This document shows positions 1 through 64,000 of a stretch of 64,000 bases of DNA, in pieces (position 1 is the stretch's first letter; every line of letters begins with the position of its first letter). Source of the stretch: Promethearchaeota archaeon. Lineage in GTDB: Archaea > Asgardarchaeota > Lokiarchaeia > Sigyniarchaeales > SOKP01. The translations under genes were made by a program, and so were the position numbers. The notes beneath the pieces were generated by a model, which saw only the letters and a list, made by a program, of their open reading frames with translations, did not search any database and was not told the origin of the DNA. The stretch covers positions 1 through 64,000 of the forward strand of contig JBHLMQ010000001.1 of the NCBI GenBank assembly GCA_048938005.1, written 5' to 3'.

Positions 1-117
1 GAGGGGGCAACAGATTCAATCATAATAATCCAAGCAATTGATGATAGGATTACCACCAATCCACTTGAAATCCAAAATTTATTAAGATCTTCAATTTTTC
101 GGCGTCCACATTTATAG
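1..117 (+). CDS. 3' end of a CDS entering the window (hypothetical)
   Basis: Frame 1 is open from base 1 (EGATDSIIIIQAIDDRITTNPLEIQNLLRSSIFRRPHL) to TAG at 115-117, convergent with the NUDIX gene. Confidence 0.5.
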   Translation, partial: EGATDSIIIIQAIDDRITTNPLEIQNLLRSSIFRRPHL

Positions 118-181
118 AAAAAAAATAAGATAAAAAGCAGATTTTATAATGTAAAACCTTCTTCTAAGCTAATAATCTGAA

Positions 182-619
182 TTATTTAAGGGTTAGAATT
201 CCTGATTTTTTAATAATTTCCATATGATCAAAAGCTAATTTTAAAGAGGAAATTTTTGTAAGGGGTATAAATTCTATTGCAGCAGCGTCATCTTTTGCTC
301 TTGGTTTTTCATTTTTCGTTTGTGGTCCACATAAGAAAGCAATAGAAATATTATGGCCTCTAGGATCCCTATTTGGCTCAGAAAAAACTCCAATTAATTT
401 AAGAATCTTTACTTTAATATTAGTTTCTTCATATGCTTCCCTAATACACGCTTCTTCTACCTTTTCTCCTACATCAACAAATCCTCCTGGCAATGCTAAT
501 TCCCCCTGGAAAGGAGGATTTTTTCTGCGAATTAAAACTAAATCTTTTTTATTATTTATCAGAATGACAGCATCAACAGTTATTAGTGGAGTTATAGGTT
601 TAGGCATAGTCTTATTCAT
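182..619 (-). CDS. NUDIX hydrolase (ADP-ribose pyrophosphatase-like)
   Basis: Nudix box LPGGFVDVGEKVEEACIREAYEET; RDPR and LAFDH motifs. Confidence 0.9.
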   Translation of the reverse strand: MNKTMPKPITPLITVDAVILINNKKDLVLIRRKNPPFQGELALPGGFVDVGEKVEEACIREAYEETNIKVKILKLIGVFSEPNRDPRGHNISIAFLCGPQTKNEKPRAKDDAAAIEFIPLTKISSLKLAFDHMEIIKKSGILTLK

Positions 620-1433
620 CCCATACAGCTGAGGCGAGCAGGTGTTCTATTCTTGTTTTCCTTGGCCTAATAAATTCTGTATGATGTTCCTTACGTTCAA
701 CTAATAATCCTTTCTTAAGATTGGTTGAATTGACCATATATACCTCTAAATTCCCTTCATCAAGATAAATATGATTAAAACTAGGGGAATCATCGGCACG
801 AACTTTATTTGAAGCCGAAGTACCGGAATAAAGGAAAGTTGTACTTGATGAATCCTTCCATGATATTATGTAAGAATGAGCTACGTGGCGATGACCCATC
901 AAGACCAAATCTACTTCAAATAATTGGGTGAGTTCTAAAATTTCTCCGGCATCTCGGACAGTAGTAAATTTTTGTCCTGACATTGGAATAGGGATTAGAT
1001 GATGATGTAGTGCTATTATTCTATTTTCTAAATTTTTATTAAATTGCCTTGCCGCCCAATCTAGTTGCTCGTCACCGAGCATTCCCTCGGCCATATCATC
1101 TTTTGCAGAACATAAACCTACAATTATAGTATCTTTGTCTTCAAGGAGTAACCTTGAGCGTCTAGGTCCTATAAGCTTTTCAAAAAAAATTAAGCCTGAG
1201 TTTTTAGCATCGTGATTACCAGGTACAGCAATAAAACTAGAGATTTCTTTAATTCGATTAAGATATGGTAGAAATTTCCTAAATTGGATAACTCTTCCTT
1301 TATGTACAATATCTCCTGTACAAATAACAGCATCAGGTTTAATTTCTTCTATATATTGTATTATATTTTCCATATAATCAGGAACAAATTCTGACCCGTA
1401 ATGCAAATCTGATATGTGTATAAGTTCAACCAA
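612..1433 (-). CDS. Calcineurin-like metallophosphoesterase (Icc/CpdA-like)
   Basis: Motifs SDLH, TGD, PGNHD, HHH and GHRH. Confidence 0.9.
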   Translation of the reverse strand: MVELIHISDLHYGSEFVPDYMENIIQYIEEIKPDAVICTGDIVHKGRVIQFRKFLPYLNRIKEISSFIAVPGNHDAKNSGLIFFEKLIGPRRSRLLLEDKDTIIVGLCSAKDDMAEGMLGDEQLDWAARQFNKNLENRIIALHHHLIPIPMSGQKFTTVRDAGEILELTQLFEVDLVLMGHRHVAHSYIISWKDSSSTTFLYSGTSASNKVRADDSPSFNHIYLDEGNLEVYMVNSTNLKKGLLVERKEHHTEFIRPRKTRIEHLLASAVWDE

Positions 1434-1598
1434 TTTTTAAGCACCCTATCACAATAAGTTTAGATTCTAAGAGAGAATTTCTATTAATTATAAATTTAAT
1501 AATAAGTATTAAATTTAAAATGTTTTTGATGAAAAAAAAATTCCTTAAATAAATATAATTAAAATGTAATTCTAACTCGAATAAAAACAAAAAAATGT

Positions 1599-1781
1599 TT
1601 AGTTATAACTCTCTAAAGTGAGAGATTCAATTGAAACATTGAATTTTTGTTGTAATTTACGCTGTTCTGCTAATGCTATAAGATTGTTTTCATTATTACA
1701 ATCAAAACAAATACCATTAACATTTATATGGCGTAATTCTCCACATTGTGGACAACAAAACTCTTTATATACAGCTTTCAT
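1599..1781 (-). CDS. Small zinc-finger protein
   Basis: CPQC...CFDC; AGGAG Shine-Dalgarno upstream of the ATG. Confidence 0.65.
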   Translation of the reverse strand: MKAVYKEFCCPQCGELRHINVNGICFDCNNENNLIALAEQRKLQQKFNVSIESLTLESYN

Positions 1782-2096
1782 AATATTTTTCTCCTAAATT
1801 TGTAATTTTAATATATATTTTCAATTTGATTTAATTTAGATATCTTATCGATATCTTGGTTAATTTTACTTATAATCATGTCTATAGATTTTTCGAGTGG
1901 GGTTTTAACCACTTGTTTTTTCAATTTAATATAATCTTCTTTTTGATCTATTAAGTTCAATAAAATTTGATTAAACATTTTTCATATATAGTTTCTCTAT
2001 TCTTCTTATTTATAATAAAAAAAAATAGGTTTTTAAGCTCTCTCGTTATATTATATAGAGTCTATATAGTCTATATAGAATAGTAAGTTGTTAGAA

Positions 2097-5054
2097 TTAT
2101 GCATTGCTTAATTTATGCATAATACAAGAATTAACATCATCAACACTTAAATTTTTATCATTGATAAAACCCTGCCCATAATCCTTTTTACCTCCTCCTT
2201 TTCCACCAAAGTTTTCGATGCATTCTTTAACAAGGTTTCCAATATTAATCTCAGATTCTTTAGCAGGTTTAGTACCCATCATTCCTAATACCATTATTCC
2301 CTCCTCAGTTTTATTTAAAAAAATGGAAATGAGATCTTCAGAATGCTTCATCACTCGGACTGAGAAGTTTTTCAAATCATTTTGCGATAAACTATCAAAT
2401 GATTCTATAATTAGCTTATATTTTTGAAATTTTTGAGCATTATAAACTAGATCTTTAACATAATCTTCATTAAGAAGGGTTTTCATCTGCTTAATCTTTT
2501 TTATTCCATCAGTCCATTCATCATAGAATTTTTGAATTTTACTTGGCACATCATCTTTTTTGATGTTTAAAAGTTGAGAAATTTCTGATAATACATCACC
2601 TTCGAATAATTCAGAAGAAGTTAATTGTAAATCGCTCTTGTTTATTTTTCCGGATTTAAGTGCTTTATTTATATTTTTCCATTTATCAAATAATTCTTTT
2701 ACACGTCCTACGAGTTTTTTACGATCTACACCCAGGATTACTTTTATTTCATCTAGAATTCTTTTATGCTTTTCTTTTAATTTATCTGTAGCTTTTCCTG
2801 CTACAAATGTGAGTCTAACAATACCATCTTGTATCTTTTGTGATTTTGTTATATGTATATATCCTGTTTCTGAAGTGTTATTTAAATGTGTGCCTCCACA
2901 AGCTTCAACATCAACACCAGGCACCTCAACGATTCTTAAATTTTTTCCAGGCACGGCTCCTCCTTGATATATTGTCATACCATATTTTTGTTCTGCTTCA
3001 CTACGAGGTATAAAGTCTAGGTGAACATCGATGCTTTTTTCAACTATTTCATTAGCTTTCTTTTCGATTTCAAGAAGTTTTTCTCTAGGAATTTGTTCAT
3101 AATGGGTTATATCTAAATGAGAATTTTTTAATGTTTTTTTTGCTCCTGCTTGATTAACATGACTTCCTAAAACTTCTCGTGCTGCTGCATTTACAATGTG
3201 AGTAGCAGTGTGATGTTGGGAGAGTTGAGTACGCCATTCTTTATCAACTTCTATCTTAACGATATCTCCTTCTTTAAAATTAGGGGTCTCATCTAAAACA
3301 TGAACAGTATAATTCCCTTGTTTAAAAGCATCAGAAAATCTTTGTCCGTTTATCTTTCCTATATCATGAAGTTGCCCTCCAGAAGTGGGGTAAGCTACAG
3401 TTTTATCTAGAACAACCATATTATCAATAATTTTCAATACTTTTGCATCATTAGAAGTCTCAGTATAATCATAATAATAAAGAGATTTTGTTTCAGGGAT
3501 TCCTTCTAAATCTAATTCAATTTCTTTTCCAGTAGCATGGACTTGTTCAGCGATTTCATGCCTTTCAACAACTAAGCTATAAAAATCGTCTGGGATATTT
3601 ATCTTTACACCATACTTTTTAGCGGCTGTTTTTACCATATCAGGACTTATACCATTAGAGTCATATAATTCAATAATAGTTTCAGTTGAAATATCTCCCT
3701 TTTTCAGGATTTTTTCCAAAATTTTTCCCGCTTTTTTCTTAGTGGTATAAAATTTCTCTCTTTCAACATTTAAGATTTCTCGAATTTCATCTAAGTGTTC
3801 TGAAACCTCGGGGAAAATTCCTTCTAATTCTTCTGCATGCCATTGGCAGACATTTGCCATATCAATATCCCAATTAAATTTGTCGATAAAACTTATAGCA
3901 CGTCGAAATATTACTCTTAAATTATAGCCTCCACCAACGTTAGAAGGCAACTTTCCATCATTGATAGCAAATAATAAAGTGCGAGCGTGCTCCGCGATAG
4001 AGTAAAGAGCTGTCATAGGCATTATTTTAGATCTTAGTTCCTTTAATCCTATTTTCAACTCTTTAGCTACTCGTTCCCAGGCTTCATCCATATCATCTAC
4101 TTCATCGATATTTAAGTAAGCTGAATACTGAGAAAATTGATTATATAACTCTAAATCTAATTCTATTTTTGTAATCTCTCTTAATTTATTTAACACGTAA
4201 GGAAAAATAGCTTCATACATATTGGGAGTGCCTTGAGAAAACCACGCAACACGTTCCTGACCAAGTCCCATATCAAGAACTTTAAGTTTAAGTTCTCGTG
4301 GTCCTGCAGAAGTTTGCTCAAACATTGTATAAACTTGATTAAAAAGCTCTACACCTCTGCTAAAAAATTCAAGACTACACCCAAAAGAACCACCACCTGC
4401 CCATGAATCTTCATGTATTGTTATTTCTTCCTTTACAAGACCCACGCCTACATGAATAAAGTCATGTATATCCATAAAAAGCTCACCCTGATTCCATTCT
4501 TCTGGGGGTACAAATGAATGTTGCCCTATCATTACGAAACCTGTGTTGTGAGCTCCTGTAATCCCAACATTTTCAATATCATTGAATCTTAAACAAAATT
4601 GAGGGATTAATAGCTTTTTAGCAGGAGGTTCTACTTCTCCTGTGATAACATAAGGTTGAAACGCCGATATTGATGCGATTGTAAATTCAGATGTTGGATT
4701 CCATCGAGCTACACATGGATATCTTTTAATTGGAACATAGCCCCGTGGTTCTAAAATCTCAACGATTTTTTCCCAAACACCAATAAAAGACAATTTTACT
4801 TGAGAAGGATTATCAATAACAACTTGAAATCCTCCTGAACATACAGGATCTCCACAAACTTCCCTTTCTTTAAGTGTAGTCCAGAAAAATGTTCCACAAA
4901 ATTCACATTTTTTTCTTATATACCCTAATTCTTTAAGTTCTTTAGTAGGAAAGTAAGAATCTGGATTTTTTGAGGCAATTATTTTAAAAATTCTTTTTAA
5001 GTCTTTATCAGTCTGCGCTGTTTTAAGTACCTCTTGTTCTTCCTCAGAAATCAT
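2097..5054 (-). CDS. alaS: Alanine--tRNA ligase, archaeal type
   Basis: N-terminal CxxC Zn motif; ASISAFQP and LDMGLGQER; editing motifs HHTATH and CGGTH; C-terminal DHHA1 GGKGGG. Confidence 0.97.
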   Translation of the reverse strand: MISEEEQEVLKTAQTDKDLKRIFKIIASKNPDSYFPTKELKELGYIRKKCEFCGTFFWTTLKEREVCGDPVCSGGFQVVIDNPSQVKLSFIGVWEKIVEILEPRGYVPIKRYPCVARWNPTSEFTIASISAFQPYVITGEVEPPAKKLLIPQFCLRFNDIENVGITGAHNTGFVMIGQHSFVPPEEWNQGELFMDIHDFIHVGVGLVKEEITIHEDSWAGGGSFGCSLEFFSRGVELFNQVYTMFEQTSAGPRELKLKVLDMGLGQERVAWFSQGTPNMYEAIFPYVLNKLREITKIELDLELYNQFSQYSAYLNIDEVDDMDEAWERVAKELKIGLKELRSKIMPMTALYSIAEHARTLLFAINDGKLPSNVGGGYNLRVIFRRAISFIDKFNWDIDMANVCQWHAEELEGIFPEVSEHLDEIREILNVEREKFYTTKKKAGKILEKILKKGDISTETIIELYDSNGISPDMVKTAAKKYGVKINIPDDFYSLVVERHEIAEQVHATGKEIELDLEGIPETKSLYYYDYTETSNDAKVLKIIDNMVVLDKTVAYPTSGGQLHDIGKINGQRFSDAFKQGNYTVHVLDETPNFKEGDIVKIEVDKEWRTQLSQHHTATHIVNAAAREVLGSHVNQAGAKKTLKNSHLDITHYEQIPREKLLEIEKKANEIVEKSIDVHLDFIPRSEAEQKYGMTIYQGGAVPGKNLRIVEVPGVDVEACGGTHLNNTSETGYIHITKSQKIQDGIVRLTFVAGKATDKLKEKHKRILDEIKVILGVDRKKLVGRVKELFDKWKNINKALKSGKINKSDLQLTSSELFEGDVLSEISQLLNIKKDDVPSKIQKFYDEWTDGIKKIKQMKTLLNEDYVKDLVYNAQKFQKYKLIIESFDSLSQNDLKNFSVRVMKHSEDLISIFLNKTEEGIMVLGMMGTKPAKESEINIGNLVKECIENFGGKGGGKKDYGQGFINDKNLSVDDVNSCIMHKLSNA

Positions 5055-5247
5055 ATTTATCAGTAGGTAATTTTCGAGAATTTTTCTTTGTATTAAATAA
5101 AAGAATTTATTTTCTCCTAAAACATTTACTTTTAAGAGATTATTATTTCATATTTTTTAATTTTTTTAAAAATGTAAAAATTTTTATAACGATTCATTAT
5201 AACTATTCTTACTAATCTAATATTTAATATTCATAATTAAAATAGAG

Positions 5248-5559
5248 GTGAATTGCCAAATGGTTTATGCTATGAGTAAAGTTAAATATCCTTTTCATAT
5301 AGCAGATGATATATTAAAGTTTTATCTTTCTGAAAAAGCACCAAAATATCCTGATTTTGTAAAGAGAACACACCAATGGGTAGTATCAGATTATAAGGTT
5401 AAGATTTATAATATATATGAAATTCCTGAGGATAAACTATATGAAGGTATGAAAGGAATAGCTAAGCGTCTTATTGCTTTTACTAGATTTGAAGGATATG
5501 TATACAAAGTAATGAGTTTAATGGAAGGACCTGAAGCAATAAAATTGTATCAGGAATAA
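5248..5559 (+). CDS. Hypothetical protein (true start may be the ATG at 5260)
   Basis: 103-aa ORF with GAGGTGA upstream of the ATG; no motif recognised. Confidence 0.7.
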   Translation: MNCQMVYAMSKVKYPFHIADDILKFYLSEKAPKYPDFVKRTHQWVVSDYKVKIYNIYEIPEDKLYEGMKGIAKRLIAFTRFEGYVYKVMSLMEGPEAIKLYQE

Positions 5560-5577
5560 AATTTTAAATAATTTTTT

Positions 5578-6036
5578 TTATATTTCTAATGTTTGGAGAC
5601 GAGTATATCCTTTTTTAATAAAATCATAATCAAGCAATTCTATTTTTTCTGGAATTATTTTTAGAATCAATTTTCTTTTTCCTCGTACAATTTTTTGTGC
5701 TTTTTCGAATCCTTCATCACCTTCTTTTAAAAATATCAATCTATGCTTACCTGAAGCTGTAATCTGCATTCCTTGGATTTTACCCTCGGATAGTGGTGTA
5801 TATATACCAATACTAATGTTTGGATTTTCTTCCATATTTTTAATTTTCCTTCCTGGAGCTGGACCTACATAAATATTAAAGTTATCTTTCTCTGTATAAT
5901 AATCCATTGGGGTTGCACGAGGTATATTATTACTACAAGTACAGAGGACTAATACTTTCCTTTTATCTAAAAAGTTGCGTATTTCTTTTTTAAGATCTTC
6001 CTGAGACATTTTTTGTTTACTCATTCTCAAAATCAC
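5578..6036 (-). CDS. Pyridoxamine 5'-phosphate oxidase-like (split-barrel flavin-binding) protein
   Basis: LVLCTCSNNIPRATPMDY and RKIKNMEENPNISIGI patterns. Confidence 0.8.
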   Translation of the reverse strand: MILRMSKQKMSQEDLKKEIRNFLDKRKVLVLCTCSNNIPRATPMDYYTEKDNFNIYVGPAPGRKIKNMEENPNISIGIYTPLSEGKIQGMQITASGKHRLIFLKEGDEGFEKAQKIVRGKRKLILKIIPEKIELLDYDFIKKGYTRLQTLEI

Positions 6037-6121
6037 TTATTTATTCAATTTTTAATTGTAATAGAAAATGAATAAAAGCAGATAAATCTTTAAAGACTGG
6101 TAGAAAAATAGTAATTCTTTT

Positions 6122-7282
6122 TTAAAACCCAACTATGTTAGTTTGTGAAAAATCAAGATCTGAATCTACAGCCGCTCGTACATATGGTGATACAGGTCCA
6201 TTTGCTAGAACCATTATTTTTATTTTTGATCCCATATCAGGTTTATTTTGAACTCCAAATTTTAATTGAGCTTCTTCAGGAATCTCATTTGAAATGGTTG
6301 AAACTACTTTATCAACTTTAGAAAGAGTTAAAGTGTGATCACCAGTAACGGATACTAAACATCTGTTTACTTGTTTTGGATCTGGTTTCAAAAGAGGATT
6401 ATTCAAAGCTAATTTCGCTTTTTCGATTAATTCTGATTCGTCTCCTAAAGATTCTGCTATACCCACTAATCCGGAAGGATATTTTCCAGTAGGGTTTTCT
6501 AGTAGAGTCTTTTTCACATCTGCAAAATCAATGTTAACTAAACCGCAATTATTAATTAGATTTACAACTTCAGCAATATTTCTTATTAGAATTTCATCCA
6601 TAATTTTAAATCCTGTTATCATAGGAATTTTACCGACAATTTCTAACAAATTGTCATTTGGAATTGGAATTAGAAAATCTGAATATTTGGCAAGATTTTT
6701 TAAGCCGAGTTGTGCTCTTGCTGATCGTTGTTTGCCTTCAGAGTTAAATGGAAGTGAACAAAAAGTAACAACTATAGCTTTATTTTTTTTTGCTTCTTCA
6801 GCAATAATCGGGGCTGCTCCAGTACCTGTACCACCTCCTAGACCACATGTTAGAAATATAATATCTGCATTTAAAGTTTGATTTAGCCTTTCACGATCTT
6901 CTTCAGCAGCTTTAGCACCAATTTTAGGGTCATTTCCTGAACCTAATCCGTTACACTGCTCTTTTCCAATTAAAATTTTATGTTTTGAACTCGAATAATA
7001 TAAGTCGTGTGCATCAGTATTAATATTTATAGTGTCAGCATGGCTAATACCCATATCTTCTAACCGAGAGACCGTATTATTACCAGCGCCCCCAACACCA
7101 ACAACAAAAGTTTTAATCTTTAAAACTTTTAATAAATCTGCTAAAAATTTATCATCATCACAATGGGTGTTTGAATTAGGACTTTGGTTTGCTTGGGCAA
7201 TTTCATTGAATCTTTCTCTTACTGAGGATCGTTTTTTAGCCAATTCAACCAAATCAAAAATGTCATCACTCATGAAATTCAA
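6122..7282 (-). CDS. ftsZ: Cell division protein FtsZ
   Basis: GVGGAGNN, INTD, GLGSGNDP, tubulin signature GLGGGTGTG, PFxxEG and T7 loop NIDFAD. Confidence 0.95.
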   Translation of the reverse strand: MNFMSDDIFDLVELAKKRSSVRERFNEIAQANQSPNSNTHCDDDKFLADLLKVLKIKTFVVGVGGAGNNTVSRLEDMGISHADTININTDAHDLYYSSSKHKILIGKEQCNGLGSGNDPKIGAKAAEEDRERLNQTLNADIIFLTCGLGGGTGTGAAPIIAEEAKKNKAIVVTFCSLPFNSEGKQRSARAQLGLKNLAKYSDFLIPIPNDNLLEIVGKIPMITGFKIMDEILIRNIAEVVNLINNCGLVNIDFADVKKTLLENPTGKYPSGLVGIAESLGDESELIEKAKLALNNPLLKPDPKQVNRCLVSVTGDHTLTLSKVDKVVSTISNEIPEEAQLKFGVQNKPDMGSKIKIMVLANGPVSPYVRAAVDSDLDFSQTNIVGF

Positions 7283-7302
7283 TCCAAAAAAGTGAAGTTT
7301 TT

Positions 7303-7367
7303 ATAATACGAGAACGATATCAGAATAATATATGAAAGTAATATGAAGATAATACGACAGAGATATC
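7303..7367. repeat. Imperfect 19-bp direct repeat pair upstream of ftsZ (candidate operator)
   Basis: ATAATACGA-gaac-GATATC (7303-7321) and ATAATACGA-caga-GATATC (7349-7367), 46 bp apart. Confidence 0.55.
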
Positions 7368-7520
7368 TAATCTCCATTCTAAAGGTTTTTTTCCTATCGT
7401 CATAAGCTATTCAATCTCTTTTTAAATCATTTTTTTCGTTTGAAAAAGAAGACAAACCATTGTAGAGAATAAATTTATAAACCTAAATTTTCATGATTAT
7501 CATGCTTAGGGGCATATAAT

Positions 7521-7760
7521 ATGGAAATTGATAATACTAAAGATGGCAGCGATAAACCTGTTGATGCTTCAGAGCACAGCGATTTAGTTTATGTAAGAGC
7601 TATTATCAGCTGTGAGCATTGTGGCTATAAAAAAAAATTCAGAAATCAATTTCCTCGAAATCAGATGGAACTTTTAGTCGTTGCTACAAAGATCTTCGAA
7701 TGGCTTGTTTGCGATAAATGTGGAGATCTATTGAAATTAGATTTGGAGTTTCAGATTTAG
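7521..7760 (+). CDS. Small zinc-ribbon protein
   Basis: CEHC...CDKC pair; divergent from ftsZ. Confidence 0.75.
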   Translation: MEIDNTKDGSDKPVDASEHSDLVYVRAIISCEHCGYKKKFRNQFPRNQMELLVVATKIFEWLVCDKCGDLLKLDLEFQI

Positions 7761-7784
7761 AAAACTTATATTAACTTTTATAAT

Positions 7785-9095
7785 TTAAATATCAAGACTT
7801 ATTTGTCCATATGTACCTCCTCCTCCAGGAGTATACTCAACCTTATCATTTCTAAGGGCTTTTATAATTAAAGCAATATTTTTATTAAAAAACTCAATTT
7901 TAGGAATAGGAGTATCAATTAGTATCTCAAATTCCTTTCCAAGTTCTTCAATTATTTTATTATAGTCATTTAGAACTGTCTTACTTGTTGTACTTTTGAT
8001 ACCTTTCACAGCTCGAATAATATCAATTAATGGTACAGCATTAATATATGGAGGTCTATGATCTGGATGTTTAGGTTCTTTGTATGTAGAAATTTTTTCA
8101 ATCCTTTCACTCACTCCCAATTTAACTTTAAAATTTTTATTTAAGTGCTCTCTACATGCCGGACAGTGTACTTTATTTTTAGAAACTTGTTCTAAATAAT
8201 CTAATCTTGAAGAAGTAGGGTCTATTGAGTAATATATAATAAAGTTATCAGTTATTGAATATTGATTAAAGATTTTACTTACTTGTTTTTTCACTTTCTT
8301 AAATAAGATCCTTCTCCTACATTTATTACAGAACATAACATAGTATTTTCCAAGTTTAGGATTTAATCCTACATTTAATATAATTTTTCGTCCATTTTTC
8401 TTTTGTATTGCTTGTAAGATCTCATTAAAAGAGGGATTATCAATATCAAATCTGTTAAATTCTCTGCCTAAGGAACGAGGATCCTGTGAGTGGGCATCAC
8501 TATTGCTTAGAAAAGTCACATCTTTCAAACACTCTAATCTATCTGCGAGATCAGTATTAGCAGAAAGTCCTAATTCAATGAAACAAATTTTCTTTGTTGC
8601 ATCAGCATAACATTCTTCAAGTGTTTTAAATTTGTTTTGTCGAAAAATTGCTTTAAAAGGTGTGAAGGCGTGAGCAGGACCAATCAAGGCACCCTCATCT
8701 GAGACAACTTCGGCCAATTCTGCTGGGGATAGATTAACCCTTGGCCGACCACCCCACTCATCCAAAATATTTTTTGAGTAAGGCTCTAATTTCATTTGAA
8801 TATTTCTTACCATATCGAAATCTTCGAAAAAGACGAGTTCATGCACACTCTCTTGATCTTCTATTTCAGTTTGAAGAATAAAATAAGTATCCTTATAACA
8901 ATAAGCGCCATCTTGATTTTTTTCTAAATTATTCTCCAAGTAATTCAGCCATGATGGTTGTAATACATCCCCCGTACCTAATATATTTAAACCTTTTTTT
9001 TTACAAGTATCGATCATCGTGTCAATATTTAGTGATTTCGACACTCCTATTGAATGTGGAGAATGTATATGTAAATCTGCGTTGTAAATATCCAT
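7785..9095 (-). CDS. PHP-domain / Zn-finger nuclease (EndoQ, TIGR00375-like)
   Basis: ADLHIHS, GPAHAFTP, SNSDAHS, LGKY..CxxC..CxxC, GVSERI and PGGGGTYG. Confidence 0.88.
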   Translation of the reverse strand: MDIYNADLHIHSPHSIGVSKSLNIDTMIDTCKKKGLNILGTGDVLQPSWLNYLENNLEKNQDGAYCYKDTYFILQTEIEDQESVHELVFFEDFDMVRNIQMKLEPYSKNILDEWGGRPRVNLSPAELAEVVSDEGALIGPAHAFTPFKAIFRQNKFKTLEECYADATKKICFIELGLSANTDLADRLECLKDVTFLSNSDAHSQDPRSLGREFNRFDIDNPSFNEILQAIQKKNGRKIILNVGLNPKLGKYYVMFCNKCRRRILFKKVKKQVSKIFNQYSITDNFIIYYSIDPTSSRLDYLEQVSKNKVHCPACREHLNKNFKVKLGVSERIEKISTYKEPKHPDHRPPYINAVPLIDIIRAVKGIKSTTSKTVLNDYNKIIEELGKEFEILIDTPIPKIEFFNKNIALIIKALRNDKVEYTPGGGGTYGQISLDI

Positions 9096-9162
9096 TTCTT
9101 TTAATAAAATTAATTCTATAAATATTTTAATTTAAAATGAAATAAGAGTCTTTTATTTAATA

Positions 9163-10209
9163 TTAAATAATGATCATTTTATCATGAATTGGATTACTTA
9201 ATAAAATCCTAAAGTATTCCTTTTCATTCTTGAAATTTACTTTTTCTAACTTTCCCTCAACGAATACAGTTTCTTTCTCTCTAGCATGTTCACAAAAACG
9301 GCCTCTGAATGAATTTATTTCATGTAATTCTTTTATATTGATAGAATTTGGAGTAATACTACTTTCGATAATTTTAAGAGGTTTTATTTTGTATGAACAA
9401 GGTGTAAAAATTGAATCTTTTGAATCAAGAATTACAGCTTTGAGTTTAATTCTCCCAATATTCTTGTATTGATAATCATAAAAATTCCCTTTCCAATCTT
9501 TTGAACTTTTAATATATCTAATAAAGAAATCATGATCCATAAATTTCCCTTGATGTTGCTTCCTTTTTTCACTTTTCATAAAGTCTTCAAATGAAATATT
9601 AGAACCACCAACTCTCCAATCATAATGAGTTCTATATTCATCCGTTGTATACTTCCTACAATCATCTGATTTTTTAAATATCTTTTTTAATATTTCTTGA
9701 AATTTTATACTTGTTTCTGTACCATATATTACTAGATCAGTATCAGAATCTTCAGTATTCAATCCGACCATAACTGATCCAGTAATTCCAATTGAATTCT
9801 CGGAAAGATGTCCTTCATTAATAAATAATTCACATAGGCTCTTAGAACGTTTTTCACTGTTGGATAAATAAGTTTTTTTTAATAAATCTTTAAAGAAGGT
9901 CCTAGGAGTATAAATTCTTTTAATTTCAGCTTTTTTAACTCCTTGAACTTCCAAATCCAGTTCTTCACAAAAGAAAAGGTGTTTAGGATATTTTTTTTTC
10001 AAAAGATCATATCGTTCGTTTAATTTGTAAATTTTTCTAAAACAAATTCCATTTTTTTTTCTTTCTCCATCTGGATGAGGAATAAATCGTAAAAAGGATA
10101 TGATATAATCATTTGGATGAAAAAGACCTTTTACATCAAAAAACAAATTATCATTTTTTGTTTCTATATAATCTCCTTCAATTGCATTTACAATCCTCAT
10201 AAATTTCAC
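9163..10209 (-). CDS. Archaeal nucleotidyltransferase-domain protein (COG1665-like)
   Basis: GITGS...DSDTDLVIYG Pol-beta NTase motif; C-terminal OB-like region. Confidence 0.8.
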   Translation of the reverse strand: MKFMRIVNAIEGDYIETKNDNLFFDVKGLFHPNDYIISFLRFIPHPDGERKKNGICFRKIYKLNERYDLLKKKYPKHLFFCEELDLEVQGVKKAEIKRIYTPRTFFKDLLKKTYLSNSEKRSKSLCELFINEGHLSENSIGITGSVMVGLNTEDSDTDLVIYGTETSIKFQEILKKIFKKSDDCRKYTTDEYRTHYDWRVGGSNISFEDFMKSEKRKQHQGKFMDHDFFIRYIKSSKDWKGNFYDYQYKNIGRIKLKAVILDSKDSIFTPCSYKIKPLKIIESSITPNSINIKELHEINSFRGRFCEHAREKETVFVEGKLEKVNFKNEKEYFRILLSNPIHDKMIII

Positions 10210-10220
10210 AAAATTTGTAA

Positions 10221-11378
10221 TTAATATTTTGAGGGCGTTTTTGATTTAATATGCGAAGGAGTTTTTGTTTTAATTGAGGGGGTTTTAGATTTAATTTTCC
10301 TTAGTTCTCTTTCAAATTCTCTTTTTTCATTTAAAAATCTTTGTCGATCCTTCTCTAGTTTTTCTCTTTCACGTTTAATAAGATTTTTTTCCCTTTCTAA
10401 ATTTGATTTTACTTTTTCTAATTGTCTATTTTCATCATTCAATTTTCTAAACCTTTCCTCTAAATTCGGAATCTTGCGATTTAAAGAGTAGAATTTATTC
10501 TCTGCTGCTGGAATTTTTCTTTCTAATTCTTTTAATCTTGCTTCTTGTTGATGCCTTTTTTTTTCCAAATTATTTACATCTCTTTCTGATTTATCTCTAT
10601 ATTTTTTCAAATCTAATCTTTTTTTATCAATTTCCCGAGTTTTAAGGTCTAAATCTTGTTTTTTATATCTGGTTTTTTCTCTTTCTTCCTTGAGTTTTTT
10701 CTTTTCATCAGATATTCGGTTTTTTTCATCAGTAATCTCCCTTCTCAAATTATTAACTTCTCTATTTAAGTTATCCCTTTCTCTAGTTAAATTTTTGATT
10801 TCATTTCTTAAATCCATTAATTTATTTTCTAAATCATTGGTTGTTCTCTCTAAAGCTTTTTCTCTCCTCTCCATCCCTGGAATTTTTGTTTTGATTTCTT
10901 TTATGCGCTTTTCTGTTCTTTCTTTTTCCCATTCTAAATTTTTCTTCTGATTTCGAATATCATCTCTCAATTCATCTAATTTATTTTGATATCTTTCTAA
11001 TTCAGCATTTTTTTGATCTAATTCTTCATTCTTACTTCTGATTTTTTCTCGAAATTGTCTGTTTTTAGTAGCTAAATCATTTTTTTGTTGTTCTATTTGG
11101 TTTTTCGTCGTTTCTAACTCATTCCGCAAGTTATTTCGTTGTTCAATAAGATTTTTAATTTTAAGTTCCTTTTCTTTTCTTTTTCTTTCTAAATCTTCTA
11201 TATTTTCTTCGTAATTTTCTATTTGATTAAGAACTTTTTCCCATTCGCTCTTTTCTTTATCCAGTTTAATTCTTTCTTTTTTTAATTTTTTAAGCAATTT
11301 TTTATCCGAAACTTGATCTAATTCTTCATCTGGCGTTTTTTCTCGAATTTGATATTTAGGAATAGGTTCGTCATTCAT
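10221..11378 (-). CDS. Long charged coiled-coil protein with C-terminal KTPS repeats
   Basis: About 340 aa of K/E/R/L heptads; tail IKSKTPS-IKTKTPS-HIKSKTPS-KY. Confidence 0.85.
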   Translation of the reverse strand: MNDEPIPKYQIREKTPDEELDQVSDKKLLKKLKKERIKLDKEKSEWEKVLNQIENYEENIEDLERKRKEKELKIKNLIEQRNNLRNELETTKNQIEQQKNDLATKNRQFREKIRSKNEELDQKNAELERYQNKLDELRDDIRNQKKNLEWEKERTEKRIKEIKTKIPGMERREKALERTTNDLENKLMDLRNEIKNLTRERDNLNREVNNLRREITDEKNRISDEKKKLKEEREKTRYKKQDLDLKTREIDKKRLDLKKYRDKSERDVNNLEKKRHQQEARLKELERKIPAAENKFYSLNRKIPNLEERFRKLNDENRQLEKVKSNLEREKNLIKREREKLEKDRQRFLNEKREFERELRKIKSKTPSIKTKTPSHIKSKTPSKY

Positions 11379-11587
11379 AATGTTTCAATTATTTATTATA
11401 TCTATTAATAAATTCATATTAATATTGACTCTAAAGTGTTTGCAAATCAAAACTCCAAATATTAAATTTTTGTATTTGTTGAATCTATTTATATAGCTTA
11501 GTTTCTATTATTTTCATATAATCTTAGCAAAAAAAAGATCAGAATTATATTTAAGATAAAAAGATATATTAGATTAGGTTTAATCTT

Positions 11588-12037
11588 ATGGGCTTTGATG
11601 ATGAATTTGATGAGGAATTTGATGAGGAATTTGATGAAGAATTTGATGAACAAGAATTTGATGAAGATTTAGAGGATTTAGAAGAAGAATTTGAGGAAGA
11701 AATAGAAGAACACGTCGAAGAACCTTTTGTAGAAATTGCTAAAGAGGAAGTTGATTCCAAAACACCTTCTACTAAGACTATTCAAAGAGGGAAAAAGATA
11801 TCAGTATATTTTATGTCTACTATCGGTCCAGGTGAGAAAAAGCAAAAATTAACTGTTAATGATGGAAACAGCGTTGGTGACATTAAAGAAACTGTAGCAA
11901 ATTTATTTGGTTTAGATCCTGCTGACTTTTACTTATCATGTGGTGGCGTAACAATGGATGAAACTAACTCTTTAAGCTTTTATAATGTTTCTGACGGAGA
12001 TGACATACTTTTAATTCCAGCTAGTATTGCTGGTTAA
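11588..12037 (+). CDS. Ubiquitin-like protein 1 (acidic N-terminal tail, C-terminus -SIAG)
   Basis: Beta-grasp pattern ISVYFMST...VGDIKETVANLFGL...GGVTMDETNSLSFYNVSDGDDILLIP; terminal Gly; lies next to E1/E2/JAMM. Confidence 0.88.
   Translation: MGFDDEFDEEFDEEFDEEFDEQEFDEDLEDLEEEFEEEIEEHVEEPFVEIAKEEVDSKTPSTKTIQRGKKISVYFMSTIGPGEKKQKLTVNDGNSVGDIKETVANLFGLDPADFYLSCGGVTMDETNSLSFYNVSDGDDILLIPASIAG
11594..11665 (+). repeat. Coding 12-bp tandem repeat (TTTGATGARGAA, FDEE)
   Basis: About six consecutive FDDE/FDEE-type units at the start of Ubl1. Confidence 0.85.
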
Positions 12038-12056
12038 TAAAATAAGAACCTTTTTT

Positions 12057-12845
12057 TTAATTTCTTTCTTTTCTTGAAGGGATTAGAGCAATTTCATCGT
12101 CATCATCAATATCATAATCTTTTATTATTGAGTTCTCTTGTAGTAATATCCCTCCGCTAGATAAGAGAAAATCTTCTAATTCATAATCAAATAATATTGC
12201 AATTTTTTCCTTAATTATTCTAATTACTTCAGTAGTATCAACAATTATTATTTTCGTTTTCTCGCCAGGTTCAACTAATGATCTTATATAAACTCGAATC
12301 TGACCTTCCATTTCGATTTGTCTTTTAGGTGGGGTATAAATTATAGCTCCATCAGTTTTATCCTTGGTGTTCAATATATTTTCGATTAAATCATTTCTCT
12401 CATTTGGATCGTAATATAGCATTTCTCTAATAAATAATATCTTATCCATTTTTGATAATCCTAGAAGGTTTATGTTATCTAATTCTTCCTTTCTAAAGAT
12501 TGAAAAAATAAATTTATCAACTATTGGCATATCCTTATAAGTCTCATCCGATTCAATATATTCTTCTATAGAAGGCATGACATCAATATAATCTTCAATA
12601 ATATCGCTAGTATCCTTTTGAATTAATTTTGGTTTTGTAAAGTATTTTTTTTCTTTTAATCTAATATCTTGACTACTTTTAGACTGTATAACGGTGTAAA
12701 TAGTACTTGTAGATAAAACTGCGACACTACTAATAGTTAGGACAAGAAATAAAGGAATATTTTCTACCTGAAATAGGAAAAAAAAGACATAGAATAGAAT
12801 ACAAAAAACGTAAATAACACTTAAAATTCTATAATTTTTTCTCAT
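12057..12845 (-). CDS. Membrane-anchored ubiquitin-like domain protein (2 TM + C-terminal Ubl, no terminal Gly)
   Basis: Two N-terminal hydrophobic helices; the C-terminal domain aligns with Ubl1/2 (PGEK, FLLSSGG, DYDIDDDDEIALIP) but ends SRKERN. Confidence 0.85.
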   Translation of the reverse strand: MRKNYRILSVIYVFCILFYVFFFLFQVENIPLFLVLTISSVAVLSTSTIYTVIQSKSSQDIRLKEKKYFTKPKLIQKDTSDIIEDYIDVMPSIEEYIESDETYKDMPIVDKFIFSIFRKEELDNINLLGLSKMDKILFIREMLYYDPNERNDLIENILNTKDKTDGAIIYTPPKRQIEMEGQIRVYIRSLVEPGEKTKIIIVDTTEVIRIIKEKIAILFDYELEDFLLSSGGILLQENSIIKDYDIDDDDEIALIPSRKERN

Positions 12846-12930
12846 GATTTTTTGATTAGATTATTTTCTGAATTTAAAATATTTAAATTATAATTTAAAT
12901 GGGATTGGAATAAAAATGGAGTTTTTCATT

Positions 12931-13602
12931 TTATATAGCTTTCATTGATTTTTTAGCTTTAGAATATTTCTCTAAATCTAGTTTGAAAACAATTCTATTT
13001 TTTTCTTTTTCAATCTTTATTAATTTCAGATCTATTAAAATATCTAAATATTTTTTAATAGTGCTGTGATTTTTTTTTAGACCAGTTGCTATTTCTGTAA
13101 TTTTAAATGCTTTATTTTCTTTTTTTATAAAATTAATTATTTTTTGAACGATTTCCTTTTTTAAATAATAGTATAGTGGGTCTAATTTTGGATTGGAATC
13201 AAATTTGAAGAAAATTTTGTGATTGTTGATTTGTTTTGATCTAATGAATTGGAATTTTTCTAAACATGATAAATGCCATAAAGCTTGATTACTACCAATA
13301 TTAAGAGCCCTCATTATTTCATTAATATTTGAGGGATTCTTTTTGATATAATTAAAGATTTCATTCCTTTTTGGATGTTCAATAATATTATTTTTCATTA
13401 ATCTGGTTCCAGGGATAATAATACGTCTTTTAATTAAATTCTTTAAGATTAACTCTATTCTATTCTCGTTTATATTAGGATTGTATCTTACCCTGTTGCT
13501 TATATATGAGATAATTTCTCTAATTGAGAAGAATGTTTTTTTTGTTAAATACTCTTCTACTAATTCAAGAACAACGGATTCTACATTATTCAGAGAACTC
13601 AT
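12931..13602 (-). CDS. Winged-helix transcriptional regulator (tandem ArsR-like wHTH)
   Basis: RNEIFNYIKKNP..INEIMRALNIG....WHLSCLE and ITEIATGLKKNHSTIKKYLDIL HTH patterns. Confidence 0.82.
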   Translation of the reverse strand: MSSLNNVESVVLELVEEYLTKKTFFSIREIISYISNRVRYNPNINENRIELILKNLIKRRIIIPGTRLMKNNIIEHPKRNEIFNYIKKNPSNINEIMRALNIGSNQALWHLSCLEKFQFIRSKQINNHKIFFKFDSNPKLDPLYYYLKKEIVQKIINFIKKENKAFKITEIATGLKKNHSTIKKYLDILIDLKLIKIEKEKNRIVFKLDLEKYSKAKKSMKAI

Positions 13603-13880
13603 GAGCCCATATTTATATTACGTAGAAATTTTTTGTTTTTATAATTACGTATTCTCTCTAAAACAATATTTTATGTCTTATATATATTGATAAACATTCA
13701 TATAATTTATAATATAATTTCTTTAGAATCCTAATTTTCTCGTTTTTAATTTTGATAAGAATTTAAAAAACTTCAAAATCATTCCAAAGGGTTTTATAAT
13801 ACATTTTTAACGCCATTTTATTAAGTTTAACAAAATTGAAAATTAAATTATAAAATAAAAAAAAATTGGATGTGATGTGA

Positions 13881-14216
13881 ATGGGTTTTGATAATGAATT
13901 TGATGAAGATTTAGGTGGAGAAGAACCGTTAAAATCTAAAACTCCTGCAACTAAAACTCCTTCAGCAGGAAAGAAATTAACTTTATATTTTATGTCAACA
14001 ATTGGTCCTGGTGAAAAGAAGGAAAAATTAACTGTGAATGACAGTAATCGCGTAAGAGATATTAAACAAACATTAGGAAATTTATATGGCCTTGATCCTA
14101 ATGACTTTCACTTATCTTCTGGCGGAGTTACAATGGATGAAGATAGTGCATTAAGAGACTATGATGTAAACGATGGTGACGATATTCTATTAATCCCTGC
14201 TAGTACAGCTGGGTAG
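13881..14216 (+). CDS. Ubiquitin-like protein 2 (C-terminus -STAG)
   Basis: Close paralog of Ubl1 (YFMSTIGPGEKK, GGVTMDE, DGDDILLIPAS.AG); immediately upstream of E1. Confidence 0.9.
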   Translation: MGFDNEFDEDLGGEEPLKSKTPATKTPSAGKKLTLYFMSTIGPGEKKEKLTVNDSNRVRDIKQTLGNLYGLDPNDFHLSSGGVTMDEDSALRDYDVNDGDDILLIPASTAG

Positions 14217-14248
14217 ACTTATAAAATTTTCTTCATAAATTATAACAT

Positions 14249-14286
14249 AAGGGCTTTAAGCCCTTCAATTTTTTTTATTTTTTTTT
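14249..14286 (+). terminator. Hairpin plus T-tract between Ubl2 and E1
   Basis: AAGGGCT-TTA-AGCCCTT perfect 7-bp stem at 14249-14265, followed by long T runs. Confidence 0.6.
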
Positions 14287-14308
14287 ATAAATATTAATGG
14301 TGATATGA

Positions 14309-15556
14309 TTGAATAAGGATTCAGATTTTTTTGCTAAAGAATTATCAGCGGATGAGAGAGACCTGTATGACCGTCAATTTCGTCTAGAAGGTTGGTCTCA
14401 GAAATTAGTAAAGAACTCAAGAGTGCTGATAGTCGGTGTTGGAGGCTTGGGTTGTGAAATTGCTAAAAATCTAGCCATGCTTGGTGTGGGTCATTTAGAT
14501 CTTATTGATTTAGATATCATTGAACATTCTAATTTGAACCGTCAAGTTCTATTTGCAGGAGCAAAGATAGGAGAGTCAAAAGCAGTTGTTGCTGCTAGAA
14601 AATTAAAAGAAATTAATCCTAATGTTATTGTTAAGGGATACCACACCTCCTTAGAACGTTTAAATCCGGCACTATATCAAGCTGCTGATGTTGTAATTGG
14701 AGGACTTGATTCGATGAATGCACGTCTAAATTTAAATGCACAATGTATAAGATTTAAAAAGCCACTAGTAGATGGAGGAGTATCTGGTTATTATGGTCAT
14801 GTATACACAATATTTCCTTACAAAAATGCTTGTTATGAATGTAATCCATTACCGGTAGGAGAGAGTGATGAGATGGCTGCTTGTACTGTTGTTGGAGTCC
14901 CCCGAAAAAGGATTCACTGCGTTTTTAAAGGAGATATGGCATTCAGAGAAAAATTTGATAGAGATCCGAATCCAAAAGACGTAAATGATATTAAATTCAT
15001 TCAAAAGACTGCAAATGAATTAGTAAATAAACACAATTTCTTACCTGAATATACGGAGGATGATATTGTGAAAATCATTGATAGGCACGATCCTGGTATA
15101 ATAACTATAAATGCCGTCATTTCTGCCCTACAATCACATGAAACAACCAAAATCCTTCATTGGAAAAAAAGTCATAAAGGATTAGGTGAACCTATTAGAA
15201 GTTATGTGATCTTTAATGCAATTACAATGAAATTTTATCATATTGAAAAACAGAGAAACCCAGAATGTTCTCAATGTGGTAAAAAAGTACGACGAGTATC
15301 CATAAAATTGAAAGCTCAATCACCTTGTATAAATATAATTAAAATATTAAAGAAGAATGGATTTAAATTAGATCCAAATTCCGAGCCAATTCTAACTTTA
15401 CTGGATTTTAATGATATTATGATTGTTGATTTAGAGAAGAATCCAATTGAAAATGGGTTAAGAAATTACGAGCTTATGACAGCTGCTGGGTTTAAAGGTG
15501 GAGAAATTTTTGTAACCTTAAAAATAAAACAAGATTTAAATCAAAAAAGTTTTTAA
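14309..15556 (+). CDS. E1 ubiquitin-like activating enzyme (ThiF/UBA family with catalytic Cys domain)
   Basis: YDRQ, GVGGLGCE, SNLNRQ; Zn pairs CYEC and CSQC; UBA3-like AACTVVGVPRKRIHC segment. Confidence 0.93.
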   Translation: MNKDSDFFAKELSADERDLYDRQFRLEGWSQKLVKNSRVLIVGVGGLGCEIAKNLAMLGVGHLDLIDLDIIEHSNLNRQVLFAGAKIGESKAVVAARKLKEINPNVIVKGYHTSLERLNPALYQAADVVIGGLDSMNARLNLNAQCIRFKKPLVDGGVSGYYGHVYTIFPYKNACYECNPLPVGESDEMAACTVVGVPRKRIHCVFKGDMAFREKFDRDPNPKDVNDIKFIQKTANELVNKHNFLPEYTEDDIVKIIDRHDPGIITINAVISALQSHETTKILHWKKSHKGLGEPIRSYVIFNAITMKFYHIEKQRNPECSQCGKKVRRVSIKLKAQSPCINIIKILKKNGFKLDPNSEPILTLLDFNDIMIVDLEKNPIENGLRNYELMTAAGFKGGEIFVTLKIKQDLNQKSF

Positions 15557-15637
15557 ATTAAAAGTTTAAGGAAAAAAACAATTATTTAAAGAAAGATTTT
15601 TACTATAAAATTAAGGATAATAAAAAGGGTTGAGAGT

Positions 15638-16165
15638 ATGAGTATAAGAAGTGGTCGAGTATCCCGAGATTTTGCGGGATTAAAAAAAATGCTTAAAGAA
15701 GGTAGTATCATTCAATTAAAACCATTTAGTCCGAAAAGGAAGAGTATTGATCACTTAGCAATCTTATTTAAAGGACCTAAAGGTACCGCTTATGCAGGTG
15801 GTCTTTTTAGATTAGAAATGAGATTTCCTGCTCAATATCCTAAACAACCTCCTTTTGTAAGAATGCATACTCCAATTTGGCATCCAAATTTTTGGCCAAA
15901 ACCCTCTGAATATAAAGGACAAAGAAATATTTGTCTAGCATTAGTAGATCCCTCATTAATAGGTAAAAAAGGTGGATGGAGTCCTTCAAAAACTGCTGTT
16001 ACAGTAGTTCAAGCGATAATTGCTATGTTAAACACGCGTGGTAAATATGTAAATCCTACAGATGTATTTAATAAAAAAGCAGCAATAGAAATGATAAAGA
16101 ATCAAAAGTTTTTTGAGAAAAAAGTAAAAAATCTTGTTAAGAAGTATGCAAATAAAAAATGGTGA
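15638..16165 (+). CDS. E2 ubiquitin-conjugating enzyme
   Basis: GPKGTAYAGGLF, FPAQYPKQPP, WHPN, catalytic NICL and WSPS. Confidence 0.95.
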   Translation: MSIRSGRVSRDFAGLKKMLKEGSIIQLKPFSPKRKSIDHLAILFKGPKGTAYAGGLFRLEMRFPAQYPKQPPFVRMHTPIWHPNFWPKPSEYKGQRNICLALVDPSLIGKKGGWSPSKTAVTVVQAIIAMLNTRGKYVNPTDVFNKKAAIEMIKNQKFFEKKVKNLVKKYANKKW

Positions 16166-16986
16166 TTTTTTTAATGGATAATGATGACCTGGCCAATAAC
16201 TCGATAAAAGATGTAATTAAGAGGAAGATAAAGGAAAAAATAAAACAAGAACTATTAGATGAAATCTGTGAAGAACTTAAATTAGAAGAAGATGAATTAA
16301 CTGAAGAAATTTCTTCAATGCTTACAAGAAAACCATCTGAAAAACCAATTATAAAACTTACTAAGATTCCTACAGCTAGAATTGTAGAAAATAAAAAAGT
16401 TGAAACTGAAAAAGAAGAGGAAATCCAAAAAGAGATTTATATTTCAGTAAAAGCTATACTTAAAATAGCGACTCATGCGCTTAAATACGCGAATTCTAAG
16501 ATTCCTAAAGAAAAATGGGTGGAAGTGATAGGGCTTCTAGCAGGAAAGATAGATAATAATCATGTAATCCATATAGAAGATTCTTATCCAATGGGACATG
16601 GTACAGCAGTTTATGCAGAAATTAAAGATTATAAAAATTACGTTAGAGCTTTTAAAGATATTAAAAGGCAGAAGTATTTTATATGTGGATGGTATCATTC
16701 ACATCCATCTTATGGATGTTTCATGTCGAATGAAGACATGGGGACTCAAGCGAGATACCAAAAATTATGGGATAAAGCTGTTGCTCTTGTCATCGATCCC
16801 TATCAAATTAATGGTAAATCTGCGGGATTTGAAATATATAAAGCTGATATTAAATCTAACACATGGTATCCCCTTATATATGGAATTAAAGGATCATTAG
16901 ATGTAAAAATGTTACCAGAAGTATTAAAATTTATAAATCCCATAACTGAGGGAAAAGCAGTATATCTCGAATATGACGAGGATTAA
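16159..16986 (+). CDS. JAB1/MPN (JAMM) metalloisopeptidase, Rpn11/CSN5-like (true start may be the ATG at 16174)
   Basis: EVIGLL...GWYHSHPSYGCFMSNEDMGTQARYQ...ALVIDP; charged N-terminal extension. Confidence 0.93.
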   Translation: MVIFLMDNDDLANNSIKDVIKRKIKEKIKQELLDEICEELKLEEDELTEEISSMLTRKPSEKPIIKLTKIPTARIVENKKVETEKEEEIQKEIYISVKAILKIATHALKYANSKIPKEKWVEVIGLLAGKIDNNHVIHIEDSYPMGHGTAVYAEIKDYKNYVRAFKDIKRQKYFICGWYHSHPSYGCFMSNEDMGTQARYQKLWDKAVALVIDPYQINGKSAGFEIYKADIKSNTWYPLIYGIKGSLDVKMLPEVLKFINPITEGKAVYLEYDED

Positions 16987-17011
16987 AAGAGAGTGTGGTG
17001 ATTAATAGACT

Positions 17012-18184
17012 GTGACCAAATATAAATCTATTGTAATTGTATTAGCGATATTTTCGCTTATAGGAATAGTGCACGGTGCGATCTTAATCTCTTTTAATAT
17101 ATTTGTGAGTTGGTTATTGATTGGAATTTGGTTAATATTTTCGTTTAAAGTATTAAAAAATATTAAGCAACATCGAGAATATCGAAGTCCTCACAATACT
17201 GCATTCTTTACTATTGGCCCCGTCTTTATTGGAATATTTTATTCAATTTGGGGAAATTTTACAGCCTTATTAGGAGAAAATCTTATTGTAGATTCAAATT
17301 TATATTTAAGTCTATGGAGTATTCTATTTGGATTACCTTATGTAATTTACGGCTCATTTTCCTTATATCGATGTTTTAAGAAATATAATGTAATTTATTT
17401 TGGTACAAAATCAGTAAATGCACGTAAATTTGCCTATTTCTTAGGTTTTTCAATTCTATTTTTTATAATTTTCTATTGGATAAGTTTTTATTCATTTGCA
17501 GAATTTTATGGATTTCTGCTAATAATTGATCTTAATCTTTTGATATTACTTATTGGAACTATTATAATATTGATTATTCCAGGATTATTAGGATCTCGTT
17601 CGCAATTACCGCAATTGACTAGAGATTATATAGCAAGACGTACAAGTAGATTAAACAGTTTAGTTTCACCAAACACCCATAGAGAAAGCATTCATACTAC
17701 AGCAAGATCATCTCCAACACCTTCTACAAGATTTGTTACTCATACTTCGAGATCTGTTTCCCATTCTTCAAGATCAACGCCGACAGGACATATACAATCT
17801 AGAACTTCTAGAGTTAAAACCACTACTCGTTCTAGAAGCACAAGTAAAAAAGGAAAGCCAATAAGAAGAAGTAATACTACTGTAAAACATGCGAATTACA
17901 AACATTATAGACCAAAAGCCGCAAACTTGTCAATAGAAGATTTTAAATGTATTTTTTGTTTTAAATTACCAGAATTTCCTAAAGATAATGGTAGAGGAAT
18001 AATTTTATGTCCAAATTGTAGGTACCCTGCTCATGCTGATGAATTTAAAGATTGGCTTAGAACTTCTGGTCTTTGTTCTAGATGTAATGCCCCTATTCCG
18101 TTAAGTTATAGGAGAAATCCTAAAATCATTAGTGTAAAAAGCTATTCAATAATTTATAAAGATTTTCTAAGGAAAAAACAGTAG
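17012..18184 (+). CDS. Multi-pass membrane protein with C-terminal RING-like zinc finger (putative E3 ligase)
   Basis: About six hydrophobic helices, an S/T/R-rich linker, then CIFC...CPNCRYPAHADE..W....CSRC; last gene of the E1-E2-JAMM run. Confidence 0.8.
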   Translation: MTKYKSIVIVLAIFSLIGIVHGAILISFNIFVSWLLIGIWLIFSFKVLKNIKQHREYRSPHNTAFFTIGPVFIGIFYSIWGNFTALLGENLIVDSNLYLSLWSILFGLPYVIYGSFSLYRCFKKYNVIYFGTKSVNARKFAYFLGFSILFFIIFYWISFYSFAEFYGFLLIIDLNLLILLIGTIIILIIPGLLGSRSQLPQLTRDYIARRTSRLNSLVSPNTHRESIHTTARSSPTPSTRFVTHTSRSVSHSSRSTPTGHIQSRTSRVKTTTRSRSTSKKGKPIRRSNTTVKHANYKHYRPKAANLSIEDFKCIFCFKLPEFPKDNGRGIILCPNCRYPAHADEFKDWLRTSGLCSRCNAPIPLSYRRNPKIISVKSYSIIYKDFLRKKQ

Positions 18185-18195
18185 TTCTTTAAAAA

Positions 18196-19155
18196 TTAAT
18201 TTCGAAATTTTAACTTTTTTTTTAATTCGCCGAGTGTTGTTTTCAATTCAGCGTATACATTGAAGACATGTATGCTTTCTAAAGATTCAACCTTAAATCT
18301 AACCTTAAAATCATCTTCAAGATTTGGAAAATCTCTTAAAATGAAATTTTTTGCCATCTCTCGAATAACATCTTCGGAAAAGAGAGGTTTTAAATGTGCA
18401 CTTCTAACCAATTCTGCTTCTTCTGGTCTTTTTAAAACTGATTGAATCTTGCCACTCATAGATTCTTCTATTATATCTATAATATCTAAAACGTCTACTT
18501 TATGATTAGTTAAATCCTTAATTTGGACTATAATAGTACCTATGGATCTTTGATTATGTGATGAAAATGGAAGTATATTTAATAATTTCTTGAGGTCTTC
18601 TTCTGAAACATCAATATCTTGTCTAGATTTAACAACTTCCTCTGCATACTCCAAAGATAGTTCTTTAGCACAAGGACAAACTGTCATACCAACTGCACTC
18701 GCACCAATAAAATAATTATAATCAATATTACCTAAATTATCTCGAATGGCTTTTACAAATGAACTAATATCATATGATTTTTGAATAATTCTTTCATCAT
18801 TTTCTCTGACTTGGACAATTATTTTACCTTCTAATTTAACTTCAGCTTTTGAAGTATAGGGATGGCGTTCTAATAATTTTTTGACAATTCTATCTCCAAC
18901 AAGTTCAATAGTCGGAGTAGGTTTGAAAATTACCTCATTAATGACTTCTTCTATAGTCTCAGAAGTCCGAGACATATGTATTCCACGCTGTTCAGCAGGA
19001 AGATTGATTAATGCTGAAATTTTTGGGTAAAAAGAATACCTTTTATTCTCTTGAATTATCTCAACTTTTTTTTCCAGTTCTACAATACCCACCTTATCTA
19101 TTGGAATATCTATTCTTGAACTTGAATTTTGTAAATCTATTTTAAATTTGGTAAT
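18196..19155 (-). CDS. mptA: GTP cyclohydrolase IV / FolE2 family
   Basis: RGIHMSR, MTVCPC, SHNQR, ESIH; frame extended to ATT at 19155 to include the conserved DLQ..IPIDKVGI. Confidence 0.9.
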   Translation of the reverse strand: MTKFKIDLQNSSSRIDIPIDKVGIVELEKKVEIIQENKRYSFYPKISALINLPAEQRGIHMSRTSETIEEVINEVIFKPTPTIELVGDRIVKKLLERHPYTSKAEVKLEGKIIVQVRENDERIIQKSYDISSFVKAIRDNLGNIDYNYFIGASAVGMTVCPCAKELSLEYAEEVVKSRQDIDVSEEDLKKLLNILPFSSHNQRSIGTIIVQIKDLTNHKVDVLDIIDIIEESMSGKIQSVLKRPEEAELVRSAHLKPLFSEDVIREMAKNFILRDFPNLEDDFKVRFKVESLESIHVFNVYAELKTTLGELKKKLKFRN

Positions 19156-19262
19156 TCTGAGTCACCAATATTAAAAATTAATTTTTTTATGATCTATTCT
19201 TTAAAAGGATTGGAATAATATAAAATATTAATTTCAATTATATTTGGATTGTCTAAGAATTA

Positions 19263-20432
19263 ATGGTAAATAAATCTTTATTTTGTAGGTATGCTTTACT
19301 CGGAGAGGATTTAGAATTAAAACAAAATACAAATTTAGAAATTGATGATAGTGGGAAAATCTTAAATCTCTCTTATGATGAAGTAGAAGAGAACTTAAAT
19401 ATTTTACCAGATGGTCATTCCTCCTTATTGATTCCAGGATTTATAAACTCTCACGTTCATATAGGAGATAGTTTTGCTAAAGAATTAGGTTATAATAGAG
19501 AGTTAGAGGAAGTCGTCGCCCCGCCATTTGGTTTTAAACATAAATTATTAAGGCAAACACCAGAAAGCGTCAAGATCAAAGGAATTCAAAATGCTGTTTT
19601 AGAAATGCTTTCAAATGGTATTACTTTTTTCGTTGATTTTAGAGAGGGGGGAGCAGAAGGTGTAAATCTTCTAAAAAGAGCACTTAGTAAAGTTTCAATT
19701 AATTATTTAATCCTAGGGCGATTTATGGATGAGAGCGAAATAGATTCTATTTTTGGTTTAGCTGATGGTGTTGGATTATCTAGTTATAAAGAAATTACTA
19801 AGACAAATAAAATATATGTCTCATCTGCAAAAAAGAAGTTTAAAAAAATCCTAGCATGTCATTGTGCTGAAAAGACTCGGGATAGTAATCTAATAAATGA
19901 AATATTTAATGATAATCTTGTTGATATATTTATTCATGGAACAAAATTTGTCAAAAGAGATTTGGAAAACATAATTGAAAATAATAAATCTCTTGTTTTA
20001 TGTCCTCGTTGTAATGGATATTTTGGAGTTGGATTTCCGCCAATTAACGAAATTTTAAGACTGAAAATTCCAATATCTCTAGGAACGGATAATTTAATGG
20101 TAAATAATACAGATTTATTTGAAGAGATGCGATATTTTTATCGAATTTCAAGAGTTTTATGTAGTTACAATAAAAAACTTCAACTAACCTCTAAAGATTT
20201 ATTGAAAATGGTAACATACAATGCAGCAAAAAATTATAATCTGGAAAAAAAGTTTGGTTCAATATCAAAAGGAAAATTTGCTGATCTTTTTTTAATTGAT
20301 CTTAGCAGTCCAAATATGTTTTCTTCTAAATTAAATTCGAATAATATATATGATTTAATTACTCAAAGGACAAAATCAGATAATATTAAAAAAACTTATA
20401 TCAAGGGAGAGTTAGTTTTTGAAAGAATTTGA
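19263..20432 (+). CDS. Amidohydrolase-superfamily deaminase (candidate flavin-pathway pyrimidine deaminase)
   Basis: PGFINSHVHIGD, HCAE, LGTDN and GKFAD; overlaps the RibD-C reductase gene. Confidence 0.8.
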   Translation: MVNKSLFCRYALLGEDLELKQNTNLEIDDSGKILNLSYDEVEENLNILPDGHSSLLIPGFINSHVHIGDSFAKELGYNRELEEVVAPPFGFKHKLLRQTPESVKIKGIQNAVLEMLSNGITFFVDFREGGAEGVNLLKRALSKVSINYLILGRFMDESEIDSIFGLADGVGLSSYKEITKTNKIYVSSAKKKFKKILACHCAEKTRDSNLINEIFNDNLVDIFIHGTKFVKRDLENIIENNKSLVLCPRCNGYFGVGFPPINEILRLKIPISLGTDNLMVNNTDLFEEMRYFYRISRVLCSYNKKLQLTSKDLLKMVTYNAAKNYNLEKKFGSISKGKFADLFLIDLSSPNMFSSKLNSNNIYDLITQRTKSDNIKKTYIKGELVFERI

Positions 20433-21084
20433 ACACCCATATATTATTTTAAGTGCTGCAATGACTATTGATGGAAAGATAGCATCAAAAACAGGAGATC
20501 CAGATTTATCAGATGACCAAGATTGGAAAGAAGTCCATAAACTTAGAACTCAAGTGGATGGCATTATCGTCGGGAAGAACACTATATTAAAAGATAATCC
20601 CAAACTTCACATAAAATTTTATGAACATAAGGGGTATTATAGAATTGTTGTAGATAGTAATCTTTCGATACCTATTGATTCAAATGTAATTACATTTCAA
20701 CCACAAACATACCCAACAATAATATGTACAACAGAAAATGTATCGTTGAAAAAAATCAAAGATTTTGAGTCAAAAGGAGTTAAGATATTAAAGTCTGGTA
20801 AAGGTAAGAAAGTAAATATATCGAATCTTATGCCTCTTCTCTATAATCTCGGGATGCAAAAGCTGTTATTAGAGGGAGGTGGCACATTGAATTGGAGCTT
20901 TATTAAGAAGAATTTAGTTGACGAAATAAGGTTAACTATTGCTCCATGGATGGTTGGTGGTCAAGATGCAATTACTCTTGTTGAGGGTAAAGGTTTTGAA
21001 ACTATGGCTCAAGCGCCAAGGTTTAAATTGCTTGAAATTTTAAGTAGAGATAATTATGTTGTGTTAAAATACAAAAAGAGTTAA
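20419..21084 (+). CDS. arfC: 2,5-diamino-6-ribosylamino-4(3H)-pyrimidinone 5'-phosphate reductase (RibD C-terminal / Rib7 type)
   Basis: AMTIDGKIA, VHKLR..DGIIVG.NT...DNP and LLEGGGTLN. Confidence 0.88.
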   Translation: MKEFEHPYIILSAAMTIDGKIASKTGDPDLSDDQDWKEVHKLRTQVDGIIVGKNTILKDNPKLHIKFYEHKGYYRIVVDSNLSIPIDSNVITFQPQTYPTIICTTENVSLKKIKDFESKGVKILKSGKGKKVNISNLMPLLYNLGMQKLLLEGGGTLNWSFIKKNLVDEIRLTIAPWMVGGQDAITLVEGKGFETMAQAPRFKLLEILSRDNYVVLKYKKS

Positions 21085-21086
21085 TA

Positions 21087-22190
21087 ATGATAAAAAACAG
21101 TGAAGTTAAGAGCTTAAAAAAGCTCACATTAAAACAAATAAGAGAGAGAGTAAAAAAAGTAAAAGATAAATTATCGATTAATAAAAAAAACGTAATAACT
21201 TATTCCAAAAATTTTACCCTTTCCCTTTCTAACTTTTGTATTAATCAATGTGGATATTGTTTCTATAATTATAAAATTCCTAAGTTAAGTGCTCAGGGAA
21301 ATGTAGTATTACTTAATAATGAGCAATTAGTTTCTTTAACTCAAAAAGCTCTTCAATATAATTGTAAAGAAGCCCTTCTGATGTCTGGTGAACGTCCAGA
21401 AAAATTTCCTGATGTTAAAAATGAGTTAGAAAAAAGGAATTATTCAGATTTTATAGCATTTGTAAAAGATATTTGCGTTTATTTACTTGATTTTAACTTT
21501 CTACCTCATATAAATATAGGTTTTTTGACTTATGATGAAATGAAGGATTTAAAAAGATTTAATGCTAGTATGGGATTGATGCTTGAAAGTACTAGTATGG
21601 AACTTTTTAAAAAAGGAAAGGTACATGAACATTCTCCTGGAAAATTACCATCAAAAAGATTAGAGCACATTAATAATGCCGGAAAGTTAAAAATTCCATT
21701 TACCACAGGCTTATTAATAGGTATTGGAGAAACTATGGAAGATATTATAAACGATTTATATTTAATCAAAAATATTCATAAAAATTATGGGCATATTCAA
21801 GAGGTTATAATTCAGAATTTTGTGAATAAAGCAAGTATTCCATTTCAACCTAAAAAACCAATTACTATCGAAAAAATGCTCAAAATAACCGGAATTGCTC
21901 GTATTATATTTGAGAATGAAATAGCTATTCAAGTACCCCCAAATCTTATAACAGGTTATGAAAAAGAGTTTATCGACATGGGTATTGATGACTTTGGGGG
22001 AATATCACCTATTACGTTAGATTATATAAATCCTGAAAGTAAATGGCCTCAAATTGATGATATAAATAAAATCTGCAAAGCTAAAGGTTATAAACTCAAA
22101 GAAAGGCTTCCAATCTATGATAAATACATTCAAAAAAGTGATTTCTGTCCAGAAAATATTAAAAAAATTATAGATAATATAAATTATTAA
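21087..22190 (+). CDS. cofG: FO synthase subunit 1 (radical SAM)
   Basis: ITYSKN, CINQCGYC, ASMGLMLE, PFTTGLLIGIGE, QVPPNL and DYINPE..WP. Confidence 0.93.
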   Translation: MIKNSEVKSLKKLTLKQIRERVKKVKDKLSINKKNVITYSKNFTLSLSNFCINQCGYCFYNYKIPKLSAQGNVVLLNNEQLVSLTQKALQYNCKEALLMSGERPEKFPDVKNELEKRNYSDFIAFVKDICVYLLDFNFLPHINIGFLTYDEMKDLKRFNASMGLMLESTSMELFKKGKVHEHSPGKLPSKRLEHINNAGKLKIPFTTGLLIGIGETMEDIINDLYLIKNIHKNYGHIQEVIIQNFVNKASIPFQPKKPITIEKMLKITGIARIIFENEIAIQVPPNLITGYEKEFIDMGIDDFGGISPITLDYINPESKWPQIDDINKICKAKGYKLKERLPIYDKYIQKSDFCPENIKKIIDNINY

Positions 22191-23320
22191 TGTTAACTTC
22201 TCGTATTTTAGACAAACTAAAACCAGAAATAAAGGAAATTTTAGAAAAAGCTTTAAAAAATGAGGAAATTACCTCTAAGGAAGCTTTAATATTATTAAAA
22301 GTTCATGGTAAAGAATTTTTTGCCCTGCAATATGTAGCTAATCGAATTTGTTATGAAAAGAAAGAAGATTTCGTAACTTTTGTGATTAACCGAAATATAA
22401 ATTTTACAAATGTGTGCTTTCAAGGATGTAAATTCTGTTCTTTTAGTTTACCGTCTAATCACAAAGATGCTTTTTTGCTTACATTAGAGGAGATAAGGGA
22501 TAGAGTTATTGAAGCAAAAAATTCAAATTGTTCAGAAGTATGTATTCAAGGGGGAATCAATCCTGAATTAAAATTTGATTTTTATTTAGATATTCTCCGG
22601 CTTGTAAAAGGAATAGACCAAAAAATTCATACTCATGCATTTTCTCCTCAAGAAATCTATTTTATGTCAAAATTATATAAGAGTTCAATAGAAAACACAT
22701 TAAAAGAATTAAAAAAGGCGGGATTAGATTCAATTCCGGGAACAGCAGCAGAGATTCTCGTTGATGATATTCGAAGAATTATTTGTCCAAATAAAGTCTC
22801 TACATCGCAATGGATTGACATAATCACTACAGCTCATAAGTTAGGAATCCCAACGACTTCAACTATCATGTATGGGCACATAGAATCTCTAAATGATCGA
22901 GTAGCACATTTAGAAGTTTTAAGAGAAATTCAAAAAGAAACTAAAGGTTTCACTGAATTTGTACCTTTACCTTTTGTAAAAGTAAATCCGATTTTATCAA
23001 GATTAAATAAATATCCTTTGAATCCTAGTTACGGTATAGCGGATTTAAAATTATTTTGTGTATCTCGGATATTTTTAAATAATTATATTGATAATATACA
23101 ATGCAGTTGGGTAAAATTAGGTCCAAAACTCGCTCAAGTGTCTTTAAATTTTGGTGTAAATGACTTCTCTGGAACATTAATGGAAGAAAATATATCAAGA
23201 AGTGCTGGAGCGGAATTTGGTCAATATTTATCACCAGAAGAAATAATTACAATAATTAAAGCTGCCGGAAAGAAACCTGCTCAACGAGATACTTTATATA
23301 ATATATTGAAATATTATTAA
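22190..23320 (+). CDS. cofH: FO synthase subunit 2 (radical SAM)
   Basis: NRNINFTNVCFQGCKFC, PGTAAEIL, TIMYGH, SWVKLG and GTLMEENISRSAG; follows cofG. Confidence 0.92.
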   Translation: MLTSRILDKLKPEIKEILEKALKNEEITSKEALILLKVHGKEFFALQYVANRICYEKKEDFVTFVINRNINFTNVCFQGCKFCSFSLPSNHKDAFLLTLEEIRDRVIEAKNSNCSEVCIQGGINPELKFDFYLDILRLVKGIDQKIHTHAFSPQEIYFMSKLYKSSIENTLKELKKAGLDSIPGTAAEILVDDIRRIICPNKVSTSQWIDIITTAHKLGIPTTSTIMYGHIESLNDRVAHLEVLREIQKETKGFTEFVPLPFVKVNPILSRLNKYPLNPSYGIADLKLFCVSRIFLNNYIDNIQCSWVKLGPKLAQVSLNFGVNDFSGTLMEENISRSAGAEFGQYLSPEEIITIIKAAGKKPAQRDTLYNILKYY

Positions 23321-23323
23321 ATA

Positions 23324-25189
23324 TTACTGAGATTGTAAATATTCTAAAACATAGCGTTGTGCTATTAGATCCGAATTAACCATACCTAATACTTTTCCCT
23401 GTTCAACTACAGGCATTGCAGATATTTGATATTGCTCTAGTTCTCTAACAATATCTAAAATAGAAAAATCTGGAGATGCTGTAATAACGTCTTTTGTCAT
23501 AACTATAGAAAGATTAACGTCACAACGATTAGAAGCAACAGCAGCTGTGATATCCCAATCTGTTACAACTCCTACAAGTTTACGTTCTGAAAGTACTGCA
23601 ATTATCCCACTTTTTTTTTCAATCATTAAAGCAGCTGCATCCTGTACTGAACTTTTTACATCAATTGTTGGTATTGAAATCATAATATCTTTTGCTGTAC
23701 GTTCCCTTTCCTTAGCAGTCAAACGTTGAAGACTAATACGTTCAGCTGCTACGCACGGGAGCATATCAGGATCTACGGCTAATAAATCAATTAATTCAAT
23801 CATATTATGTTGAATCACTTCTTCTCTATATTCCTCTCCTGCTTTTAATCGTTGTCTTGAAAGCTCTGTAAATTCTTTAGAATGATCTTTCAACCATTTT
23901 TCTACCGCTTCACGATTGCCTAACATTTCTTCAGGTATTTGTAATCGATCTGGAGATTTAATGATGTGCTCTTGAGCAGCAAAAATCACACCTCCAGAAT
24001 TTACTAAGTAATCATTAGCTATCATTACCCCTTTCTCTCTATACACAATTTGCTCCATACGAGTACGTGCCGCCTTTCTATTAGGATCAGGCGAATAAGT
24101 ATTTGCCCCTTCAATAATCACTCCCCATTTTCCCATACGATCTACTGTTATAGAGGGGTTTTCAGAAGAATGCACTCCTAAATAGTTGAATACTGGAGCT
24201 GCGGGAATTAAACAAAAAGCATTTTCGAGAAGTAAATTATTTCTATTTGTAGAAAATTTCGTAGGATGTTTATACCCTTCTGAAAAAATCTTCTCTTTAA
24301 AATAATTATTCGTGACTAAGCGTTTTTCTTTCCATAATTTAAAAAGTTCTTGAATTGGTAACCCAAATTCATTATATAAATAACCCTCTAAATCACTTAT
24401 ACCTATTACTTTAGCATCAGGGATTCTTTCATATAGTATACGTGCAGCATGAGCACCAACAGCTCCAAAACCTTGAATCAAAATTTTAAGATCTTTAGTT
24501 CCAGGAATTTCTAAATTAGCAAATTGGGAAAGAACTCTCAATCTCGGCATTATATTCAATAAAGTTTGTAGAGCAATTATAACTCCTCCCGCAGCTGCCC
24601 CCAATTCATCTATGCGCATTCCTCCCATCTCAACAGGCTTAGAAAGAGCATTATCTAATCCATTTTCTATGGCTATGGTCTTCATATCATCATCATTAGT
24701 ACCCACATCAGGTCCAGGTAAATAGATGTCGATATACCGATGAATTAATCGTGCAAAACCACGGATCATTTTTTCACGATCTTCAGGTGAGATATTCCTT
24801 TCAGCAACTATCCCTGATTTACCTCCACCATACGGAAGATTAGCAGCCGCGTTTTTAAGTGTCATTCCTCTAGCTAAATTATGAATGTCTGAAGGTGTTA
24901 TATCAGGAAGCATTCTAATCCCTCCCATTGACGGAGTCCCCATTGACAGATTATCAACTACTAAATATCCGCCAATTTCCAAATCAGATGTTTCGTCCCA
25001 TAAGCAAGCAACAAGATGGGGGCCCAATTTATCAACAACAATCCCAAGTCGAGATAATAGATGCTCATCTATATTACTGAATTCTAAATAACACTTTCCT
25101 TTATCTTTTTTAAGTCGGGTTTTAAGAGTAGCTTCTGGGAGGTGTTCATGAAGAAAAGATTCCATTTTTTTTGGTATCATAAAATCCAC
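23324..25189 (-). CDS. Glu/Leu/Phe/Val dehydrogenase fused to a C-terminal CBS pair
   Basis: GGIRM, MTLKNA, GGGKSG, GPDVGT, QGFGAVG, EGAN and NSGGV; then two CBS repeats (AKDIM...LVGVVTDWD; AMPVVE..VLGMV). Confidence 0.88.
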   Translation of the reverse strand: MDFMIPKKMESFLHEHLPEATLKTRLKKDKGKCYLEFSNIDEHLLSRLGIVVDKLGPHLVACLWDETSDLEIGGYLVVDNLSMGTPSMGGIRMLPDITPSDIHNLARGMTLKNAAANLPYGGGKSGIVAERNISPEDREKMIRGFARLIHRYIDIYLPGPDVGTNDDDMKTIAIENGLDNALSKPVEMGGMRIDELGAAAGGVIIALQTLLNIMPRLRVLSQFANLEIPGTKDLKILIQGFGAVGAHAARILYERIPDAKVIGISDLEGYLYNEFGLPIQELFKLWKEKRLVTNNYFKEKIFSEGYKHPTKFSTNRNNLLLENAFCLIPAAPVFNYLGVHSSENPSITVDRMGKWGVIIEGANTYSPDPNRKAARTRMEQIVYREKGVMIANDYLVNSGGVIFAAQEHIIKSPDRLQIPEEMLGNREAVEKWLKDHSKEFTELSRQRLKAGEEYREEVIQHNMIELIDLLAVDPDMLPCVAAERISLQRLTAKERERTAKDIMISIPTIDVKSSVQDAAALMIEKKSGIIAVLSERKLVGVVTDWDITAAVASNRCDVNLSIVMTKDVITASPDFSILDIVRELEQYQISAMPVVEQGKVLGMVNSDLIAQRYVLEYLQSQ

Positions 25190-25291
25190 ACTTCTAAGAG
25201 AATTTGATTAATCGAAATATATTAGATAAGTTTAATAATTATATAAATTTCAACCAATTGTTTAAGCTAATCATTAATTTATTTTATTTAT

Positions 25292-26863
25292 TTATTCATC
25301 CTGTATATACGGTTTTTCTAAATTTAAATAAATTTCTGCTTTCTTTAATTCTCTTCCTATATAATTTAAATGATGTACATCTTTAGTTAAATTAGACTGA
25401 ATGATTATTTTACTTAAAGCTTCAGCATTGTCCCCAATGAAAGTATGGAGTAACTGATCGTCATTAGAGAAAAAAAGAGTATAAATTTTTTTAGAATAAT
25501 GATTTGTGTAAATTCTAAAATATCCTTTAACATCTGGAATATAATCAGGAATGCTTTTATCTACTGATATTGCATAAGTCTGATTTAAAAGTGGTAATTC
25601 CTGATTTACTTTCCCTTTAGCTCTAAAAACTGAGATTCCTTGATTTATAGGTGGTGTTTTTTTATACTTCGCTACATAATTTAATTTTATACTTTCTCTC
25701 AACTCTCTTACTCCTCCCATTAATTTTGTACTGTGTTCGACGGTAAAAAGAATCCCGATATCCAATTCAATTGCAATGCTTGCTAATAACCCATTAATTC
25801 CAACAGAGTCAATATCCATAAGCTCCACTACGTTTGATATTCCAAAAAATAGAGGGAGTTCGAAATTTCTATATTTCTCTTCTAAAACCTTTTTTTTATA
25901 TAAAAAATAAGCTTCTAAAGAGTTGCATATTCCAGGACTTATTGGTGTTTCCAGCAATGGATCAGCAATTAACTTCCTAAAGCCATTATTTTGTAATTCA
26001 TTTGTCAATTTAAATAGATTTTTAACGCGAGTTTCAGCATCTTTAGGAAAATATGCTTCCTTAACATTAGTAGGAAGTATAACAATAGGAATGGTTTTAG
26101 GGAGATTTAAAAATTCTTTATAATTACCCAAATCTAAACTAAGAATGAGATCAATTCCTTCTTTAACAGCAGCATTTATCTCTTTGGAATCCATAGAATC
26201 TATACTTATTAAGATATCATGGTTAGATCTAATTAGTTTGATTATTTCTTTAATTCTTTCTGGATTTGGCTTATTAGAGATACATCCAATATCTATTATC
26301 TCTGCACCAGAATTGATATAATGCTTTACTTTTTTTATAATATTCTCATTACTTTTTTCAGTACAGTTCACAATCTCGGCAATTATAGGGGGTGGTAAAT
26401 TCCTTCCAATTATAATATTAGATTTTTTTTCATTAAGGTAATATGTATGAGAGTCTAGATTTTTTTTGGCTGACTCTAGATGTTTATTTACAATTTCAGT
26501 AAATTGACTTTCTCCTGAAATCTCTAGTAATCTATTTGCTGGTGTCTTATTAGATAATTCTAAATTTTTTAATTTTTTAAGAATGACTGGTAAATCAGAG
26601 GCGAATTCCGGACCTTTTCGAACTTTAATTGAATATTTATCTTCTAAATCTTTTAAATCCCATTGTACAAAACCCGGTAATAATATCATGTCATAATTAT
26701 TAATTTCTGTCTGCTCTAAGATTTTAGATGTCATAGGTTCTGTTAGAAAAGCAGAAATAGATATTGGTGCTTTTATTACTGTAATATTATGCTCTTTAAC
26801 AGGTTTAATAACCCTTTGTATTATTTTATAACTCTGTAGACCAGTAATTATAAGTATTCTAAT
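25292..26863 (-). CDS. Dihydropteroate synthase-like protein (archaeal, TIGR00284-like)
   Basis: Pterin-binding barrel (IIAEI, GAEIIDIG, ISIDS, ADP, SNVVELMDIDS.G.N); C-terminal D..GYF / HLNYIGREL domain; extended to ATT at 26863 (xRILIITG). Confidence 0.85.
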   Translation of the reverse strand: MRILIITGLQSYKIIQRVIKPVKEHNITVIKAPISISAFLTEPMTSKILEQTEINNYDMILLPGFVQWDLKDLEDKYSIKVRKGPEFASDLPVILKKLKNLELSNKTPANRLLEISGESQFTEIVNKHLESAKKNLDSHTYYLNEKKSNIIIGRNLPPPIIAEIVNCTEKSNENIIKKVKHYINSGAEIIDIGCISNKPNPERIKEIIKLIRSNHDILISIDSMDSKEINAAVKEGIDLILSLDLGNYKEFLNLPKTIPIVILPTNVKEAYFPKDAETRVKNLFKLTNELQNNGFRKLIADPLLETPISPGICNSLEAYFLYKKKVLEEKYRNFELPLFFGISNVVELMDIDSVGINGLLASIAIELDIGILFTVEHSTKLMGGVRELRESIKLNYVAKYKKTPPINQGISVFRAKGKVNQELPLLNQTYAISVDKSIPDYIPDVKGYFRIYTNHYSKKIYTLFFSNDDQLLHTFIGDNAEALSKIIIQSNLTKDVHHLNYIGRELKKAEIYLNLEKPYIQDE

Positions 26864-27953
26864 CTAAATCACTTATGAGCTTTTCTTTTTCAAATGGAAT
26901 AAAAATATCATCTAATATTGAACCAGTAGCTTCTTTTATTTTTAAATTGTTAATTATAGGCTCAAAATTTCCCCCTAAAATTCCATTAGCAATAAAAGCT
27001 GCCCCTTGAGCAGCTCGTTTCGCTATTTGACTAAAAGATGCCATGATTCTTACTGGAGCAACATCATTTAATCCACGTATCATTTTTTCTCGAAAATATG
27101 TTAAACTTGCTCCTCTCCCAGCTAATAATACTTCTTTTATTTTATCTTTAGATGAAAATGATGACGATATTCCAAAAACAGCTTTTTTCACACTTGATAA
27201 ATAAGCTTTTAGAGCTAATTTAGTCTGTTCATCCTTCTCTGCTAGAAGTGTGATTTCTTTTAAGCTCAAATCGGAATACCCTGAAATATAGGCTACTCCA
27301 CCTTTGTAGATATTTTTCTTATGAATATTTTTGATAAGATAGGCTAGCTCCCCATCAAGAGCTCCACATGCTCTAAAACCCATAATATTTGAACCCCCTA
27401 TTCCATCAATAATTTGACCATTTTCAATTGCCAAAACCGCTGTGAATCCATAACCTATTTCTACCATAATGAAATTTGTATCTTCTACAGCAACTTTGAA
27501 TCTTTCCATTTGATCTCTAATTCCTGTAACAGCAGTACAAATTTTATCTGCAGTACCCATATCTATTTTATTTATTTTTCGATATTTAGGAACAGTAGGT
27601 AAATGCTTGACTCCAGGGACAATAATTCCTGGTATATTTTGAGCTTTAATTAATCTTAAAACCTCTCCCAAACCAACTAATTTATTTTTTTCTTTCTGAT
27701 CAAATTTTAATAAAGTGAAAAAGATATCTTTTTCTGTTAATTCATGCACATCCTTTAAAGGAAGTCCAAACCCACTAGGAGCAACCATTAGATCGACGTC
27801 CTCGACTGAATTGATGATCGTAATTGCTTTTTGAGGATCATTAATTAGTTCTTTTGTAGGTAAAGATGTGTCTAAAATTGTTTCATTATCCTCCAAACCG
27901 AAAAAATCCCATGATCTACTACCAGGATCAATGCCTATAACTCTATACATCAA
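26859..27953 (-). CDS. DUF1464 family ASKHA/butyrate-kinase-like protein
   Basis: IGIDPGSRSWD, APSGFGLP, NKIDMGTADK and DGELAY. Confidence 0.82.
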   Translation of the reverse strand: MMYRVIGIDPGSRSWDFFGLEDNETILDTSLPTKELINDPQKAITIINSVEDVDLMVAPSGFGLPLKDVHELTEKDIFFTLLKFDQKEKNKLVGLGEVLRLIKAQNIPGIIVPGVKHLPTVPKYRKINKIDMGTADKICTAVTGIRDQMERFKVAVEDTNFIMVEIGYGFTAVLAIENGQIIDGIGGSNIMGFRACGALDGELAYLIKNIHKKNIYKGGVAYISGYSDLSLKEITLLAEKDEQTKLALKAYLSSVKKAVFGISSSFSSKDKIKEVLLAGRGASLTYFREKMIRGLNDVAPVRIMASFSQIAKRAAQGAAFIANGILGGNFEPIINNLKIKEATGSILDDIFIPFEKEKLISDLD

Positions 27954-28170
27954 TCAGACTAATTGCATTAATACACTATAAAAGATTCTATAATTCTTTT
28001 TATATTCTATTTTTTTTTAATAATTGCATTTAAGTTAATCTATTTTTAGAATTTAACTTAAAACTATAAAAACAGTGAAAATTTTTTAATATTTAATCTT
28101 AATTTGAAATCTTGCACTCTGATGTAAGAAAATCAAGAGTATGAATTAATACAGAAAAAGGTGATAAAAG

Positions 28171-28701
28171 ATTATTGTAAAAGTATATGTGTGTAAAATA
28201 TGTGGAGAAGCTTATATTGGAGAAGAAGCACCTAGTCGATGCCCATTTTGCGGAGCATATAAAAAATATTTCGTAGAATCGACAGAATATGATGATACAG
28301 GTGCATGGGATGTTGAATTAAATGAAAAAGATAAAGCCAATGCTGAAAAAGCTTTAGAAGTAGAAGTATCTAACAATATTTTCTATAAATGCGCTAGTAA
28401 TAAGACTCCAGAATTAGATGGTCAAAAATTATTTAAAATTCTTGCTAAAGTTGAAGCTGAACACGCTTCTGTTTGGAAGAAAATTTTAAAGTTAGATAAA
28501 GTAGAATTTCCTAAATATGATAAATGTGCCCCTGAATACACGCCGAATTTAGAAGAATCACATAGTAGAGAAGATAGAGCTATAAAGTTTTACGGCCAAG
28601 CAGCAGCGGAAGCTCAAAATTCTCGTGTAAAAGAAATTTTTCTAGCTTTTGTCGAGGTTGAAACAGATCATCTCCATTTATCTGAAGAAAGGTTAAAATA
28701 A
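28171..28701 (+). CDS. Rubredoxin-domain + rubrerythrin (ferritin-like) protein
   Basis: CKICG...CPFCGA; ExxH motifs VEAEH and VETDH; start extended to ATT at 28171 behind GGTGA. Confidence 0.88.
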   Translation: MIVKVYVCKICGEAYIGEEAPSRCPFCGAYKKYFVESTEYDDTGAWDVELNEKDKANAEKALEVEVSNNIFYKCASNKTPELDGQKLFKILAKVEAEHASVWKKILKLDKVEFPKYDKCAPEYTPNLEESHSREDRAIKFYGQAAAEAQNSRVKEIFLAFVEVETDHLHLSEERLK

Positions 28702-28804
28702 TTGCCTTTCTTTTCACATTTTTTTATTTTGATATAATGATTTATTTAAGATTAAATTGAAATTTTATAATATGTAATTAATTTGAAAATTATAGGGATA
28801 TTAA

Positions 28805-31291
28805 ATGAGTAAAACTGGAAGAGAATTACCACTTTATAAAATTGCCGAGCCTCATAATCTCTCTCCACGACAAAAGTGGTTAAGGGATTATTATTTTAAG
28901 GGGATAGAAAGAGAATGGAATAATGAGTTTTCATCTTTTACAACTGGAACAGACTGGGATATTGTTTTTCATGAGGGAGATTTTTATATAAATCCAGAAG
29001 TACTTTATTATATTCAGATGATGGGGAAAAATGATAGAGGTGTATTTGCTTCATCTTTTAGATCAATGGCTGTATCAGTTGAGCTACCAGATAATTTTTG
29101 GGAATTAACTTTACCAGAACGTAGAGCAATATTTCTTGAAAAAGTTATGCTTGATTATTTTCCTCAAGAAATTATTTCTGAAAATGATTTAATTGCAGGT
29201 GGGAGATTTAATACACAATTAAGCAAATGTTTTAATGAAAAAGAAGCGAGAGAATATTGGAAAAAAAATATAAGAAATCGAGAAGAAATTTTTAAATATC
29301 ATAAATCTGGTTTCGGAAATCTAGGAGCAATACCGGGGCATATAATACCTGATTATGAAACAATAGTAAAGAAGGGATTTAAATATATATATGAAAAAGC
29401 TCGAAAAGTATACGAAAGACTCAGTGAAGATGAAAAAGTTGGGGTAAAAGGAGGAGAACTCCGAGCCATGATGATTTCAGCAGAAATTCCAAAGAAATTA
29501 GCAAAAAAGTATGTAGAGGAATGTCGAAGATTAAAAAATAATACGAATAATCCTGAAAGAATTGAAGAACTTGAAGAAATGGCGAAAAATTTAGAAAAAG
29601 TACCATGGGAACCTGCTGAGACTTTTTGGCAAGGAATTCAAGCAATTTGGCTTATTCATATGTTAGTAATGGCTGAAGAGTCGTATCCAGGAGCAGGCCT
29701 CTCTTTTGGAAGGATTGACCAGTACTTATGGGAACTATATAAAAAGGATATTATTGATCAAAAAAATATCACTAAAGCGTTTGCGAAAGATATTTTAGGT
29801 AGTTTCTGGTTTCATTGTAATACTGTTTATGATGCTATGATTAAAGTTGGTAAGCAGGGAATAACCTCATCATTCGGTCAAATAATTACACTCTCTGGTT
29901 GCGGCCCAAACGGAGAAGATTTAACGAATGAACTTACATATACTATGCTTGAAGTTATAGATTCGTGGTATCCTAGCCTTGAACCTAAACCTAATATAAG
30001 GATTCATAGAAATTCTCCGGATAAACTTTTAGATATTTTAGTCGATATGATTTCTAGAGCTCAGGGTTCTCCGTTCATTCTGAACTTTGACGAGAGGAGT
30101 ATTGCTGGATTGATTAAAGAAGGAATTCCAAAAGAAGAAGCTTGGAATTACGGAATAGTAGGGTGTCTGGAAAATACTATGCAAGGTAATGACAGAAGTG
30201 GTACAGTAAATTGCAATCCTAATTTAACTAAATCTATTGAGTTAACTTTGTGGAATGGTAAAAATATGCCTGGAAATGATATCATAACTAAACCAGGTGA
30301 ACAAATTGGACCAGAAACGGGAGATGCCGAAAATTTTCAAACATGGGAAGAATTTTATAATGTTTGGAAAGAACAAATCAGGTTTATTATTAATTATACG
30401 GTAGATATAAATAATTTATGCGAAGAGCTTCGAGGAAATTTTATTCCCACTCCCTACCTGTCAACAATGGTTCGAGGATGTATAGAGCAAGGTTTAGATA
30501 TTACAAATGGAGGTCCTGAGCTAAGATTTACTACTGTTGAAGGAGTAGGATTTGCTACAACAGTAGATTCATTATTAGCAATTAAAAAGCTTGTATATGA
30601 AGATAAGAAATATACAATAGCCCAGATTAAGGACGCTATTATGAATGACTTCGAAGGATATGAAGTAATGCAAAATTACTTAAGGAATAAGGCTCCTAAA
30701 TATGGAAACGATGAAGATGATAATGATGAATTAGCTAGAATGGTAATGGAAACATGGACAGAAGAATGTTGGAAATATAAAACTCCAACTAATTATCAAT
30801 ATCGTCCAGGAATGTTATCCTGGAACTATTGGGCAGGAGCTGATGCGGGTTATACAATAGCAACTCCAAATGGACGAAATAAGGGATTATTTCTATCAAA
30901 TGCCATTTGTCCAACCGACGGTGCTGATATGAAAGGACCTACTGCAGTTGCTAATTCTGTTGGTAATGTATTAGGAGGAAAAACTGAATATGGAGAATAC
31001 ATTAATTATTTGCCTAATGGAGCAAGTCATACAATTACATTTAATCCATCTATAATTAAAGATCCAGAACATAAAGAGAAATTCAAAGCATATTTAAAAG
31101 GTTATATAGAAAACGGAGGTACTGCTCTACAATTCAATATGCTCGATGCCGAGATGTTAAAAGATGCTCAAAAACATCCCGAGAATTATAAGAATCTTTT
31201 AGTTAGAATAACTGGTTATAATGCATATTTCACTGCAATAGGTAGAGAATTACAAAATGAAATTATCGCAAGAGAATCTCATAAAATATGA
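28805..31291 (+). CDS. Glycyl radical enzyme (PFL2/glycerol dehydratase-like, substrate unknown)
   Basis: Gly loop LVRITGYNAYF, single-Cys loop VGCLE, SFGRIDQ and ATPNGR. Confidence 0.92.
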   Translation: MSKTGRELPLYKIAEPHNLSPRQKWLRDYYFKGIEREWNNEFSSFTTGTDWDIVFHEGDFYINPEVLYYIQMMGKNDRGVFASSFRSMAVSVELPDNFWELTLPERRAIFLEKVMLDYFPQEIISENDLIAGGRFNTQLSKCFNEKEAREYWKKNIRNREEIFKYHKSGFGNLGAIPGHIIPDYETIVKKGFKYIYEKARKVYERLSEDEKVGVKGGELRAMMISAEIPKKLAKKYVEECRRLKNNTNNPERIEELEEMAKNLEKVPWEPAETFWQGIQAIWLIHMLVMAEESYPGAGLSFGRIDQYLWELYKKDIIDQKNITKAFAKDILGSFWFHCNTVYDAMIKVGKQGITSSFGQIITLSGCGPNGEDLTNELTYTMLEVIDSWYPSLEPKPNIRIHRNSPDKLLDILVDMISRAQGSPFILNFDERSIAGLIKEGIPKEEAWNYGIVGCLENTMQGNDRSGTVNCNPNLTKSIELTLWNGKNMPGNDIITKPGEQIGPETGDAENFQTWEEFYNVWKEQIRFIINYTVDINNLCEELRGNFIPTPYLSTMVRGCIEQGLDITNGGPELRFTTVEGVGFATTVDSLLAIKKLVYEDKKYTIAQIKDAIMNDFEGYEVMQNYLRNKAPKYGNDEDDNDELARMVMETWTEECWKYKTPTNYQYRPGMLSWNYWAGADAGYTIATPNGRNKGLFLSNAICPTDGADMKGPTAVANSVGNVLGGKTEYGEYINYLPNGASHTITFNPSIIKDPEHKEKFKAYLKGYIENGGTALQFNMLDAEMLKDAQKHPENYKNLLVRITGYNAYFTAIGRELQNEIIARESHKI

Positions 31292-31393
31292 AAAATTTTT
31301 ATTGATTTTAATTAATTTTTTATTGGTTAATGCCTAAATTTAGAGGATTTAAAATTTATTTATATTATTAAAACGATAGAAAAACTTAATATA

Positions 31394-32395
31394 ATGGCTA
31401 CATCTGAAGCTTTAATTTTTCAAATTCAGAAATTTTCAACTGAAGATGGTCCGGGCATCAGAACAACTGTATTTTTCAAACATTGCCCATTAAAGTGCAT
31501 ATGGTGCCATAATCCTGAATCTATACTTAAAACACCTCAACTTGAATGGTTTAAGCATAAATGTATTGGATGTAGGACATGTATAGAAACATGCCAAGAA
31601 AATGCACTTGCCTTTGACAAGAATGGCTTACAAATTGATAGAAAAATATGTAATAATTGCGGAGAGTGTGTAGAGGAATGTCCTTCTACAGCATTAAATA
31701 TGTTAGGTAAATGGTGGAAGTTGGAAGATCTCTTTTATGAAATAGAAAAAGATAAAGTTTATTATACTAAATCTAAAGGAGGAATAACTGTTTCCGGTGG
31801 TGAACCCACACAACAACCTGATTTTGTAGCTGAATTTTTAAAAAAATGTAAGGAAAATGGAATATCGACTGCTATAGACACATGTGGATATGCATCTAAA
31901 ACTGTTTATGAGCAGATTTTACCCCATGTCGATTTAGTACTTTTAGATTTAAAACATATAGCCTCTGATAAGCATAATGAATATACAGGAGTTCCTAATG
32001 AAGTAATATTAGAAAATGCCATTTGGATTTCTGAAAATTTGAAAAAAAGCGGGAAAAAAATGTGGATTAGGACTCCGCTTATCCCCCATTATACTGCCAC
32101 TGATGAAAATGTTAGAGGAATAGGGGAATTCATTGTAAATAAATTAGATAATTTCCCTGAAAGATGGGATCTTCTTTCATTTAATAATCTTTGTATCTCA
32201 AAATATGAGAGATTAGATATGGAATGGGTTTTAAAAGATGAGCCTTTAATGAATGATAGAGAAGTAGAATATTTTTTCAACATTGCAGAATCCACAGGGG
32301 TTAAAAATCCTCATTGGTCTGGACTAACAAAGAGAATAGATAATGATAAAAAAGGTACCAAGGAAATTAAAGAATCAAAATTACAATCTTGTTAA
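31394..32395 (+). CDS. Glycyl-radical enzyme activating protein
   Basis: DGPGIRTTVFFKHCPLKCIWCHNPE; two ferredoxin CxxCxxCxxxC inserts; GGITVSGGEP. Confidence 0.94.
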   Translation: MATSEALIFQIQKFSTEDGPGIRTTVFFKHCPLKCIWCHNPESILKTPQLEWFKHKCIGCRTCIETCQENALAFDKNGLQIDRKICNNCGECVEECPSTALNMLGKWWKLEDLFYEIEKDKVYYTKSKGGITVSGGEPTQQPDFVAEFLKKCKENGISTAIDTCGYASKTVYEQILPHVDLVLLDLKHIASDKHNEYTGVPNEVILENAIWISENLKKSGKKMWIRTPLIPHYTATDENVRGIGEFIVNKLDNFPERWDLLSFNNLCISKYERLDMEWVLKDEPLMNDREVEYFFNIAESTGVKNPHWSGLTKRIDNDKKGTKEIKESKLQSC

Positions 32396-32439
32396 TTATA
32401 TAATTGAAAGTTTATATCAAATAGATAAATGTATAAATT

Positions 32440-33318
32440 ATGAATGGAAGTAATAATAACCTTGGTTGGAGATCTGAGTTTTCAGACGAACTTATTGAAT
32501 TTACCCAACCAGATATAATGGTAAAATTAATATCAACAATAGATTCGCGTGGTTTGCCACATATTACGATGATTACTTCAAATCGGGCGATAAGTAATGA
32601 TCAAATTGTATGGGGACAATTCTTTGCAGGTACTAGTAAGGAAAATGTACAGATAAATCCAAAACAAGGAATTTTTTATATGAATGCGGAACCACCATTC
32701 AAGTTCCTCCAAGTAAAAGCCGATTTTATTCATACTAAAACTGAAGGAGAAGACCTTGAATATTTTAATCAAACAGAATTAATGCGGTATTTTACAGTTG
32801 TCAACGTTTATAAAGTCTTTTACAATAAAGTTATTGCTGTGACTCCTATTAGAGATTTACCGCCTGGTGGTGTTCCAAAAAAAATTATTAAAGCTATTCT
32901 AAAAGAAGCAAAAACCAATTTAGAAGAGAAACGATTAAATGTTATAGGATATAAATTATTTACAGATAAAATAGGTGTAAGAGCAATATCATATATCGAT
33001 CCATCTGATGGATATCCTGTAATTATTCCACATCTTCAATTAAATGCTGTTGATCATAATAGACTCTATTTCCCATTGACAGCATTAAAGGAAGATTTTT
33101 TAAAGATTCCTGTTAATTCAAAAGTAGCTGTTATTGGCGCTAATTTCGATATGGCTAGCCAAGTAGTAAAAGGAACGTTTACAGGTATTCAAAAACTCGA
33201 AAATATTGAGTATGGATTAATAGATATTGAAGAAATCTATAATAGTTCTCCTCCTATTACTGGTAAAATTTACCCTGAAATTGAAACAAGACCTAAGGTT
33301 AATAAATTTACACTTTAA
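32440..33318 (+). CDS. Tandem pyridoxamine 5'-phosphate oxidase-like (split-barrel) protein
   Basis: ISTIDSRGLPHIT...SKENVQINP, with a second repeat ISYIDPSDGYPVII. Confidence 0.7.
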   Translation: MNGSNNNLGWRSEFSDELIEFTQPDIMVKLISTIDSRGLPHITMITSNRAISNDQIVWGQFFAGTSKENVQINPKQGIFYMNAEPPFKFLQVKADFIHTKTEGEDLEYFNQTELMRYFTVVNVYKVFYNKVIAVTPIRDLPPGGVPKKIIKAILKEAKTNLEEKRLNVIGYKLFTDKIGVRAISYIDPSDGYPVIIPHLQLNAVDHNRLYFPLTALKEDFLKIPVNSKVAVIGANFDMASQVVKGTFTGIQKLENIEYGLIDIEEIYNSSPPITGKIYPEIETRPKVNKFTL

Positions 33319-33391
33319 ATTTTTTCTCAATCATTGAAGAATTTAAACTAACAAACGAAGAAAATATTGAATATCACTTTATTGAATAAAA

Positions 33392-34090
33392 ATGTTTAGA
33401 TATCAAGATTTCGGGCTGAAAAAAGATAATTTATATGAAATTATAGCTACTACTTATTCTATTAATGAAGATGGTAAAGAAATTAAACCTAATGCCTCAT
33501 GTATGGGTATTAGAATGATAGAGGGAGAGCATATACAAATATCACCTTTCTATAGCACTACTACGTATAAAAATTTGAAAGAATATAGTGTAATTGCAAT
33601 TAATTTCGTTAATGATGTTTATTTTTATGCTCTCGCAGCTTTAAAAGAACCAGATTCTCCTATTGGTTTGATAAATTTTCCTACAAAATATTATGATTTT
33701 AAATATTTAGAATCTCGTGCGATGGATGTACCTTATATAAAGAAAGCATGGGGAATAATAATAGGCGAAGTTTCACAAGAATTACAGAAAACTAAAAAAG
33801 ATGATTTAGGAGAAGTTATTATACCAATATTTAAATTAAATGTTATTTTCTCTGAAAAATTTCAAGAATCTTATAAGTTATTTAATAGAGCAGATAATCT
33901 AGCTTTAGAAACCATTATTTTAGCAACTCGGTTAAAAATTGCAAAAGAAAACCAAAAACAACTACTATTTTCTAAAATCCACAAAAAAATTATGAATTAT
34001 ATAGAGAATATTAAAAGATTTGGGAAAAATGAAAAAGCACTTAATACTATCGAATTAGTAAATAAATATGTTAATAATTTAACAACTTAA
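33392..34090 (+). CDS. DUF447 family protein (pterin-pathway associated)
   Basis: YEIIATT, PNASCMGI, STTYKNL and FNRA...LE.IILATR. Confidence 0.82.
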   Translation: MFRYQDFGLKKDNLYEIIATTYSINEDGKEIKPNASCMGIRMIEGEHIQISPFYSTTTYKNLKEYSVIAINFVNDVYFYALAALKEPDSPIGLINFPTKYYDFKYLESRAMDVPYIKKAWGIIIGEVSQELQKTKKDDLGEVIIPIFKLNVIFSEKFQESYKLFNRADNLALETIILATRLKIAKENQKQLLFSKIHKKIMNYIENIKRFGKNEKALNTIELVNKYVNNLTT

Positions 34091-34482
34091 CTTTTTTCAC
34101 GAATTTTTTCAATGAACATTAGTGGATATTCCAATTCATCGATCCATTCTACTTTTGCGACCACTTGTACTGATTCATACTCAATAATTACTTCCGCTTT
34201 GATAATTTTACCGGAAATTTCATCATAATCGAATTCTGATTCTTTTCCACCTACAATTTTTTCTTTATCTAAACGAATTTTTACAGATTTTACAAATGGT
34301 TGGCATGAAATAGCTGATTCAATTCCTGATTCTATAGAATTAATTATATTTTCATTATTTTTAACAGGAATTCCGCTAAGGATATGATATAATGCACCTA
34401 GTTTAATACCTGTCTCAAAACAAGCTCTTTCTCTCTCAGTTAAATCAGGTGAGAAATATATCTTTTCATTACTTTTTGGCAT
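34087..34482 (-). CDS. mptD: Archaeal dihydroneopterin aldolase
   Basis: RERACFETGIKLGALYH..SG, CQPFV and LEYPLM. Confidence 0.88.
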   Translation of the reverse strand: MPKSNEKIYFSPDLTERERACFETGIKLGALYHILSGIPVKNNENIINSIESGIESAISCQPFVKSVKIRLDKEKIVGGKESEFDYDEISGKIIKAEVIIEYESVQVVAKVEWIDELEYPLMFIEKIREKS

Positions 34483-34488
34483 ATATTT

Positions 34489-35499
34489 TCAATCTATATA
34501 TTCTAATTTTGCTCCACAATTGTTAGGTTTACAAATATAGATATGGCCTCCATGATGTTTTTGATTCTTTTGAACTTCTTTTAATATTTTTTCTGCTTCT
34601 GAGACCGATTCTACAACTCCAAAAACACTTGGTCCAAATGATGACATTCCATATGCTTTTAGCCCACAATTCTCAAAAAAATTTAGTAGATCTTTAACTA
34701 CCTGATGCTGCAACCCTATCTCGATTTTTTTAAATCCTATACTCTGAATTCTTTTTATTCCTTCTCCAAAGCACAATAAATCATTTTTAATGATTCCAGG
34801 TAAAATCTTCATTATAACTTGATGTGAAACTTCATTTACTTCACTTCTAGGAATCGGGGCATAATTTTGAAATACACTGATTTCCTCGTCACCATAAGCA
34901 CCTTTCTTTACATTAGGAATAACAAGGATAAATCTCCAACTTTCAGGTATTTCATGTCTAACTATAGTTAAGGCAGGATTAGCTGAAGTTGACGCTGATG
35001 ATGGTAAAAAAGTTTCTTTTTCTTTCCCTTTTCCAAAATCATGTCCTCCATCTAAAATAAATCCACCTGTTTTAAAACCTTTCCATCCAATTCCAGATGT
35101 TCCGCCCCTTTCAACTAATTTAGTTAGGTCTTTATGAGTTAAATGATTAATATTTTTCAATTTCGTTATAGCTGTAGCTATAGCTAAGGATAATTGAGTT
35201 TTTGAACCCAATCCTACGTGTGAGGGAAAATATCTTTTAAGATTAAAATGAAAATTCTTATTACTAATATTATATCTTTTAAATACCTTAGAAGCTATTT
35301 CATTGATAACTTCAATTGATTCTCGATAATACTTATTAGCTTCAATTTTAAATTCTTTAGCATTATTAGAAGCTTCAAAGACCACATTAGGTCGATCTAA
35401 CATAAGACCAATTCCGCCATCCACTCTACCAGTGTATCCATTCTCGTCTATTAATGAAAGGTGAATGCGGCAAGGGGTTGTTATTCTTAAAGAAGTCAT
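34489..35499 (-). CDS. mptG: Beta-ribofuranosylaminobenzene 5'-phosphate synthase (GHMP family)
   Basis: TPCRIHLSLID, GRVDGGIG, HVGLGSKTQ, RGGTSGIG, DGGH and GMSSFGP. Confidence 0.92.
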   Translation of the reverse strand: MTSLRITTPCRIHLSLIDENGYTGRVDGGIGLMLDRPNVVFEASNNAKEFKIEANKYYRESIEVINEIASKVFKRYNISNKNFHFNLKRYFPSHVGLGSKTQLSLAIATAITKLKNINHLTHKDLTKLVERGGTSGIGWKGFKTGGFILDGGHDFGKGKEKETFLPSSASTSANPALTIVRHEIPESWRFILVIPNVKKGAYGDEEISVFQNYAPIPRSEVNEVSHQVIMKILPGIIKNDLLCFGEGIKRIQSIGFKKIEIGLQHQVVKDLLNFFENCGLKAYGMSSFGPSVFGVVESVSEAEKILKEVQKNQKHHGGHIYICKPNNCGAKLEYID

Positions 35500-35613
35500 A
35501 TTTATCTATTTAAAAAAGGAACTGTCAACTATAAATAAGAATTTTCAAAATAATTTAAATGTATTATATACTTTTATTCATAGTTTTTAGTGATTTAGAA
35601 GGATTGGTACAAT

Positions 35614-36999
35614 ATGAGCGATTTAGAAGGATTGACTAGAAATTTAATAAAAAAAGGATATTCTAAGCGACAGATTCTTGAAAGAATAGTACAAGAATAT
35701 CATGATTTCAAAGAGATTGATAATGGCTTAGCAATTAAATTAGCTAAAGCAATCTTAGATGAATGCATAAAAAGTGATATTAATTCTATATCAGAGCCTT
35801 TTGTAAAAGAATTATTGGATATCAATAATGCTAATGTCTCAGTAGGAAAACAAGGTGTTGGATGTAGGGGCGCTGGAGATTTTTTTGTTCATAAATTAAT
35901 CACAGAATTATCAGAAACAGATTATAAAGCTTTTTTATCACCAACATCATTAGACGATGCGGGAGCAGTTCGTATACATGATATTATGGGATATAAAAAT
36001 CAGCCATTTAAACATGAAGATTTAATAATTGTATCAAAAATGGAAGGAATTCATTCTCGTCTTAGTGATTTCCCATTCATATGTGGATTTCATGTAACTC
36101 GAGCTGCTTTAAGAGATTTATATGTTAAGGGAGCAAAACCTATTTCGATAATGATTGATATTCATCTGGGAGATGACGCAGATGTTGGTAAATTGTTTGA
36201 TTTTATAGCGGGGGTATCAACAGTTTCTGATTTAGCTAGAGTGCCAATAACCGCTGGTTCAACTTTAAGAATTGGAGGTGACATGGTAATTGGCAATAGA
36301 TTAGTTGGTGGAATAAGTGCAGTAGGAGTTTGTAACAGGTTGCTAGCAAGGAGAAATATTCAGGTGGGAGATAAAATTTTAATGACTGAAGGAGCTGGAG
36401 GTGGAACAATTACTACTACTGCAATCTATTCTGGAAATCATAAAATCGCAAGAGAAACAATGAACATTAAATTCCTTGAAGCTTGTGAAATTATTTTAAA
36501 CTCAGATTACATGAATGAAATTAGAGCCATGTGCGATGTTACAAATGGAGGATTACGAGGAGATTTATATGAAATTAACTATGAGGCTAAATGTGGTGTT
36601 AATATTTATGAAGAAAAGGTTAGAAACCTTGTAAATCCAACCGTTTTAAATATGTTGGAAACTGTAGGAGTTGATTATTTAGGAGTTTCTTTAGATGCAC
36701 TTTTAATATATTGTTCTGAATCCATATCAGAAAAAATTATTGATGATCTTAAAAGAAATGGTATTAAATGTGATGAAATAGGGTATGTAGACGATTCAAA
36801 CCAAGTTTTTCTTACTTATAATGGTAAAGAAAAAAAAGAAATACTCCCAAAATTCAGAGAATCTGCTTACACTAAAATAAAACAAGAGATAGGAGAAGAA
36901 ACACCCGAATCTCTTGAAGAAATGGAAAAAAGTATTGAAAAAGCAGCTTCAGAAGCGTTAAATAAGCGAAAAAAGATAATTGAATATATCAAAAACTAA
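35614..36999 (+). CDS. AIR synthase-related (PurM-like) protein
   Basis: GVGCRGAGDF, DDAG, GIHSRLS.FP, DVTNGG and LPKFRESAYT. Confidence 0.85.
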   Translation: MSDLEGLTRNLIKKGYSKRQILERIVQEYHDFKEIDNGLAIKLAKAILDECIKSDINSISEPFVKELLDINNANVSVGKQGVGCRGAGDFFVHKLITELSETDYKAFLSPTSLDDAGAVRIHDIMGYKNQPFKHEDLIIVSKMEGIHSRLSDFPFICGFHVTRAALRDLYVKGAKPISIMIDIHLGDDADVGKLFDFIAGVSTVSDLARVPITAGSTLRIGGDMVIGNRLVGGISAVGVCNRLLARRNIQVGDKILMTEGAGGGTITTTAIYSGNHKIARETMNIKFLEACEIILNSDYMNEIRAMCDVTNGGLRGDLYEINYEAKCGVNIYEEKVRNLVNPTVLNMLETVGVDYLGVSLDALLIYCSESISEKIIDDLKRNGIKCDEIGYVDDSNQVFLTYNGKEKKEILPKFRESAYTKIKQEIGEETPESLEEMEKSIEKAASEALNKRKKIIEYIKN

Positions 37000-37016
37000 A
37001 ATTTGTAAATATTATT

Positions 37017-37853
37017 TTAATTTAAATCTAAAACTTCATTCATTGAGCCTGATCTAAATCCTTCAATATCGACCGTGACATAAGTAAATCCAAGTTCTTT
37101 TAGTTTACTTCTAATTAATTCCATATTCTTTGCTGTTAAAACCTTAGTTAAATCCTCAGGTAAGAATTCGATACGGGCAAGACTCTCTTCATGTAGTCTT
37201 ACCCTTAATTGCTTTAAATTAAATGAATTTTTAAGGTATTTTTCTGCCTCTCTAATCATATTTAACTTTCTTTCATTTATAGTTTGACCATAAGGAATTC
37301 TAGATGAAAAGCAAGCCATTGATGGCTTGGATTGAACATCTAGATCATAATATTTACTAATCTCTCTTATTCCATTTTTGTTTATATTATAATCAATGTA
37401 AGGTGTAGAAATTTTTAATTCCTTTAAAGCTTGCATTCCTGGCCTATAATCCGAAAGATCATCGGCATTTGAACCATCTAAGATAATATCAAAATTTTTT
37501 GAATTTTTAATCTCAATTATATCATTATATAACCCAGTTTTACAAATATAACATCTATTTGAAGGATTACATTGAAATTCTTCATCTTTTAAGGGATTTC
37601 GTTCAATAATCATATGATTTATTCCATATTTTTTAGCAAATTGAGAAGCTACTTCAATTTCTTCTTCAGGATATAAAATTGAACGTTCAGTTATAAGTAG
37701 TGAATCTTCTGCGTATCTTTTTGAAAGAAATGCTAAAAGTGAACTATCTACACCCCCGGAAAAAGCTACTATAACCTTTTTTCCTTTTAAAAAAGATATA
37801 AGCTGTTTAAGTTTAAGATTAAGATTCTTTGATAGTTCCATAATCATTCTCAA
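37017..37853 (-). CDS. larE: ATP-dependent sacrificial sulfur transferase LarE
   Basis: AFSGGVDS, NRCYICK, DGSNADD..DYRPG, KPSMACFSSR, RVR and GFRSGSMN. Confidence 0.92.
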   Translation of the reverse strand: MRMIMELSKNLNLKLKQLISFLKGKKVIVAFSGGVDSSLLAFLSKRYAEDSLLITERSILYPEEEIEVASQFAKKYGINHMIIERNPLKDEEFQCNPSNRCYICKTGLYNDIIEIKNSKNFDIILDGSNADDLSDYRPGMQALKELKISTPYIDYNINKNGIREISKYYDLDVQSKPSMACFSSRIPYGQTINERKLNMIREAEKYLKNSFNLKQLRVRLHEESLARIEFLPEDLTKVLTAKNMELIRSKLKELGFTYVTVDIEGFRSGSMNEVLDLN

Positions 37854-37948
37854 TATTTATTTAATAATGTTTAAAATTAAATAATTCTTCAACACAGACA
37901 ATTTAAAAAAAGAAAAAAAAAAAATTTTTTGATTATTTTTGAAAACTA

Positions 37949-39235
37949 TTAATAAAAATTTGCTTTTAATTTCTGAAGCTTACTTATTTTGTAAAAATTA
38001 GCAATCATGGTGCCAAAGATCGCAATTATTATTCCAATAATAACCCAAAAATAAATAATATAAGCTAAATTGTTGATATCATATGGAATTGGTTCAGTGA
38101 TTAATCCCCCTGAAAACAGAGAAATTGGAAACATTGTTGGATTATTTAGTAGTACTAAGAAGATTGGGATATATGCTAGTGAATAAAGCGCTTCAATTAC
38201 TAACATTACCTGTTGCCCGGTGTAATTTCTTACTCCAAGAATCAATCGAATCAAGTTAATTAAACCACTGATGATTATTAACAATCCGAATACCTTTAAC
38301 CAATCTAAGAATTCAACATCAAATACTCCTGGAATTCCAGCAAACGGTTGTATTATAATAAATAATCCAAATATTATTCCGGCAATAGCACCAAAGATCA
38401 ATTCACCGATTGTAACTGGCTGCTTTTTTTTTAATTCTCTTTTGATCTTTGCTGCTTCTTTTCTTTCTTCCCTACGTTGTTTTGCCCTTTCTAATCTTTC
38501 TTCTCTACGCATTCTTGCCTCCAATAATTTTTGTTCTCTACGTAATTCTGCTGCAGCTAATCTCTCTCGTCTAAGATCTTTAATTTCAGTTAATTTCTCT
38601 TCTATGCGTATTCGTGCTCCAGCAATCTTTTCTTTAGCTTTTTGCCTTGCTTCTTCTAGTTTAATTTTAGTATATTCTTTAGTTTCTTGATATCCTTTTT
38701 CTGATATGTGGAAAGGAAATATTAAAGCCAATCGTGAAGGAATTACTCCGAAGTCCTCAGGTAAAAATCCCTCCATGGAAAAATAGACAAAAACAACTGT
38801 TATTATAATGGCAGTTATCAAACAACCAATCCACATACCTGTAAACATACCACCTAAAACTTCCCACCATGGTTCTAAGAAAAATTGGAAAATTGAAACA
38901 ATAACGGTTATTGCTATAACAATAATGAAGAATAAAAACATTGTTCTTAAGTAAAAGTCAAAAAGTTCTTCTGTTATGTATAGTTTTGGTGTACCCCGAC
39001 GTTTGTATAGTTTAGCAATACTTTCTGGAGATCCAATTTGGAATAAGGCTTGCTGTATATCAGCATCAGTAGGTTCTTGTCCTTCCGAAACAATTCTAGC
39101 TTCATTAAATATCTGATTTTCCAAATCTTTTAAAATTTTATCAACTTCTTCTTGCTTTGGTTTTAACCATTCAGGAAATTTTTTCCGTACTTGAGAAAGA
39201 TAATTATTAATCATTTCATTTTCAGAATAGCTCAT
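37949..39235 (-). CDS. Membrane protein with N-terminal HAAS-like domain and internal charged helix
   Basis: INNYLSQVRKK...IGSPESIAKLY pattern; TM helices flank an E/R/K-rich segment. Confidence 0.78.
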   Translation of the reverse strand: MSYSENEMINNYLSQVRKKFPEWLKPKQEEVDKILKDLENQIFNEARIVSEGQEPTDADIQQALFQIGSPESIAKLYKRRGTPKLYITEELFDFYLRTMFLFFIIVIAITVIVSIFQFFLEPWWEVLGGMFTGMWIGCLITAIIITVVFVYFSMEGFLPEDFGVIPSRLALIFPFHISEKGYQETKEYTKIKLEEARQKAKEKIAGARIRIEEKLTEIKDLRRERLAAAELRREQKLLEARMRREERLERAKQRREERKEAAKIKRELKKKQPVTIGELIFGAIAGIIFGLFIIIQPFAGIPGVFDVEFLDWLKVFGLLIIISGLINLIRLILGVRNYTGQQVMLVIEALYSLAYIPIFLVLLNNPTMFPISLFSGGLITEPIPYDINNLAYIIYFWVIIGIIIAIFGTMIANFYKISKLQKLKANFY

Positions 39236-39437
39236 TTATAATCCTTCAATTTTTTAGTTAAAAATATAAACATTTTTTTTAATATTGATAATTTAAATTA
39301 ACCTTAAGAATTTATTAAAACTAATGGGGTCCATTTTTCAATTGAATTAATCATCTCTTGCAATAATAGAAAAGGTGAATTAATAACTGTCTCTATTGTA
39401 ATTAATTTTATATATATATGAAATAATAATAAATACT

Positions 39438-39566
39438 ATGGAAAAAAAGAATATGATGATAATCGGAATAATTGCTGCGATAGTAATTGTTGTAATTGTG
39501 ATTGTGCTCGTTGTCACGCTTGGCGGTGGTGGTGGCGGTGGTGGTGGCGGTGGTGGCTTCTTTTAA
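39438..39566 (+). CDS. 42-aa single-TM peptide with Gly12-Phe-Phe tail (not in the ORF track)
   Basis: MEKKNMMIIGIIAAIVIVVIVIVLVVTL-G12-FF*; Gly codons vary only at the third position (GGC/GGT). Confidence 0.72.
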   Translation: MEKKNMMIIGIIAAIVIVVIVIVLVVTLGGGGGGGGGGGGFF

Positions 39567-39921
39567 CTTTAGGTTATAATTGAAAAAAGATAATGTTAAT
39601 ATTGAAGAAATTCAAATATCTATCAAAATATGTTGAACTAATCCAATTCGTCGTATAAACAAATTACCATTAATTTCCCATGAAAATAAGGGAATTAAAA
39701 TAATTCCTAATTAAAAGGGATATTTAATAATATTTAGAGTAATTACTTTTTGTTTAAAGGAAGTAATTAGGCTTATTTAATTTATATTTAAGATTTATTG
39801 ATTATTCTATTGTTAATATATGATTGTTTTAGATTATTGATTATTAGATAATAAAATGAAGATTTCGATTATAAGCTAAAAATTATTATCAAATAACTTG
39901 GAAACAAATATGAGAAAAAAA

Positions 39922-40701
39922 TCACCATTTAAAATTGGGATTGAAAAAGAGTAGTGTATTTAACTTTTGCAGAGTGATAAAAACTATAACATAATACCAC
40001 ACAAGTGAAGTAAACAACAAAATCCATTCAAGAAACTGCCTTGTTAATGGTGCTGGACATATTAAATACATTATAGAAGCTGTTGATGGACCGAATATCA
40101 TGAAGTATCCAATTGTTTTTGGGAATATTCTTCTTCTTAATACTATTGCAAAGCCTGTGAAAAAAGCACCAATTGCGAATCCAGTAAATGCAGATGTAGC
40201 GAAATAGAAATGTAACTCAAATGGATTAAAATCCAAAGTAAATATTCCTACAAAAAACATACCTATAACTCCAATAAAAAGAAAACCTACTCCAGTATAT
40301 CCAAATATTCTTCTAAACAAAATAATATAATGCTCTCTTTTTGAATTATCTAATTTATGATTTTGATGTGAACTATACAATCGACTTAAATTTAAAATTA
40401 AAGGAACAATGAAAATTGCACTAAAAATGCATGTTAAATCTAAAATTAAAGGAGCAGGTGTATATTTAATAGAACCTAAATCACTTACCCAATTATACCA
40501 TAAATTATAATCAAGAGAACCAAAATTTATAGCAATTATTATTCCTAAGATTAATCCCGGTAAAAATGTGAATACACTAATGTAAATAGAGATTTTAACA
40601 ATTTTAGGCTCCGTAAGCTTATCATAAATATATTTTCCGTTTTTTTTCAATTTTATCAAAAATGGATTCATAAATTCCATAGAAGAATTTTTTTGGCCCA
40701 T
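39922..40701 (-). CDS. DUF998-like membrane protein
   Basis: NWVSDLG, VGIF, LH...A and LEW motifs; multiple TM helices. Confidence 0.75.
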   Translation of the reverse strand: MGQKNSSMEFMNPFLIKLKKNGKYIYDKLTEPKIVKISIYISVFTFLPGLILGIIIAINFGSLDYNLWYNWVSDLGSIKYTPAPLILDLTCIFSAIFIVPLILNLSRLYSSHQNHKLDNSKREHYIILFRRIFGYTGVGFLFIGVIGMFFVGIFTLDFNPFELHFYFATSAFTGFAIGAFFTGFAIVLRRRIFPKTIGYFMIFGPSTASIMYLICPAPLTRQFLEWILLFTSLVWYYVIVFITLQKLNTLLFFNPNFKW

Positions 40702-40921
40702 AATATTTTTTCCTTGTTATTATTTTATTAACATTTCACTAATATTAAATTTATTTATACCCAGAAACTGAATTCAAATTATTCTTAACCCGTCTCCTTA
40801 TTAATTTTATAGAGTATATCTATTTATTTGTTTACTTTTCGTTTAATTCCGTTTCTAAATATAATAATATAAATTGTCAAAAATTCTAATGATGATAGAA
40901 AAGAATTAAAAAACCTTAGGA

Positions 40922-42427
40922 TTAGAATATCAGTTTATTATATTTTGTCTCAGCATTATATCTAACCGTAATTGTTTGTCCAACCAGTTCTTGTTGTTCT
41001 AATTTCAAAAGGATATCTGGATCCGCATCAATATTAGCAAGAGTGCGCTCTCCGCTCTCTAAACGTCCCATTACAACACCTCTTTCGGGTAACCCATTTC
41101 GATCATAAATAATTGTATATGCTTCTATAGTAAGATTTCCATTGGCTTGTTCAATTGGTTCTGGCATGATTTTTGCTTCAATTATTTGCTGGATATCATC
41201 ACATTCATTTTCTTCCCATGATTTAGCAGGGAGTTCATTTCCATAAATTCCAAATGATTCTGCAGTATTATAACCGCCATTTGCTAATATCATTATTTTC
41301 ATCGACGGTTTTTTTTGGATGAGATTAACTGCTGTTACAATTGGATGCATAGCATAGCTACTGAAAGGTCCACCGAAAAAAGAAAGCCCTCCAGTTATAG
41401 TCAAATCTCGAGGATCATCTTCAGGAATCCCAATTTCTTTCCTAGCAATTTCAACCATACAAGGAAAACAACTATAGAGATCAAAAACATCAATTTGCTC
41501 AAGTTTGAGACCTGCTTGGTTTAATACTAGCCTTGATCCTTCTCTAATTGCTGGTGAATCATACAATATAGGACGCTGAGATAAATAGAAAATATTATTA
41601 AGATCTACACCTCCCATAGGGTATACCCAAAATTTTCGATCAATGTTAAGCTTCTTCGCAATATCTTCGTTTGTCATTACTAATGCCGCAGCTTGATCTA
41701 CATAAAGATTGGAAACCATTCGCTTAGTATATGGATGACATATGATGCGATTTTTTAAGCTAGGAGTGATAATTTCTTCAGAATTAAACCTATTCTTTTC
41801 CCAAGCATAAGGATTCTTAGAAGCGATAAGTGAGAATCGTTCATAGCGTTTACCTATATAGTCTAAGTGCTCTTTTAAATCTCTACCAGATGCTGCTCTT
41901 AAAGCGGTCTCGATTAAAGCGTATGTATATGGAGGATTCGTAAATTTATAATGATTTTCTAACTGGCTTAAATATGAATCAATTGCTTTTCGAGCTTTGC
42001 TTATAGTATTTGGGGATATTCTTGGCCAATCCAAAATAATTTCACCCTTATTAGCCCGATATCTAGAATAAGAAGATTCCCCTCCTGCAATGAGGATTGC
42101 ATTGCTCTCACCTAAGGAAATAGCTTTAGCAGCTTTATTAACTAATAATTGAGGTGTATTTCCACTTATACGAGCAGAATATTTTTGAGTGGGTTTAATA
42201 CCTAGAATATTACTAAGTTTACTTGGAGCATCCTCATAAATCCAGCTAGAAATAGTTGACATATATATAGTATCGATGATCTCTCGCAATCCTTCGCTTC
42301 CTGCATTAGAAAATGCATTCCGACACGCTTCTGCTATTAAATTAAGAGGATCAAGAGGTTCAACCACATTTTTTTGTTGAGTGATCTGAGCAGCCCCTAA
42401 TATGAGGGGTATGTTTTTTTGAGACAT
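40922..42427 (-). CDS. Thiolase-like (acetyl-CoA acetyltransferase-like) protein with C-terminal extension
   Basis: SGNTPQ, IAGGE, VDQAAA, DLYSCFP and LTITGGLSFFGGP. Confidence 0.85.
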   Translation of the reverse strand: MSQKNIPLILGAAQITQQKNVVEPLDPLNLIAEACRNAFSNAGSEGLREIIDTIYMSTISSWIYEDAPSKLSNILGIKPTQKYSARISGNTPQLLVNKAAKAISLGESNAILIAGGESSYSRYRANKGEIILDWPRISPNTISKARKAIDSYLSQLENHYKFTNPPYTYALIETALRAASGRDLKEHLDYIGKRYERFSLIASKNPYAWEKNRFNSEEIITPSLKNRIICHPYTKRMVSNLYVDQAAALVMTNEDIAKKLNIDRKFWVYPMGGVDLNNIFYLSQRPILYDSPAIREGSRLVLNQAGLKLEQIDVFDLYSCFPCMVEIARKEIGIPEDDPRDLTITGGLSFFGGPFSSYAMHPIVTAVNLIQKKPSMKIMILANGGYNTAESFGIYGNELPAKSWEENECDDIQQIIEAKIMPEPIEQANGNLTIEAYTIIYDRNGLPERGVVMGRLESGERTLANIDADPDILLKLEQQELVGQTITVRYNAETKYNKLIF

Positions 42428-42786
42428 ATTTAGATTTAACTTCTAATTCTAGAAAAATAGGTTTTAATTATTAAAAATTAGTAGATTTTTTCATTCTTGG
42501 TAAATAGTTTTGTTCCTTCTCCTAGTTCTTTATTGTAGTCTTTATAATAATTGAAATAATAGGTAAGGATATATAATCCACGAAAAATCACTAATAATAT
42601 CAAATTTGTCATAAAGATTTGTTCGAGATGTCGATATCCTAAATTATATAGTTCATAGAATATCATTATAATCCAATTAATCATAAACTTATATTGAGAT
42701 TAAATTATTAATAAAATTATCTGTAAATTCTTAAGAATCTGTTAATCTTTTATTTAGATAAAAATATTAAAATACGAATAACAAAA

Positions 42787-44244
42787 TTGGGAAAAAAACA
42801 GCCATTACGGATGGAAAGTAAAGTAAAAGAGTTTGAGGATAATAAACGTCGAAGATCCTTAGGAGTTCATTTAACTTCGAGAGATATTTTTTTAAAATAT
42901 ATATTTCCCGAAATACAAGAGAAGCTATGGAATTACGCTTGGATTGATTTATATGCTGGAGAAGGAAATTTAATTTTACCTGTTTTGAACTCAATTTCTA
43001 CTGAGAATAGAATTCAATTTTTTAAAGAACATATATATTTATTTGATATTCAACCAGAAATGGTGCAAAAATGCATTAATAATGCTAAAAATTATGAAAT
43101 ACCTTCAGAAATAGCCGAAAAGAATATTCAACTACGAGATAATTTAGAGAGTTTTCCTACATTTTTAAATAACTTGCACTACCCATTATTTCATATAACA
43201 AATCCACCATACCTTTATTTAGGATATATAAGAAAGCATAAAGATACTCAGAAATATTCAAAATTTTTTAAAGGTAAAAATGATGGTTATCAAGATTTAT
43301 ACCAAATTGCTATGATCAATGATTTGAGAAATGAGATTGAAAATATGATTTATATTATTCCTTCAAACTTCTTATTTGGTGCTTCTGTTTCAAATAAATT
43401 CCGTCAGGATTTTCTCAAATATTATATTATTGCTAAAATGATAATCTTTGAAATAAAGGTATTCGAATACACAGGAACAAACATCTGTATTGGTTTCTTT
43501 AAGAGGAAACAAGAGCCTAAAACTGAAAAAGTAGAATTTAAGGGTATTAAAATAAAAAGACAAGATAGAAAACTTGAAAAGAGATATATTCTTAAACCAG
43601 AATTTAAATATAGAGCTGGTTCTGAATTCGATGAGTTTCTTAAAGAATACCTTGTTCAAAAACCCGTGAAAGTAAACTATTATCTATTAAAAGGTGATGT
43701 TTTAAAAAATGAAGGTGATAATGAGATTAAGGTTATCGATGCTAATAATTATCAAAATAATGAATATAAGAAGATTATTCTCAATATTAATGATAAATTA
43801 AAAGAAAAAATTGAATCTAACATTTTATATGTTAGGACTGTTGATACGGGATCTTATGATGGTAGGGTTGGATTAAGAATTATTACTGAAGATTTTGGAG
43901 TTGATGCTGTATATGTTTCGGGGAATACGTATAGAACTCATCCAATTCAAATTTTTTTGGAACCAATAATTACTCAAAGTGATCAAAAATTGTTAAAAAT
44001 CTACTTTAATTTTGTATTAGAAAAGTTTAGAGAAAAGTTAGACAGTGAATTTCTAACAACATATAAATATTCTGATGCAGAGTATACAAGAAAATATTTG
44101 GGATTAACTCAAGTAAGATCCTTAATAGAAACATTCCCTATTACAAATATGAATTCAGATGATAAAGCTATCTTATATGATTTAATAAATAATAAGGATT
44201 TTGATGATTTAATTTTGTTTTTAAAAAAATTCAAAAAAAAATAA
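42787..44244 (+). CDS. N6-adenine DNA methyltransferase (gamma-type order), apparently solitary; start may be the ATG at 42811
   Basis: LGVHLT, motif I DLYAGEG and motif IV ITNPPY. Confidence 0.82.
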   Translation: MGKKQPLRMESKVKEFEDNKRRRSLGVHLTSRDIFLKYIFPEIQEKLWNYAWIDLYAGEGNLILPVLNSISTENRIQFFKEHIYLFDIQPEMVQKCINNAKNYEIPSEIAEKNIQLRDNLESFPTFLNNLHYPLFHITNPPYLYLGYIRKHKDTQKYSKFFKGKNDGYQDLYQIAMINDLRNEIENMIYIIPSNFLFGASVSNKFRQDFLKYYIIAKMIIFEIKVFEYTGTNICIGFFKRKQEPKTEKVEFKGIKIKRQDRKLEKRYILKPEFKYRAGSEFDEFLKEYLVQKPVKVNYYLLKGDVLKNEGDNEIKVIDANNYQNNEYKKIILNINDKLKEKIESNILYVRTVDTGSYDGRVGLRIITEDFGVDAVYVSGNTYRTHPIQIFLEPIITQSDQKLLKIYFNFVLEKFREKLDSEFLTTYKYSDAEYTRKYLGLTQVRSLIETFPITNMNSDDKAILYDLINNKDFDDLILFLKKFKKK

Positions 44245-44256
44245 GATTAAATATTT

Positions 44257-45147
44257 TTAAAATTCAATACTAGCAAAAATAATCGCAATTAGCCCCAAAA
44301 ACATCCCTATTTTTAATAATAAACTTATTTTTGAGAAATCTTTTTTATCCAAATTCTTTTTAGGCATTAATATAGCAGCATAAAATACTACTACTATACC
44401 AAAAATCATAGAAATTGAAAAAGCTAATGGATTTATTAATTCTGTGAATGCTGCTAGTATGAAAAATAGTATAGATAAAAATGCGCAAATCATAGAGATA
44501 TAAGGAGTTCTTTTTAACCCTATTTTAATAGCTAAAGTATTTACACCTAGTTTTTTATCACCCTCAATATCTTCACAGCCTTTTATAATTTCACGAGATA
44601 ATAACCCAAAAATACTATTTAAAAAGAAGAGATAAATATAGAGAGGAATAATTGAGCTATTTAAAATTGCTCCATATATAAAACCAATAGAAAAAGATAC
44701 ACTGACAATTATGTTTCCCAAAAAACCGCTTCTTTTTCCCCATTTTGCATATACCCATCCCATAAAACCAAAAAAAGCAGCAATAATTACATTTAAAAAC
44801 AATAAATTGAAAAAAAGACTGTGAATTAGACTGTGAATAATAGAAATAGTTATTCCTAAAATAAAAACTCCAGCAAATATGTATTTTGCTTGTTGTAAAG
44901 TTATTGCTCCTCGAGGAATTGGTCTTTCGGGTCTATTTATCTTATCAATATCAACATCATAAATATCATTTATTACCATTCCTGAACCAGCAATAAAAAA
45001 GTAGGTCAGTGCTCCAAGAATTATATTTATAATGATTCTTTCAAAACTAATTCCAGTTCGAGTAACTAAAACTGTAATAATAACTGTGAGACTTCCCATT
45101 ATATCGTTAATTGGTCGAAGAATCTCGATAGCATCTTTAAATTTCAT
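44257..45147 (-). CDS. Digeranylgeranylglyceryl phosphate synthase (UbiA family)
   Basis: NDIYDVDIDKINRPERPIPRG and REIIKGCEDIEGD; adjacent to GGGP synthase. Confidence 0.9.
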   Translation of the reverse strand: MKFKDAIEILRPINDIMGSLTVIITVLVTRTGISFERIIINIILGALTYFFIAGSGMVINDIYDVDIDKINRPERPIPRGAITLQQAKYIFAGVFILGITISIIHSLIHSLFFNLLFLNVIIAAFFGFMGWVYAKWGKRSGFLGNIIVSVSFSIGFIYGAILNSSIIPLYIYLFFLNSIFGLLSREIIKGCEDIEGDKKLGVNTLAIKIGLKRTPYISMICAFLSILFFILAAFTELINPLAFSISMIFGIVVVFYAAILMPKKNLDKKDFSKISLLLKIGMFLGLIAIIFASIEF

Positions 45148-45163
45148 GATAAACCTCCATACT

Positions 45164-45991
45164 TTATTTCATGGAAAAATTTTTTTTCTGAGTTTTCCCA
45201 GTGTCTTTAATTTCATCAATGATAACTTTTAATGAGTTCCCATTATCTTTTAGAACATTATTTTCGATGAAAGTTCCTTGTACTATCGCGTCCGCCCCAG
45301 CTTCCACAAATGCTCTGGCATCTTCTTTATTATCGATACCTCCTCCAGCAATTATAGGAATATTTAAGATGGTTGAGCATGTTTTTATATGTTCTGTTGG
45401 AATTTTTTCACTGCCAGAACCAGCCTCTAGATATACAATTTTGAAGCCAAACATTTCTGCCGCTAAAGCATAAGCCGCTGTCAATTTAGGTTTTTTTCTA
45501 GGCAATAATTTCGCATTTCCGATCCATCCAGCGCTCCCTCCAGGCTCTATTACTAAATATGCCATCGAAATGTATTCTAAGTTATAAGATTTAATTGTAT
45601 ATGAAGCAAGGGCTTGTCGACCAACTATAGAATAAGGATCAGATGAGTTCAATAAAGACATGAAAAAAATCGCATCAGCATTTTGGGAAATATTACTAAT
45701 ATCTCCGGGGAATATAATAATCGGAACCTGTACTTTATCTTTTATTGCTACTATTGTTTTATCTACATAACTTTGATCAAATACAGTACTTCCTCCAATT
45801 AAAATAGCATCGGTTCCAGCATCTTCCGCAAATTTTGCCATCTTTGAGGCTTTATTGACACCTTGTCTTAATGGATCTGGATCTATTAAAGAGAAATGCA
45901 GAGCTCCTTCATTATTAATTTTTTTGATTATATATTCATAAGTGCTTTTTTCAATATACTCATCAATTACAATATCAACCATATCTTTCAC
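45164..45991 (-). CDS. Geranylgeranylglyceryl phosphate synthase
   Basis: LIDPD, GTDAILIGGS, FMSLLNS, YLEAGSG and GGGI. Confidence 0.93.
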   Translation of the reverse strand: MKDMVDIVIDEYIEKSTYEYIIKKINNEGALHFSLIDPDPLRQGVNKASKMAKFAEDAGTDAILIGGSTVFDQSYVDKTIVAIKDKVQVPIIIFPGDISNISQNADAIFFMSLLNSSDPYSIVGRQALASYTIKSYNLEYISMAYLVIEPGGSAGWIGNAKLLPRKKPKLTAAYALAAEMFGFKIVYLEAGSGSEKIPTEHIKTCSTILNIPIIAGGGIDNKEDARAFVEAGADAIVQGTFIENNVLKDNGNSLKVIIDEIKDTGKTQKKNFSMK

Positions 45992-46001
45992 ATCTTAAGA
46001 T

Positions 46002-47396
46002 TTATTTATTTGTTTTTTTATTAACAATCAGTTTCTTAATTTTATCATAAATTCCAATAACATTTGCTTTCCAACCTGAAAAATATTCTAATTTTTCTGG
46101 GAAGCTTTTATATAATTTAGAGATCTCTTTCATTCTTATTCTTAGATAATTTAAATCCAATAATAAATTCGGTCGAGAAATTCCTTTAAAAGCTTTTACT
46201 GCCATGTTAACTAAAGATAGATTTAATTCACCTGTTGATGATATTTCTAAGATTTCATCTCCAGTTAACAAATCACGTTCCAAGCCAAAATTTAAATCTT
46301 CATTTGAAAGAGATTGAAGTACAATTCTTAATAGATCTAATGAAGCAAATTCAGCGCCAAAACTTGTCATTACTTTATAATTATAATCCCATAATATATT
46401 AATTGAAAAATCATCATTGTGAATGGCATTAATCGCAGAGTTAGCTGCGTGAAATCCCGCCCTCATGGATGGGTCAATCCCACCACCATGAAGAGGATTC
46501 ACTTGGCAAGCAGCATCTCCAACAAATATGATTCCATTATCGGCACATGACCATAAAGGCCTTCTTACCGGAACCACACCCCCTCCAGAGGATAAAATTT
46601 CAAATTTTGAAGTTTTAATAAACTCTTGAAATACATTTTTTTGATAAAGATCTTTTACTTTACCCTTATAATCCATAAAAGTTCCTATTCCAATATTAAG
46701 AGAAGATTTATTCTTAGGAAAATACCATATATATCCTCCTGGAGCTTTTTCTTGATCAAGGATAATTGATATATACTCAGGATCATCAACTTGTTGATCT
46801 TTTGGAGAAAATTTCACAATTTCTCGATAACATAATATACTGTCTTCTTTTAGAATATCTTTTTCAATTAAGGAGCTTTTAATATTTTTTCTTAAAGGAG
46901 AATAAAAACCACTGGCATCAATTAAGATTTTAGTATTAAGATCTGCTTTTTCTCCATTCTCTAATTTTACTTGAAGCCCTTTGACAGTTCCATTTTTGTA
47001 AAGTAGATTTAAAGCCATAGTTTTATCTAAAAATTGTTTCACACCAGCATCGAGAGCTTCATTCAATAATCTTTGTCCAAATTCTAATCTATTTACGATG
47101 TATCCCGCTTGTTTTGGATCAAATAAAGTAATACATTTCTTAAGATTTGGAGAATATAGTTTTGCTCCCTTTATATAACAAGATAACTCTTCATCTTTTG
47201 GATGATTTATGCCAAGAAAATCAAATATATCGCTCCCAACAGCATCACCACATATTTTATCTCCAATTTTAGATTTTTCCTTCCTATCAATCAAACATAC
47301 ATTTAATCCTTTTTTTGCTGCAAATCTTGCAGCAGTGGTTCCTCCTGTCCCAGCCCCGACAACAATTACATCAAAGGTTTTCTTTATATGCTCCAT
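46002..47396 (-). CDS. Digeranylgeranylglycerophospholipid reductase (geranylgeranyl reductase)
   Basis: VVGAGTGG, KICGDA, GGYIWYFP and GDAACQVNPLHGGGI. Confidence 0.9.
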   Translation of the reverse strand: MEHIKKTFDVIVVGAGTGGTTAARFAAKKGLNVCLIDRKEKSKIGDKICGDAVGSDIFDFLGINHPKDEELSCYIKGAKLYSPNLKKCITLFDPKQAGYIVNRLEFGQRLLNEALDAGVKQFLDKTMALNLLYKNGTVKGLQVKLENGEKADLNTKILIDASGFYSPLRKNIKSSLIEKDILKEDSILCYREIVKFSPKDQQVDDPEYISIILDQEKAPGGYIWYFPKNKSSLNIGIGTFMDYKGKVKDLYQKNVFQEFIKTSKFEILSSGGGVVPVRRPLWSCADNGIIFVGDAACQVNPLHGGGIDPSMRAGFHAANSAINAIHNDDFSINILWDYNYKVMTSFGAEFASLDLLRIVLQSLSNEDLNFGLERDLLTGDEILEISSTGELNLSLVNMAVKAFKGISRPNLLLDLNYLRIRMKEISKLYKSFPEKLEYFSGWKANVIGIYDKIKKLIVNKKTNK

Positions 47397-47453
47397 GACA
47401 AGTTTACTTAAAATTTAATAAATATTGGAAATTTAATATAAAATTAAATAATA

Positions 47454-48203
47454 TTAGATGAGTGTTAAAAGGTAAATAATTAATGTACTGCCTATTGGAA
47501 CTGTTAAATCATCATAAGTGCTTGGAGAAATTAGTTCAATTATCATAGCAATTGCACTCGTAATTAATGAATATATTATAATAGTAATTAAAGGTAATGG
47601 TGTTTGAAGGCTAGGGATTAGTGTACCAAATAGGAAAAACGAGAGAAAACATAATAAGAATGCAGTTATAAAAAAAGTTAAAGATCCCTCAAGTGTTCTT
47701 TTTGAATTTGTCCAAGGTAGGCTTATACCGATCTTTCCCCAACGTTTTCCTATTACTGAAGCTAAGGTATCAGCAACTATCATTAATAAAACACCCGCTA
47801 TTGGAAAGTAAAATTGATCCGGAGCAAATATACCAAAAATTAAAACTAAAAATGTAATAGAAATGCAATAAAAGAAAGGACCTTGAAGATATGCTCTATT
47901 TAAGCGATCTTCTTGTTCTTCAGATATTGCATCGTATAAATCTTTTAGTTGCTTCACTTTTGACTCTTTTGAGCTAAAATATACAAATACAGTTAAAGTA
48001 CCCGCAATTATAGTAGGCCAAAATGGCCAAAAGTAAAACGGGGATGATAAGATTGCTAATCCTGCAAACATATGCACTGCTTTTCTTGCTGAGAATTTCG
48101 TTATTTTTTGTTTTTTATATAATATTAATGGGATAAAAATCGTTAAAAGAACGTATAAGTATGTAATTCCAGCAATTCCAAGATCAATGAAGATTATACT
48201 CAT
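47454..48203 (-). CDS. Phytol/dolichol kinase-like CTP-dependent isoprenoid kinase
   Basis: ARKAVH, ADTLASVIGKRWG, KRTLEGS and DDLTVP. Confidence 0.85.
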   Translation of the reverse strand: MSIIFIDLGIAGITYLYVLLTIFIPLILYKKQKITKFSARKAVHMFAGLAILSSPFYFWPFWPTIIAGTLTVFVYFSSKESKVKQLKDLYDAISEEQEDRLNRAYLQGPFFYCISITFLVLIFGIFAPDQFYFPIAGVLLMIVADTLASVIGKRWGKIGISLPWTNSKRTLEGSLTFFITAFLLCFLSFFLFGTLIPSLQTPLPLITIIIYSLITSAIAMIIELISPSTYDDLTVPIGSTLIIYLLTLI

Positions 48204-48447
48204 TTCAGTATCAATTAGTTCAATTAATAAACCACAAAAGTATTCTTACTTTAAAGACTTTATTAACAGGGATGATTTTATTACAAATAAGAATATGAGA
48301 TGTCTTATAATGGAGGTTGTGGTGGTACTATAAGTAAATCTGAAATTTTCTTAAAACTTTTATGTTAATTAGAATTTCAATTTTAAAGTAAATAGAATAA
48401 TGTAGTTTTATGTACATAAACGTAAAAGATATTTAATATTAATAAAG

Positions 48448-51123
48448 ATGTCAAAAAAATCATTTGGCTCAGGATATTTTGGTGAATGGATTGAAGATGA
48501 ATTTGGATTGCCCGCTTACCGTTATACATGTGATCAAATTAATGATCCTAAAGCAATTACGCCCATGAATGAAGTTTGGCATTCTAAAACTAATCACTGG
48601 CATCAAGTAGGTAATGATCGATTAGTCGCTGTAGCATCTAATTATGGGTATGTCCAAGTTAGACAAGATGAAGGAGGTCCAAAATTTCTTAATGTATATG
48701 ATCCTCAATATGGCCATTATGCTGGAGGATTTGGGTATTTAACCGATGGAGAAGTTATAATTAGCACTTTTTATACTGGAAATGATTCATCATTCGAAAG
48801 GATATTTGGAGTAGGATATTATCGAAAAACAGTTGAAGATAATGGATACAAATTGGATCAAGTGATTTACGCTCCATATGGAGATGACCCAATTCTAATA
48901 TCCCAAGTTACCATTACTAATAACCGTGAAGTGGCAGTTGATCTAAGTTGGGTCGAATATTGGGGTTGTTTTATGTATCAGTTTTCATTCTTATCTTTTG
49001 GTATCGGATTGAAAGAAAAAGATCAATCAATTACTAGAAAACTCAGACGAGAGTTTAGTGAAAAATTTAAACATAAATTCAACATTATTTGTGAAGGTAA
49101 AGGACTCCTAGAATCAAAATATATTGAGTCTGATAATAAAGATAAAAGTAAAAAAACTCGAGCTAAAAAACCAGCATATGATGATAAAGACCCTCCATCG
49201 ACATTTTTAATTTCTCTTGACGATATTGTAGATGGGTTAAGCACAAATGAATTATTGTTCTTTGCTAATGGAGATTTAGAATCTCCTAAAGGAATAACAA
49301 CTGCATTTAATTCAAAAGAGACATTGTCTAATAATGGAAATGCGATGTTTATTAAACGGAAAATTCATTTAAATCCTTCTGAGAGTCAAACTTTATTCTT
49401 TGCCTTTGGATATCTTCCAGAGGGTTTTGAATTCAACTCTCTTCTGAACAAATACAAAAAAGATAAATCTGAATTATGGAGAAAATCAAGTGAATCTTGG
49501 AAAAAGAAAATTATGGTACTAAACATTCCTGAGGAGCCTTGGATAAATAGAGAACTAAAATGGCACAATTATTATTTACGTAGTGCAATGACGTATGATA
49601 GCTTCTTTCAAGAACATATTCTTTCACAAGGATTAATATATCAATATATAATGGGTTTTCAGGGTGCTATACGTGATCCTTTACAACATGTTAAGCCATT
49701 TTTATATATTCAACCAGAAATTGTGAAAGAAGTTCTCAGATACTCACTAAAAGAAGTGCGGGAGGATGGAGAAATACCATATTCTATTATAGGTTTTGGT
49801 ATGACATTCGACTGGGTAAAAGCAAGTGATTTCGAATTATGGCTTCTATGGTTAGCTAGTGAATATGTTCTCATAACTAGAGATGCGAGCTTTCTTGACG
49901 AGGAAATTTCTACTTATCCTCTTTATGGTAGAAAAGCGGGAAAATCATATGTGCGAGAATTGCTGTATCGATGTTATATACATTTTACTGAAATAACTGG
50001 AACAGGACGCCATGGAATTCAACGATTATCTGCTGGTGATTGGAATGATACAATTTTATTAGGATTAGTTCCAAATGAGAAATTAAGCGAGGTTCGAAAA
50101 AATGGAGAAAGTGTTTTAAATTCGGCTATGGCTACTTATACTCTTAGGTTTTATGCTGAGATGTTAAATTTTATTGGCGAAAACAGTGTAGCTGACCAGG
50201 TTTTGAAATATGCTACAATTCAATGTGAAGCTGTTCGTGCTCAATGGACAGGTAAATGGTTTAAACGTGCGTGGATAGCAGAAGATATAGGATGGTTTGG
50301 AGAAGATCAAATGTGGTTAGAGCCTCAACCGTGGTCAATTATAGGGAAAATAACAAATCAAGAACAGGCAAAAATATTAGTTCAAAATATAAATCAGCTA
50401 TTACGGATTCCATCAAAAATTGGCACTATGCTACATAGTAAAGGATTTGAAGGTAAAATAATAGGCATGGGAGCAAATGCAGGTATTTGGTATTCTCTTA
50501 ATGGAACTTTGATTTGGGCGTTATCCAAAGTGGATGGAAGTATGGCATGGGATGAATGGAAAAAAAATACACTTTCGATTCATGCTGAAAATTATCCAGA
50601 TATATGGTATGGAATATGGAGTGGTCCAGATACATATAATTCTGTTTTATCTAAGTATCCAGGTCATACTGTTTTTAATCCATTCTATCTTACAGGAAAT
50701 CTGAGAGATCAGTCGAAAATTCTTACATCTGTAGGTCTAAACTTAACAGATTTCCCTATTATGAATCTTCATAGCCATGCGTGGCCAATATATAATACTA
50801 TACACTTGATAGGGGTAGAATTTACTGCTGAAGGTGTAGAAATATCACCGATTTTACCCAAAAAAGAATATGATTTTTCTTCCCCAATATTAGGATTTAA
50901 AAAATCAAATGACGGATATTCTGGATGGTACGCTCCGCTTGTTGAAGGTGAATGGAAAATTGTACTGAAATTAAATAAAGAAGAAATCGTAAAAATTGCC
51001 TTCTTGGAATTAAATGGTAAAATAGAAGATTTTAATATTGAAGAGGATAAAATAATTTGGAAAGGAAGGAGTAGACCAAATAAACCTTTAAATTGGAAGT
51101 TAATTTACAATTTAAACATTTGA
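48448..51123 (+). CDS. GH94-like glycoside phosphorylase / hydrolase
   Basis: RDPLQ, LWLLWLASEY, GDWND, GESV and NAGIW in an (alpha/alpha)6-type C-terminal half. Confidence 0.78.
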   Translation: MSKKSFGSGYFGEWIEDEFGLPAYRYTCDQINDPKAITPMNEVWHSKTNHWHQVGNDRLVAVASNYGYVQVRQDEGGPKFLNVYDPQYGHYAGGFGYLTDGEVIISTFYTGNDSSFERIFGVGYYRKTVEDNGYKLDQVIYAPYGDDPILISQVTITNNREVAVDLSWVEYWGCFMYQFSFLSFGIGLKEKDQSITRKLRREFSEKFKHKFNIICEGKGLLESKYIESDNKDKSKKTRAKKPAYDDKDPPSTFLISLDDIVDGLSTNELLFFANGDLESPKGITTAFNSKETLSNNGNAMFIKRKIHLNPSESQTLFFAFGYLPEGFEFNSLLNKYKKDKSELWRKSSESWKKKIMVLNIPEEPWINRELKWHNYYLRSAMTYDSFFQEHILSQGLIYQYIMGFQGAIRDPLQHVKPFLYIQPEIVKEVLRYSLKEVREDGEIPYSIIGFGMTFDWVKASDFELWLLWLASEYVLITRDASFLDEEISTYPLYGRKAGKSYVRELLYRCYIHFTEITGTGRHGIQRLSAGDWNDTILLGLVPNEKLSEVRKNGESVLNSAMATYTLRFYAEMLNFIGENSVADQVLKYATIQCEAVRAQWTGKWFKRAWIAEDIGWFGEDQMWLEPQPWSIIGKITNQEQAKILVQNINQLLRIPSKIGTMLHSKGFEGKIIGMGANAGIWYSLNGTLIWALSKVDGSMAWDEWKKNTLSIHAENYPDIWYGIWSGPDTYNSVLSKYPGHTVFNPFYLTGNLRDQSKILTSVGLNLTDFPIMNLHSHAWPIYNTIHLIGVEFTAEGVEISPILPKKEYDFSSPILGFKKSNDGYSGWYAPLVEGEWKIVLKLNKEEIVKIAFLELNGKIEDFNIEEDKIIWKGRSRPNKPLNWKLIYNLNI

Positions 51124-51134
51124 GGTAAAAATAA

Positions 51135-51278
51135 ATGAAAAAAATTGAATTTCCTAGTGGTTTTATTCGGGATTGTGCTACGTCCAGTTATCAAATAGAA
51201 GGAGCATGGCAAGAGGTTGGAAAAGGTGAAAGTATTTGGGATGATGTCTATCACAATACTAAAATAATTAAAAAATAG
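51135..51278 (+). pseudogene. Truncated GH1 beta-glucosidase remnant
   Basis: [40 protein letters not shown] matches the GH1 N-terminal signature (WG degenerated to RD); stop after 47 aa. Confidence 0.85.
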
Positions 51279-51313
51279 GGATCTTTATTTTATATTCATG
51301 GTTTTTTAAGCTG

Positions 51314-52519
51314 TCATCTCATACAACAATTTTTGAATTTCTTTCCACTCCCGCAAGGGCATGGTGAATTACGACCAATTTTATTCGATTTAATTTGATT
51401 TGTTGATGTAATTTCTTTTCCACTTCTTACCTTATCTGCTAAAATTTTAAATCGCGGTAGTGCGTGTGTAAAAAACTTTTTCCAGCCTTTACATAAAACA
51501 CTTAACATTTTTGAGTTTTTAAAACTTCCAATACGGAATTTTTGGCAATCTCCATGGCATAGATTAATGAAATGACACGAGTCACAGTTCTTATGCCATT
51601 TAGATTTTTTTTGGCCAAATCTAAGATAAATTGGGGATTTAAGAATATCTTCCCATTTATCTACAAGTACATTTCCTAATAATAGATCCTCCCGAACAAA
51701 AAAATCACAAGGATAAATACTTCCATCATATTCAATTACAAAATATTGGCAGCAATCTTTTCCCATATGACATACGTTATAACCTCCATATATTAAGTAC
51801 TCTAAAATTGAATCAAAAAGGCGTATAGAAATTCGATTTATGTCTTCTTTTATCCATTGATCAAATATGTCGCAGAGAAAATCTCCCCATTCTTCTCCCG
51901 TTATTGAAAAGGACTTCGGATTATTATTATCATCAATTTCAACACATGGGATATATTGGTGATAATTAAAACCTTGATCTCGTAAATAAGAGTATATTTC
52001 ATTCGCCTTCTTTACATTTTCATTGTTTACTAGAATTAAAATATTGAATTCAACTTTATTATTTTTTAAATGCTCAATGCCATGCATAACTAAATTATGA
52101 GTTGGTTTTTGGCCTATAGTTTTCCTATAATGATCATGTAGATATCCTGGTCCATCAAGACTTACTCCAAGGAGGAACTTGTATTCTGCAAAAAATCTTG
52201 CTAAATCATCTGTAATAAGAGTACCATTTGTTTGTAGCCCATTACTTATGACTGCTCCGGAGGGAGCATATTGTTTTTGAAGGTTTACCACCTTTTCCCA
52301 AAATTTCAAACCTAGCAATGTAGGTTCTCCTCCCTGCCAGCCAAAAGCATATCTATTACTTTGGTTTGTTTTCATATAGCTAGATATCATTGTTTCTAAA
52401 ACCCTATCTGACATTCTAGGTTTATTCTCTACTTTTTCTAGATGATTAATATAAAAGCAGTAATCACATCTAAGATTACAATCTGCTGAAACAGGTTTTA
52501 TTAATAATGAGAAAGTCAT
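51314..52519 (-). CDS. Anaerobic sulfatase maturase (radical SAM/SPASM) with SEC-C motif
   Basis: KPVSADCNLRCDYCFY, WQGGEP, YPCD; C-terminal GRNSPCPCGSGKKFKNCC. Confidence 0.93.
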   Translation of the reverse strand: MTFSLLIKPVSADCNLRCDYCFYINHLEKVENKPRMSDRVLETMISSYMKTNQSNRYAFGWQGGEPTLLGLKFWEKVVNLQKQYAPSGAVISNGLQTNGTLITDDLARFFAEYKFLLGVSLDGPGYLHDHYRKTIGQKPTHNLVMHGIEHLKNNKVEFNILILVNNENVKKANEIYSYLRDQGFNYHQYIPCVEIDDNNNPKSFSITGEEWGDFLCDIFDQWIKEDINRISIRLFDSILEYLIYGGYNVCHMGKDCCQYFVIEYDGSIYPCDFFVREDLLLGNVLVDKWEDILKSPIYLRFGQKKSKWHKNCDSCHFINLCHGDCQKFRIGSFKNSKMLSVLCKGWKKFFTHALPRFKILADKVRSGKEITSTNQIKSNKIGRNSPCPCGSGKKFKNCCMR

Positions 52520-52568
52520 TTAAAAACTATGATTTTTAGTAAAACAATTGATAAAAAGTTTTTTTGTG

Positions 52569-54344
52569 TTATTTGGCTTTTTTTTTAACTAGTCCAATCA
52601 TCATTTTAAAATATTCCTTTAAATTTTTTGGAATATATTTGTTTAAGAAGTTTACTAAAAGATCCTCATCAATCTCTCGAAAGTTATCATTATTAATGTG
52701 TTTCTCAAATTCTAAAATCATTTGTTTTTGGATGGGTTTAGGAAGAAATCCTAAAATAAGGTAATACATACTTTTTCCTTTATTTATCCAAGTTATTTCA
52801 GTATCACCAATTTTTTCTTTAAAACCTTCCCTATTATCAATTAGATTTAAATGCTTATCTAAAATATCATTATCAAAAGGAATCCCAAGACGTTCATAAT
52901 GCTCAATTGGGGCATCATTCTTCTTCATTTCTTCAATCATTAATTTGATCATTCTCCTTTCAATCTGGGAATCTATAATAGGATTTTCCTGTTTTGGATC
53001 ATTTTGAAGATCAAATAGATAACTACCATATATATAGGGATTTATTGCCCTATATCTTGAGCTAAATCGCATAACTTTGCATCCTTTTGTGAAATCAAAG
53101 GATTTGGCTAGATCCATAGTTTTTATCTCATTAATAGAAAAGAAATCACGCATATGTGTTGGTATAAGGGTATAATTATAAAGTGGTTTATTCATGGGAT
53201 TTGTAGGACCTCTCATATATACAAATCTTCCATCTGTTATATTTACATGTGCACCATGAGTTCCAAAAAGAGCTGCCTCCCTTACTCTAACATCTGAATT
53301 AATTGTATCTTTTAAAACTTTACCCTGTATATCTTTTGGTCTTTTAATATTAAAAAATTCAAGTATAGTTGGTGCCAAATCTATTGTTTGTACAAGAGCA
53401 CTTCTTCTTTCATTATTCTTACCTAATCTTGGGTCCCAGATAAATAATGGAATTTGAGCAATTTCGTTATAAACTGGTGGTACTGTTTTAGCCCACCAAT
53501 CTTTTTCACCCAATAAAAAACCATGATCAGTGGTAACGATTAGCATCGTATCTTTCCACATATCTTTCTCGTCCATTAAGTTAATGATCTTTCCAAGATA
53601 ATGATCACACATGCTCACTGATGCAGCATATTCTTTTCGCATATGTTCCACTTGTTCTTCAGATTCTACTACTATATTATAATTTGGCCAATCGAAATGT
53701 GGTCCATTATAATCGTGTTTATATAAATCCTTATATTTCTTAGGAGTAAAGAAAGGTTCATGGGGATCAAACGTTTCAATATGTAAAAACCAGTTATTTT
53801 CTGTATGATTCTTTTCAATAAAATCTATAGCTTTTTTAAATGTTTTTGCTTGGGGCATATCCTCTTCATTTTTCATATATTTTCGATTTACCCAATCCTG
53901 ACGCCAACGAGGCCAGTTCTCTCGCATGTTATAAACATGTTCTGGAATTTCGGGATCTTTTACTTCACCTTTCCATGGATCTCCTTCATGTCCACGAACA
54001 ATTTCCCAAGTATTATATTGCGTATGATAGGTAGCACCTCCAACTTCCCAATAATGATAATGATCACTTACCAAATGTGTATAAATTCTTTTTTCTTTGA
54101 GGATTTTTTGCATTGAATCGTCAAAAGGCTCTAATGGCCCCCAACTTCTATGCAAAAAGTTATATCTTCCTGTATGAAGTTCTCTTCTAGCTGGTATACA
54201 CATTAGACTTCCAGAAAAATGATTATCAAATATTACTGTTTTTTCTGCTAATCTGTTAAAATTTGGAGTTTGAACCCATTTACAGCCATAGGGTTCAAGA
54301 AAATCCTTTCTTAATGTATCAAAAAAAATGAGTATTACTTTCAT
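52569..54344 (-). CDS. Cys-type sulfatase
   Basis: FDTLR, CIPARRELHTGR (CxPxR), DPHEP and TDHG. Confidence 0.92.
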   Translation of the reverse strand: MKVILIFFDTLRKDFLEPYGCKWVQTPNFNRLAEKTVIFDNHFSGSLMCIPARRELHTGRYNFLHRSWGPLEPFDDSMQKILKEKRIYTHLVSDHYHYWEVGGATYHTQYNTWEIVRGHEGDPWKGEVKDPEIPEHVYNMRENWPRWRQDWVNRKYMKNEEDMPQAKTFKKAIDFIEKNHTENNWFLHIETFDPHEPFFTPKKYKDLYKHDYNGPHFDWPNYNIVVESEEQVEHMRKEYAASVSMCDHYLGKIINLMDEKDMWKDTMLIVTTDHGFLLGEKDWWAKTVPPVYNEIAQIPLFIWDPRLGKNNERRSALVQTIDLAPTILEFFNIKRPKDIQGKVLKDTINSDVRVREAALFGTHGAHVNITDGRFVYMRGPTNPMNKPLYNYTLIPTHMRDFFSINEIKTMDLAKSFDFTKGCKVMRFSSRYRAINPYIYGSYLFDLQNDPKQENPIIDSQIERRMIKLMIEEMKKNDAPIEHYERLGIPFDNDILDKHLNLIDNREGFKEKIGDTEITWINKGKSMYYLILGFLPKPIQKQMILEFEKHINNDNFREIDEDLLVNFLNKYIPKNLKEYFKMMIGLVKKKAK

Positions 54345-54489
54345 TGTTTACTCCTAAAAATTATTGCTTTTAGCAATAGTATAATTATTTAAGATGTATT
54401 TTTTAATAATATGTAGAAAATTTTATAAAGATTTATAATTTTGAGTCAATTTAATAGAGTAATAGATACGATTTGTTAATTTTGGAATT

Positions 54490-55755
54490 ATGCTTAGGGT
54501 TGGAATAATAGGTTGTGGCGACATCGCAAGCTTAAATATTCTAGGTTATCTCCATTCACAAGATGCGGAAATTGTAGCCGTATCTGATACTGATATTAAA
54601 AAAGCTGGAGATAAATTAGACCAATGGGGCTTGAGAACTTTATAGGTTTATCTAGATTATCATCAAATGGTTGATCGTGAAGATTTAGATATAGTTGAAA
54701 TTCTAACTCCACATCATCTTCATGGACCAATGACGGAATATTGTGCTAAAGCTGGAGTCCCAGGTATTTCGGTTCAGAAGCCGATGGCACACACAATAAC
54801 AGATTGTGAAAGGATGATAAGGGTTTGTGAAGAAGAGAAAGTGAAATTAAAAGTATACGAGAACTTTCGATTCTCTCCCATATACTTAAAAGCTAAGGAA
54901 ATATTGGATAATGGAATTATAGGAGAATTTTTAAATTTTCGAATTAATTCAATAAATGCTGGGGGTCCCAGTATGCCAAGAGATCTTAAATCGATTGGAT
55001 GGCGTCAAAGTTTTGATATAAGTGGAGGAGGTCCATGGGTTTATGATGATGGAATTCATAAATTTTCTATGGCGCTTTGGTTAATGGGTCAAAAACAAGT
55101 TGAAAAAGTATATAGCTGGATTGATTATTTTTCAACAGTTTATGATGGACCAAGTTATGTATTTTGGAAATATCCAAGCAGATATTCTAATGAACCTCCT
55201 AAATATGGAATAATGGAAATCACACTAGCTCCAAATCTCTATTACCCTAGCAACTATTATGTGTGTGATGAATTTATTGAAATATCTGGTACAAAAGGAC
55301 TAATGTGGATAAATCAATGTACATGTGCTGGTAATTTTGTATCAAAAAGTCCCCAGTTCCCTCCAATTGTAGTGTATAGCAAAGGAGAAATAAACGCATA
55401 TGGAAATACCCTACCAAGAGATTGGAGATATTCCTTTATAAGATCAACAGAACATTTCATAGAAGTTATGAAGAGTGGAGGAGAACCTATTTATACTGGG
55501 GAACAAGGAAAAAATTTATCGATCTTTGCTAAAATGACGCATATCTCAGATCAGCAAAAAAGAACTGTCTTTTGGGAAGAAATTACTTCTGAGAATGAGG
55601 AAAATCGATCCTGTTTTGTTGAATCACCTAAAGACATCAATAGTGCTGGATTACATAAATTTTTCGCAAGAAAAAGAAAGGATTTAAGAAAGGGTGTTAA
55701 ACAAGGATTGATTCATAAAGAGTTGAAATATGACAAAGATTTACTAATAGATTAA
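54490..55755 (+). pseudogene. Gfo/Idh/MocA oxidoreductase interrupted by an in-frame TAG (pseudogene, readthrough or sequence error)
   Basis: ATG at 54490 gives MLRVGIIGCG (Rossmann fold) in frame with the listed ORF; single TAG at 54643-54645. Confidence 0.75.
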
Positions 55756-56867
55756 TTTATATCATCAAGAAAGATATCTCTTCCTTCTTCAACAGATTTA
55801 ATAGCAGCTAGATTAAATTTTAAAATATATCTTGCTTGATCGCCTGAAAATAGAGGTTCATCATTATTTTTTATAGCATCTATAAGAGAATTGGTTGCAT
55901 TAATAAAACTGAATTTCCAATCTTTTTCGAAATCTGTGTAGGTTTCTACTTTGCCATCTCTTATAATTACAATAGGAGGAAAAATTTCAGATTCTGATAT
56001 CTTGTTTCCTATAGATGTACCGTGGTTTATCTTCATTATCCCGCGACTGGCTATAATTTCAATAAATTCATCAACAGGATAATATTTTGAGTCCGAGAAA
56101 TCCATTTCTGGTAGCAATGCAAATTCCATATTACCATATTGTGGAACGACATGCTCTTTACTTTGTTTATATTTAAACATTACATATGCAGGCGCATCTA
56201 GACCTTGATATTTATCTGTCCATGCGAATACTTTTTCAATTTCTTCATTGAAGAACCACCAGGCTAAAGAAAAAGCATGCCATCCGTTATCAAAAAGAAC
56301 GGGGGAACCGTTATGCCCACCACCAATTTTTTTAGGATCTTTTCTCCAAAGTTCTGCGCTTTCGGGAATTTTCCAGCCACCTTTAGTGCCTATAGCAGTC
56401 TTAATCCGAATTGATGATGCATCACCGATGTAATCTTTATCTAATAATTCTTTTGCTTTAATAATATGGGGCGCAAAAATAAAATTCTCATATATCGAAA
56501 GAATTGATCCCGATTTTTTACATGTATCAATCATCTTATCAGCTTCTTCTAAAGTTAATGCCATAGGTTTTTGGACAGAGATTCCTTTTATTCCTTTTTG
56601 AGCAGCATAAATAGTGGCATCAGCATGAAGATGATGGGGTAAAAGTATCTCTACAAGGTCTAAATCTTCCTTTTCTAACATCTCCTTATAATCAGCATAT
56701 ATTGGTATATTCTTATCGAGATTAAATTTTTCAATTTTTTTTTTCGCTTTTTCAATAGTTCTATTGCATAAACAAGTGATTTGAACATCATTTCGATTAA
56801 GATATCCTAATATATTTAGGTCAAAAATAACACCCGTGCCAATGATCCCTACTTTTAGTTTTTCCAT
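55752..56867 (-). CDS. Gfo/Idh/MocA oxidoreductase
   Basis: KVGIIGTG, LPHHLH, VQKPMA and DNGWH; paralog of the convergent gene. Confidence 0.9.
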   Translation of the reverse strand: MEKLKVGIIGTGVIFDLNILGYLNRNDVQITCLCNRTIEKAKKKIEKFNLDKNIPIYADYKEMLEKEDLDLVEILLPHHLHADATIYAAQKGIKGISVQKPMALTLEEADKMIDTCKKSGSILSIYENFIFAPHIIKAKELLDKDYIGDASSIRIKTAIGTKGGWKIPESAELWRKDPKKIGGGHNGSPVLFDNGWHAFSLAWWFFNEEIEKVFAWTDKYQGLDAPAYVMFKYKQSKEHVVPQYGNMEFALLPEMDFSDSKYYPVDEFIEIIASRGIMKINHGTSIGNKISESEIFPPIVIIRDGKVETYTDFEKDWKFSFINATNSLIDAIKNNDEPLFSGDQARYILKFNLAAIKSVEEGRDIFLDDIN

Positions 56868-56943
56868 ACTAAGTTCTTAAAATTTTTCCTTGAATTAAAA
56901 TTTAATATTGTTATAATGATAATTATATTCTCATAAATCAAAT

Positions 56944-57867
56944 TCATGAAATAAAATAAAATGTTAAAGAGATTATCCCTAATATAAATATAACTACTCC
57001 TACTGCTCTTCCCATTGTTTTAGCAGACAATCTTTGTACGTACAATGATGCTATTATTCCTGTTATTATTGATCCTATTGCTAAATAAAATGATATTTCT
57101 AAATTAAAAAAAAATTGTCCTTTAATTGCAATTCCTAAAAATTGATAAATTAAAAATGTACTTAAACACATTAGAATGCTTAATATTAAAGCTGTACCAA
57201 CTCCTTTTTTAATTGGATACCCATAAATTATAACTAATGCTAGTACAAATATGAAACCTGAATTTGCACCAAATAAACCAGAATTTAGCCCTATTATAAT
57301 TCCAAAAATAAGTGCTAAAACATAAAATAACCGTGAACCACTAGGGATAAAACCTTGAATATCTTCTCCTTTTGTATCAAATTCTGCATCGACTTGGTTT
57401 TCTTTTTTATCAAGTTTTTCATTTCTATTATCTTTTTTTAAAAATTTCTGAGCTATATTACGTATAGTTTTTTTCAATGTTTCTGTTGTAGGAAAACCAC
57501 GATAAAGAAAAAAGAAACCTAAGATTATAATAAATAGAGGTAAAAACCATCCATATATATTACCTAGTGGCGATGTCAATAAAATGAAAACCCCTAAAAG
57601 TGATATTAACATAGCTATTATTATAATAATTAAAATATCTGTCCTAATTTTAAATTGTCTCTTTCTTATATATCCAATGGTTACAAAAGCCGAAGTAATT
57701 AAATCATTTAACAAATTTATAGCGATTGCTAAAAACCCATTGCCTGTGAATAGAAGTACAACAGGGAGTACAACACCTTGACCTGTCTGACCAACAAAAC
57801 TGATACTTATTCCTACAAGAGCTCCAATCAATATTAAAGTGATAATCTGATAAATTTCTAAACTCAT
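56944..57867 (-). CDS. TauE/SafE family (sulfite exporter-like) membrane protein
   Basis: Two G-rich repeats (GISISFVGQTG; SGLFGANSG..KKGVGT); ATG at 57867 preferred over TTG at 57948. Confidence 0.8.
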   Translation of the reverse strand: MSLEIYQIITLILIGALVGISISFVGQTGQGVVLPVVLLFTGNGFLAIAINLLNDLITSAFVTIGYIRKRQFKIRTDILIIIIIAMLISLLGVFILLTSPLGNIYGWFLPLFIIILGFFFLYRGFPTTETLKKTIRNIAQKFLKKDNRNEKLDKKENQVDAEFDTKGEDIQGFIPSGSRLFYVLALIFGIIIGLNSGLFGANSGFIFVLALVIIYGYPIKKGVGTALILSILMCLSTFLIYQFLGIAIKGQFFFNLEISFYLAIGSIITGIIASLYVQRLSAKTMGRAVGVVIFILGIISLTFYFIS

Positions 57868-58017
57868 AGAGAACCGATTTCGGATAAATTTTTGAAATGT
57901 GATTTTATATTCATTAGGTAAACATTTATAGTTATTCTTTTTAACCAATAGATAGTTTTATATCTTTTTAGAACAAATGTCATTTAAAAAATAATTAATA
58001 AATAAACATCAATAAAA

Positions 58018-59301
58018 ATGGATTTAGAAATTTCAAAAGAAGATGCAGATTATATGTATGATTTAGTAGAGAAAATTATTGAAGAGGTAGGCCCACGTAT
58101 GCCTTGTAGTCTGCAAGAAGCTGAAGGGGCAAAAAGAATTAAAACTGAACTTGAACAAACATGTGATGAAGTAGTTGTAGAACCATTTACATGTCATCCA
58201 AAAGCATTTCTAGGATGGATTAAGATAATAATAATTATGACCTTCATTTCTATGATCTGCTATCTATTCATGCAATGGGTATCTGATATTTTATTAATAG
58301 GTTTTAGTTTAATCTCTTTTTTATTAACATTTCTATCATTTTTAATAATGTGGGAAGAATTTTTCAATTATAATGAGTTTATCGATCCCTTATTTCGTAA
58401 AAAAAGTTCTCAAAATGTAATTGGTAAGTTTAGATCAAATGAAAAACAAGAAAGAATAATAATTTTTTCAAGTCATATTGATTCGGCTCTACAATTTAAT
58501 TTACTCAAACTTTTGAGATGGGGTTTTATTCCCCTTGCATTGCTAGGAATATTAATAATTTTAACCTGGTTAGTCTTATCATTTATCAACTTGATAATAA
58601 TAATAATTGGATTCATTTCTTTTAAGGGGATATTTTTCTGGACTACAATTTGGATGTTAATAATTGGAACTCCTTGTTTTATTGGATTGTATTTCTTTGT
58701 ACCACTTGGAGATAAAGGAAATGTTGTTCCTGGAGCGGTTGATAATCTGAGTAGCTGTTCAGTTATAGTAGGACTAGGAAGATATATAAAAAAGCATAAA
58801 GAAATAATGCCTGAAAATACTGAAATTAGGTTAATTAGTTTTGGTTGCGAAGAGAGTGGATTACGTGGGTCACGACGTTATTGTTCTGCCCATTTAGAAG
58901 AATTAAAAAGATTTGATGCTGTTGTTGTTAATATGGATGGATTAGAAACTTCAGATGCATTTCTTATTATAGAATATGAGCCTACAACTCGAACAAGACA
59001 TTCGGAAGAGATAATTCAAAAACTACTAAAAGCCGTAGAATTAGTAGGTATTAAAGCTAAACGATTTGGTGCAGGAAAATTAGAAAAAACTATTGGCAGA
59101 TTAAGTGGGGGATCTGATGCTGCTCCGTTTTCAAAAGCAAATATTAAGGCTGCATTTTTAAATTCAGCTGATTGGAAACATCGTTCAAGTTATTATCATC
59201 AAGATACCGATACTCCCGATAAAATAAAAGATGGAACTTTAGAAAATGCCTTAAAAATTTGTATCGCTTTCCTATTAAATGAGAAAAAGAATTCAGTATG
59301 A
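58018..59301 (+). CDS. Membrane-embedded M28 family metallopeptidase
   Basis: SHIDS, GAVDN, GCEESGLRGS, NMD, SDA and YH...D; TM insertions. Confidence 0.85.
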   Translation: MDLEISKEDADYMYDLVEKIIEEVGPRMPCSLQEAEGAKRIKTELEQTCDEVVVEPFTCHPKAFLGWIKIIIIMTFISMICYLFMQWVSDILLIGFSLISFLLTFLSFLIMWEEFFNYNEFIDPLFRKKSSQNVIGKFRSNEKQERIIIFSSHIDSALQFNLLKLLRWGFIPLALLGILIILTWLVLSFINLIIIIIGFISFKGIFFWTTIWMLIIGTPCFIGLYFFVPLGDKGNVVPGAVDNLSSCSVIVGLGRYIKKHKEIMPENTEIRLISFGCEESGLRGSRRYCSAHLEELKRFDAVVVNMDGLETSDAFLIIEYEPTTRTRHSEEIIQKLLKAVELVGIKAKRFGAGKLEKTIGRLSGGSDAAPFSKANIKAAFLNSADWKHRSSYYHQDTDTPDKIKDGTLENALKICIAFLLNEKKNSV

Positions 59302-59351
59302 AAATTTAAATTTTATTAGAATGTAATTTATCTAATTTAGAAGAAATAATT

Positions 59352-60254
59352 TTGAATGATAAAATAAATCAATTTTTAGGAAATTTATTTGAAACTAGCG
59401 AACTAAATCGCCTTCATAAAAAGTATGGAGGAGGTAGAATCTTTTCTAATCCTAGAATTGGGGTTGCGCAAGGAGATGATCCAATATTTCAGAAATTTAA
59501 AGAGGTAATAAGCCCAGAACACTTAACCCCTTTTGAATTATGGTTGACAGAAAATCAAGAGAGGGTTCCAGCTTCAAAACTTAGGGTAATCTCGATTGTT
59601 TTTCCTTTCGTTGACAAAATTCGTGAAGAAAGTAAGAATGTAATAAAGTTACGACGAGTTACACTCCCTGCAGAAGTTTATTCTGTAGGAAGGAATTATG
59701 CTAATCCTTTTAAAAAAGAGGTATGTAGGCTAATTATTGAATTTCTTAATAAAAAAGGGTATAGAGCTGTAGCTGGAATGTTAAGTGAATCATTTACAAT
59801 AATTGCAAAGGGAAGATTCTACTCCAATTGGTCAGAACGTCATATTGCATTTGCTACGGGTTTAGGAACGTTTAGTTTACATGAAGGTTTGATTACTGAG
59901 GTAGGGTGTAATATTAGATTAGCTTCTATAGTTACTGATGCACCTCTAAAAATTACTCCGAGAAAAAGTGATAACCCATATGGAAATTGTTTATATTATT
60001 CAGAAGGTACTTGTAGAAAATGTGAAGAGAGATGTCCTGGTAATGCAATTGATGAAAATGGTCATGATAAAATTAAATGTTATGAATATGGTCAAAAAGT
60101 AGCAAGAAGAATAATTTCACGTATTGGCCCTATTTTAAAACCTCATATTCGTCGTGTTAATGGGAAATTGAGACCTGCAACTTTTCCTGTGGGATGTGCA
60201 TTTTGTCAATTTGGAGTTCCTTGTATGGATAAAAATCCAACAAAAGAAATATGA
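59352..60254 (+). CDS. Epoxyqueuosine reductase-like 4Fe-4S protein
   Basis: WSERHIAFATGLGTF, RLASIVTD, CRKCEERCP and GCAFCQFGVPC. Confidence 0.8.
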   Translation: MNDKINQFLGNLFETSELNRLHKKYGGGRIFSNPRIGVAQGDDPIFQKFKEVISPEHLTPFELWLTENQERVPASKLRVISIVFPFVDKIREESKNVIKLRRVTLPAEVYSVGRNYANPFKKEVCRLIIEFLNKKGYRAVAGMLSESFTIIAKGRFYSNWSERHIAFATGLGTFSLHEGLITEVGCNIRLASIVTDAPLKITPRKSDNPYGNCLYYSEGTCRKCEERCPGNAIDENGHDKIKCYEYGQKVARRIISRIGPILKPHIRRVNGKLRPATFPVGCAFCQFGVPCMDKNPTKEI

Positions 60255-60301
60255 AACTAATACTTTAAAAAATAATTATTATAGTTTTATAGTGTTTAAT
60301 T

Positions 60302-61969
60302 ATGCCAATTCAAAAGGAAAAATTAGATCCAAGTAGAGCTTATGAGAGAGCTTTATTTCGTGCTTGTGGTTATTCTTATGAAGATTTACAAAAACCAAAA
60401 GTAGCAATTGTTAACTCCTGGAATGAAATTAATCCTGGGCATATACATTTACGTAAACTAGCTGAATTTGTTAAGAAGGGTGTTAAAGAAGCGGACGGCA
60501 CCCCTATGGAATTTAACACAATTGCCATTTGTGATGGGATTGCAAACTCAGGAAATTTTTCTAAATATGTTTTGCCCTCTCGAGAGATTATAGCAGCATC
60601 TATTGAATGTACAATAAAAGCATATGACTTCGATGGGATGGTAATGTTATGTTCATGTGACAAAATAATCCCCGGTATGCTTTTAGCAGCAGCTAGATGT
60701 AATATTCCTACAATCTTTTTAACTGGAGGGATAATGTTGCCTAAAACTTTTCAAGATGGGCCTCTAAAGGGAAAAACATTTGTAACTTCCGATATTAAAG
60801 AGGCAATTGGTAAATTTAATGCAGGTTTAATATCAGAACAGGAATTATTTCTTATTGAATCAGAAACATGTTGTTCTGCTGGAGCTTGTAATATGATGGG
60901 TACAGCAAATACTATGGCATGCATTGTTGAAGCGATGGGGCTTTCTTTACCCGATTGTGCTACAATGAGTGCCGTTAGTAAAGAAAGAGAAGAGTTATGT
61001 AAAGAAACTGGTAAAATTATCATGAATTTAATTGATAAAAATGTAAATGCTTTAAATTTAATCACACATGAATCTATTGAAAATGCTATAAAAGTAGCAT
61101 TGTCATTTGGCGGTTCTACTAACATGATACTCCATTTATGTGCGTTATTACATGAGATAGGGGGTAATTTAACTCATTTTGATTTTGAAAGAATGAGCAA
61201 ATCCGTTCCTCTATTAGCAAAATTCAAACCTGCTTCAGATTATAATCTTTCAGAATTTCATGAAGCTGGAGGTGTTAAGGTTTTAATGAAAAAATTATCA
61301 AGCCTTTTAAATTTATCTACAAATACTGTATTTGGTTTAACTCTAAATGAATATCTTGAAAAAGTCGAATTTGATGATTATCAAATTATAAGAAATTTAA
61401 AAGATCCAATTGAAAATGAGGGGGGGATTGCTGTATTAAAGGGAAGTTTAGCACCTGAAGGAGCAATTGTAAAACATAGTGCGATGGATCCAAAAATGAT
61501 GTATCATAAGGGAGCTGCGAAAGTTTTTGAGTGTGAAGAAGAAGTATGTGAAGCCTTATTTTCTAATAAAGTAAAAGAAGGTGATGTATTGGTTATCCGT
61601 TATGAAGGACCTAAGGGTTCTCCGGGGATGAGAGAATTATCAATTCCAGCAGCAATTTTAGTGGGTATGGGATTGGGTGATTCGGTAGCAATGATAACTG
61701 ATGGAAGATATTCTGGAGCCACAAGGGGACCTTGTATAGGACATGTATGCCCTGAAGCATATGAAGGAGGACCAATTTCAATTATCCAAGATGGAGATTT
61801 GATAGAAATAGATATTAAAAGCCGTAAATTAGATTTATTAATCCCTCAGGATGAAATTGATAAACGATTAAATGAATGGGAAAAACCTGAAAAAAAGATT
61901 AAAACTGGTTATCTAGAAATTTATAGAAAAATTGTAAGCTCTGCGAAAGAGGGAGCTTTTTTAAAATAA
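60302..61969 (+). CDS. ilvD: Dihydroxy-acid dehydratase (IlvD/Edd family)
   Basis: CDG, CDKIIPG, GTANTM, GGSTN, YEGPKG.PGMRE and TDGRYSG. Confidence 0.9.
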
Positions 61970-61988
61970 TAAAATAATCTATTTTAGT

Positions 61989-63143
61989 ATGATTGATGAA
62001 AAGCGTATATCATTTAATTTAAAAGAGTTTTCTTTTCCAAGATTATCTGGAACTGAATTTGAGAAAAAAAGTTTCAATATCGCTAAAAGGAAAATAGAAG
62101 ATTTAAATCTTATTCCAATGGTTCAAGAATTTTCATTTAGCACTTTCTATTCACGAGTTTATCCAAAAATTTCTCTAACATTACTAAGTTGGCTCCTTAT
62201 AGTCTTGTTTTTAAATATACAAGTGGTGTTTACGATAATTAATTTATCTCTAATTCTAATATTGATTTTGGTTCTTATTATTCTTACCAGGAATTCAGAG
62301 AATATCAAAATTGGACGAAAATTTTATTCTCAAAATTTATTTGTAAAAATATCGTCTCAACCTAAAAATAAAAGCTCAAATGGTAATATTTTTCTCTTTT
62401 CACATTTAGATTCAAAAGGACAGTTACTCTCAATAAAAATTCGAATCCGATTATATTATATATGGATTATCTCTTTTACTTTAAGTCTCCCATTTAATTT
62501 ACTTGACTCTTTTTTCTTTCAACAATCTTTTCTACTATTACATATATTCGCCATTTTAATATTAGTTATCAATTGTGGAGCCACTATTATGATCTTACTA
62601 AATACTACAAATAACAATTCTAAAGGGGCAATAGATAATGCCTCTGGCGTATCATGTGTTTTAGAACTGCTAAATTATTATTCGAAATCAGAAAATAGAC
62701 TTAAAAATTATAATTTATGGTTTGTTTTTACAGGTGCAGAAGAATCTGGCACTATGGGAATAAGAAATTTTTATAGATATATGAAAGACTATGATAGAGA
62801 TAAAACTTTTATAATCAACTTTGACTCTATTGCTAAAACAATAAATTTGTGGGATCATGGTCTCCTTAATAATAAATACTTTAAATCTGATAAATATATT
62901 TTAGAAAATAGGGAGATAATGAGTTTAGAGAAGACACGGAGAATATATATTGGCACATATAGCGATGGAATGTTTCTTCTAAGTAAGAGATTCAAAGGAC
63001 TTGGCAATGGAGATAAAAGCTCTTATAATTATATTCATTCGGTTAATGATGATGCGGATAAAATAGATATAACAGTTTTGAAAACACTCTGCCAATTTTA
63101 TATAGTTTTATTAAGTGAAGTTGATATTAATTTAAATAAATAA
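61989..63143 (+). CDS. Membrane-embedded M28 family metallopeptidase
   Basis: SHLDSK, GAIDNASG, GAEESG, NFD, SD and IHS..D. Confidence 0.83.
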   Translation: MIDEKRISFNLKEFSFPRLSGTEFEKKSFNIAKRKIEDLNLIPMVQEFSFSTFYSRVYPKISLTLLSWLLIVLFLNIQVVFTIINLSLILILILVLIILTRNSENIKIGRKFYSQNLFVKISSQPKNKSSNGNIFLFSHLDSKGQLLSIKIRIRLYYIWIISFTLSLPFNLLDSFFFQQSFLLLHIFAILILVINCGATIMILLNTTNNNSKGAIDNASGVSCVLELLNYYSKSENRLKNYNLWFVFTGAEESGTMGIRNFYRYMKDYDRDKTFIINFDSIAKTINLWDHGLLNNKYFKSDKYILENREIMSLEKTRRIYIGTYSDGMFLLSKRFKGLGNGDKSSYNYIHSVNDDADKIDITVLKTLCQFYIVLLSEVDINLNK

Positions 63144-63157
63144 TCTAAGAGTACTGA

Positions 63158-64000
63158 TTAGTAATCAAATTTAATAATAAAGAATTAGGCGTAGTTATTA
63201 CCCCCTCAAAAACAGTAGAATATATTATATCAAAATTAGGGGAAGTTAAAGAAGGACAGAAGATTTTGGATCCATGCGTAGGTCCGGGTATTTTTATCAA
63301 GAAAATATTACAATCTGGAATTGATAAGAATCAGATATATGCATATGATATAAATTCAAATTTTAAAAGTGAAATAGAAAAACTAGGAGTCTCTTTTAAA
63401 TCACAAGATACGCTTATATCATTGTATCCTGATTCCTATAATGAATTTGATTTTATTGTCGGAAATCCACCTTATCTAAACAAGGCAAGCGTTTATGTAC
63501 GCAAAAATAAAGAAAAACTGAGAAAAATTTACGGGAAAATAAACGCTCATGAATCTTATGCAATGTTTATTGTAAATAGTATTTGGAGATTAAAGGAGGG
63601 TGGTAAATTAGGTTTCATAACCAGTGATTCATTCTTAACTCTTAGTACGCATAAAAGGTTAAGGAGGTTTATCCTTAATCATTGTATAATTAATGAGATT
63701 CTTTTAGCTCCTAAAAATTTGTTTACTAATCAAAAAGTAAGTACAAACCCAGTAATTATAATTCTAACAAAATGCTCAGGTCAGAAAAATAAAAAGATCA
63801 GGGAAAAAAATGTTATGAGGATAATTCCTAGAGTAAATAGCGAGGATGATTACCAATCTCCTTCTGGTGTTAATGAAATAAAGCAAATAAAATATAATTC
63901 ATTGCCATTTAACATATTCTTTACTGATGTTGAGAATGAAATTATAGAATTATTTGAAAAAGCACCTAAATTAGAAGAATATTTAAAGGGTTTTATTGGA
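63158..64000 (+). CDS. N6-adenine DNA methyltransferase (Eco57I/TaqI-like), 3' end outside the window; start codon unclear
   Basis: Open frame LGVVITP...ILDPCVGPGIF...DFIVGNPPY...LKEGGKLGFITSDSF running off the window end. Confidence 0.85.

Follow-up and report, generated by a model that had tools for sequence, protein, structure and literature searches.

A predicted membrane-tethered ubiquitin-like conjugation operon with an Ala-Gly-ending modifier in a Lokiarchaeial genome

Gene content of the cluster

Ubiquitin operons with a modifier, an E1, an E2, a RING protein and a JAMM protease are known from archaea, and the question raised by the present locus was whether it encodes one of these systems or a separate pathway. 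The window, i.e., the whole analyzed stretch of 64,000 nt from a Lokiarchaeial (Promethearchaeia) genome, contains a cluster of nine open reading frames at 10221-18184. A sequence-only reading had proposed a self-contained, membrane-associated ubiquitin-like conjugation system, and the presence of the nine ORFs, with their positions and strands, was confirmed. Taken together, the results described below indicate that the cluster encodes a probably functional conjugation system, which looks like a widespread but undescribed cousin of the known archaeal ubiquitin operons.

The analysis with Pfam did not yield uniform results for the three ORFs with ubiquitin-like (Ubl) domains. The cut-off of the ubiquitin family PF00240 is 25.4 bits, and it was exceeded by Ubl2 (13881..14216, plus strand, 111 aa, 28.3 bits) and by the membrane Ubl (12057..12845, minus strand, 262 aa, 26.0 bits), whereas Ubl1 (11588..12037, plus strand, 149 aa) remained below it with 21.4 bits. 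However, Ubl1 is 70% identical to Ubl2 over 97 residues. Ubl1 consists of a long acidic N-terminal tail with one S-K-T-P motif and a beta-grasp domain ending in ...PASIAG, while Ubl2, the core modifier, has an acidic stretch, two K-T-P motifs and a ubiquitin-type beta-grasp ending in ...LIPASTAG. A profile search with the Ubl matched ubiquitin, the Caldiarchaeum Ubl and ISG15.

The E1 (14309..15556, plus strand, 415 aa) contains a ThiF adenylation domain (202 bits), a catalytic-Cys loop, two CxxC pairs and about 80 unassigned C-terminal residues that may be a UFD. The best solved relatives are SAE2/UBA2 (4.6e-40), UBA1 and UBA3, and the Cys loop aligns with that of UBA2. The segment M-A-A-C-T-V-V-G-x-P-R-K-R-I-H-C and both CxxC pairs are conserved in at least 97% of 74 sequences. 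The E2 (15638..16165, plus strand, 175 aa) has a UBC fold (UQ_con, 86 bits) and matches eukaryotic E2s at up to 5e-15. H82, P83 and N84 of the H-P-N motif and the catalytic Cys99 are invariant in 35 sequences; the 33 orthologues are 70-95% identical and a paralogue (C76) 38%. The E2 gene overlaps by 7 nt with the gene for the JAMM/MPN+ metalloprotease (16159..16986, plus strand, 275 aa), which has an N-terminal extension of about 90 aa. It yielded a JAB hit of 65 bits, its best solved relatives are Rpn11 (5.5e-18), CSN5 and AMSH, and the E...H-S-H-P...S-x-E-D motif is conserved in 84 sequences.

Two rival readings can be addressed with these data. First, Ubl and E1 might serve sulfur transfer of the MoaD/ThiS-MoeB/ThiF type instead of protein tagging. 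The E1 also matches the ThiF/MoeB NCBIfam models with 122-148 bits, albeit always below their cut-offs, and the modifier ends in a single Gly-containing dipeptide. However, a UBC E2 with its catalytic Cys, a JAMM and a RING-like protein are co-conserved with the E1, the E1 has the eukaryote-type catalytic-Cys loop, no rhodanese domain was found by Pfam, and the Ubl profile matches ubiquitin proper, and thus, this possibility is very unlikely. Second, the cluster might be an anti-virus defence system of the bacterial Bil or CBASS Cap2/Cap3 kind, which conjugates a Ubl to invader proteins. The E1 gave 33 PADLOC hits to CBASS "E1-E2" models, with a best score of 65 bits, and the JAMM gave a weak JAB hit of 18 bits. 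These hits cover only the generic adenylation fold; ThiF scores 202 bits and SAE2 141 bits. The E2, the Ubls and the membrane protein have no PADLOC hit. In addition, the locus sits between the same housekeeping genes, a FolE2-type GTP cyclohydrolase and an amidohydrolase, across the related loci, and it is present in 50 of 53 genomes of the genus, which is unlike a variable defence island. A role in defence is therefore also regarded as very improbable.

Conserved core and lineage-specific insert

Next, the conservation of the gene order was analyzed. Of 80 related loci, 65 hold all five core genes and 49 hold the full set, showing that the gene order is not chance. Many of the incomplete maps lie on short records, although the loci were not individually checked for truncation. 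The conserved core consists of a divergently placed coiled-coil gene followed by Ubl-E1-E2-JAMM-membrane RING, and it recurs in other families of the order and in other classes of the phylum. The order from Ubl to the membrane RING gene was found in families designated f2, f3 and f4 as well as in f7, f16, f17 and f28, whereas in f13 the Ubl-E1 pair is detached by about 1.6 kb. The membrane-RING gene matches 34 of 41 relatives' genomes, and its profile hits 206 of 400 genomes of the phylum. In three closed or large assemblies the locus is split into two places, and thus, strict co-location of the coiled-coil/insert half and the enzyme half is not required.

In contrast, Ubl1, the membrane Ubl and the winged-helix gene turned out to be a lineage-specific insert and not part of the conserved core. 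They occur in 4 of 13 genera of one family (f1). The N-terminal part of the membrane Ubl matches in 5 of the 13 genera, in 4 of them over its full length, and the protein is missing from the conserved core in the other families and classes mapped. It comprises two N-terminal hydrophobic helices, with hydropathy peaks at residues 7-23 and 30-46, a middle domain and a C-terminal Ubl domain. The double winged-helix protein (12931..13602, minus strand, 223 aa), a candidate local regulator, yielded an ArsR-type HTH_5 hit of 33.1 bits and has a second wHTH at residues 148-205. It always lies beside the membrane Ubl.

The Ala-Gly end of the modifiers

The C-termini of the Ubls were compared to reveal whether the Ala-Gly end is conserved. 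All 138 small Ubl ORFs carry P-x-S-x-A-G. Of these, 99 stop there and 39 carry tails, 38 of them of 1-7 residues and one of 82. This is the pattern of a modifier precursor, and it supports the view that Ala-Gly is the conserved mature end. The membrane Ubl ends in ...PSRKERN, and none of 62 orthologues has A-G in its last 12 residues, in agreement with the sequence-only reading that it lacks a conjugatable end.

The membrane protein and its zinc domain

The last gene of the cluster (17012..18184, plus strand) encodes a polytopic membrane protein of 390 aa, the putative E3, with six hydrophobic segments, a Ser/Thr/Arg-rich linker and a C-terminal RING-like zinc domain (residues 310-360; 17939..18091, plus strand). 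The loop charges follow a positive-inside pattern that fits N-in/C-in, and thus, the zinc domain is predicted to be cytoplasmic. The protein has no Pfam hit; all named entries among the best 120 of 369 homologues are "hypothetical protein", and none has a precomputed Pfam domain. No sequence or Atlas lead links the membrane domain to any named family.

The zinc domain has the ligand pattern C-x2-C ... C-x2-C-x4-H-x2-E ... C-x2-C, and C313, C316, C333, C336, H341, E344, C355 and C358 are invariant in 53 sequences. The assignment as RING rests on transitive homology and not on a direct Pfam hit. The domain does not reach any Pfam RING cut-off; the best scores were 18.0 bits for zf-RING_2 and 17.9 bits for Prok-RING_1, both in an orthologue, and Prok-RING_1 did not hit the domain in the genome scan. 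The domain profile found 120 cluster representatives among 1.84 billion, and 10 distant ones were scanned. Five of them passed the zf-RING_2 cut-off of 27.3 bits on the matched stretch, i.e., P0255 (44.9), P0258 (31.3), P0260 (30.3), P0267 (28.4) and P0273 (31.0). Of nine fetched sequences, six have H or C at the position of Glu344, and P0255 has Glu there.

These results leave room for the possibility that the cascade is real but that the membrane protein is not a ligase. RING-like domains can be purely structural, one of the eight canonical ligands is Glu, and the best solved hit of the single sequence is the C-terminal zinc domain of IFT144 (E 1.1e-4, which falls to 0.023 with the profile). 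In this case, the zinc domain would be a structural or docking module, the protein would be a receptor, substrate or anchor, and conjugation would be driven by the E2 alone, which would read the K-T-P consensus directly, much as the SUMO E2 appears to read its own. The much higher conservation of the E2 across the order (70-95% identity) than of the membrane protein (28-35%) would be in line with this view. However, half of the scanned distant relatives pass zf-RING_2, the gene always occupies the position directly after E1-E2-JAMM, and in the Caldiarchaeum operon the srfp RING protein was shown to act as the E3 (PMC5654768). The alternative is thus considered unlikely.

A shared K-T-P motif

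The coiled-coil protein (10221..11378, minus strand, 385 aa) gave only coiled-coil-type Pfam and NCBIfam hits. It was found next to the operon in seven mapped cases. It shares a K-T-P motif with the N-terminal tails of the Ubls. One copy is near its N-terminus and three are in its C-terminal tail (10230..10292, minus strand), while the tail of Ubl2 contains S-K-T-P-x-x-K-T-P (13935..13961, plus strand). Of 60 coiled-coil orthologues, 59 have at least one K-[TV]-P in the first 45 residues and 56 in the last 45. K20, P22 and the I-P-x-S-x-A-G end of the Ubl are invariant in 28 sequences from several classes. Only 3 of 7763 ORFs in the genome have two K-T-P within 20 residues, namely the coiled-coil protein, Ubl2 and a third Ubl-fusion on contig C60, whereas 20 shuffles gave a mean of 0.25 and a maximum of 1. 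A frame-blind DNA pattern scan of five other genomes was noisy, with 29 hits compared to 21 for the reversed-pattern control, and some in-frame hits lay in an unrelated, conserved protein.

We read the motif as the site that the machinery recognises. Most likely its invariant lysine is the acceptor, which would make the coiled-coil protein a main substrate and would allow the modifiers to form chains, but this is inference only. Alternatively, the repeats might be docking or phosphorylation motifs (Thr-Pro sites) that regulate or localise the modifiers and the coiled-coil protein. The motif contains Thr-Pro, it sits in predicted flexible tails, and it is conserved as K-x-P with Thr variable to Val in some sequences. 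However, Lys and Pro are the invariant positions, while Thr is not, and no kinase or phosphatase gene turned up in the gene maps, which were annotated only against the system's own proteins. We regard this second reading of the motif as the less likely one, but it remains possible.

Proposed mechanism

Based on these results, we propose that Ubl2, and in this lineage also Ubl1, is adenylated and thioesterified at its Ala-Gly end by a homodimeric, eukaryote-like E1 and passed to the dedicated UBC-type E2. Discharge onto lysines would be aided by the six-segment membrane protein, whose cytoplasmic RING-type zinc domain would recruit the E2, and therefore, conjugation would happen at the cytoplasmic face of the membrane. 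The Rpn11-like JAMM would trim the short C-terminal tails found on some orthologues and reverse conjugation, and the coiled-coil protein would belong to the system. Ubl1, the non-conjugatable membrane Ubl and the wHTH protein would be later additions in part of one family. All biochemical steps, the topology, the E3 role and the role of the motif are inferred, and the probability of this explanation is estimated to be about 0.7. The modification of membrane-proximal substrates, as suggested by the sequence-only reading, likewise remains an inference.

Comparison with known systems

The sequence-only reading had pointed to a parallel with the eukaryotic membrane RING ligases of the ERAD/Dsc type, i.e., Hrd1 with Usa1/HERP and Tul1 with Dsc3. 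Shared features are a polytopic protein with a cytoplasmic RING-type domain and, in this lineage only, a membrane-anchored non-conjugatable Ubl protein encoded nearby. The parallel is weakened because it leans on the membrane Ubl, which is a late, lineage-restricted addition, and because the membrane domain has no detectable sequence or Atlas similarity to any named family. The resemblance is architectural only.

With the prokaryotic RING fingers (Prok-RING_1/2) and RING-H2 (zf-RING_2), the zinc domain shares a Cys/His spacing that is compatible with a cross-brace. Its profile reaches proteins that pass zf-RING_2 and one that passes Prok-RING_1, and ESM Atlas leads, which are leads only, point to Prok-RING clusters at a score of 0.81. 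A C4HC3 arrangement in prokaryotic RINGs has been described (PMC11354881). In contrast, the domain is not detected directly by either model, its sixth ligand position is Glu, and the domain family is narrow.

The SUMO pathway is a functional analogy only. SAE2/UBA2 is the top solved relative of the E1, but UBA1 and UBA3 are nearly as close. The presence of a short lysine-containing motif in candidate substrates as well as in the flexible N-terminal tail of the modifier might recall the SUMO consensus site and SUMO2/3 chain formation. However, the modifier is ubiquitin-like rather than SUMO-like by profile, the motif is K-T-P rather than the SUMO consensus, and there is no evidence that the E2 reads it.

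The eukaryotic UFM1 system, and the Asgard Ufm1 homologues reported in 2026 (PMC12962969), would seem to share a single terminal Gly preceded by a small hydrophobic residue, the proposed removal of short C-terminal tails and a membrane-linked action. However, the Pfam Ufm1 model does not hit the Ubls of the window, no UFM1 chain is among the best 60 solved matches of the Ubl profile, the E1 scores 63 bits against UBA5 but 141 against SAE2, the E2 has H-P-N, and the protease is a JAMM and not a Cys protease.

The closest known systems are the ubiquitin operon of Caldiarchaeum subterraneum (Ub, E1-like, E2-like, srfp RING E3, Rpn11/JAMM) and the Asgard GG-ubiquitin/ESCRT-linked cascades. The biochemical function of the Caldiarchaeum and Helarchaeial cascades has been published (PMC5654768; 10.1101/2023.07.25.550441). 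The present cluster has the same five functional classes, i.e., a ubiquitin-type beta-grasp, an E1 with a catalytic-Cys loop, a UBC E2, a RING-type zinc protein and an Rpn11-like JAMM. The same genome also holds a GG-ubiquitin operon on contig C9, from which the cluster is distinct. The enzymes are distant paralogues, with 29% identity for the E1s and 36% for the JAMMs, and the two E2s give no BLASTP match at E < 0.01. The sequence-only reading had contrasted the membrane protein with the small soluble RING typical of known operons, but this contrast fails inside this genome, because the GG-type operon is also flanked by a 350-aa protein with multiple hydrophobic segments and a C4HC3 zinc finger. 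No ESCRT gene lies in the locus. The modifier ends in Ala-Gly instead of Gly-Gly and carries an acidic K-T-P N-terminal tail, the zinc domain is the C-terminus of a six-segment membrane protein with conserved cytoplasmic loops, and a K-T-P-tipped coiled-coil protein is co-conserved.

Gene content of the cluster and further ubiquitin-related genes of the genome

Nine ORFs were found in window 10221-18184, in agreement with the coordinates of the sequence-only reading, and their translations were compared with Pfam. The coiled-coil protein (10221-11378, minus strand) gave coiled-coil-type hits only. The ubiquitin family model was matched by Ubl2 (13881-14216) with 28.3 bits and by the membrane Ubl (12057-12845, minus strand) with 26.0 bits, whereas Ubl1 (11588-12037) remained with 21.4 bits below the cut-off of 25.4, but Ubl1 is 70% identical to Ubl2. 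The wHTH protein (12931-13602, minus strand) yielded HTH_5 with 33 bits, plus a second winged helix. The E1 (14309-15556) matched ThiF with 202 bits, the E2 (15638-16165) UQ_con with 86 bits, and the JAMM (16159-16986) JAB with 65 bits. No hit was obtained for the membrane zinc-domain protein (17012-18184). It has six hydrophobic peaks, and, as far as can be judged from hydropathy and charge, its loop charges fit an N-in/C-in topology, which puts the C-terminal zinc domain in the cytoplasm. The membrane Ubl has two N-terminal hydrophobic helices. The E2 and JAMM genes overlap by 7 nt, and the other gaps in the plus-strand run are 25-92 nt. The region has 24-33% G+C, like the rest of the window. 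A search for operator-like repeats in the two divergent intergenic regions revealed only AT-rich low-complexity pairs. No RNA data set was listed for window 11400-18200, and the listed data comprised 20 DNA runs from sediment, mangrove and soil metagenomes in 8 studies.

The genome (G000) is 3.72 Mb in 101 contigs and 95% complete, and it holds more ubiquitin machinery. Contig C9 (63076-66713; locus L133:1077-4714) carries a Caldiarchaeum-type set, that is, a ubiquitin ending GGNL, an E2-like protein, a 294-aa E1 and a JAMM. This set is flanked by a 350-aa protein with multiple hydrophobic segments and a C4HC3 zinc finger, which gave sub-threshold C1/PHD/RING hits. Membrane zinc-finger partners are therefore not unique to the Ala-Gly system, and the contrast drawn in the sequence-only reading with operons that typically contain a small soluble RING does not hold in this genome. 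Contig C76 (6435-16482; locus L136) encodes a third E2 (173 aa) and an E1 of 527 aa with a large insert beside a 2125-aa repeat-rich helical protein, and a 557-aa protein with a weak UQ_con hit, possibly a UEV, lies at C76:46751-48424. Two more GG-ubiquitins are encoded on contig C70, and a ubiquitin-like frame ending AGGV on contig C56. A 274-aa protein with a C-terminal Ubl of the window's type, ending SSTAG, is encoded away from the operon on contig C60 (46849-47673, minus strand; locus L134:1850-2674). The enzymes of the window are distant paralogues of these proteins. The E1 is 29% identical to the C9 E1 and 49% identical to the C76 E1 over the first 150 residues, the E2 is 36% identical to the C76 E2, and the JAMM is 36% identical to the C9 JAMM. 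The cluster is therefore a separate system.

Conservation and extent of the conserved unit

Related loci came almost entirely from metagenome-assembled genomes titled Promethearchaeota or Promethearchaeia, that is, Lokiarchaeia. The membrane zinc-domain protein matched 34 of 41 relatives' genomes, namely 23 of 24 in the genus, and 7 of 11, 1 of 1 and 2 of 4 in three other families of the order. A profile of 53 sequences hit 206 of 400 genomes of the phylum. It should be noted that the genomes searched are a sample, that many of them are incomplete, and that kin are not independent, so that the counts describe distribution and are not statistics. Strong full-length hits occurred in family f1 (117 of 134; the families are numbered f1, f2 and so on) and in f2, f4, f5, f7, f28 and f29. 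Weaker partial hits were found in f13 (29 of 31), f15 (8 of 12), f16 (19 of 22), f17 (2 of 2) and f18 (7 of 12). Several other families have none or nearly none, including three pooled families at 0 of 89.

Next, gene maps were generated by BLASTP of all ORFs against the proteins of the window. They showed that the conserved unit consists of the divergent coiled-coil gene and the run Ubl-E1-E2-JAMM-membrane zinc-domain protein. This unit appears in families f2, f3, f4, f7 and f28. In f16 and f17 the five-gene run is present, but no coiled-coil gene was detected, and in f13 the Ubl-E1 pair is detached by about 1.6 kb. Of the best 80 loci from the scan of public genomes, 65 hold all five core genes and 49 hold the full set, and many of the incomplete maps lie on short records. 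The flanking genes (window 7785-10209 and 18196-20432) are housekeeping genes, i.e., a PHP-domain protein, a nucleotidyltransferase-like protein, a FolE2-type GTP cyclohydrolase (178.7 bits) and an amidohydrolase (143.2 bits). The same flanks recur in most of the 80 related loci, but they are conserved only within the close relatives.

Ubl1, the membrane Ubl and the wHTH gene sit between the coiled-coil gene and Ubl2 only in part of family f1. The N-terminal 165 residues of the membrane Ubl matched in 99 of 135 family genomes, in 5 of 13 genera, and full-length matches occurred in four genera (g1 49 of 53, g22 36 of 42, g21 and g15). Outside the genus, the full protein query found only Ubl domains. 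The middle part of the membrane Ubl (residues ~70-165; window 12351-12635, minus strand) recurs at 25-38% identity inside frames of roughly 170 to 1500 aa in other genomes of family f1, which suggests an unnamed mobile domain. In three genomes (G006, loci L042/L043; G022, loci L044/L045; and G023, loci L050/L051) the locus is split into a coiled-coil/Ubl1/membrane-Ubl/wHTH half and an enzyme half with Ubl2, E1, E2, JAMM and the membrane zinc-domain protein, and the halves lie 40 kb to 1.3 Mb apart. G006 keeps a second Ubl2 copy and a 136-aa E1 fragment at the break, and in G022 the E1 ORF next to E2 is shortened to 266 aa.

The enzymes and the modifier

The best solved relatives of the E1 are SAE2/UBA2 (4.6e-40), UBA1 and UBA3, while MoeB and ThiF come lower. 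The alignment to UBA2 runs through the catalytic-Cys loop, and this loop and two CxxC pairs are conserved in at least 97% of 74 orthologues. The last ~80 residues are unassigned and might represent a ubiquitin-fold domain. The E2 has a canonical UBC fold, in which H82, P83, N84 of the H-P-N motif and Cys99 are invariant. It is strikingly conserved, with 70-95% identity across the order and 55-59% in other classes. For the JAMM, Rpn11 (5.5e-18), CSN5 and AMSH are the nearest solved proteins, and the Glu and the H-x-H...S-x-x-D motif are intact in 84 sequences.

The profile of 28 Ubls matched ubiquitin, the Caldiarchaeum Ubl, ISG15 and ubiquilin-type domains. All 138 small Ubl ORFs in the fetched loci carry P-x-S-x-A-G, and none has Gly-Gly at that place. 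Of these, 99 stop exactly there and 39 go on, 38 of them for 1-7 residues and one for 82. A conserved end followed by variable short tails is what a processed modifier precursor looks like, and Ala-Gly is therefore the mature end. In contrast, none of the 62 membrane Ubls has A-G in its last 12 residues.

The C-terminal zinc domain of the membrane protein

Direct comparison of the zinc domain with RING family models did not yield a hit above a curated cut-off. The best RING-family hit of the window's domain was zf-RING_16 with 12.3 bits. The orthologue at locus L037 gave 18.0 bits for zf-RING_2 (cut-off 27.3) and 17.9 bits for Prok-RING_1 (cut-off 29.1), and a scan of the genome with Prok-RING_1 (PF14446) did not list the gene. 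In a search of solved structures, the single sequence (window 17909-18181) had its best hit in the C-terminal zinc domain of intraflagellar transport protein IFT144 at E 1.1e-4, with a shared C-P-x-C-[RK]-[FY]-P-A signature. However, with the family profile the hit dropped to E 0.023, and it was regarded as a curiosity rather than a finding. Atlas searches pointed to Prok-RING and RING clusters, at lead-level scores only.

The useful result came from an exhaustive profile search, which found 120 cluster representatives among 1.84 billion. Nearly all of them are ~370-450-aa proteins with the domain at the C-terminus. Ten of the most distant hits were scanned, and five of them (P0255, P0258, P0260, P0267 and P0273, found at E from 1.3e-8 to 9.3e-4 for the whole library) passed zf-RING_2 on exactly the matched stretch with 28.4-44.9 bits. 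One also passed Prok-RING_1. The sequences share the C-P-x-C-x-x-x-[AG]-H signature. In the window protein, seven Cys/His are invariant, and the sixth ligand position is occupied by an invariant Glu344. Six of the nine fetched sequences have H or C at this position, three residues after the His, and P0255 has Glu there. The domain is therefore called RING-type by transitive homology, with an unusual Glu at the sixth ligand position. Its E3 activity is inferred from that homology and from its fixed place after E1-E2-JAMM.

A K-T-P motif shared by the modifiers and the coiled-coil protein

The N-terminal tails of the Ubls consist of an acidic stretch followed by one or two K-T-P motifs, and the coiled-coil protein carries the same motif at both ends. 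In this genome, only 3 of 7763 ORFs of at least 50 aa have two K-T-P within 20 residues, namely the coiled-coil protein, Ubl2 and the C60 Ubl fusion, whereas twenty residue shuffles gave a mean of 0.25 and a maximum of 1. The Lys and Pro are invariant in 28 Ubls, including those from other classes. Of 60 coiled-coil orthologues, 59 have the motif in the first 45 residues and 56 in the last 45. A frame-blind DNA pattern scan in five other genomes was too noisy to add much, with 29 hits against 21 for the control. In G006, 5 of 6 hits lie in system genes. In-frame hits elsewhere include a pair in an unrelated, conserved ~400-aa protein of two genomes and one 618-aa membrane protein of genome G168 (locus L158:851-2707), which carries two K-T-P motifs 8 residues apart and C-terminal CxxC pairs. 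Our preferred reading is that the lysine of the motif is the acceptor site, but this is inference only, and the motif might instead be a docking or Thr-Pro phosphorylation motif.

Larger proteins can also end in this Ubl. Proteins of about 580 aa that end in a Ubl of this family (...STAG or ...SRAG, some with short tails) are encoded next to the coiled-coil gene in families f4 and f28 (L037:9691-11448, minus strand; L036:2213-3964; L137:14072-15814, minus strand). The one that was scanned (L037) also has a VWA domain at 25.5 bits. The C60 fusion is a conjugatable Ubl with a large N-terminal domain, an acidic stretch and two K-T-P motifs. Its N-terminal domain looks like a zinc ribbon, judged from a C-x-x-C in the sequence, but Pfam found no such domain. 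One could speculate that Asgard archaea carry an ancient second ubiquitin-like pathway that works by consensus-site tagging at the membrane. The invariant lysine of K-T-P would be the acceptor, and the modifiers would form chains because they carry that site in their own N-terminal tails. As some modifiers are the C-termini of larger proteins, such as the VWA-Ubl and the zinc-ribbon-Ubl of C60, the pathway would covalently assemble whole proteins onto a K-T-P-tipped coiled-coil scaffold beneath the membrane, under the control of a polytopic RING ligase and a JAMM. Such a scaffold-building use of a Ubl, which has no described counterpart in the literature examined, is not excluded by the results, but it is regarded as unlikely.

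Comparison with known systems

A recent study reported Asgard Ufm1 homologues (PMC12962969), and it was therefore tested whether the Ubls belong to that family. The Pfam Ufm1 model (PF03671) gave no hit on the window, and no UFM1 chain was among the best 60 of 385 solved matches of the Ubl profile. In addition, the E1 scored 63 bits against UBA5 but 141 bits against SAE2, and the E2 has the canonical H-P-N. A UFM1 system was thus rejected on sequence grounds, although an overlap of the published sequence set with this family cannot be excluded. The bacterial defence Ubl systems (CBASS Cap2/Cap3, Bil) were also rejected, because only the generic adenylation part of the E1 (up to 65 bits) and a weak JAB hit (18 bits) matched PADLOC models, while the E2, the Ubls and the membrane protein had none. 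For the membrane domain, with ERAD-type membrane RING ligases (Hrd1, Tul1) in mind, no Pfam hit was obtained for residues 1-213, and an Atlas search of this domain alone gave no usable lead.

In public records the E2 is named 'ubiquitin-conjugating enzyme E2' and the E1 'ThiF family adenylyltransferase', but the modifier's own cluster carries no name. Every named record among the best 120 homologues of the membrane protein is 'hypothetical protein', and none has a Pfam domain. In the literature searched, supplements excluded, no description of an Ala-Gly modifier, a K-T-P motif or a polytopic RING in an Asgard operon was found. However, the papers do list a dozen E2-related Asgard orthologous groups, so the enzymes are surely counted somewhere.

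Work on the origin of the eukaryotic ubiquitin network has centred on the GG-ubiquitin/ESCRT-linked operons of Aigarchaeota and Asgard archaea, at least in the papers examined. The locus shows a second, separately conserved cascade, inferred from sequence, in the same genomes, with its own E1, E2, protease, modifier family and membrane-embedded RING-type protein. If it works as proposed, diversification into parallel Ubl pathways and the placement of a RING ligase in the membrane predate eukaryotes. It would also offer a small, soluble-enzyme set (Ubl, E1, E2, JAMM, zinc domain) amenable to reconstitution in vitro, and testable candidates for a substrate consensus, the K-T-P motif, and for a dedicated substrate, the coiled-coil protein.

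Taken together, the proposed system would work like the Caldiarchaeum and Helarchaeial cascades, which have been reconstituted (PMC5654768; 10.1101/2023.07.25.550441). In common with the archaeal eukaryote-like ubiquitylation operons of the Caldiarchaeum/Asgard type, the cluster encodes a ubiquitin-type beta-grasp modifier, an E1 with an adenylation domain and a catalytic Cys, a UBC-fold E2 with H-P-N and an active-site Cys, and a JAMM/MPN+ protease with an intact metal site. It differs from them in two descriptive features. The modifier ends in Ala-Gly instead of Gly-Gly, and in place of a small soluble RING finger protein (srfp), the zinc domain is the C-terminus of a 390-aa protein with six hydrophobic segments.

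Follow-up and report, generated by a model that had tools for sequence, protein, structure and literature searches.

The window analysed here, the whole 64,000-nucleotide stretch of DNA, carries a cluster of genes for a ubiquitin-like (Ubl) tagging system. Within it, on the minus strand, lies an open reading frame with an ATG start whose product, called TM-Ubl here, joins a membrane anchor to a Ubl domain at its C-terminal end. The features of the locus are collected in Table 1. The initial annotation had described this gene as following a wHTH gene on the minus strand, and this is what the locus holds: the wHTH gene lies directly upstream, 85 bp away. The multi-pass membrane protein of the neighbouring enzyme operon is termed TM-RING in this text, and has no Pfam match.

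Table 1. Features of the TM-Ubl locus, with positions in the window.
Feature	Position	Strand	Description or basis
TM-Ubl gene	12057..12845	-	262 aa; TM hairpin and an acidic, disordered linker, then the three-helix module, the Ubl domain and a basic tail
Two hydrophobic helices (residues ~6-26 and ~31-53)	12687..12830	-	Hydropathy, AlphaFold2, orthologue alignment
Tail module (residues ~106-165)	12351..12530	-	Strand-like segment 109-117 and three helices; predicted wHTH-binding surface
Ubl (beta-grasp) domain (residues ~181-257)	12075..12305	-	Sequence, Pfam, AlphaFold2, Foldseek, tree
Basic tail RKERN, in place of the xS[T/I/V]AG end of conjugatable Ubls	12060..12074	-	25/25 tails vs 48/48
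Free Ubl ending STAG	13881..14216	+	First gene of the Ubl-E1-E2-JAMM-TM-RING operon
Second conjugatable Ubl, ending SIAG	11588..12037	+	Acidic N-terminal extension; convergent with TM-Ubl
E1 (ThiF), E2 (UQ_con), JAMM (JAB) and multi-pass membrane protein with Cys/His-rich C-terminus ("TM-RING")	14309..18184	+	
Coiled-coil protein	10221..11378	-	Flanks the cluster throughout the order
wHTH gene	12931..13602	-	223 aa; predicted binding partner of the tail module; ArsR/SdpR/Sso10a-type winged-helix matches below cut-offs
20-bp promoter-proximal element AAACTCCATTTTTATTCCAA	12905..12924	-	Lies 79 bp ahead of the TM-Ubl ATG, with a TATA-like A/T box after it
Second copy of the element AAACTTCAAAATCATTCCAA	13768..13787	+	113 bp upstream of the Ubl ATG

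Architecture and conservation of TM-Ubl

The initial annotation placed two TM helices and a helical spacer ahead of the Ubl domain. Anchoring by two helices is borne out by hydropathy, with 19-residue Kyte-Doolittle maxima of 2.81 (residues 7-25) and 1.82 (residues 31-49), and by the AlphaFold2 model, which has helices 2-24 and 30-46 at these segments. The second of them, SVAVLSTSTIYT, is invariant across 20/20 same-genus orthologues. Basic residues flank the hairpin at both sides (MRKNYR and KSSQDIRLKEKK), so the N- and C-terminal ends of the protein are both expected to face the cytoplasm. The spacer is helical in part: residues ~118-160 form a compact three-helix module (pLDDT >90 in AlphaFold2 with a 25-row alignment), which is a domain and no mere spacer, whereas residues 47-105 are modelled as disordered (pLDDT <50).

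The reading frame is open in 24/24 same-genus genomes at 57-89% identity, and is therefore no chance ORF. TM-Ubl is kept in four genera, all from a single Lokiarchaeial family, where residues 1-175 as query found it in 37 of 40 genomes of genus g1, 35 of 41 of g14, 4 of 10 of g16 and 3 of 6 of g17; in the two small genera the ORFs are 246-292 aa long. Gene order is identical in 5/5 g14 loci. A wHTH gene lies directly upstream of TM-Ubl in 18/20 g1, 5/5 g14 and 3/3 g16/g17 loci, and of the two g1 loci outside this count one is at a contig end and the other holds only a 77-codon remnant. Linkage to the tagging cascade in related genomes, on which the initial annotation had staked its reading, is kept in all loci examined (20 + 5 + 3). 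Three loci without TM-Ubl hold the coiled-coil gene and Ubl-E1-E2-JAMM-TM-RING, with no wHTH gene and no second Ubl, and in other genera and families too the operon is complete without TM-Ubl.

The last ~80 residues of TM-Ubl had been reported to align with the two free Ubls of the cluster, and they do so without gaps in both cases. The last ~87 residues are identical to the Ubl at 13881-14216 in 31/87 positions (E 4e-20), and the C-terminal domain is identical to the Ubl at 11588-12037 in 32/88 (E 9e-18); the beta-grasp domain is 36% identical to each. The motifs PGEK, IKE, FLLSSGG and DYD..DD.I.LIP that were pointed out at the start are all in the translation, as is the end SRKERN. The Pfam family 'ubiquitin' (PF00240) matches residues 192-254 with 26.0 bits against a cut-off of 25.4, and scored 28.2 bits in the genome scan. 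AlphaFold2 models the domain with strands at 182-189, 197-203, 226-230 and 250-256 and a helix at 208-219. Its top Foldseek match is the Caldiarchaeum ubiquitin 6fno_D (target TM 0.79, rmsd 1.7, 79 columns), followed by ubiquitin, ISG15, SUMO, Hub1 and the Dsk2 UBL, with target TM 0.84-0.90 for ubiquitin, ISG15 and SUMO. Searching PDB sequences with the Ubl domain alone in phmmer gave 0 matches at E <= 0.01; the fold evidence rests on Foldseek, by which the C-terminal domain has the beta-grasp fold that the initial annotation supposed.

What TM-Ubl lacks is the conjugation end. The xS[T/I/V]AG end is present in 48/48 other Ubl-domain ORFs, followed there by 0-14 extra residues, and in 0/25 tails of TM-Ubl orthologues. 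The orthologue tails are SRKERN-like and without Cys; one orthologue (L020) has a terminal Gly, but out of register. In the Ubl tree the TM-Ubl domains make up one clade (100/100) on a long stem, and across 83 columns they share 20 positions with the conjugatable Ubls and differ from them by 25 group-specific ones. Within the Ubl core (184-262), 14 columns are invariant. Judged by its sequence, TM-Ubl is a paralogue of the cluster's ubiquitin-like modifier that is anchored in the membrane and cannot be conjugated, in keeping with what had been proposed.

A lost conjugation end and a long stem branch could also be the marks of a decaying Ubl duplicate, fused by chance to a membrane ORF and functionless. 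This reading is already contradicted by the conservation of the sequence, since the frame has stayed open within the genus and across four genera, all domains have invariant columns, and the clade is tight beyond its long stem.

The tail module and its hosts

A search with the three-helix module found 313 clusters (E <= 0.001) among 1.84 billion representatives. Among the best 150 of these 313, the module lies within 20 residues of the C-terminus in 141, a TM helix is predicted upstream in 107, and a Ubl is present in 5. Outside TM-Ubl the module is the end of the cytoplasmic tails of large surface proteins, whose ectodomains are beta-helix, beta-propeller, Ig-like, lectin-like or GH9 domains. 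In 26 module-bearing tails that were inspected, no Cys-rich stretch precedes or follows the module. TM-Ubl differs from these surface proteins in that its module is followed by a Ubl instead of ending the protein. The source genome has no other module protein at E < 0.001 and two weak matches (E 0.02 and 0.07), and most g1 and g14 genomes have a single match. The genus richest in module proteins, g12, has 6-14 matches and no TM-Ubl.

A resemblance of the module to UBA/CUE-like ubiquitin-binding domains was considered. Its assignment as a UBA, CUE or FF domain found no support in Pfam, with no consistent family in 25 members, or in a PDB profile search, where the best match was a designed protein (E 0.046) and FF-domain chains came only at E 0.1-0.16. 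Foldseek gave 0 matches at E <= 0.001 and otherwise generic three-helix bundles (best E 2.6), and VIA-align in its wide setting gave a best Z of 4.6. On these searches the module belongs to no assigned family.

Genes for paralogues of the wHTH protein tend to lie beside genes for module proteins. An adjacent wHTH paralogue was found at 15 of 22 module loci. Across five genomes, a wHTH gene lies on the same strand within 1 kb of 25 of 41 module ORFs (23 of the 33 that are at least 200 aa long), and 25 of the 32 strongest wHTH matches adjoin a module ORF. This neighbourhood suggests that surface proteins with the module and their cognate wHTH proteins form an undescribed family of receptor-tail/winged-helix pairs, defined here.

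The distribution of the module also bears on whether TM-Ubl could act as a decoy that mimics a product of the tagging system. With its Ubl fused in line to a receptor tail, the protein would imitate a Ubl-tagged membrane protein and compete for the receptors or the JAMM protease by which tagged surface proteins are handled, while being neither removable nor transferable. It would fit this idea that a Ubl is the sole thing found after the module (5 of the 9 proteins with a non-C-terminal module among the best 150 of 313), that the TM-Ubl tail is without the Ala-Gly after which the tails of free-Ubl precursors begin, and that the core Ubl signature is kept in the 20 shared positions. However, there would be few tagged tails to imitate, because g1 and g14 genomes mostly hold one module match and the source genome has no second module protein; g12, with the most tails, is without TM-Ubl; and the 25 group-specific fixed differences suggest an altered surface. 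We consider a decoy quite unlikely.

The predicted wHTH partner and the promoter element

The complex of TM-Ubl and the wHTH protein was predicted with an ipSAE of 0.68 (runs 0.71, 0.68 and 0.68), against 0.16 for the best of three controls; this score is the model's own confidence, obtained with alignments of our own making, and says nothing on affinity or on the cell. Of 157 solved complexes 116 come up to that mark, as do 2 of 215 mismatched pairs, a calibration that is rough here because of these alignments. The runs share at least 91% of contacts, and the partner has a pLDDT of at least 78. The predicted interface takes in wHTH residues 15-129 and TM-Ubl residues 96-183, with F114, F138 and Y144 of TM-Ubl and W109 and K116 of the wHTH protein among the contacts. 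In the model, then, binding is predicted between the tail module, together with the linker that leads into the Ubl, and winged-helix domains one and two of the wHTH protein, and the Ubl core (184-262) is uninvolved and free. On the wHTH side invariant residues are 21/45 at the interface versus 27/178 elsewhere; on the TM-Ubl side they are unenriched (7/45 versus 17/122).

The best family matches of the wHTH protein are to DNA binders of the ArsR/SmtB, SdpR, Sso10a and Lrs14 types, all below curated cut-offs (39 versus 55 bits for ArsR/SmtB, 36.7 versus 100 for SdpR), and none is to ESCRT-II families. The predicted interface covers a conserved helix (104-118) of the second winged-helix domain, and the third winged-helix domain lies outside it, free for DNA in the complex model. 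In ArsR-type proteins the equivalent helix would be the one that reads DNA. Because the interface covers it, the wHTH protein may not bind DNA via this helix, or may be no transcription factor.

If the latter holds, the wHTH protein could be a protein-binding winged-helix adaptor, and the pair a membrane scaffold, loosely comparable to the tandem winged-helix subunits of ESCRT-II, which nucleates a Ubl-marked downstream assembly. The use of the conserved helix in the interface and the sub-threshold scores of the DNA-binding families would agree with a scaffold, as would links between ubiquitin and ESCRT in Asgard archaea described in passages of PMC9192718. Against it stand the kinds of families matched, which are DNA binders, the free third domain, the absence of any ESCRT gene from the window, and a conserved element found at both promoters only where the wHTH gene is present. 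We rate a scaffold as very unlikely.

This 20-bp element was described by a degenerate pattern of two halves, which occurs 2 times in the window versus 0.00 expected. At up to one mismatch, these two sites, ahead of the TM-Ubl gene and of the Ubl operon, are the only ones in the genome. The element is the 80% consensus in 26 aligned wHTH/TM-Ubl spacers and is conserved in 23 divergent regions between wHTH and Ubl. The three loci without wHTH have no match at up to three mismatches, which makes the link between element and wHTH a correlation over only three wHTH-less loci, with a pattern derived from the same sequences. A 19-bp exact block upstream of Ubl was also tried; it has 117 scattered genome matches at up to four mismatches, and the two-half pattern was adopted because the block was too loose to define a regulon. 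The region upstream of the acidic Ubl (11379-11587) has the first half of the element only, and was left uncounted for that reason. That TM-Ubl has this promoter element in common with the enzyme operon would suit a regulatory role and equally a structural one in the pathway.

Interpretation and comparison with known systems

We put the probability at roughly one half that TM-Ubl tethers the cluster's wHTH regulator to the membrane or serves as its co-regulator, with the non-conjugatable Ubl as the coupling domain; through TM-Ubl, control over the tagging genes is probably linked to the membrane. TM-Ubl would have been built on the TM-plus-tail part of a Lokiarchaeial surface-receptor family, and would hold the wHTH regulator at the membrane or otherwise modulate it, like SdpI with SdpR. 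In the receptor paralogues the ectodomain would be the input, and in TM-Ubl a cytoplasmic Ubl domain would stand in its place. That domain would be read, and not consumed, by Ubl-binding parts (E1, E2, RING, JAMM or downstream receptors), and the tagging system could in this way influence, by feedback, how its own operon and TM-Ubl are transcribed. A more tentative extension, to which we give clearly less credence, is that TM-Ubl may be a 'headless' member of an undescribed Asgard TM signalling family, in which a surface receptor ending in the tail module goes with a cognate multi-winged-helix partner. Its sensory ectodomain would have been replaced by a cytoplasmic, non-conjugatable Ubl that the E1, E2, RING or JAMM of the cluster read and do not consume, and the system would gauge its own state and tune its operon via the tethered wHTH protein.

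The initial annotation had proposed a membrane adaptor or decoy for Ubl-binding partners, by analogy with HERP, TMUB1 and Dsc3. As an adaptor of the ligase or pathway, the anchored Ubl would bring E2, the membrane RING-like protein, JAMM, the proteasome or Cdc48 to the membrane, as HERP/Usa1 do for Hrd1, and the wHTH partner would be secondary. Several observations are consistent with it. The Ubl core, although left free in the predicted complex, is strongly conserved; the same cluster encodes a multi-pass membrane protein whose C-terminus is rich in Cys and His; the promoter element is common to TM-Ubl and the enzyme operon; and the second TM helix is polar as well as invariant, as would befit a helix with a partner inside the membrane. 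There are eukaryotic precedents as well: membrane anchoring of UBL3 is needed for ubiquitination by a TM RING ligase, according to part of PMC9001657, and Usa1 scaffolds Hrd1, according to part of PMC13328587. However, the ligase has no need of TM-Ubl, because its operon is complete without it in other genera and families, and the gene that TM-Ubl always comes with is that of the wHTH protein and not one for an enzyme. An adaptor thus appears unlikely, and a tether of the regulator is now better supported than this ERAD-style reading.

TM-Ubl amounts to a naturally occurring fusion of a membrane tail with a ubiquitin that lacks its reactive end, a type of construct that cell biologists engineer themselves. 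Non-conjugated integral UBL domains with a docking or regulatory function are regarded, to our knowledge, as something that eukaryotes added to the ubiquitin system. Here one occurs in the closest archaeal relatives of eukaryotes, anchored in the membrane, inside a tagging cluster, and in a pair with what is probably the regulator of that cluster. Should the predicted contact prove real, it would provide an archaeal case, open to direct testing, in which a ubiquitin-like system is connected to its own transcription, and it would define a new kind of receptor-tail/winged-helix signalling pair to which many surface proteins of Lokiarchaeia belong. If TM-Ubl is indeed a headless receptor, it would be a prokaryotic counterpart of the ubiquitin-controlled, membrane-tethered transcription factors.

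Several known systems resemble parts of this arrangement. In pairs of membrane anti-sigma and ECF sigma factors, a membrane protein holds a transcription regulator encoded beside it; their folds are unrelated to those of TM-Ubl and the wHTH protein, and proteolytic release is not indicated here. In ERAD-type ligase complexes, HERP (HERPUD1), TMUB1 and Dsc3 are integral membrane proteins with a UBL domain. These, together with the Usa1 that scaffolds Hrd1 (as PMC13328587 has it in part), are like TM-Ubl in combining a UBL and a hairpin-like anchor in one integral (type II) protein, near a multi-pass RING-type protein. They are unlike it in that the domain order of TM-Ubl is reversed, with the anchor first and the UBL last, that no homology was detected beyond the beta-grasp, that the ligase operon exists without TM-Ubl, and that its best-supported partner is the wHTH protein.

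Prenylated UBL3/MUB proteins recruit for MARCH-type ligases and E2s. These prenyl-anchored ubiquitin-fold proteins of eukaryotes, as presented in part of PMC9001657, share with TM-Ubl an unconjugated ubiquitin-fold domain on the cytoplasmic face of a membrane, beside a TM RING-type ligase system. TM-Ubl differs from them in its anchor, which is an N-terminal hairpin and no C-terminal lipid (CAAX), its tail being without Cys, and in its extra tail module and wHTH partner.

The ubiquitin operons of Caldiarchaeum subterraneum and Asgard archaea are like this cluster in holding genes for a Ub-like protein, E1, E2, JAMM/Rpn11 and a RING-type protein (PMC5654768, PMC6043591 and PMC9192718, each in part), and the Caldiarchaeum ubiquitin is the closest solved fold to the Ubl domain of TM-Ubl. 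The passages of these three papers drawn on here mention neither a membrane-anchored non-conjugatable Ubl nor a wHTH partner. Likewise, a membrane-anchored Ubl in Asgard archaea was not found described in literature searches or in passages of PMC9192718, 10.1101/2023.07.25.550441 and PMC12962969, supplements aside.

A parallel to the proposed tether of the regulator is SdpI/SdpR of Bacillus subtilis, in which a membrane protein sequesters the ArsR-type autorepressor of the same operon (from part of PMC2910880). TM-Ubl has no SdpI Pfam match at E <= 1, and the wHTH protein scores 36.7 bits against the SdpR cut-off of 100. The anchor of TM-Ubl is a two-helix hairpin, its input would be a cytoplasmic Ubl and no extracellular toxin, and its host is an archaeon. 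The likeness lies in the arrangement: the genes for the membrane protein and the winged-helix regulator are neighbours, that of the regulator coming first, binding between the two proteins is predicted (ipSAE 0.68 versus 0.16 for the best control, as the model's own confidence), and the promoter of the membrane-protein gene has an element in common with that of the adjacent divergent operon.

The ubiquitin-like domain and its altered tail

The last ~87 residues of TM-Ubl, the membrane-anchored ubiquitin-like (Ubl) protein under study, align without gaps to the two free Ubls of the window, with 31/87 identities to one (E 4e-20) and 32/88 to the other (E 9e-18); the two free Ubls are themselves 70% identical. 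The Pfam 'ubiquitin' model barely passes its cut-off (26.0 bits vs 25.4), and source annotations call the family 'ubiquitin-like protein' or 'hypothetical protein'. Confidence is low overall in an AlphaFold2 model from 20 orthologues (mean pLDDT 58), with residues 182-256 at pLDDT 72-86 in the strand-strand-helix-strand-strand order of a beta-grasp. The first match of this model in a Foldseek search of the PDB was Caldiarchaeum ubiquitin 6fno_D (TM 0.79 on target, rmsd 1.7 A, 79 columns), followed by ubiquitin, ISG15, SUMO, Hub1 and Dsk2 UBL. The alignments and the fold bear out the initial annotation, which aligned the C-terminal ~80 residues with the free Ubls.

That annotation also called the protein, which ends in SRKERN, a non-conjugatable paralogue. 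The comparison took in all Ubl-domain ORFs of 28 related loci and a paralogue at another site in the window genome. The 48 ORFs other than TM-Ubl (23 short Ubls and 22 whose N-extensions are longer, together with a zinc-ribbon form of 274 aa and two vWA fusions) all carry the motif xS[T/I/V]AG followed by 0-14 additional residues, so Ala-Gly is taken as the mature end of conjugatable Ubls. The motif is found in 0/25 TM-Ubl tails, all of which read S/L/I-R/K-K-like past the LIP strand (SRKERN, SRKEKN, SKKK, SRIPQK, IRK); a C-terminal Gly in the orthologue at L020 is out of register. By this comparison TM-Ubl would be unable to be conjugated, as annotated.

In a tree of 78 columns with tails removed, too few for the deeper branching order, the TM-Ubl domains form one clade (100/100) whose stem is long (1.96 changes per column) and whose later branching is tight. 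Twenty positions are conserved and identical in TM-Ubl and conjugatable Ubls, and 25 are conserved within each group and differ between them. The tight clade and these shared and group-specific positions mark TM-Ubl as a diverged paralogue under its own constraint rather than a decaying copy.

Several other features of the Ubl family were seen. A third conjugatable paralogue lies outside the window (G000:C60:46849-47673 (-), 274 aa); it has a zinc-ribbon-like CPKC motif at the N-terminus, a coiled region and the end SSTAG, and similar 255-297-aa forms stand after the TM-RING gene in locus L059. Both free Ubls of the window stop exactly at Ala-Gly, and those of relatives (L036, L037, L038 of genus g14; L031-L033) often have 1-14 further residues (TFK, KLI, YF, CYIERI, GISIAS), which would be precursor tails in need of cleavage. 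In another family of the order, an ORF of 583-585 aa (L031:9691-11448 (-), L032:2213-3964 (+)), vWA-like by eye in its N-terminal part and ending in a conjugatable-type Ubl (STAG plus tail), stands between the coiled-coil and TM-RING genes, the place of TM-Ubl's block in the window. A short [S/K]KTP motif, often doubled, immediately precedes the beta-grasp in every conjugatable Ubl (both in the window, the zinc-ribbon-like paralogue, L031-L033) and recurs at the start (...EKTPDEE) and the end (...KSKTPSIKTKTPSHIKSKTPSKY) of the conserved coiled-coil protein; TM-Ubl has a degenerate form of it (Y-T/S-P-P). It may be a motif for docking or phosphorylation that these proteins share.

Membrane anchor, tail module and predicted winged-helix partner

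Hydrophobic stretches peak at residues 7-25 and 31-49 and are modelled as helices with basic residues on both outer sides, so TM-Ubl would form a hairpin with both ends cytoplasmic. Alternatively, TM1 may be a signal-anchor, whether cleaved or not; under either reading the protein beyond the TM segments is cytoplasmic. The second membrane helix (window 12687-12755 (-)) is rich in Ser/Thr, and its sequence (SVAVLSTSTIYT) does not vary among 20 same-genus orthologues, conservation beyond a plain anchor's need that suggests a specific intramembrane contact, by self-association or with a partner.

The initial annotation had two TM helices and then a helical spacer. The helices stand, and the 'spacer' (residues ~106-165) proves to be a recurring domain, here called the module. 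Residues 30-165 significantly match relatives' ORFs of 600-970 aa at their C-terminal ends. A profile finds the module in 42/61 genomes of the order and, searched over 1.84 billion representatives, in 313 clusters at E <= 0.001. Among the best 150 representatives, the module lies within 20 residues of the C-terminus in 141 (TM-Ubl-type proteins are 5 of the 9 exceptions), follows a predicted TM helix in 107 and is in tandem in 12; 32 of the representatives are no longer than 130 aa. The proteins that carry it have a hydrophobic segment at the N-terminus, a single TM helix 60-90 residues N-terminal of the module, and the kinds of ectodomain that surface proteins typically show (right-handed beta-helix/NosD, beta-propellers, Ig-like, lectin-like, GH9 plus fn3). 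Folded with 25 alignment rows, the module is a three-helix unit (pLDDT >90 for 42/75 residues), which no Pfam family, PDB profile or fold search placed. TM-Ubl is its sole carrier in the window genome at E < 0.001. Since the module is otherwise the C-terminal tail of transmembrane surface proteins, TM-Ubl corresponds to the membrane-plus-tail part of such a receptor, with the ectodomain absent and a Ubl added after the module.

Module genes tend to stand beside paralogues of the winged-helix gene (wHTH) directly upstream of TM-Ubl. With a 26-row wHTH profile, a same-strand paralogue adjoins the module gene in 15/22 module loci, several of the others being narrow or stopping at contig ends. Across five whole genomes, 25/41 module ORFs (23/33 of those of 200 aa or more) have a same-strand wHTH match within 1 kb, and 25/32 of the strongest wHTH matches adjoin a module ORF; many unpaired module ORFs begin near coordinate 0 of a contig. 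The two genes follow a gene-pair rule, with wHTH/TM-Ubl as one instance. Outside the window, a multi-pass membrane protein is paired with a distant wHTH paralogue at two more places (G000:C8:15118-17603 (-) and G000:C34:8211-10314 (-); E 4e-14 and 5e-16 to the wHTH profile), and the C-terminal region of the C8 membrane protein weakly resembles the module (E 0.67). Both pairs may belong to the pair family as remote members.

The wHTH protein was co-folded with TM-Ubl residues 96-262 using our own alignments, in three runs with three controls. The ipSAE values were 0.71, 0.68 and 0.68, against 0.00, 0.00 and 0.16 in controls; this mark is reached by 116/157 solved complexes and 2/215 mismatched pairs, a calibration that is only rough here because own alignments were used. 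The runs share at least 91% of contacts, with partner pLDDT of at least 78. The predicted interface joins wHTH residues 15-129, including a conserved helix of the second winged-helix domain, to TM-Ubl 96-183 (strand-like 109-117, the module helices and the linker to the first Ubl strand), and takes in zero residues of the Ubl core (184-262). The third winged-helix domain (148-210), the source of Sso10a, SdpR and TrmB-type matches, lies outside it. Invariant wHTH residues are 21/45 at the interface vs 27/178 elsewhere (odds ratio 4.9; 26 orthologues, descriptive as these are kin sequences). The TM-Ubl interface is not enriched in invariant residues overall (7/45 vs 17/122), the Ubl core being just as conserved; of the 10 invariant positions in residues 96-165, 7 fall at the interface. 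The prediction supports binding of the wHTH protein to TM-Ubl.

Gene linkage and a shared promoter element

Full-length orthologues (57-89% identity) occur in 24/24 same-genus genomes, their hosts labelled Promethearchaeota or Lokiarchaeota-type Asgard archaea. Residues 1-175 were searched in 121 genomes of the family. They match in 37/40 genomes of the window's genus (g1; the other three are 76-84% complete), 35/41 of g14, 4/10 of g16 and 3/6 of g17 (ORFs of 246-292 aa in the last two); g12 has module-only matches on large ORFs, and g13, g15, g18 and g20-24 have none. Beyond the family, matches are confined to the Ubl domain.

Features of the cluster (window coordinates, G+C ~30%)
Feature	Position	Strand	Basis or remark
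Coiled-coil protein	10221-11378	-	cluster gene order
Second Ubl, acidic N-extension	11588-12037	+	cluster gene order
TM-Ubl ORF, 262 codons, ATG start	12057-12845	-	translation
Element copy 1, pattern AAACTYCANNNTYATTCCAA	12905-12924	-	79 bp before TM-Ubl start codon
Winged-helix protein (wHTH), 223 aa	12931-13602	-	cluster gene order
Element copy 2, pattern AAACTYCANNNTYATTCCAA	13768-13787	+	113 bp before Ubl start codon
Free Ubl, 111 aa	13881-14216	+	cluster gene order
E1	gene 3' of 111-aa Ubl		Pfam ThiF 202 bits
E2	gene after E1		Pfam UQ_con 86 bits
JAMM	gene after E2		Pfam JAB 65 bits
Multi-pass membrane protein, Cys/His-rich end (TM-RING)	17012-18184		no Pfam match

The reported position of TM-Ubl, after the wHTH gene and linked to the cascade, recurs in relatives. 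Gene order is identical in 20 g1 loci, 18 of which have the full wHTH gene directly upstream; one exception begins at a contig end, and the other, beside masked stretches, retains only wHTH's last 77 codons. Cluster order is kept from the PHP-like gene through the GTP cyclohydrolase gene in 5/5 g14 loci, and wHTH then TM-Ubl recurs in two g17 loci and one g16 locus. In three loci without TM-Ubl (other genera or genomes) the coiled-coil gene directly adjoins Ubl-E1-E2-JAMM-TM-RING, and loci of other families have the same enzyme operon, also without TM-Ubl. Since the enzyme operon is complete there, it is independent of the second Ubl, TM-Ubl and wHTH, which together make up an inserted block.

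PHP-like and nucleotidyltransferase-like genes (window 7785-10209 (-)) adjoin the coiled-coil gene in 5/5 g14 loci; g17 locus L063 retains the latter and stops short of the PHP-like position. In relative G062 the E2 gene (L060:4740-5296 (-)) reads as two ORFs of 85 and 94 aa, which may be a frameshift or assembly error.

The 85-bp wHTH/TM-Ubl spacer is conserved in an alignment of 26 loci from four genera (80% consensus AAAACT.CA..TTTATTCCAAT...ATTTA.ATTTTAAAT), and the same 20-bp element precedes a TATA-like box in the divergent wHTH|Ubl region of 23 loci. Its pattern, which was built from these very sequences, has two occurrences in the 64-kb window vs 0.00 expected by chance; a scan of the full 3.72-Mb assembly, anchored on the pattern's second half, gave no further site at <= 1 mismatch. 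The exact block at <= 3 mismatches is absent from three wHTH-less loci. We infer that TM-Ubl is transcribed from a promoter of its own and regulated jointly with the enzyme operon, the element being a candidate site for wHTH.

Proposed role

We give roughly one chance in two to TM-Ubl being a membrane tether or modulator of the cluster's regulator, wHTH. The module is predicted to bind the wHTH protein, TM-Ubl would tether or modulate this regulator at the membrane, and coupling to the tagging machinery would go through the Ubl domain, which is free and strongly conserved. Rival readings are an adaptor in the style of ERAD or UBL3 (PMC13328587, PMC9001657), a product mimic that imitates a Ubl-tagged membrane protein, and a winged-helix scaffold formed with the wHTH protein. 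Full-text searches, and passages from papers that deal with Asgard ubiquitin or ESCRT and with Cdc48 pathways, yielded no account of such a protein. As a tether or modulator, TM-Ubl would stand to the wHTH protein much as SdpI stands to SdpR, an ArsR-type autorepressor on which SdpI acts at the membrane (PMC2910880).

Follow-up and report, generated by a model that had tools for sequence, protein, structure and literature searches.

An Asgard ubiquitin subfamily with an Ala-Gly end, encoded beside its own E1, E2, Rpn11-like JAMM and a candidate membrane ligase

To which family does a ubiquitin-like protein belong when its chain stops at Ala-Gly instead of the canonical Gly-Gly, and could such an end be conjugated? 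This question is raised by Ubl1 (13881..14216, + strand), a 111-aa ubiquitin-family modifier of a Loki-type Asgard archaeon, encoded in the window, that is, the whole 64,000-nt stretch of DNA that was analysed (G+C about 30%). Its assignment draws on the ORF list, on PF00240 and on 882 homologues. Ubl1 ends ...LLIPASTAG (C-terminus ...RDYDVNDGDDILLIPASTAG), and its stop codon, TAG, lies at 14214-14216 in the ORF list. The 149-aa paralogue Ubl2 (11588..12037, + strand), with 69% identity to Ubl1, carries an expanded acidic (EFDE)n arm and ends ...LLIPASIAG (C-terminus ...DGDDILLIPASIAG in the ORF list). In both soluble Ubls the stop codon directly follows Ala-Gly. The sequence-only reading of this DNA had held that both are mature as encoded, with a single terminal Gly after ...DILLIPAS(T/I)AG, and the ORF translations agree; the strings GVTMDEDSAL and LRDYDVNDGD, together with the coordinates given, are also borne out by the ORF list. 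On the sequence evidence set out below, Ubl1 represents a separate subfamily of Asgard ubiquitins, accompanied by an E1, an E2 and a Rpn11-like JAMM of its own and by a candidate membrane ligase.

The N-terminal arm of Ubl1 (residues 1-31; 13881..13973, + strand) has the acidic-aromatic start MGFDNEFDEDL, continues with LKSKTPATKTPS and is predicted to be disordered. In the AlphaFold2 model, which was built on a 30-sequence alignment and has a mean pLDDT of only 73.5, the pLDDT is 46-51 across residues 1-30. The beta-grasp domain (residues 32-106; 13974..14198, + strand), delimited from this model and from Foldseek, is predicted to consist of strands at 32-39 and 46-53, a helix at 58-69, a strand at 76-80, a helix at 91-94 and a strand at 101-106. 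The tail, P106-A-S-T-A110-G111, is encoded at 14196..14213 (+ strand).

Both the sequence and the modelled fold point to ubiquitin. Pfam PF00240 matches Ubl1 with 28.3 bits against a cut-off of 25.4, residues 46-104 covering positions 9-67 of the 72 in the profile, and it is matched by all 30 aligned members, 25 of which match the SUMO-like Rad60-SLD model as well. A PDB sequence search with Ubl1 returned ubiquitins and ubiquitin variants, with Hub1 (0.0077) and NEDD8 (0.46) among the 60 matches listed. Foldseek ranks Caldiarchaeum ubiquitin first (6fno_D and 6fj7; E from 1.6e-7 to about 2e-7, target TM 0.80-0.84), followed by ubiquitin variants, SUMO, NEDD8 and ISG15 among the 50 rows listed. 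In the MAFFT alignment, whose reference was a ubiquitin monomer taken out of a stored polyubiquitin, DDILLIPASTAG is set without gaps on STLHLVLRLRGG: Ile105 of Ubl1 stands at Val70, P106 at L71, A107 at R72, A110 at G75 and G111 at G76, the whole tail lying on L71-R-L-R-G75-G76. That is to say, the IP-x4-G spacing is the V70-L71-R72-L73-R74-G75-G76 register of ubiquitin with Ala at position 75. The canonical Gly-Gly is replaced throughout the Ubl1 subfamily by an invariant Ala-Gly, in which the terminal Gly itself is kept. Moreover, the first loop of Ubl1 has a three-residue insertion relative to ubiquitin (GPGEKK), and the Ile44 hydrophobic patch is missing, Ile44 being aligned with Ser79, which is nearly invariant in the subfamily. 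Because of Ser79 at this position, eukaryote-type ubiquitin readers may not bind Ubl1.

Ubl1 heads a conserved gene row, in which it is followed by E1, E2, a Rpn11-like JAMM and a membrane zinc-finger protein. The E1 (415 aa; 14309..15556, + strand) contains a ThiF adenylation domain (8.6e-60) with GVGGLG at 43, zinc cysteines at 175/178/320/323 and a catalytic-type Cys192 in AACTVVGVPRKRIHC; 13 E1 orthologues show no variation in the glycines that bind ATP, in Cys175/178/320/323 or in Cys192, which lies in AACTVVG.PRK..HC. In two E1 orthologues, seeming in-frame stops proved to be tblastn matches that extended beyond the real stop codon. The closest solved relatives of the E1 are SAE2/UBA2 (4.6e-40), Uba1 (1e-37) and UBA3 (6e-35, aligned over residues 31-332), the matches to MoeB (5.7e-32) and UBA5 (only 1.7e-16) being weaker. 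The E2 (175 aa; 15638..16165, + strand) has a canonical UBC fold (UQ_con, 2e-24) with HPN at 82-84 and Cys99, and its relatives are ordinary UBC enzymes. Its gene is overlapped by 7 nt by that of the Rpn11-like JAMM peptidase (275 aa; 16159..16986, + strand; JAB 7.1e-18), which carries E122, H180-S-H182 and D193 and is related to Rpn11 (5.5e-18), CsRpn11 (6.5e-15) and CSN5. The best relatives of E1, E2 and JAMM thus point to a cascade of the ubiquitin/NEDD8/SUMO type and not of the UFM1 type. As far as sequence can tell, the row provides both an E1 that has its catalytic Cys and an E2 of the UBC fold, and the ubiquitin, E1, E2 and Rpn11-like JAMM are encoded together, as in an archaeal ubiquitin operon.

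The last gene of the row encodes a membrane protein of 390 residues (17012..18184, + strand) with hydrophobic segments and a C-terminal zinc domain of the pattern CxxC...CxxC-x4-H...CxxC. The protein matches no Pfam family over threshold, and the zinc domain gives only sub-threshold RING-type matches (zf-RING_16, E=0.13; Prok-RING_1, E=0.37); the pattern of its Cys and His residues is kept without exception in 22 orthologues. It is regarded here as a candidate RING-like E3, a putative role. Between Ubl1 and the E1 gene lies a hairpin, AAGGGCTTTAAGCCCTT, followed by a T-run (14249..14275, + strand), a structure found at 1 site against 0.2 expected from shuffles, which may act as a terminator. 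Upstream of Ubl1, a membrane-anchored protein with a C-terminal ubiquitin-like domain (12057..12845, - strand; PF00240, 26.0 bits), syntenic in relatives, ends ...ALIPSRKERN and cannot be conjugated because it has no terminal Gly. A winged-helix (ArsR-type) DNA-binding protein identified by Pfam (12931..13602, - strand) is also syntenic with the cluster.

A further neighbour, divergent from the Ubl genes, is a coiled-coil protein (10221..11378, - strand) that ends ...KIKSKTPSIKTKTPSHIKSKTPSKY, with a KTP motif as in the Ubl arm. Among the 3458 ORFs of the genome, taken as a crude set, at least two [SKTR]KTP motifs occur in only four proteins: Ubl1, a fusion protein on contig C60, one unrelated protein and this coiled-coil neighbour, whose last 22 residues contain three such motifs. 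Counted over the genome, SKTP shows no general enrichment (15 observed against 9.9 expected); only its clustering is special. In the loci analysed, a KTP-type motif ends 22 of the 23 distinct complete coiled-coil orthologues, which have IPKYQIREKTP at their start, and a gene with a KTP-type tail divergently adjoins Ubl in 6 of 10 distant-family loci.

How constant the Ala-Gly end is was assessed at two levels of divergence. Of the 886 candidates from a word-indexed homologue search, 882 proteins had E<=0.001, and the ends were scored in the best 120 of the 882, whose identity to Ubl1 is 81-100%. AG stands at the very end in 116 of these 120 (114 STAG, 1 SSAG and 1 SIAG); the remaining four have 2-4 extra residues after AG, namely KA (two), KL or QTST. 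When the cluster representatives at 50% identity were searched exhaustively, 230 matches were obtained at E<=0.001. Of the 150 listed, the 59 with at least 35% identity were kept and the 91 below it, mostly eukaryotic polyubiquitin-like proteins with a few distant relatives, were dropped. The alignment reaches residue 111 of Ubl1 in 43 of the 59, the other 16 being fragments or tail-less forms, and the last two aligned residues are AG in all 43. Eighteen of these stop at AG, whereas residues follow it in 25, of which 23 have 1-6 extra residues and two, P0207 and P0256, run 671 and 554 residues beyond. The positions T64, L71, G82, L103, I105, P106, A110 and G111 are invariant in the 30 diverse aligned members. 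The exceptions belong to the dropped or partial rows: P0231 (33% identity) ends ...PVSIAA, P0174, P0204 and P0212 are without AG, and the membrane-anchored relatives end ...IPSRK..., again without AG.

The expectation of the earlier reading that homologues would keep the terminal AG, rather than show variable ends or an ordinary GG, has therefore held in close homologues and representatives alike. Taken together, 116 of 120, 43 of 43 and 30 of 30 mean that the Ala-Gly end is not due to chance. Moreover, the strict invariance of Ala110, a position at which neither Gly nor Ser occurs in these sets, suggests that purifying selection acts on the Ala as such.

The family is widespread in the phylum. 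When 400 of its genomes were sampled, 194 had a match at E<=1e-5, including 119 of the 134 genomes of the window's own family; ten other families are also represented, and many families among the 400 genomes give no match, for example f18 (0/12) and f19 (0/19). When one genome was taken from each of the ten other families, all 14 distinct genes were found to end ...S(T/R)AG, four of them with one or two residues beyond AG, and an E1 orthologue (43-71% identity) then follows the Ubl in 10 of 10. Within the genus, E1 adjoins Ubl at 22 of 29 loci, the other seven being spare copies elsewhere. The source labels of a few members read Promethearchaeia, Hodarchaeales, Heimdallarchaeota and Sigynarchaeota, MAG labels being unreliable. 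Judged from these homologues, the AG-tag family is one that spans several Asgard lineages.

The same genome also encodes Gly-Gly modifiers. In the assembly, which comprises 3.72 Mb in 101 contigs, Ubl1 is matched by four proteins, namely Ubl1, Ubl2, the membrane copy and the C60 protein, a 274-residue zinc-ribbon fusion that ends ...IIPSSTAG; among its enzymes there are five matches of ThiF type and four of UBC type. Contig C9 encodes a beta-grasp protein of 87 residues that ends ...RVIGG-NL and is adjoined by its own E2, a 294-residue E1, a JAMM of 164 residues and a zinc-finger protein of the membrane. A paralogue on contig C70 ends ...RVIGG-ITNNKI, and on contig C56 the protein that matches PF00240 best in this genome (36.7 bits) ends ...TQAGG-V; one more E1-E2 pair is found on contig C76. 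Ala-Gly and Gly-Gly tags thus coexist in one genome, each with enzymes of its own.

From their sequences, Ubl1 and Ubl2 are likely to be conjugatable ubiquitin-family modifiers of an Ala-Gly subfamily, and this holds for their identity and for the mechanism of conjugation together. In the proposed cascade, E1 would adenylate Gly111 of Ubl1 and take it over as a thioester on Cys192; Ubl1 would then be transferred to Cys99 of the UBC-type E2 and be ligated to lysines, possibly at the membrane with the RING-like zinc protein as E3. Finally, the JAMM would take the tag off, and in relatives it would trim the short tails after AG and split tandem poly-Ubl precursors. An Ala-Gly end is credible in such a cascade, because conjugates of bacterial BilA are reported to leave an Ala-Gly remnant (PMC10557695), and because CsRpn11 is reported to cut Gly77Ala CsUb, which is AG-like, much more slowly than the wild type and to leave Gly77Val uncut (PMC6043591).

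What the Ala contributes is a separate matter. It is proposed, tentatively and at somewhat less than even chances, that the invariant penultimate Ala110 is co-adapted with the E1 and JAMM of this cascade and helps to keep it apart from the Gly-Gly systems. The invariance of Ala110, the Bil precedent, the slow cutting of the Gly77Ala mutant and the argument made in PMC6043591 that coexisting tag systems must avoid cross-reaction lead to this proposal, which is itself drawn from coexistence and from a single series of mutants made in another archaeon. The strongest rival holds that the Ala-Gly end is a frozen neutral variant, the cascade working as it would with Gly-Gly and the Ala having no role in specificity. 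This is rather unlikely, although it has precedents on its side: in the bacterial Bil systems described in PMC10557695, an ordinary E1-E2 pair conjugates a Ubl that ends in AG, and the Gly77Ala mutant in PMC6043591 is still cut by CsRpn11, however slowly. However, a neutral residue does not sit well with an Ala110 that does not vary among the 43 representatives, the 30 aligned members or the 14 genes of other families, nor with a genome that maintains parallel GG systems with their own enzymes.

The ends of the genes bear on the role of the JAMM. Among 142 distinct genes gathered by tail motif from the loci analysed, 122 have the stop codon right after AG (TAA 92, TAG 21 and TGA 9), and the other 20 have 1-7 residues beyond it. 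The recurrent tail RLI can be read from the bases that follow the gene in the window if one base of the stop codon is dropped. With 122 of 142 genes without a tail, and RLI readable as a stop loss, such tails look like unstable by-products. There are also tandem arrays: P0121 (372 aa) consists of three Ubl units and P0122 (250 aa) of two, and in each unit a KSKTP linker joins an acidic arm to a beta-grasp that ends ...IP(H/F)S(T/Q)AG, with the next unit directly after it and a two-residue cap, VL or IY, at the close of the array. Arrays and short tails need a cut exactly after AG, and the operon JAMM is the sole peptidase at hand, which argues for a processing role. The view that the JAMM acts as a deconjugase, there being no pro-peptide to remove, thus fits the copies of this genome and is too narrow for the family, whose relatives have pro-forms (25 of 43) and tandem poly-Ubl genes. 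In the family at large the JAMM, by its sequence and that of its likely substrates, probably processes precursors besides deconjugating, and CsRpn11 is described as doing both in Caldiarchaeum (PMC6043591).

The same cleavage sites weigh against the idea that Ubl1 is never conjugated and serves instead as a ubiquitin-like adaptor that binds non-covalently or as a ThiS/MoaD-type sulfur carrier. The adjoining membrane protein does have a related non-conjugatable domain, and 1 of the 30 aligned members gives a weak ThiS match; even so, pro-forms and tandem arrays that require cleavage exactly after AG, a strictly kept C-terminal Gly, and an operon with an E2 bearing its catalytic Cys, a Rpn11-like JAMM and an E1 with a catalytic-type Cys loop make an unconjugated Ubl1 very improbable.

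The UFM1 tail has a single terminal Gly with Ile-Pro upstream. A UFM1-like separate modifier class recognised by the IP-x4-G tail is scarcely credible: UFM1 and Ubl1 do both end in one Gly preceded by a residue other than Gly, and in Ubl1 Ile-Pro stands five residues before it, but Ufm1 (PF03671) is not among the 21 families matched by the 30 members at E<=10, the Ufm1 model hits no Ubl gene in a whole-genome scan at E<=1 (its sole match being at an unrelated place on contig C76), no UFM1 chain occurs among the 60 PDB sequence matches or the 50 Foldseek rows listed, the E1 matches UBA5 far more weakly than UBA2, Uba1 and UBA3, and the E2 is UQ_con and is not matched by the UFC1 model. With Pfam, PDB and Foldseek all leading to ubiquitin, the proposed UFM1-likeness of the tail is given up. 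Of the suggestion that this may be a separate Ubl class, there stands in a limited sense only that the Ala-Gly modifier has its own E1, E2 and JAMM beside the Gly-Gly modifiers of the same genome.

The arm of Ubl1 and its relatives is as conserved as the fold. Among the best 120 of the 882 homologues, 118 begin with the acidic-aromatic motif, usually in the form MSFDEFDEDL, while K[TV]P occurs once or more in all 120 and at least twice in 106. From its sequence, the KTP motif could be an acceptor or docking site. A bolder extension, for which the chances are low, is that Ala-Gly tags are an Asgard-wide second modifier that is SUMO-like and motif-directed, the lysines of (I/L)K(S/T)KTP serving as acceptor or docking sites for E2 or E3. 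If this were true, chains would form on the arm, the coiled-coil protein would be a dedicated first substrate, and the tandem poly-Ubl genes would show a precursor strategy of the polyubiquitin style that predates eukaryotes. The likeness to SUMO lies in the Rad60-SLD matches of 25 of 30 members, in SAE2/UBA2 as the best E1 match and in a flexible arm with lysines. The differences are that the arm sequences are unrelated and that no SUMO-specific type of protease is present here; moreover, SUMO ends in Gly-Gly.

Returning to Ubl1 as a ubiquitin-family modifier, its significance lies in the reading of Asgard ubiquitin systems as forerunners of the eukaryotic one. Here, one widespread Asgard tag lineage has Ala-Gly fixed, the Ile44 patch missing and a conserved N-terminal arm. 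An Ala-Gly tag beside Gly-Gly tags in one cell would imply that several insulated ubiquitin-like pathways existed before eukaryotes. There is a practical consequence too: R91 is the last Lys/Arg before the end, so trypsin would leave a 20-residue remnant, DYDVNDGDDILLIPASTAG, and standard di-Gly remnant proteomics would miss the Ala-Gly tag.

Asgard and Caldiarchaeum ubiquitin operons as such are already known (PMC5654768, PMC6043591, PMC9192718, bioRxiv 10.1101/2023.07.25.550441), and the archaeal tags characterised in PMC6043591 and bioRxiv 10.1101/2023.07.25.550441 are Gly-Gly tags with a propeptide. A literature search over full texts turned up no paper that describes the Asgard subfamily's Ala-Gly end, its arm or its tandem arrays; in the text of PMC9192718 the word 'glycine' does not occur.

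Among the known systems, the operon of Caldiarchaeum subterraneum, reported to consist of CsUb, E1, E2, a small RING and CsRpn11 (PMC5654768, PMC6043591), offers the closest likeness in parts: a ubiquitin-fold tag, a compact E1 with a catalytic Cys, a UBC E2 and a Rpn11-like JAMM. The Ubl1 model finds its best structural match in CsUb, and CsRpn11 is among the best JAMM matches. However, CsUb is an 87-residue precursor cut after Gly-Gly according to PMC6043591, whereas Ubl1 is ready-made and ends in Ala-Gly; Ubl1 has in addition a conserved 31-residue N-terminal arm, and the candidate E3 here is a membrane protein whose zinc domain stays below every RING threshold. [quoted passage not shown] In BilABCD, finally, the Ubl is reported to leave an Ala-Gly remnant on lysines, which makes AG a proven E1-E2 substrate, and a JAB peptidase both pre-processes and deconjugates (PMC10557695). 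BilABCD differs in being a bacterial anti-phage system, and it is by the Ala-Gly end alone that it is likened to the Asgard tag.

Ser79 of Ubl1, the 111-residue modifier ending in Ala-Gly (AG), occupies the position of ubiquitin Ile44 (window 14115-14117, + strand), and this Ser is nearly invariant across the Ubl1 subfamily. Since Ser replaces Ile44, the subfamily may go unseen by the usual readers of the Ile44 patch. Between the Ubl1 and E1 genes lies a G+C-rich hairpin followed by a T-run (14249-14275, + strand), which may leave the tag transcript in excess over the enzyme transcript.

The N-terminal arm of Ubl1 carries a motif of the (I)K(S/T)KTPS type (KTP motif; 13932-13961, + strand), and the same motif is repeated three times at the C-terminus of a coiled-coil protein whose gene runs divergently from the Ubl genes (10221-11378, - strand). 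This type of tail is kept in 22 of the 23 orthologues of the coiled-coil protein, and genome-wide only 4 of 3458 ORFs contain at least two KTP-type motifs. In the paralogue Ubl2, the arm is expanded and acidic (11588-11790, + strand), consisting of (EFDE)n and then further Glu-rich sequence, and it exceeds that of Ubl1 by about 38 residues; the opposite-strand ORFs at 11588-11790 are shadows of the (EFDE)n repeat. A membrane-anchored protein with a related ubiquitin-like domain is encoded at 12057-12845 (- strand), and its synteny is held in relatives; it keeps ...ALIP and ends in SRKERN, that is, without Gly at the end, and is therefore not conjugatable.

The same genome also contains modifiers of the Gly-Gly type. 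In a second system on contig C9 (L007 2077-5714), a Ubl ending in RVIGG-NL is accompanied by an E2, an E1 of 294 aa, a JAMM of 164 aa and a membrane protein with a zinc finger of the C4HC3 type, and a paralogue of this Ubl on contig C70 (L008 2109-2411) ends in RVIGG-ITNNKI. The best PF00240 match of the genome (36.7 bits), on contig C56 (L005 7049-7306, + strand), ends in TQAGG-V; because ATG, GTG and TTG are all absent near the start of its open frame, translation may start at an ATT codon.

Ubl domains of the Ubl1 type are also found in larger proteins. On contig C60 of the genome, a 274-residue fusion (L003 1498-2322, - strand) has a zinc-ribbon-like CPKC region at its N-terminus; it also contains a coiled segment and two KTP motifs, and its C-terminal Ubl ends in IIPSSTAG. 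Fusions of this kind, in which the added part lies N-terminal to the Ubl, are numerous, for example P0150, fused to a VWA domain, and P0141, of 564 residues. Finally, P0121, P0122 and P0139, each located on one short contig (about 1.2 kb), are tandem poly-Ubl genes of three or two units. Every unit bears an arm and ends in AG, and a two-residue cap follows the last, an arrangement that resembles polyubiquitin genes.
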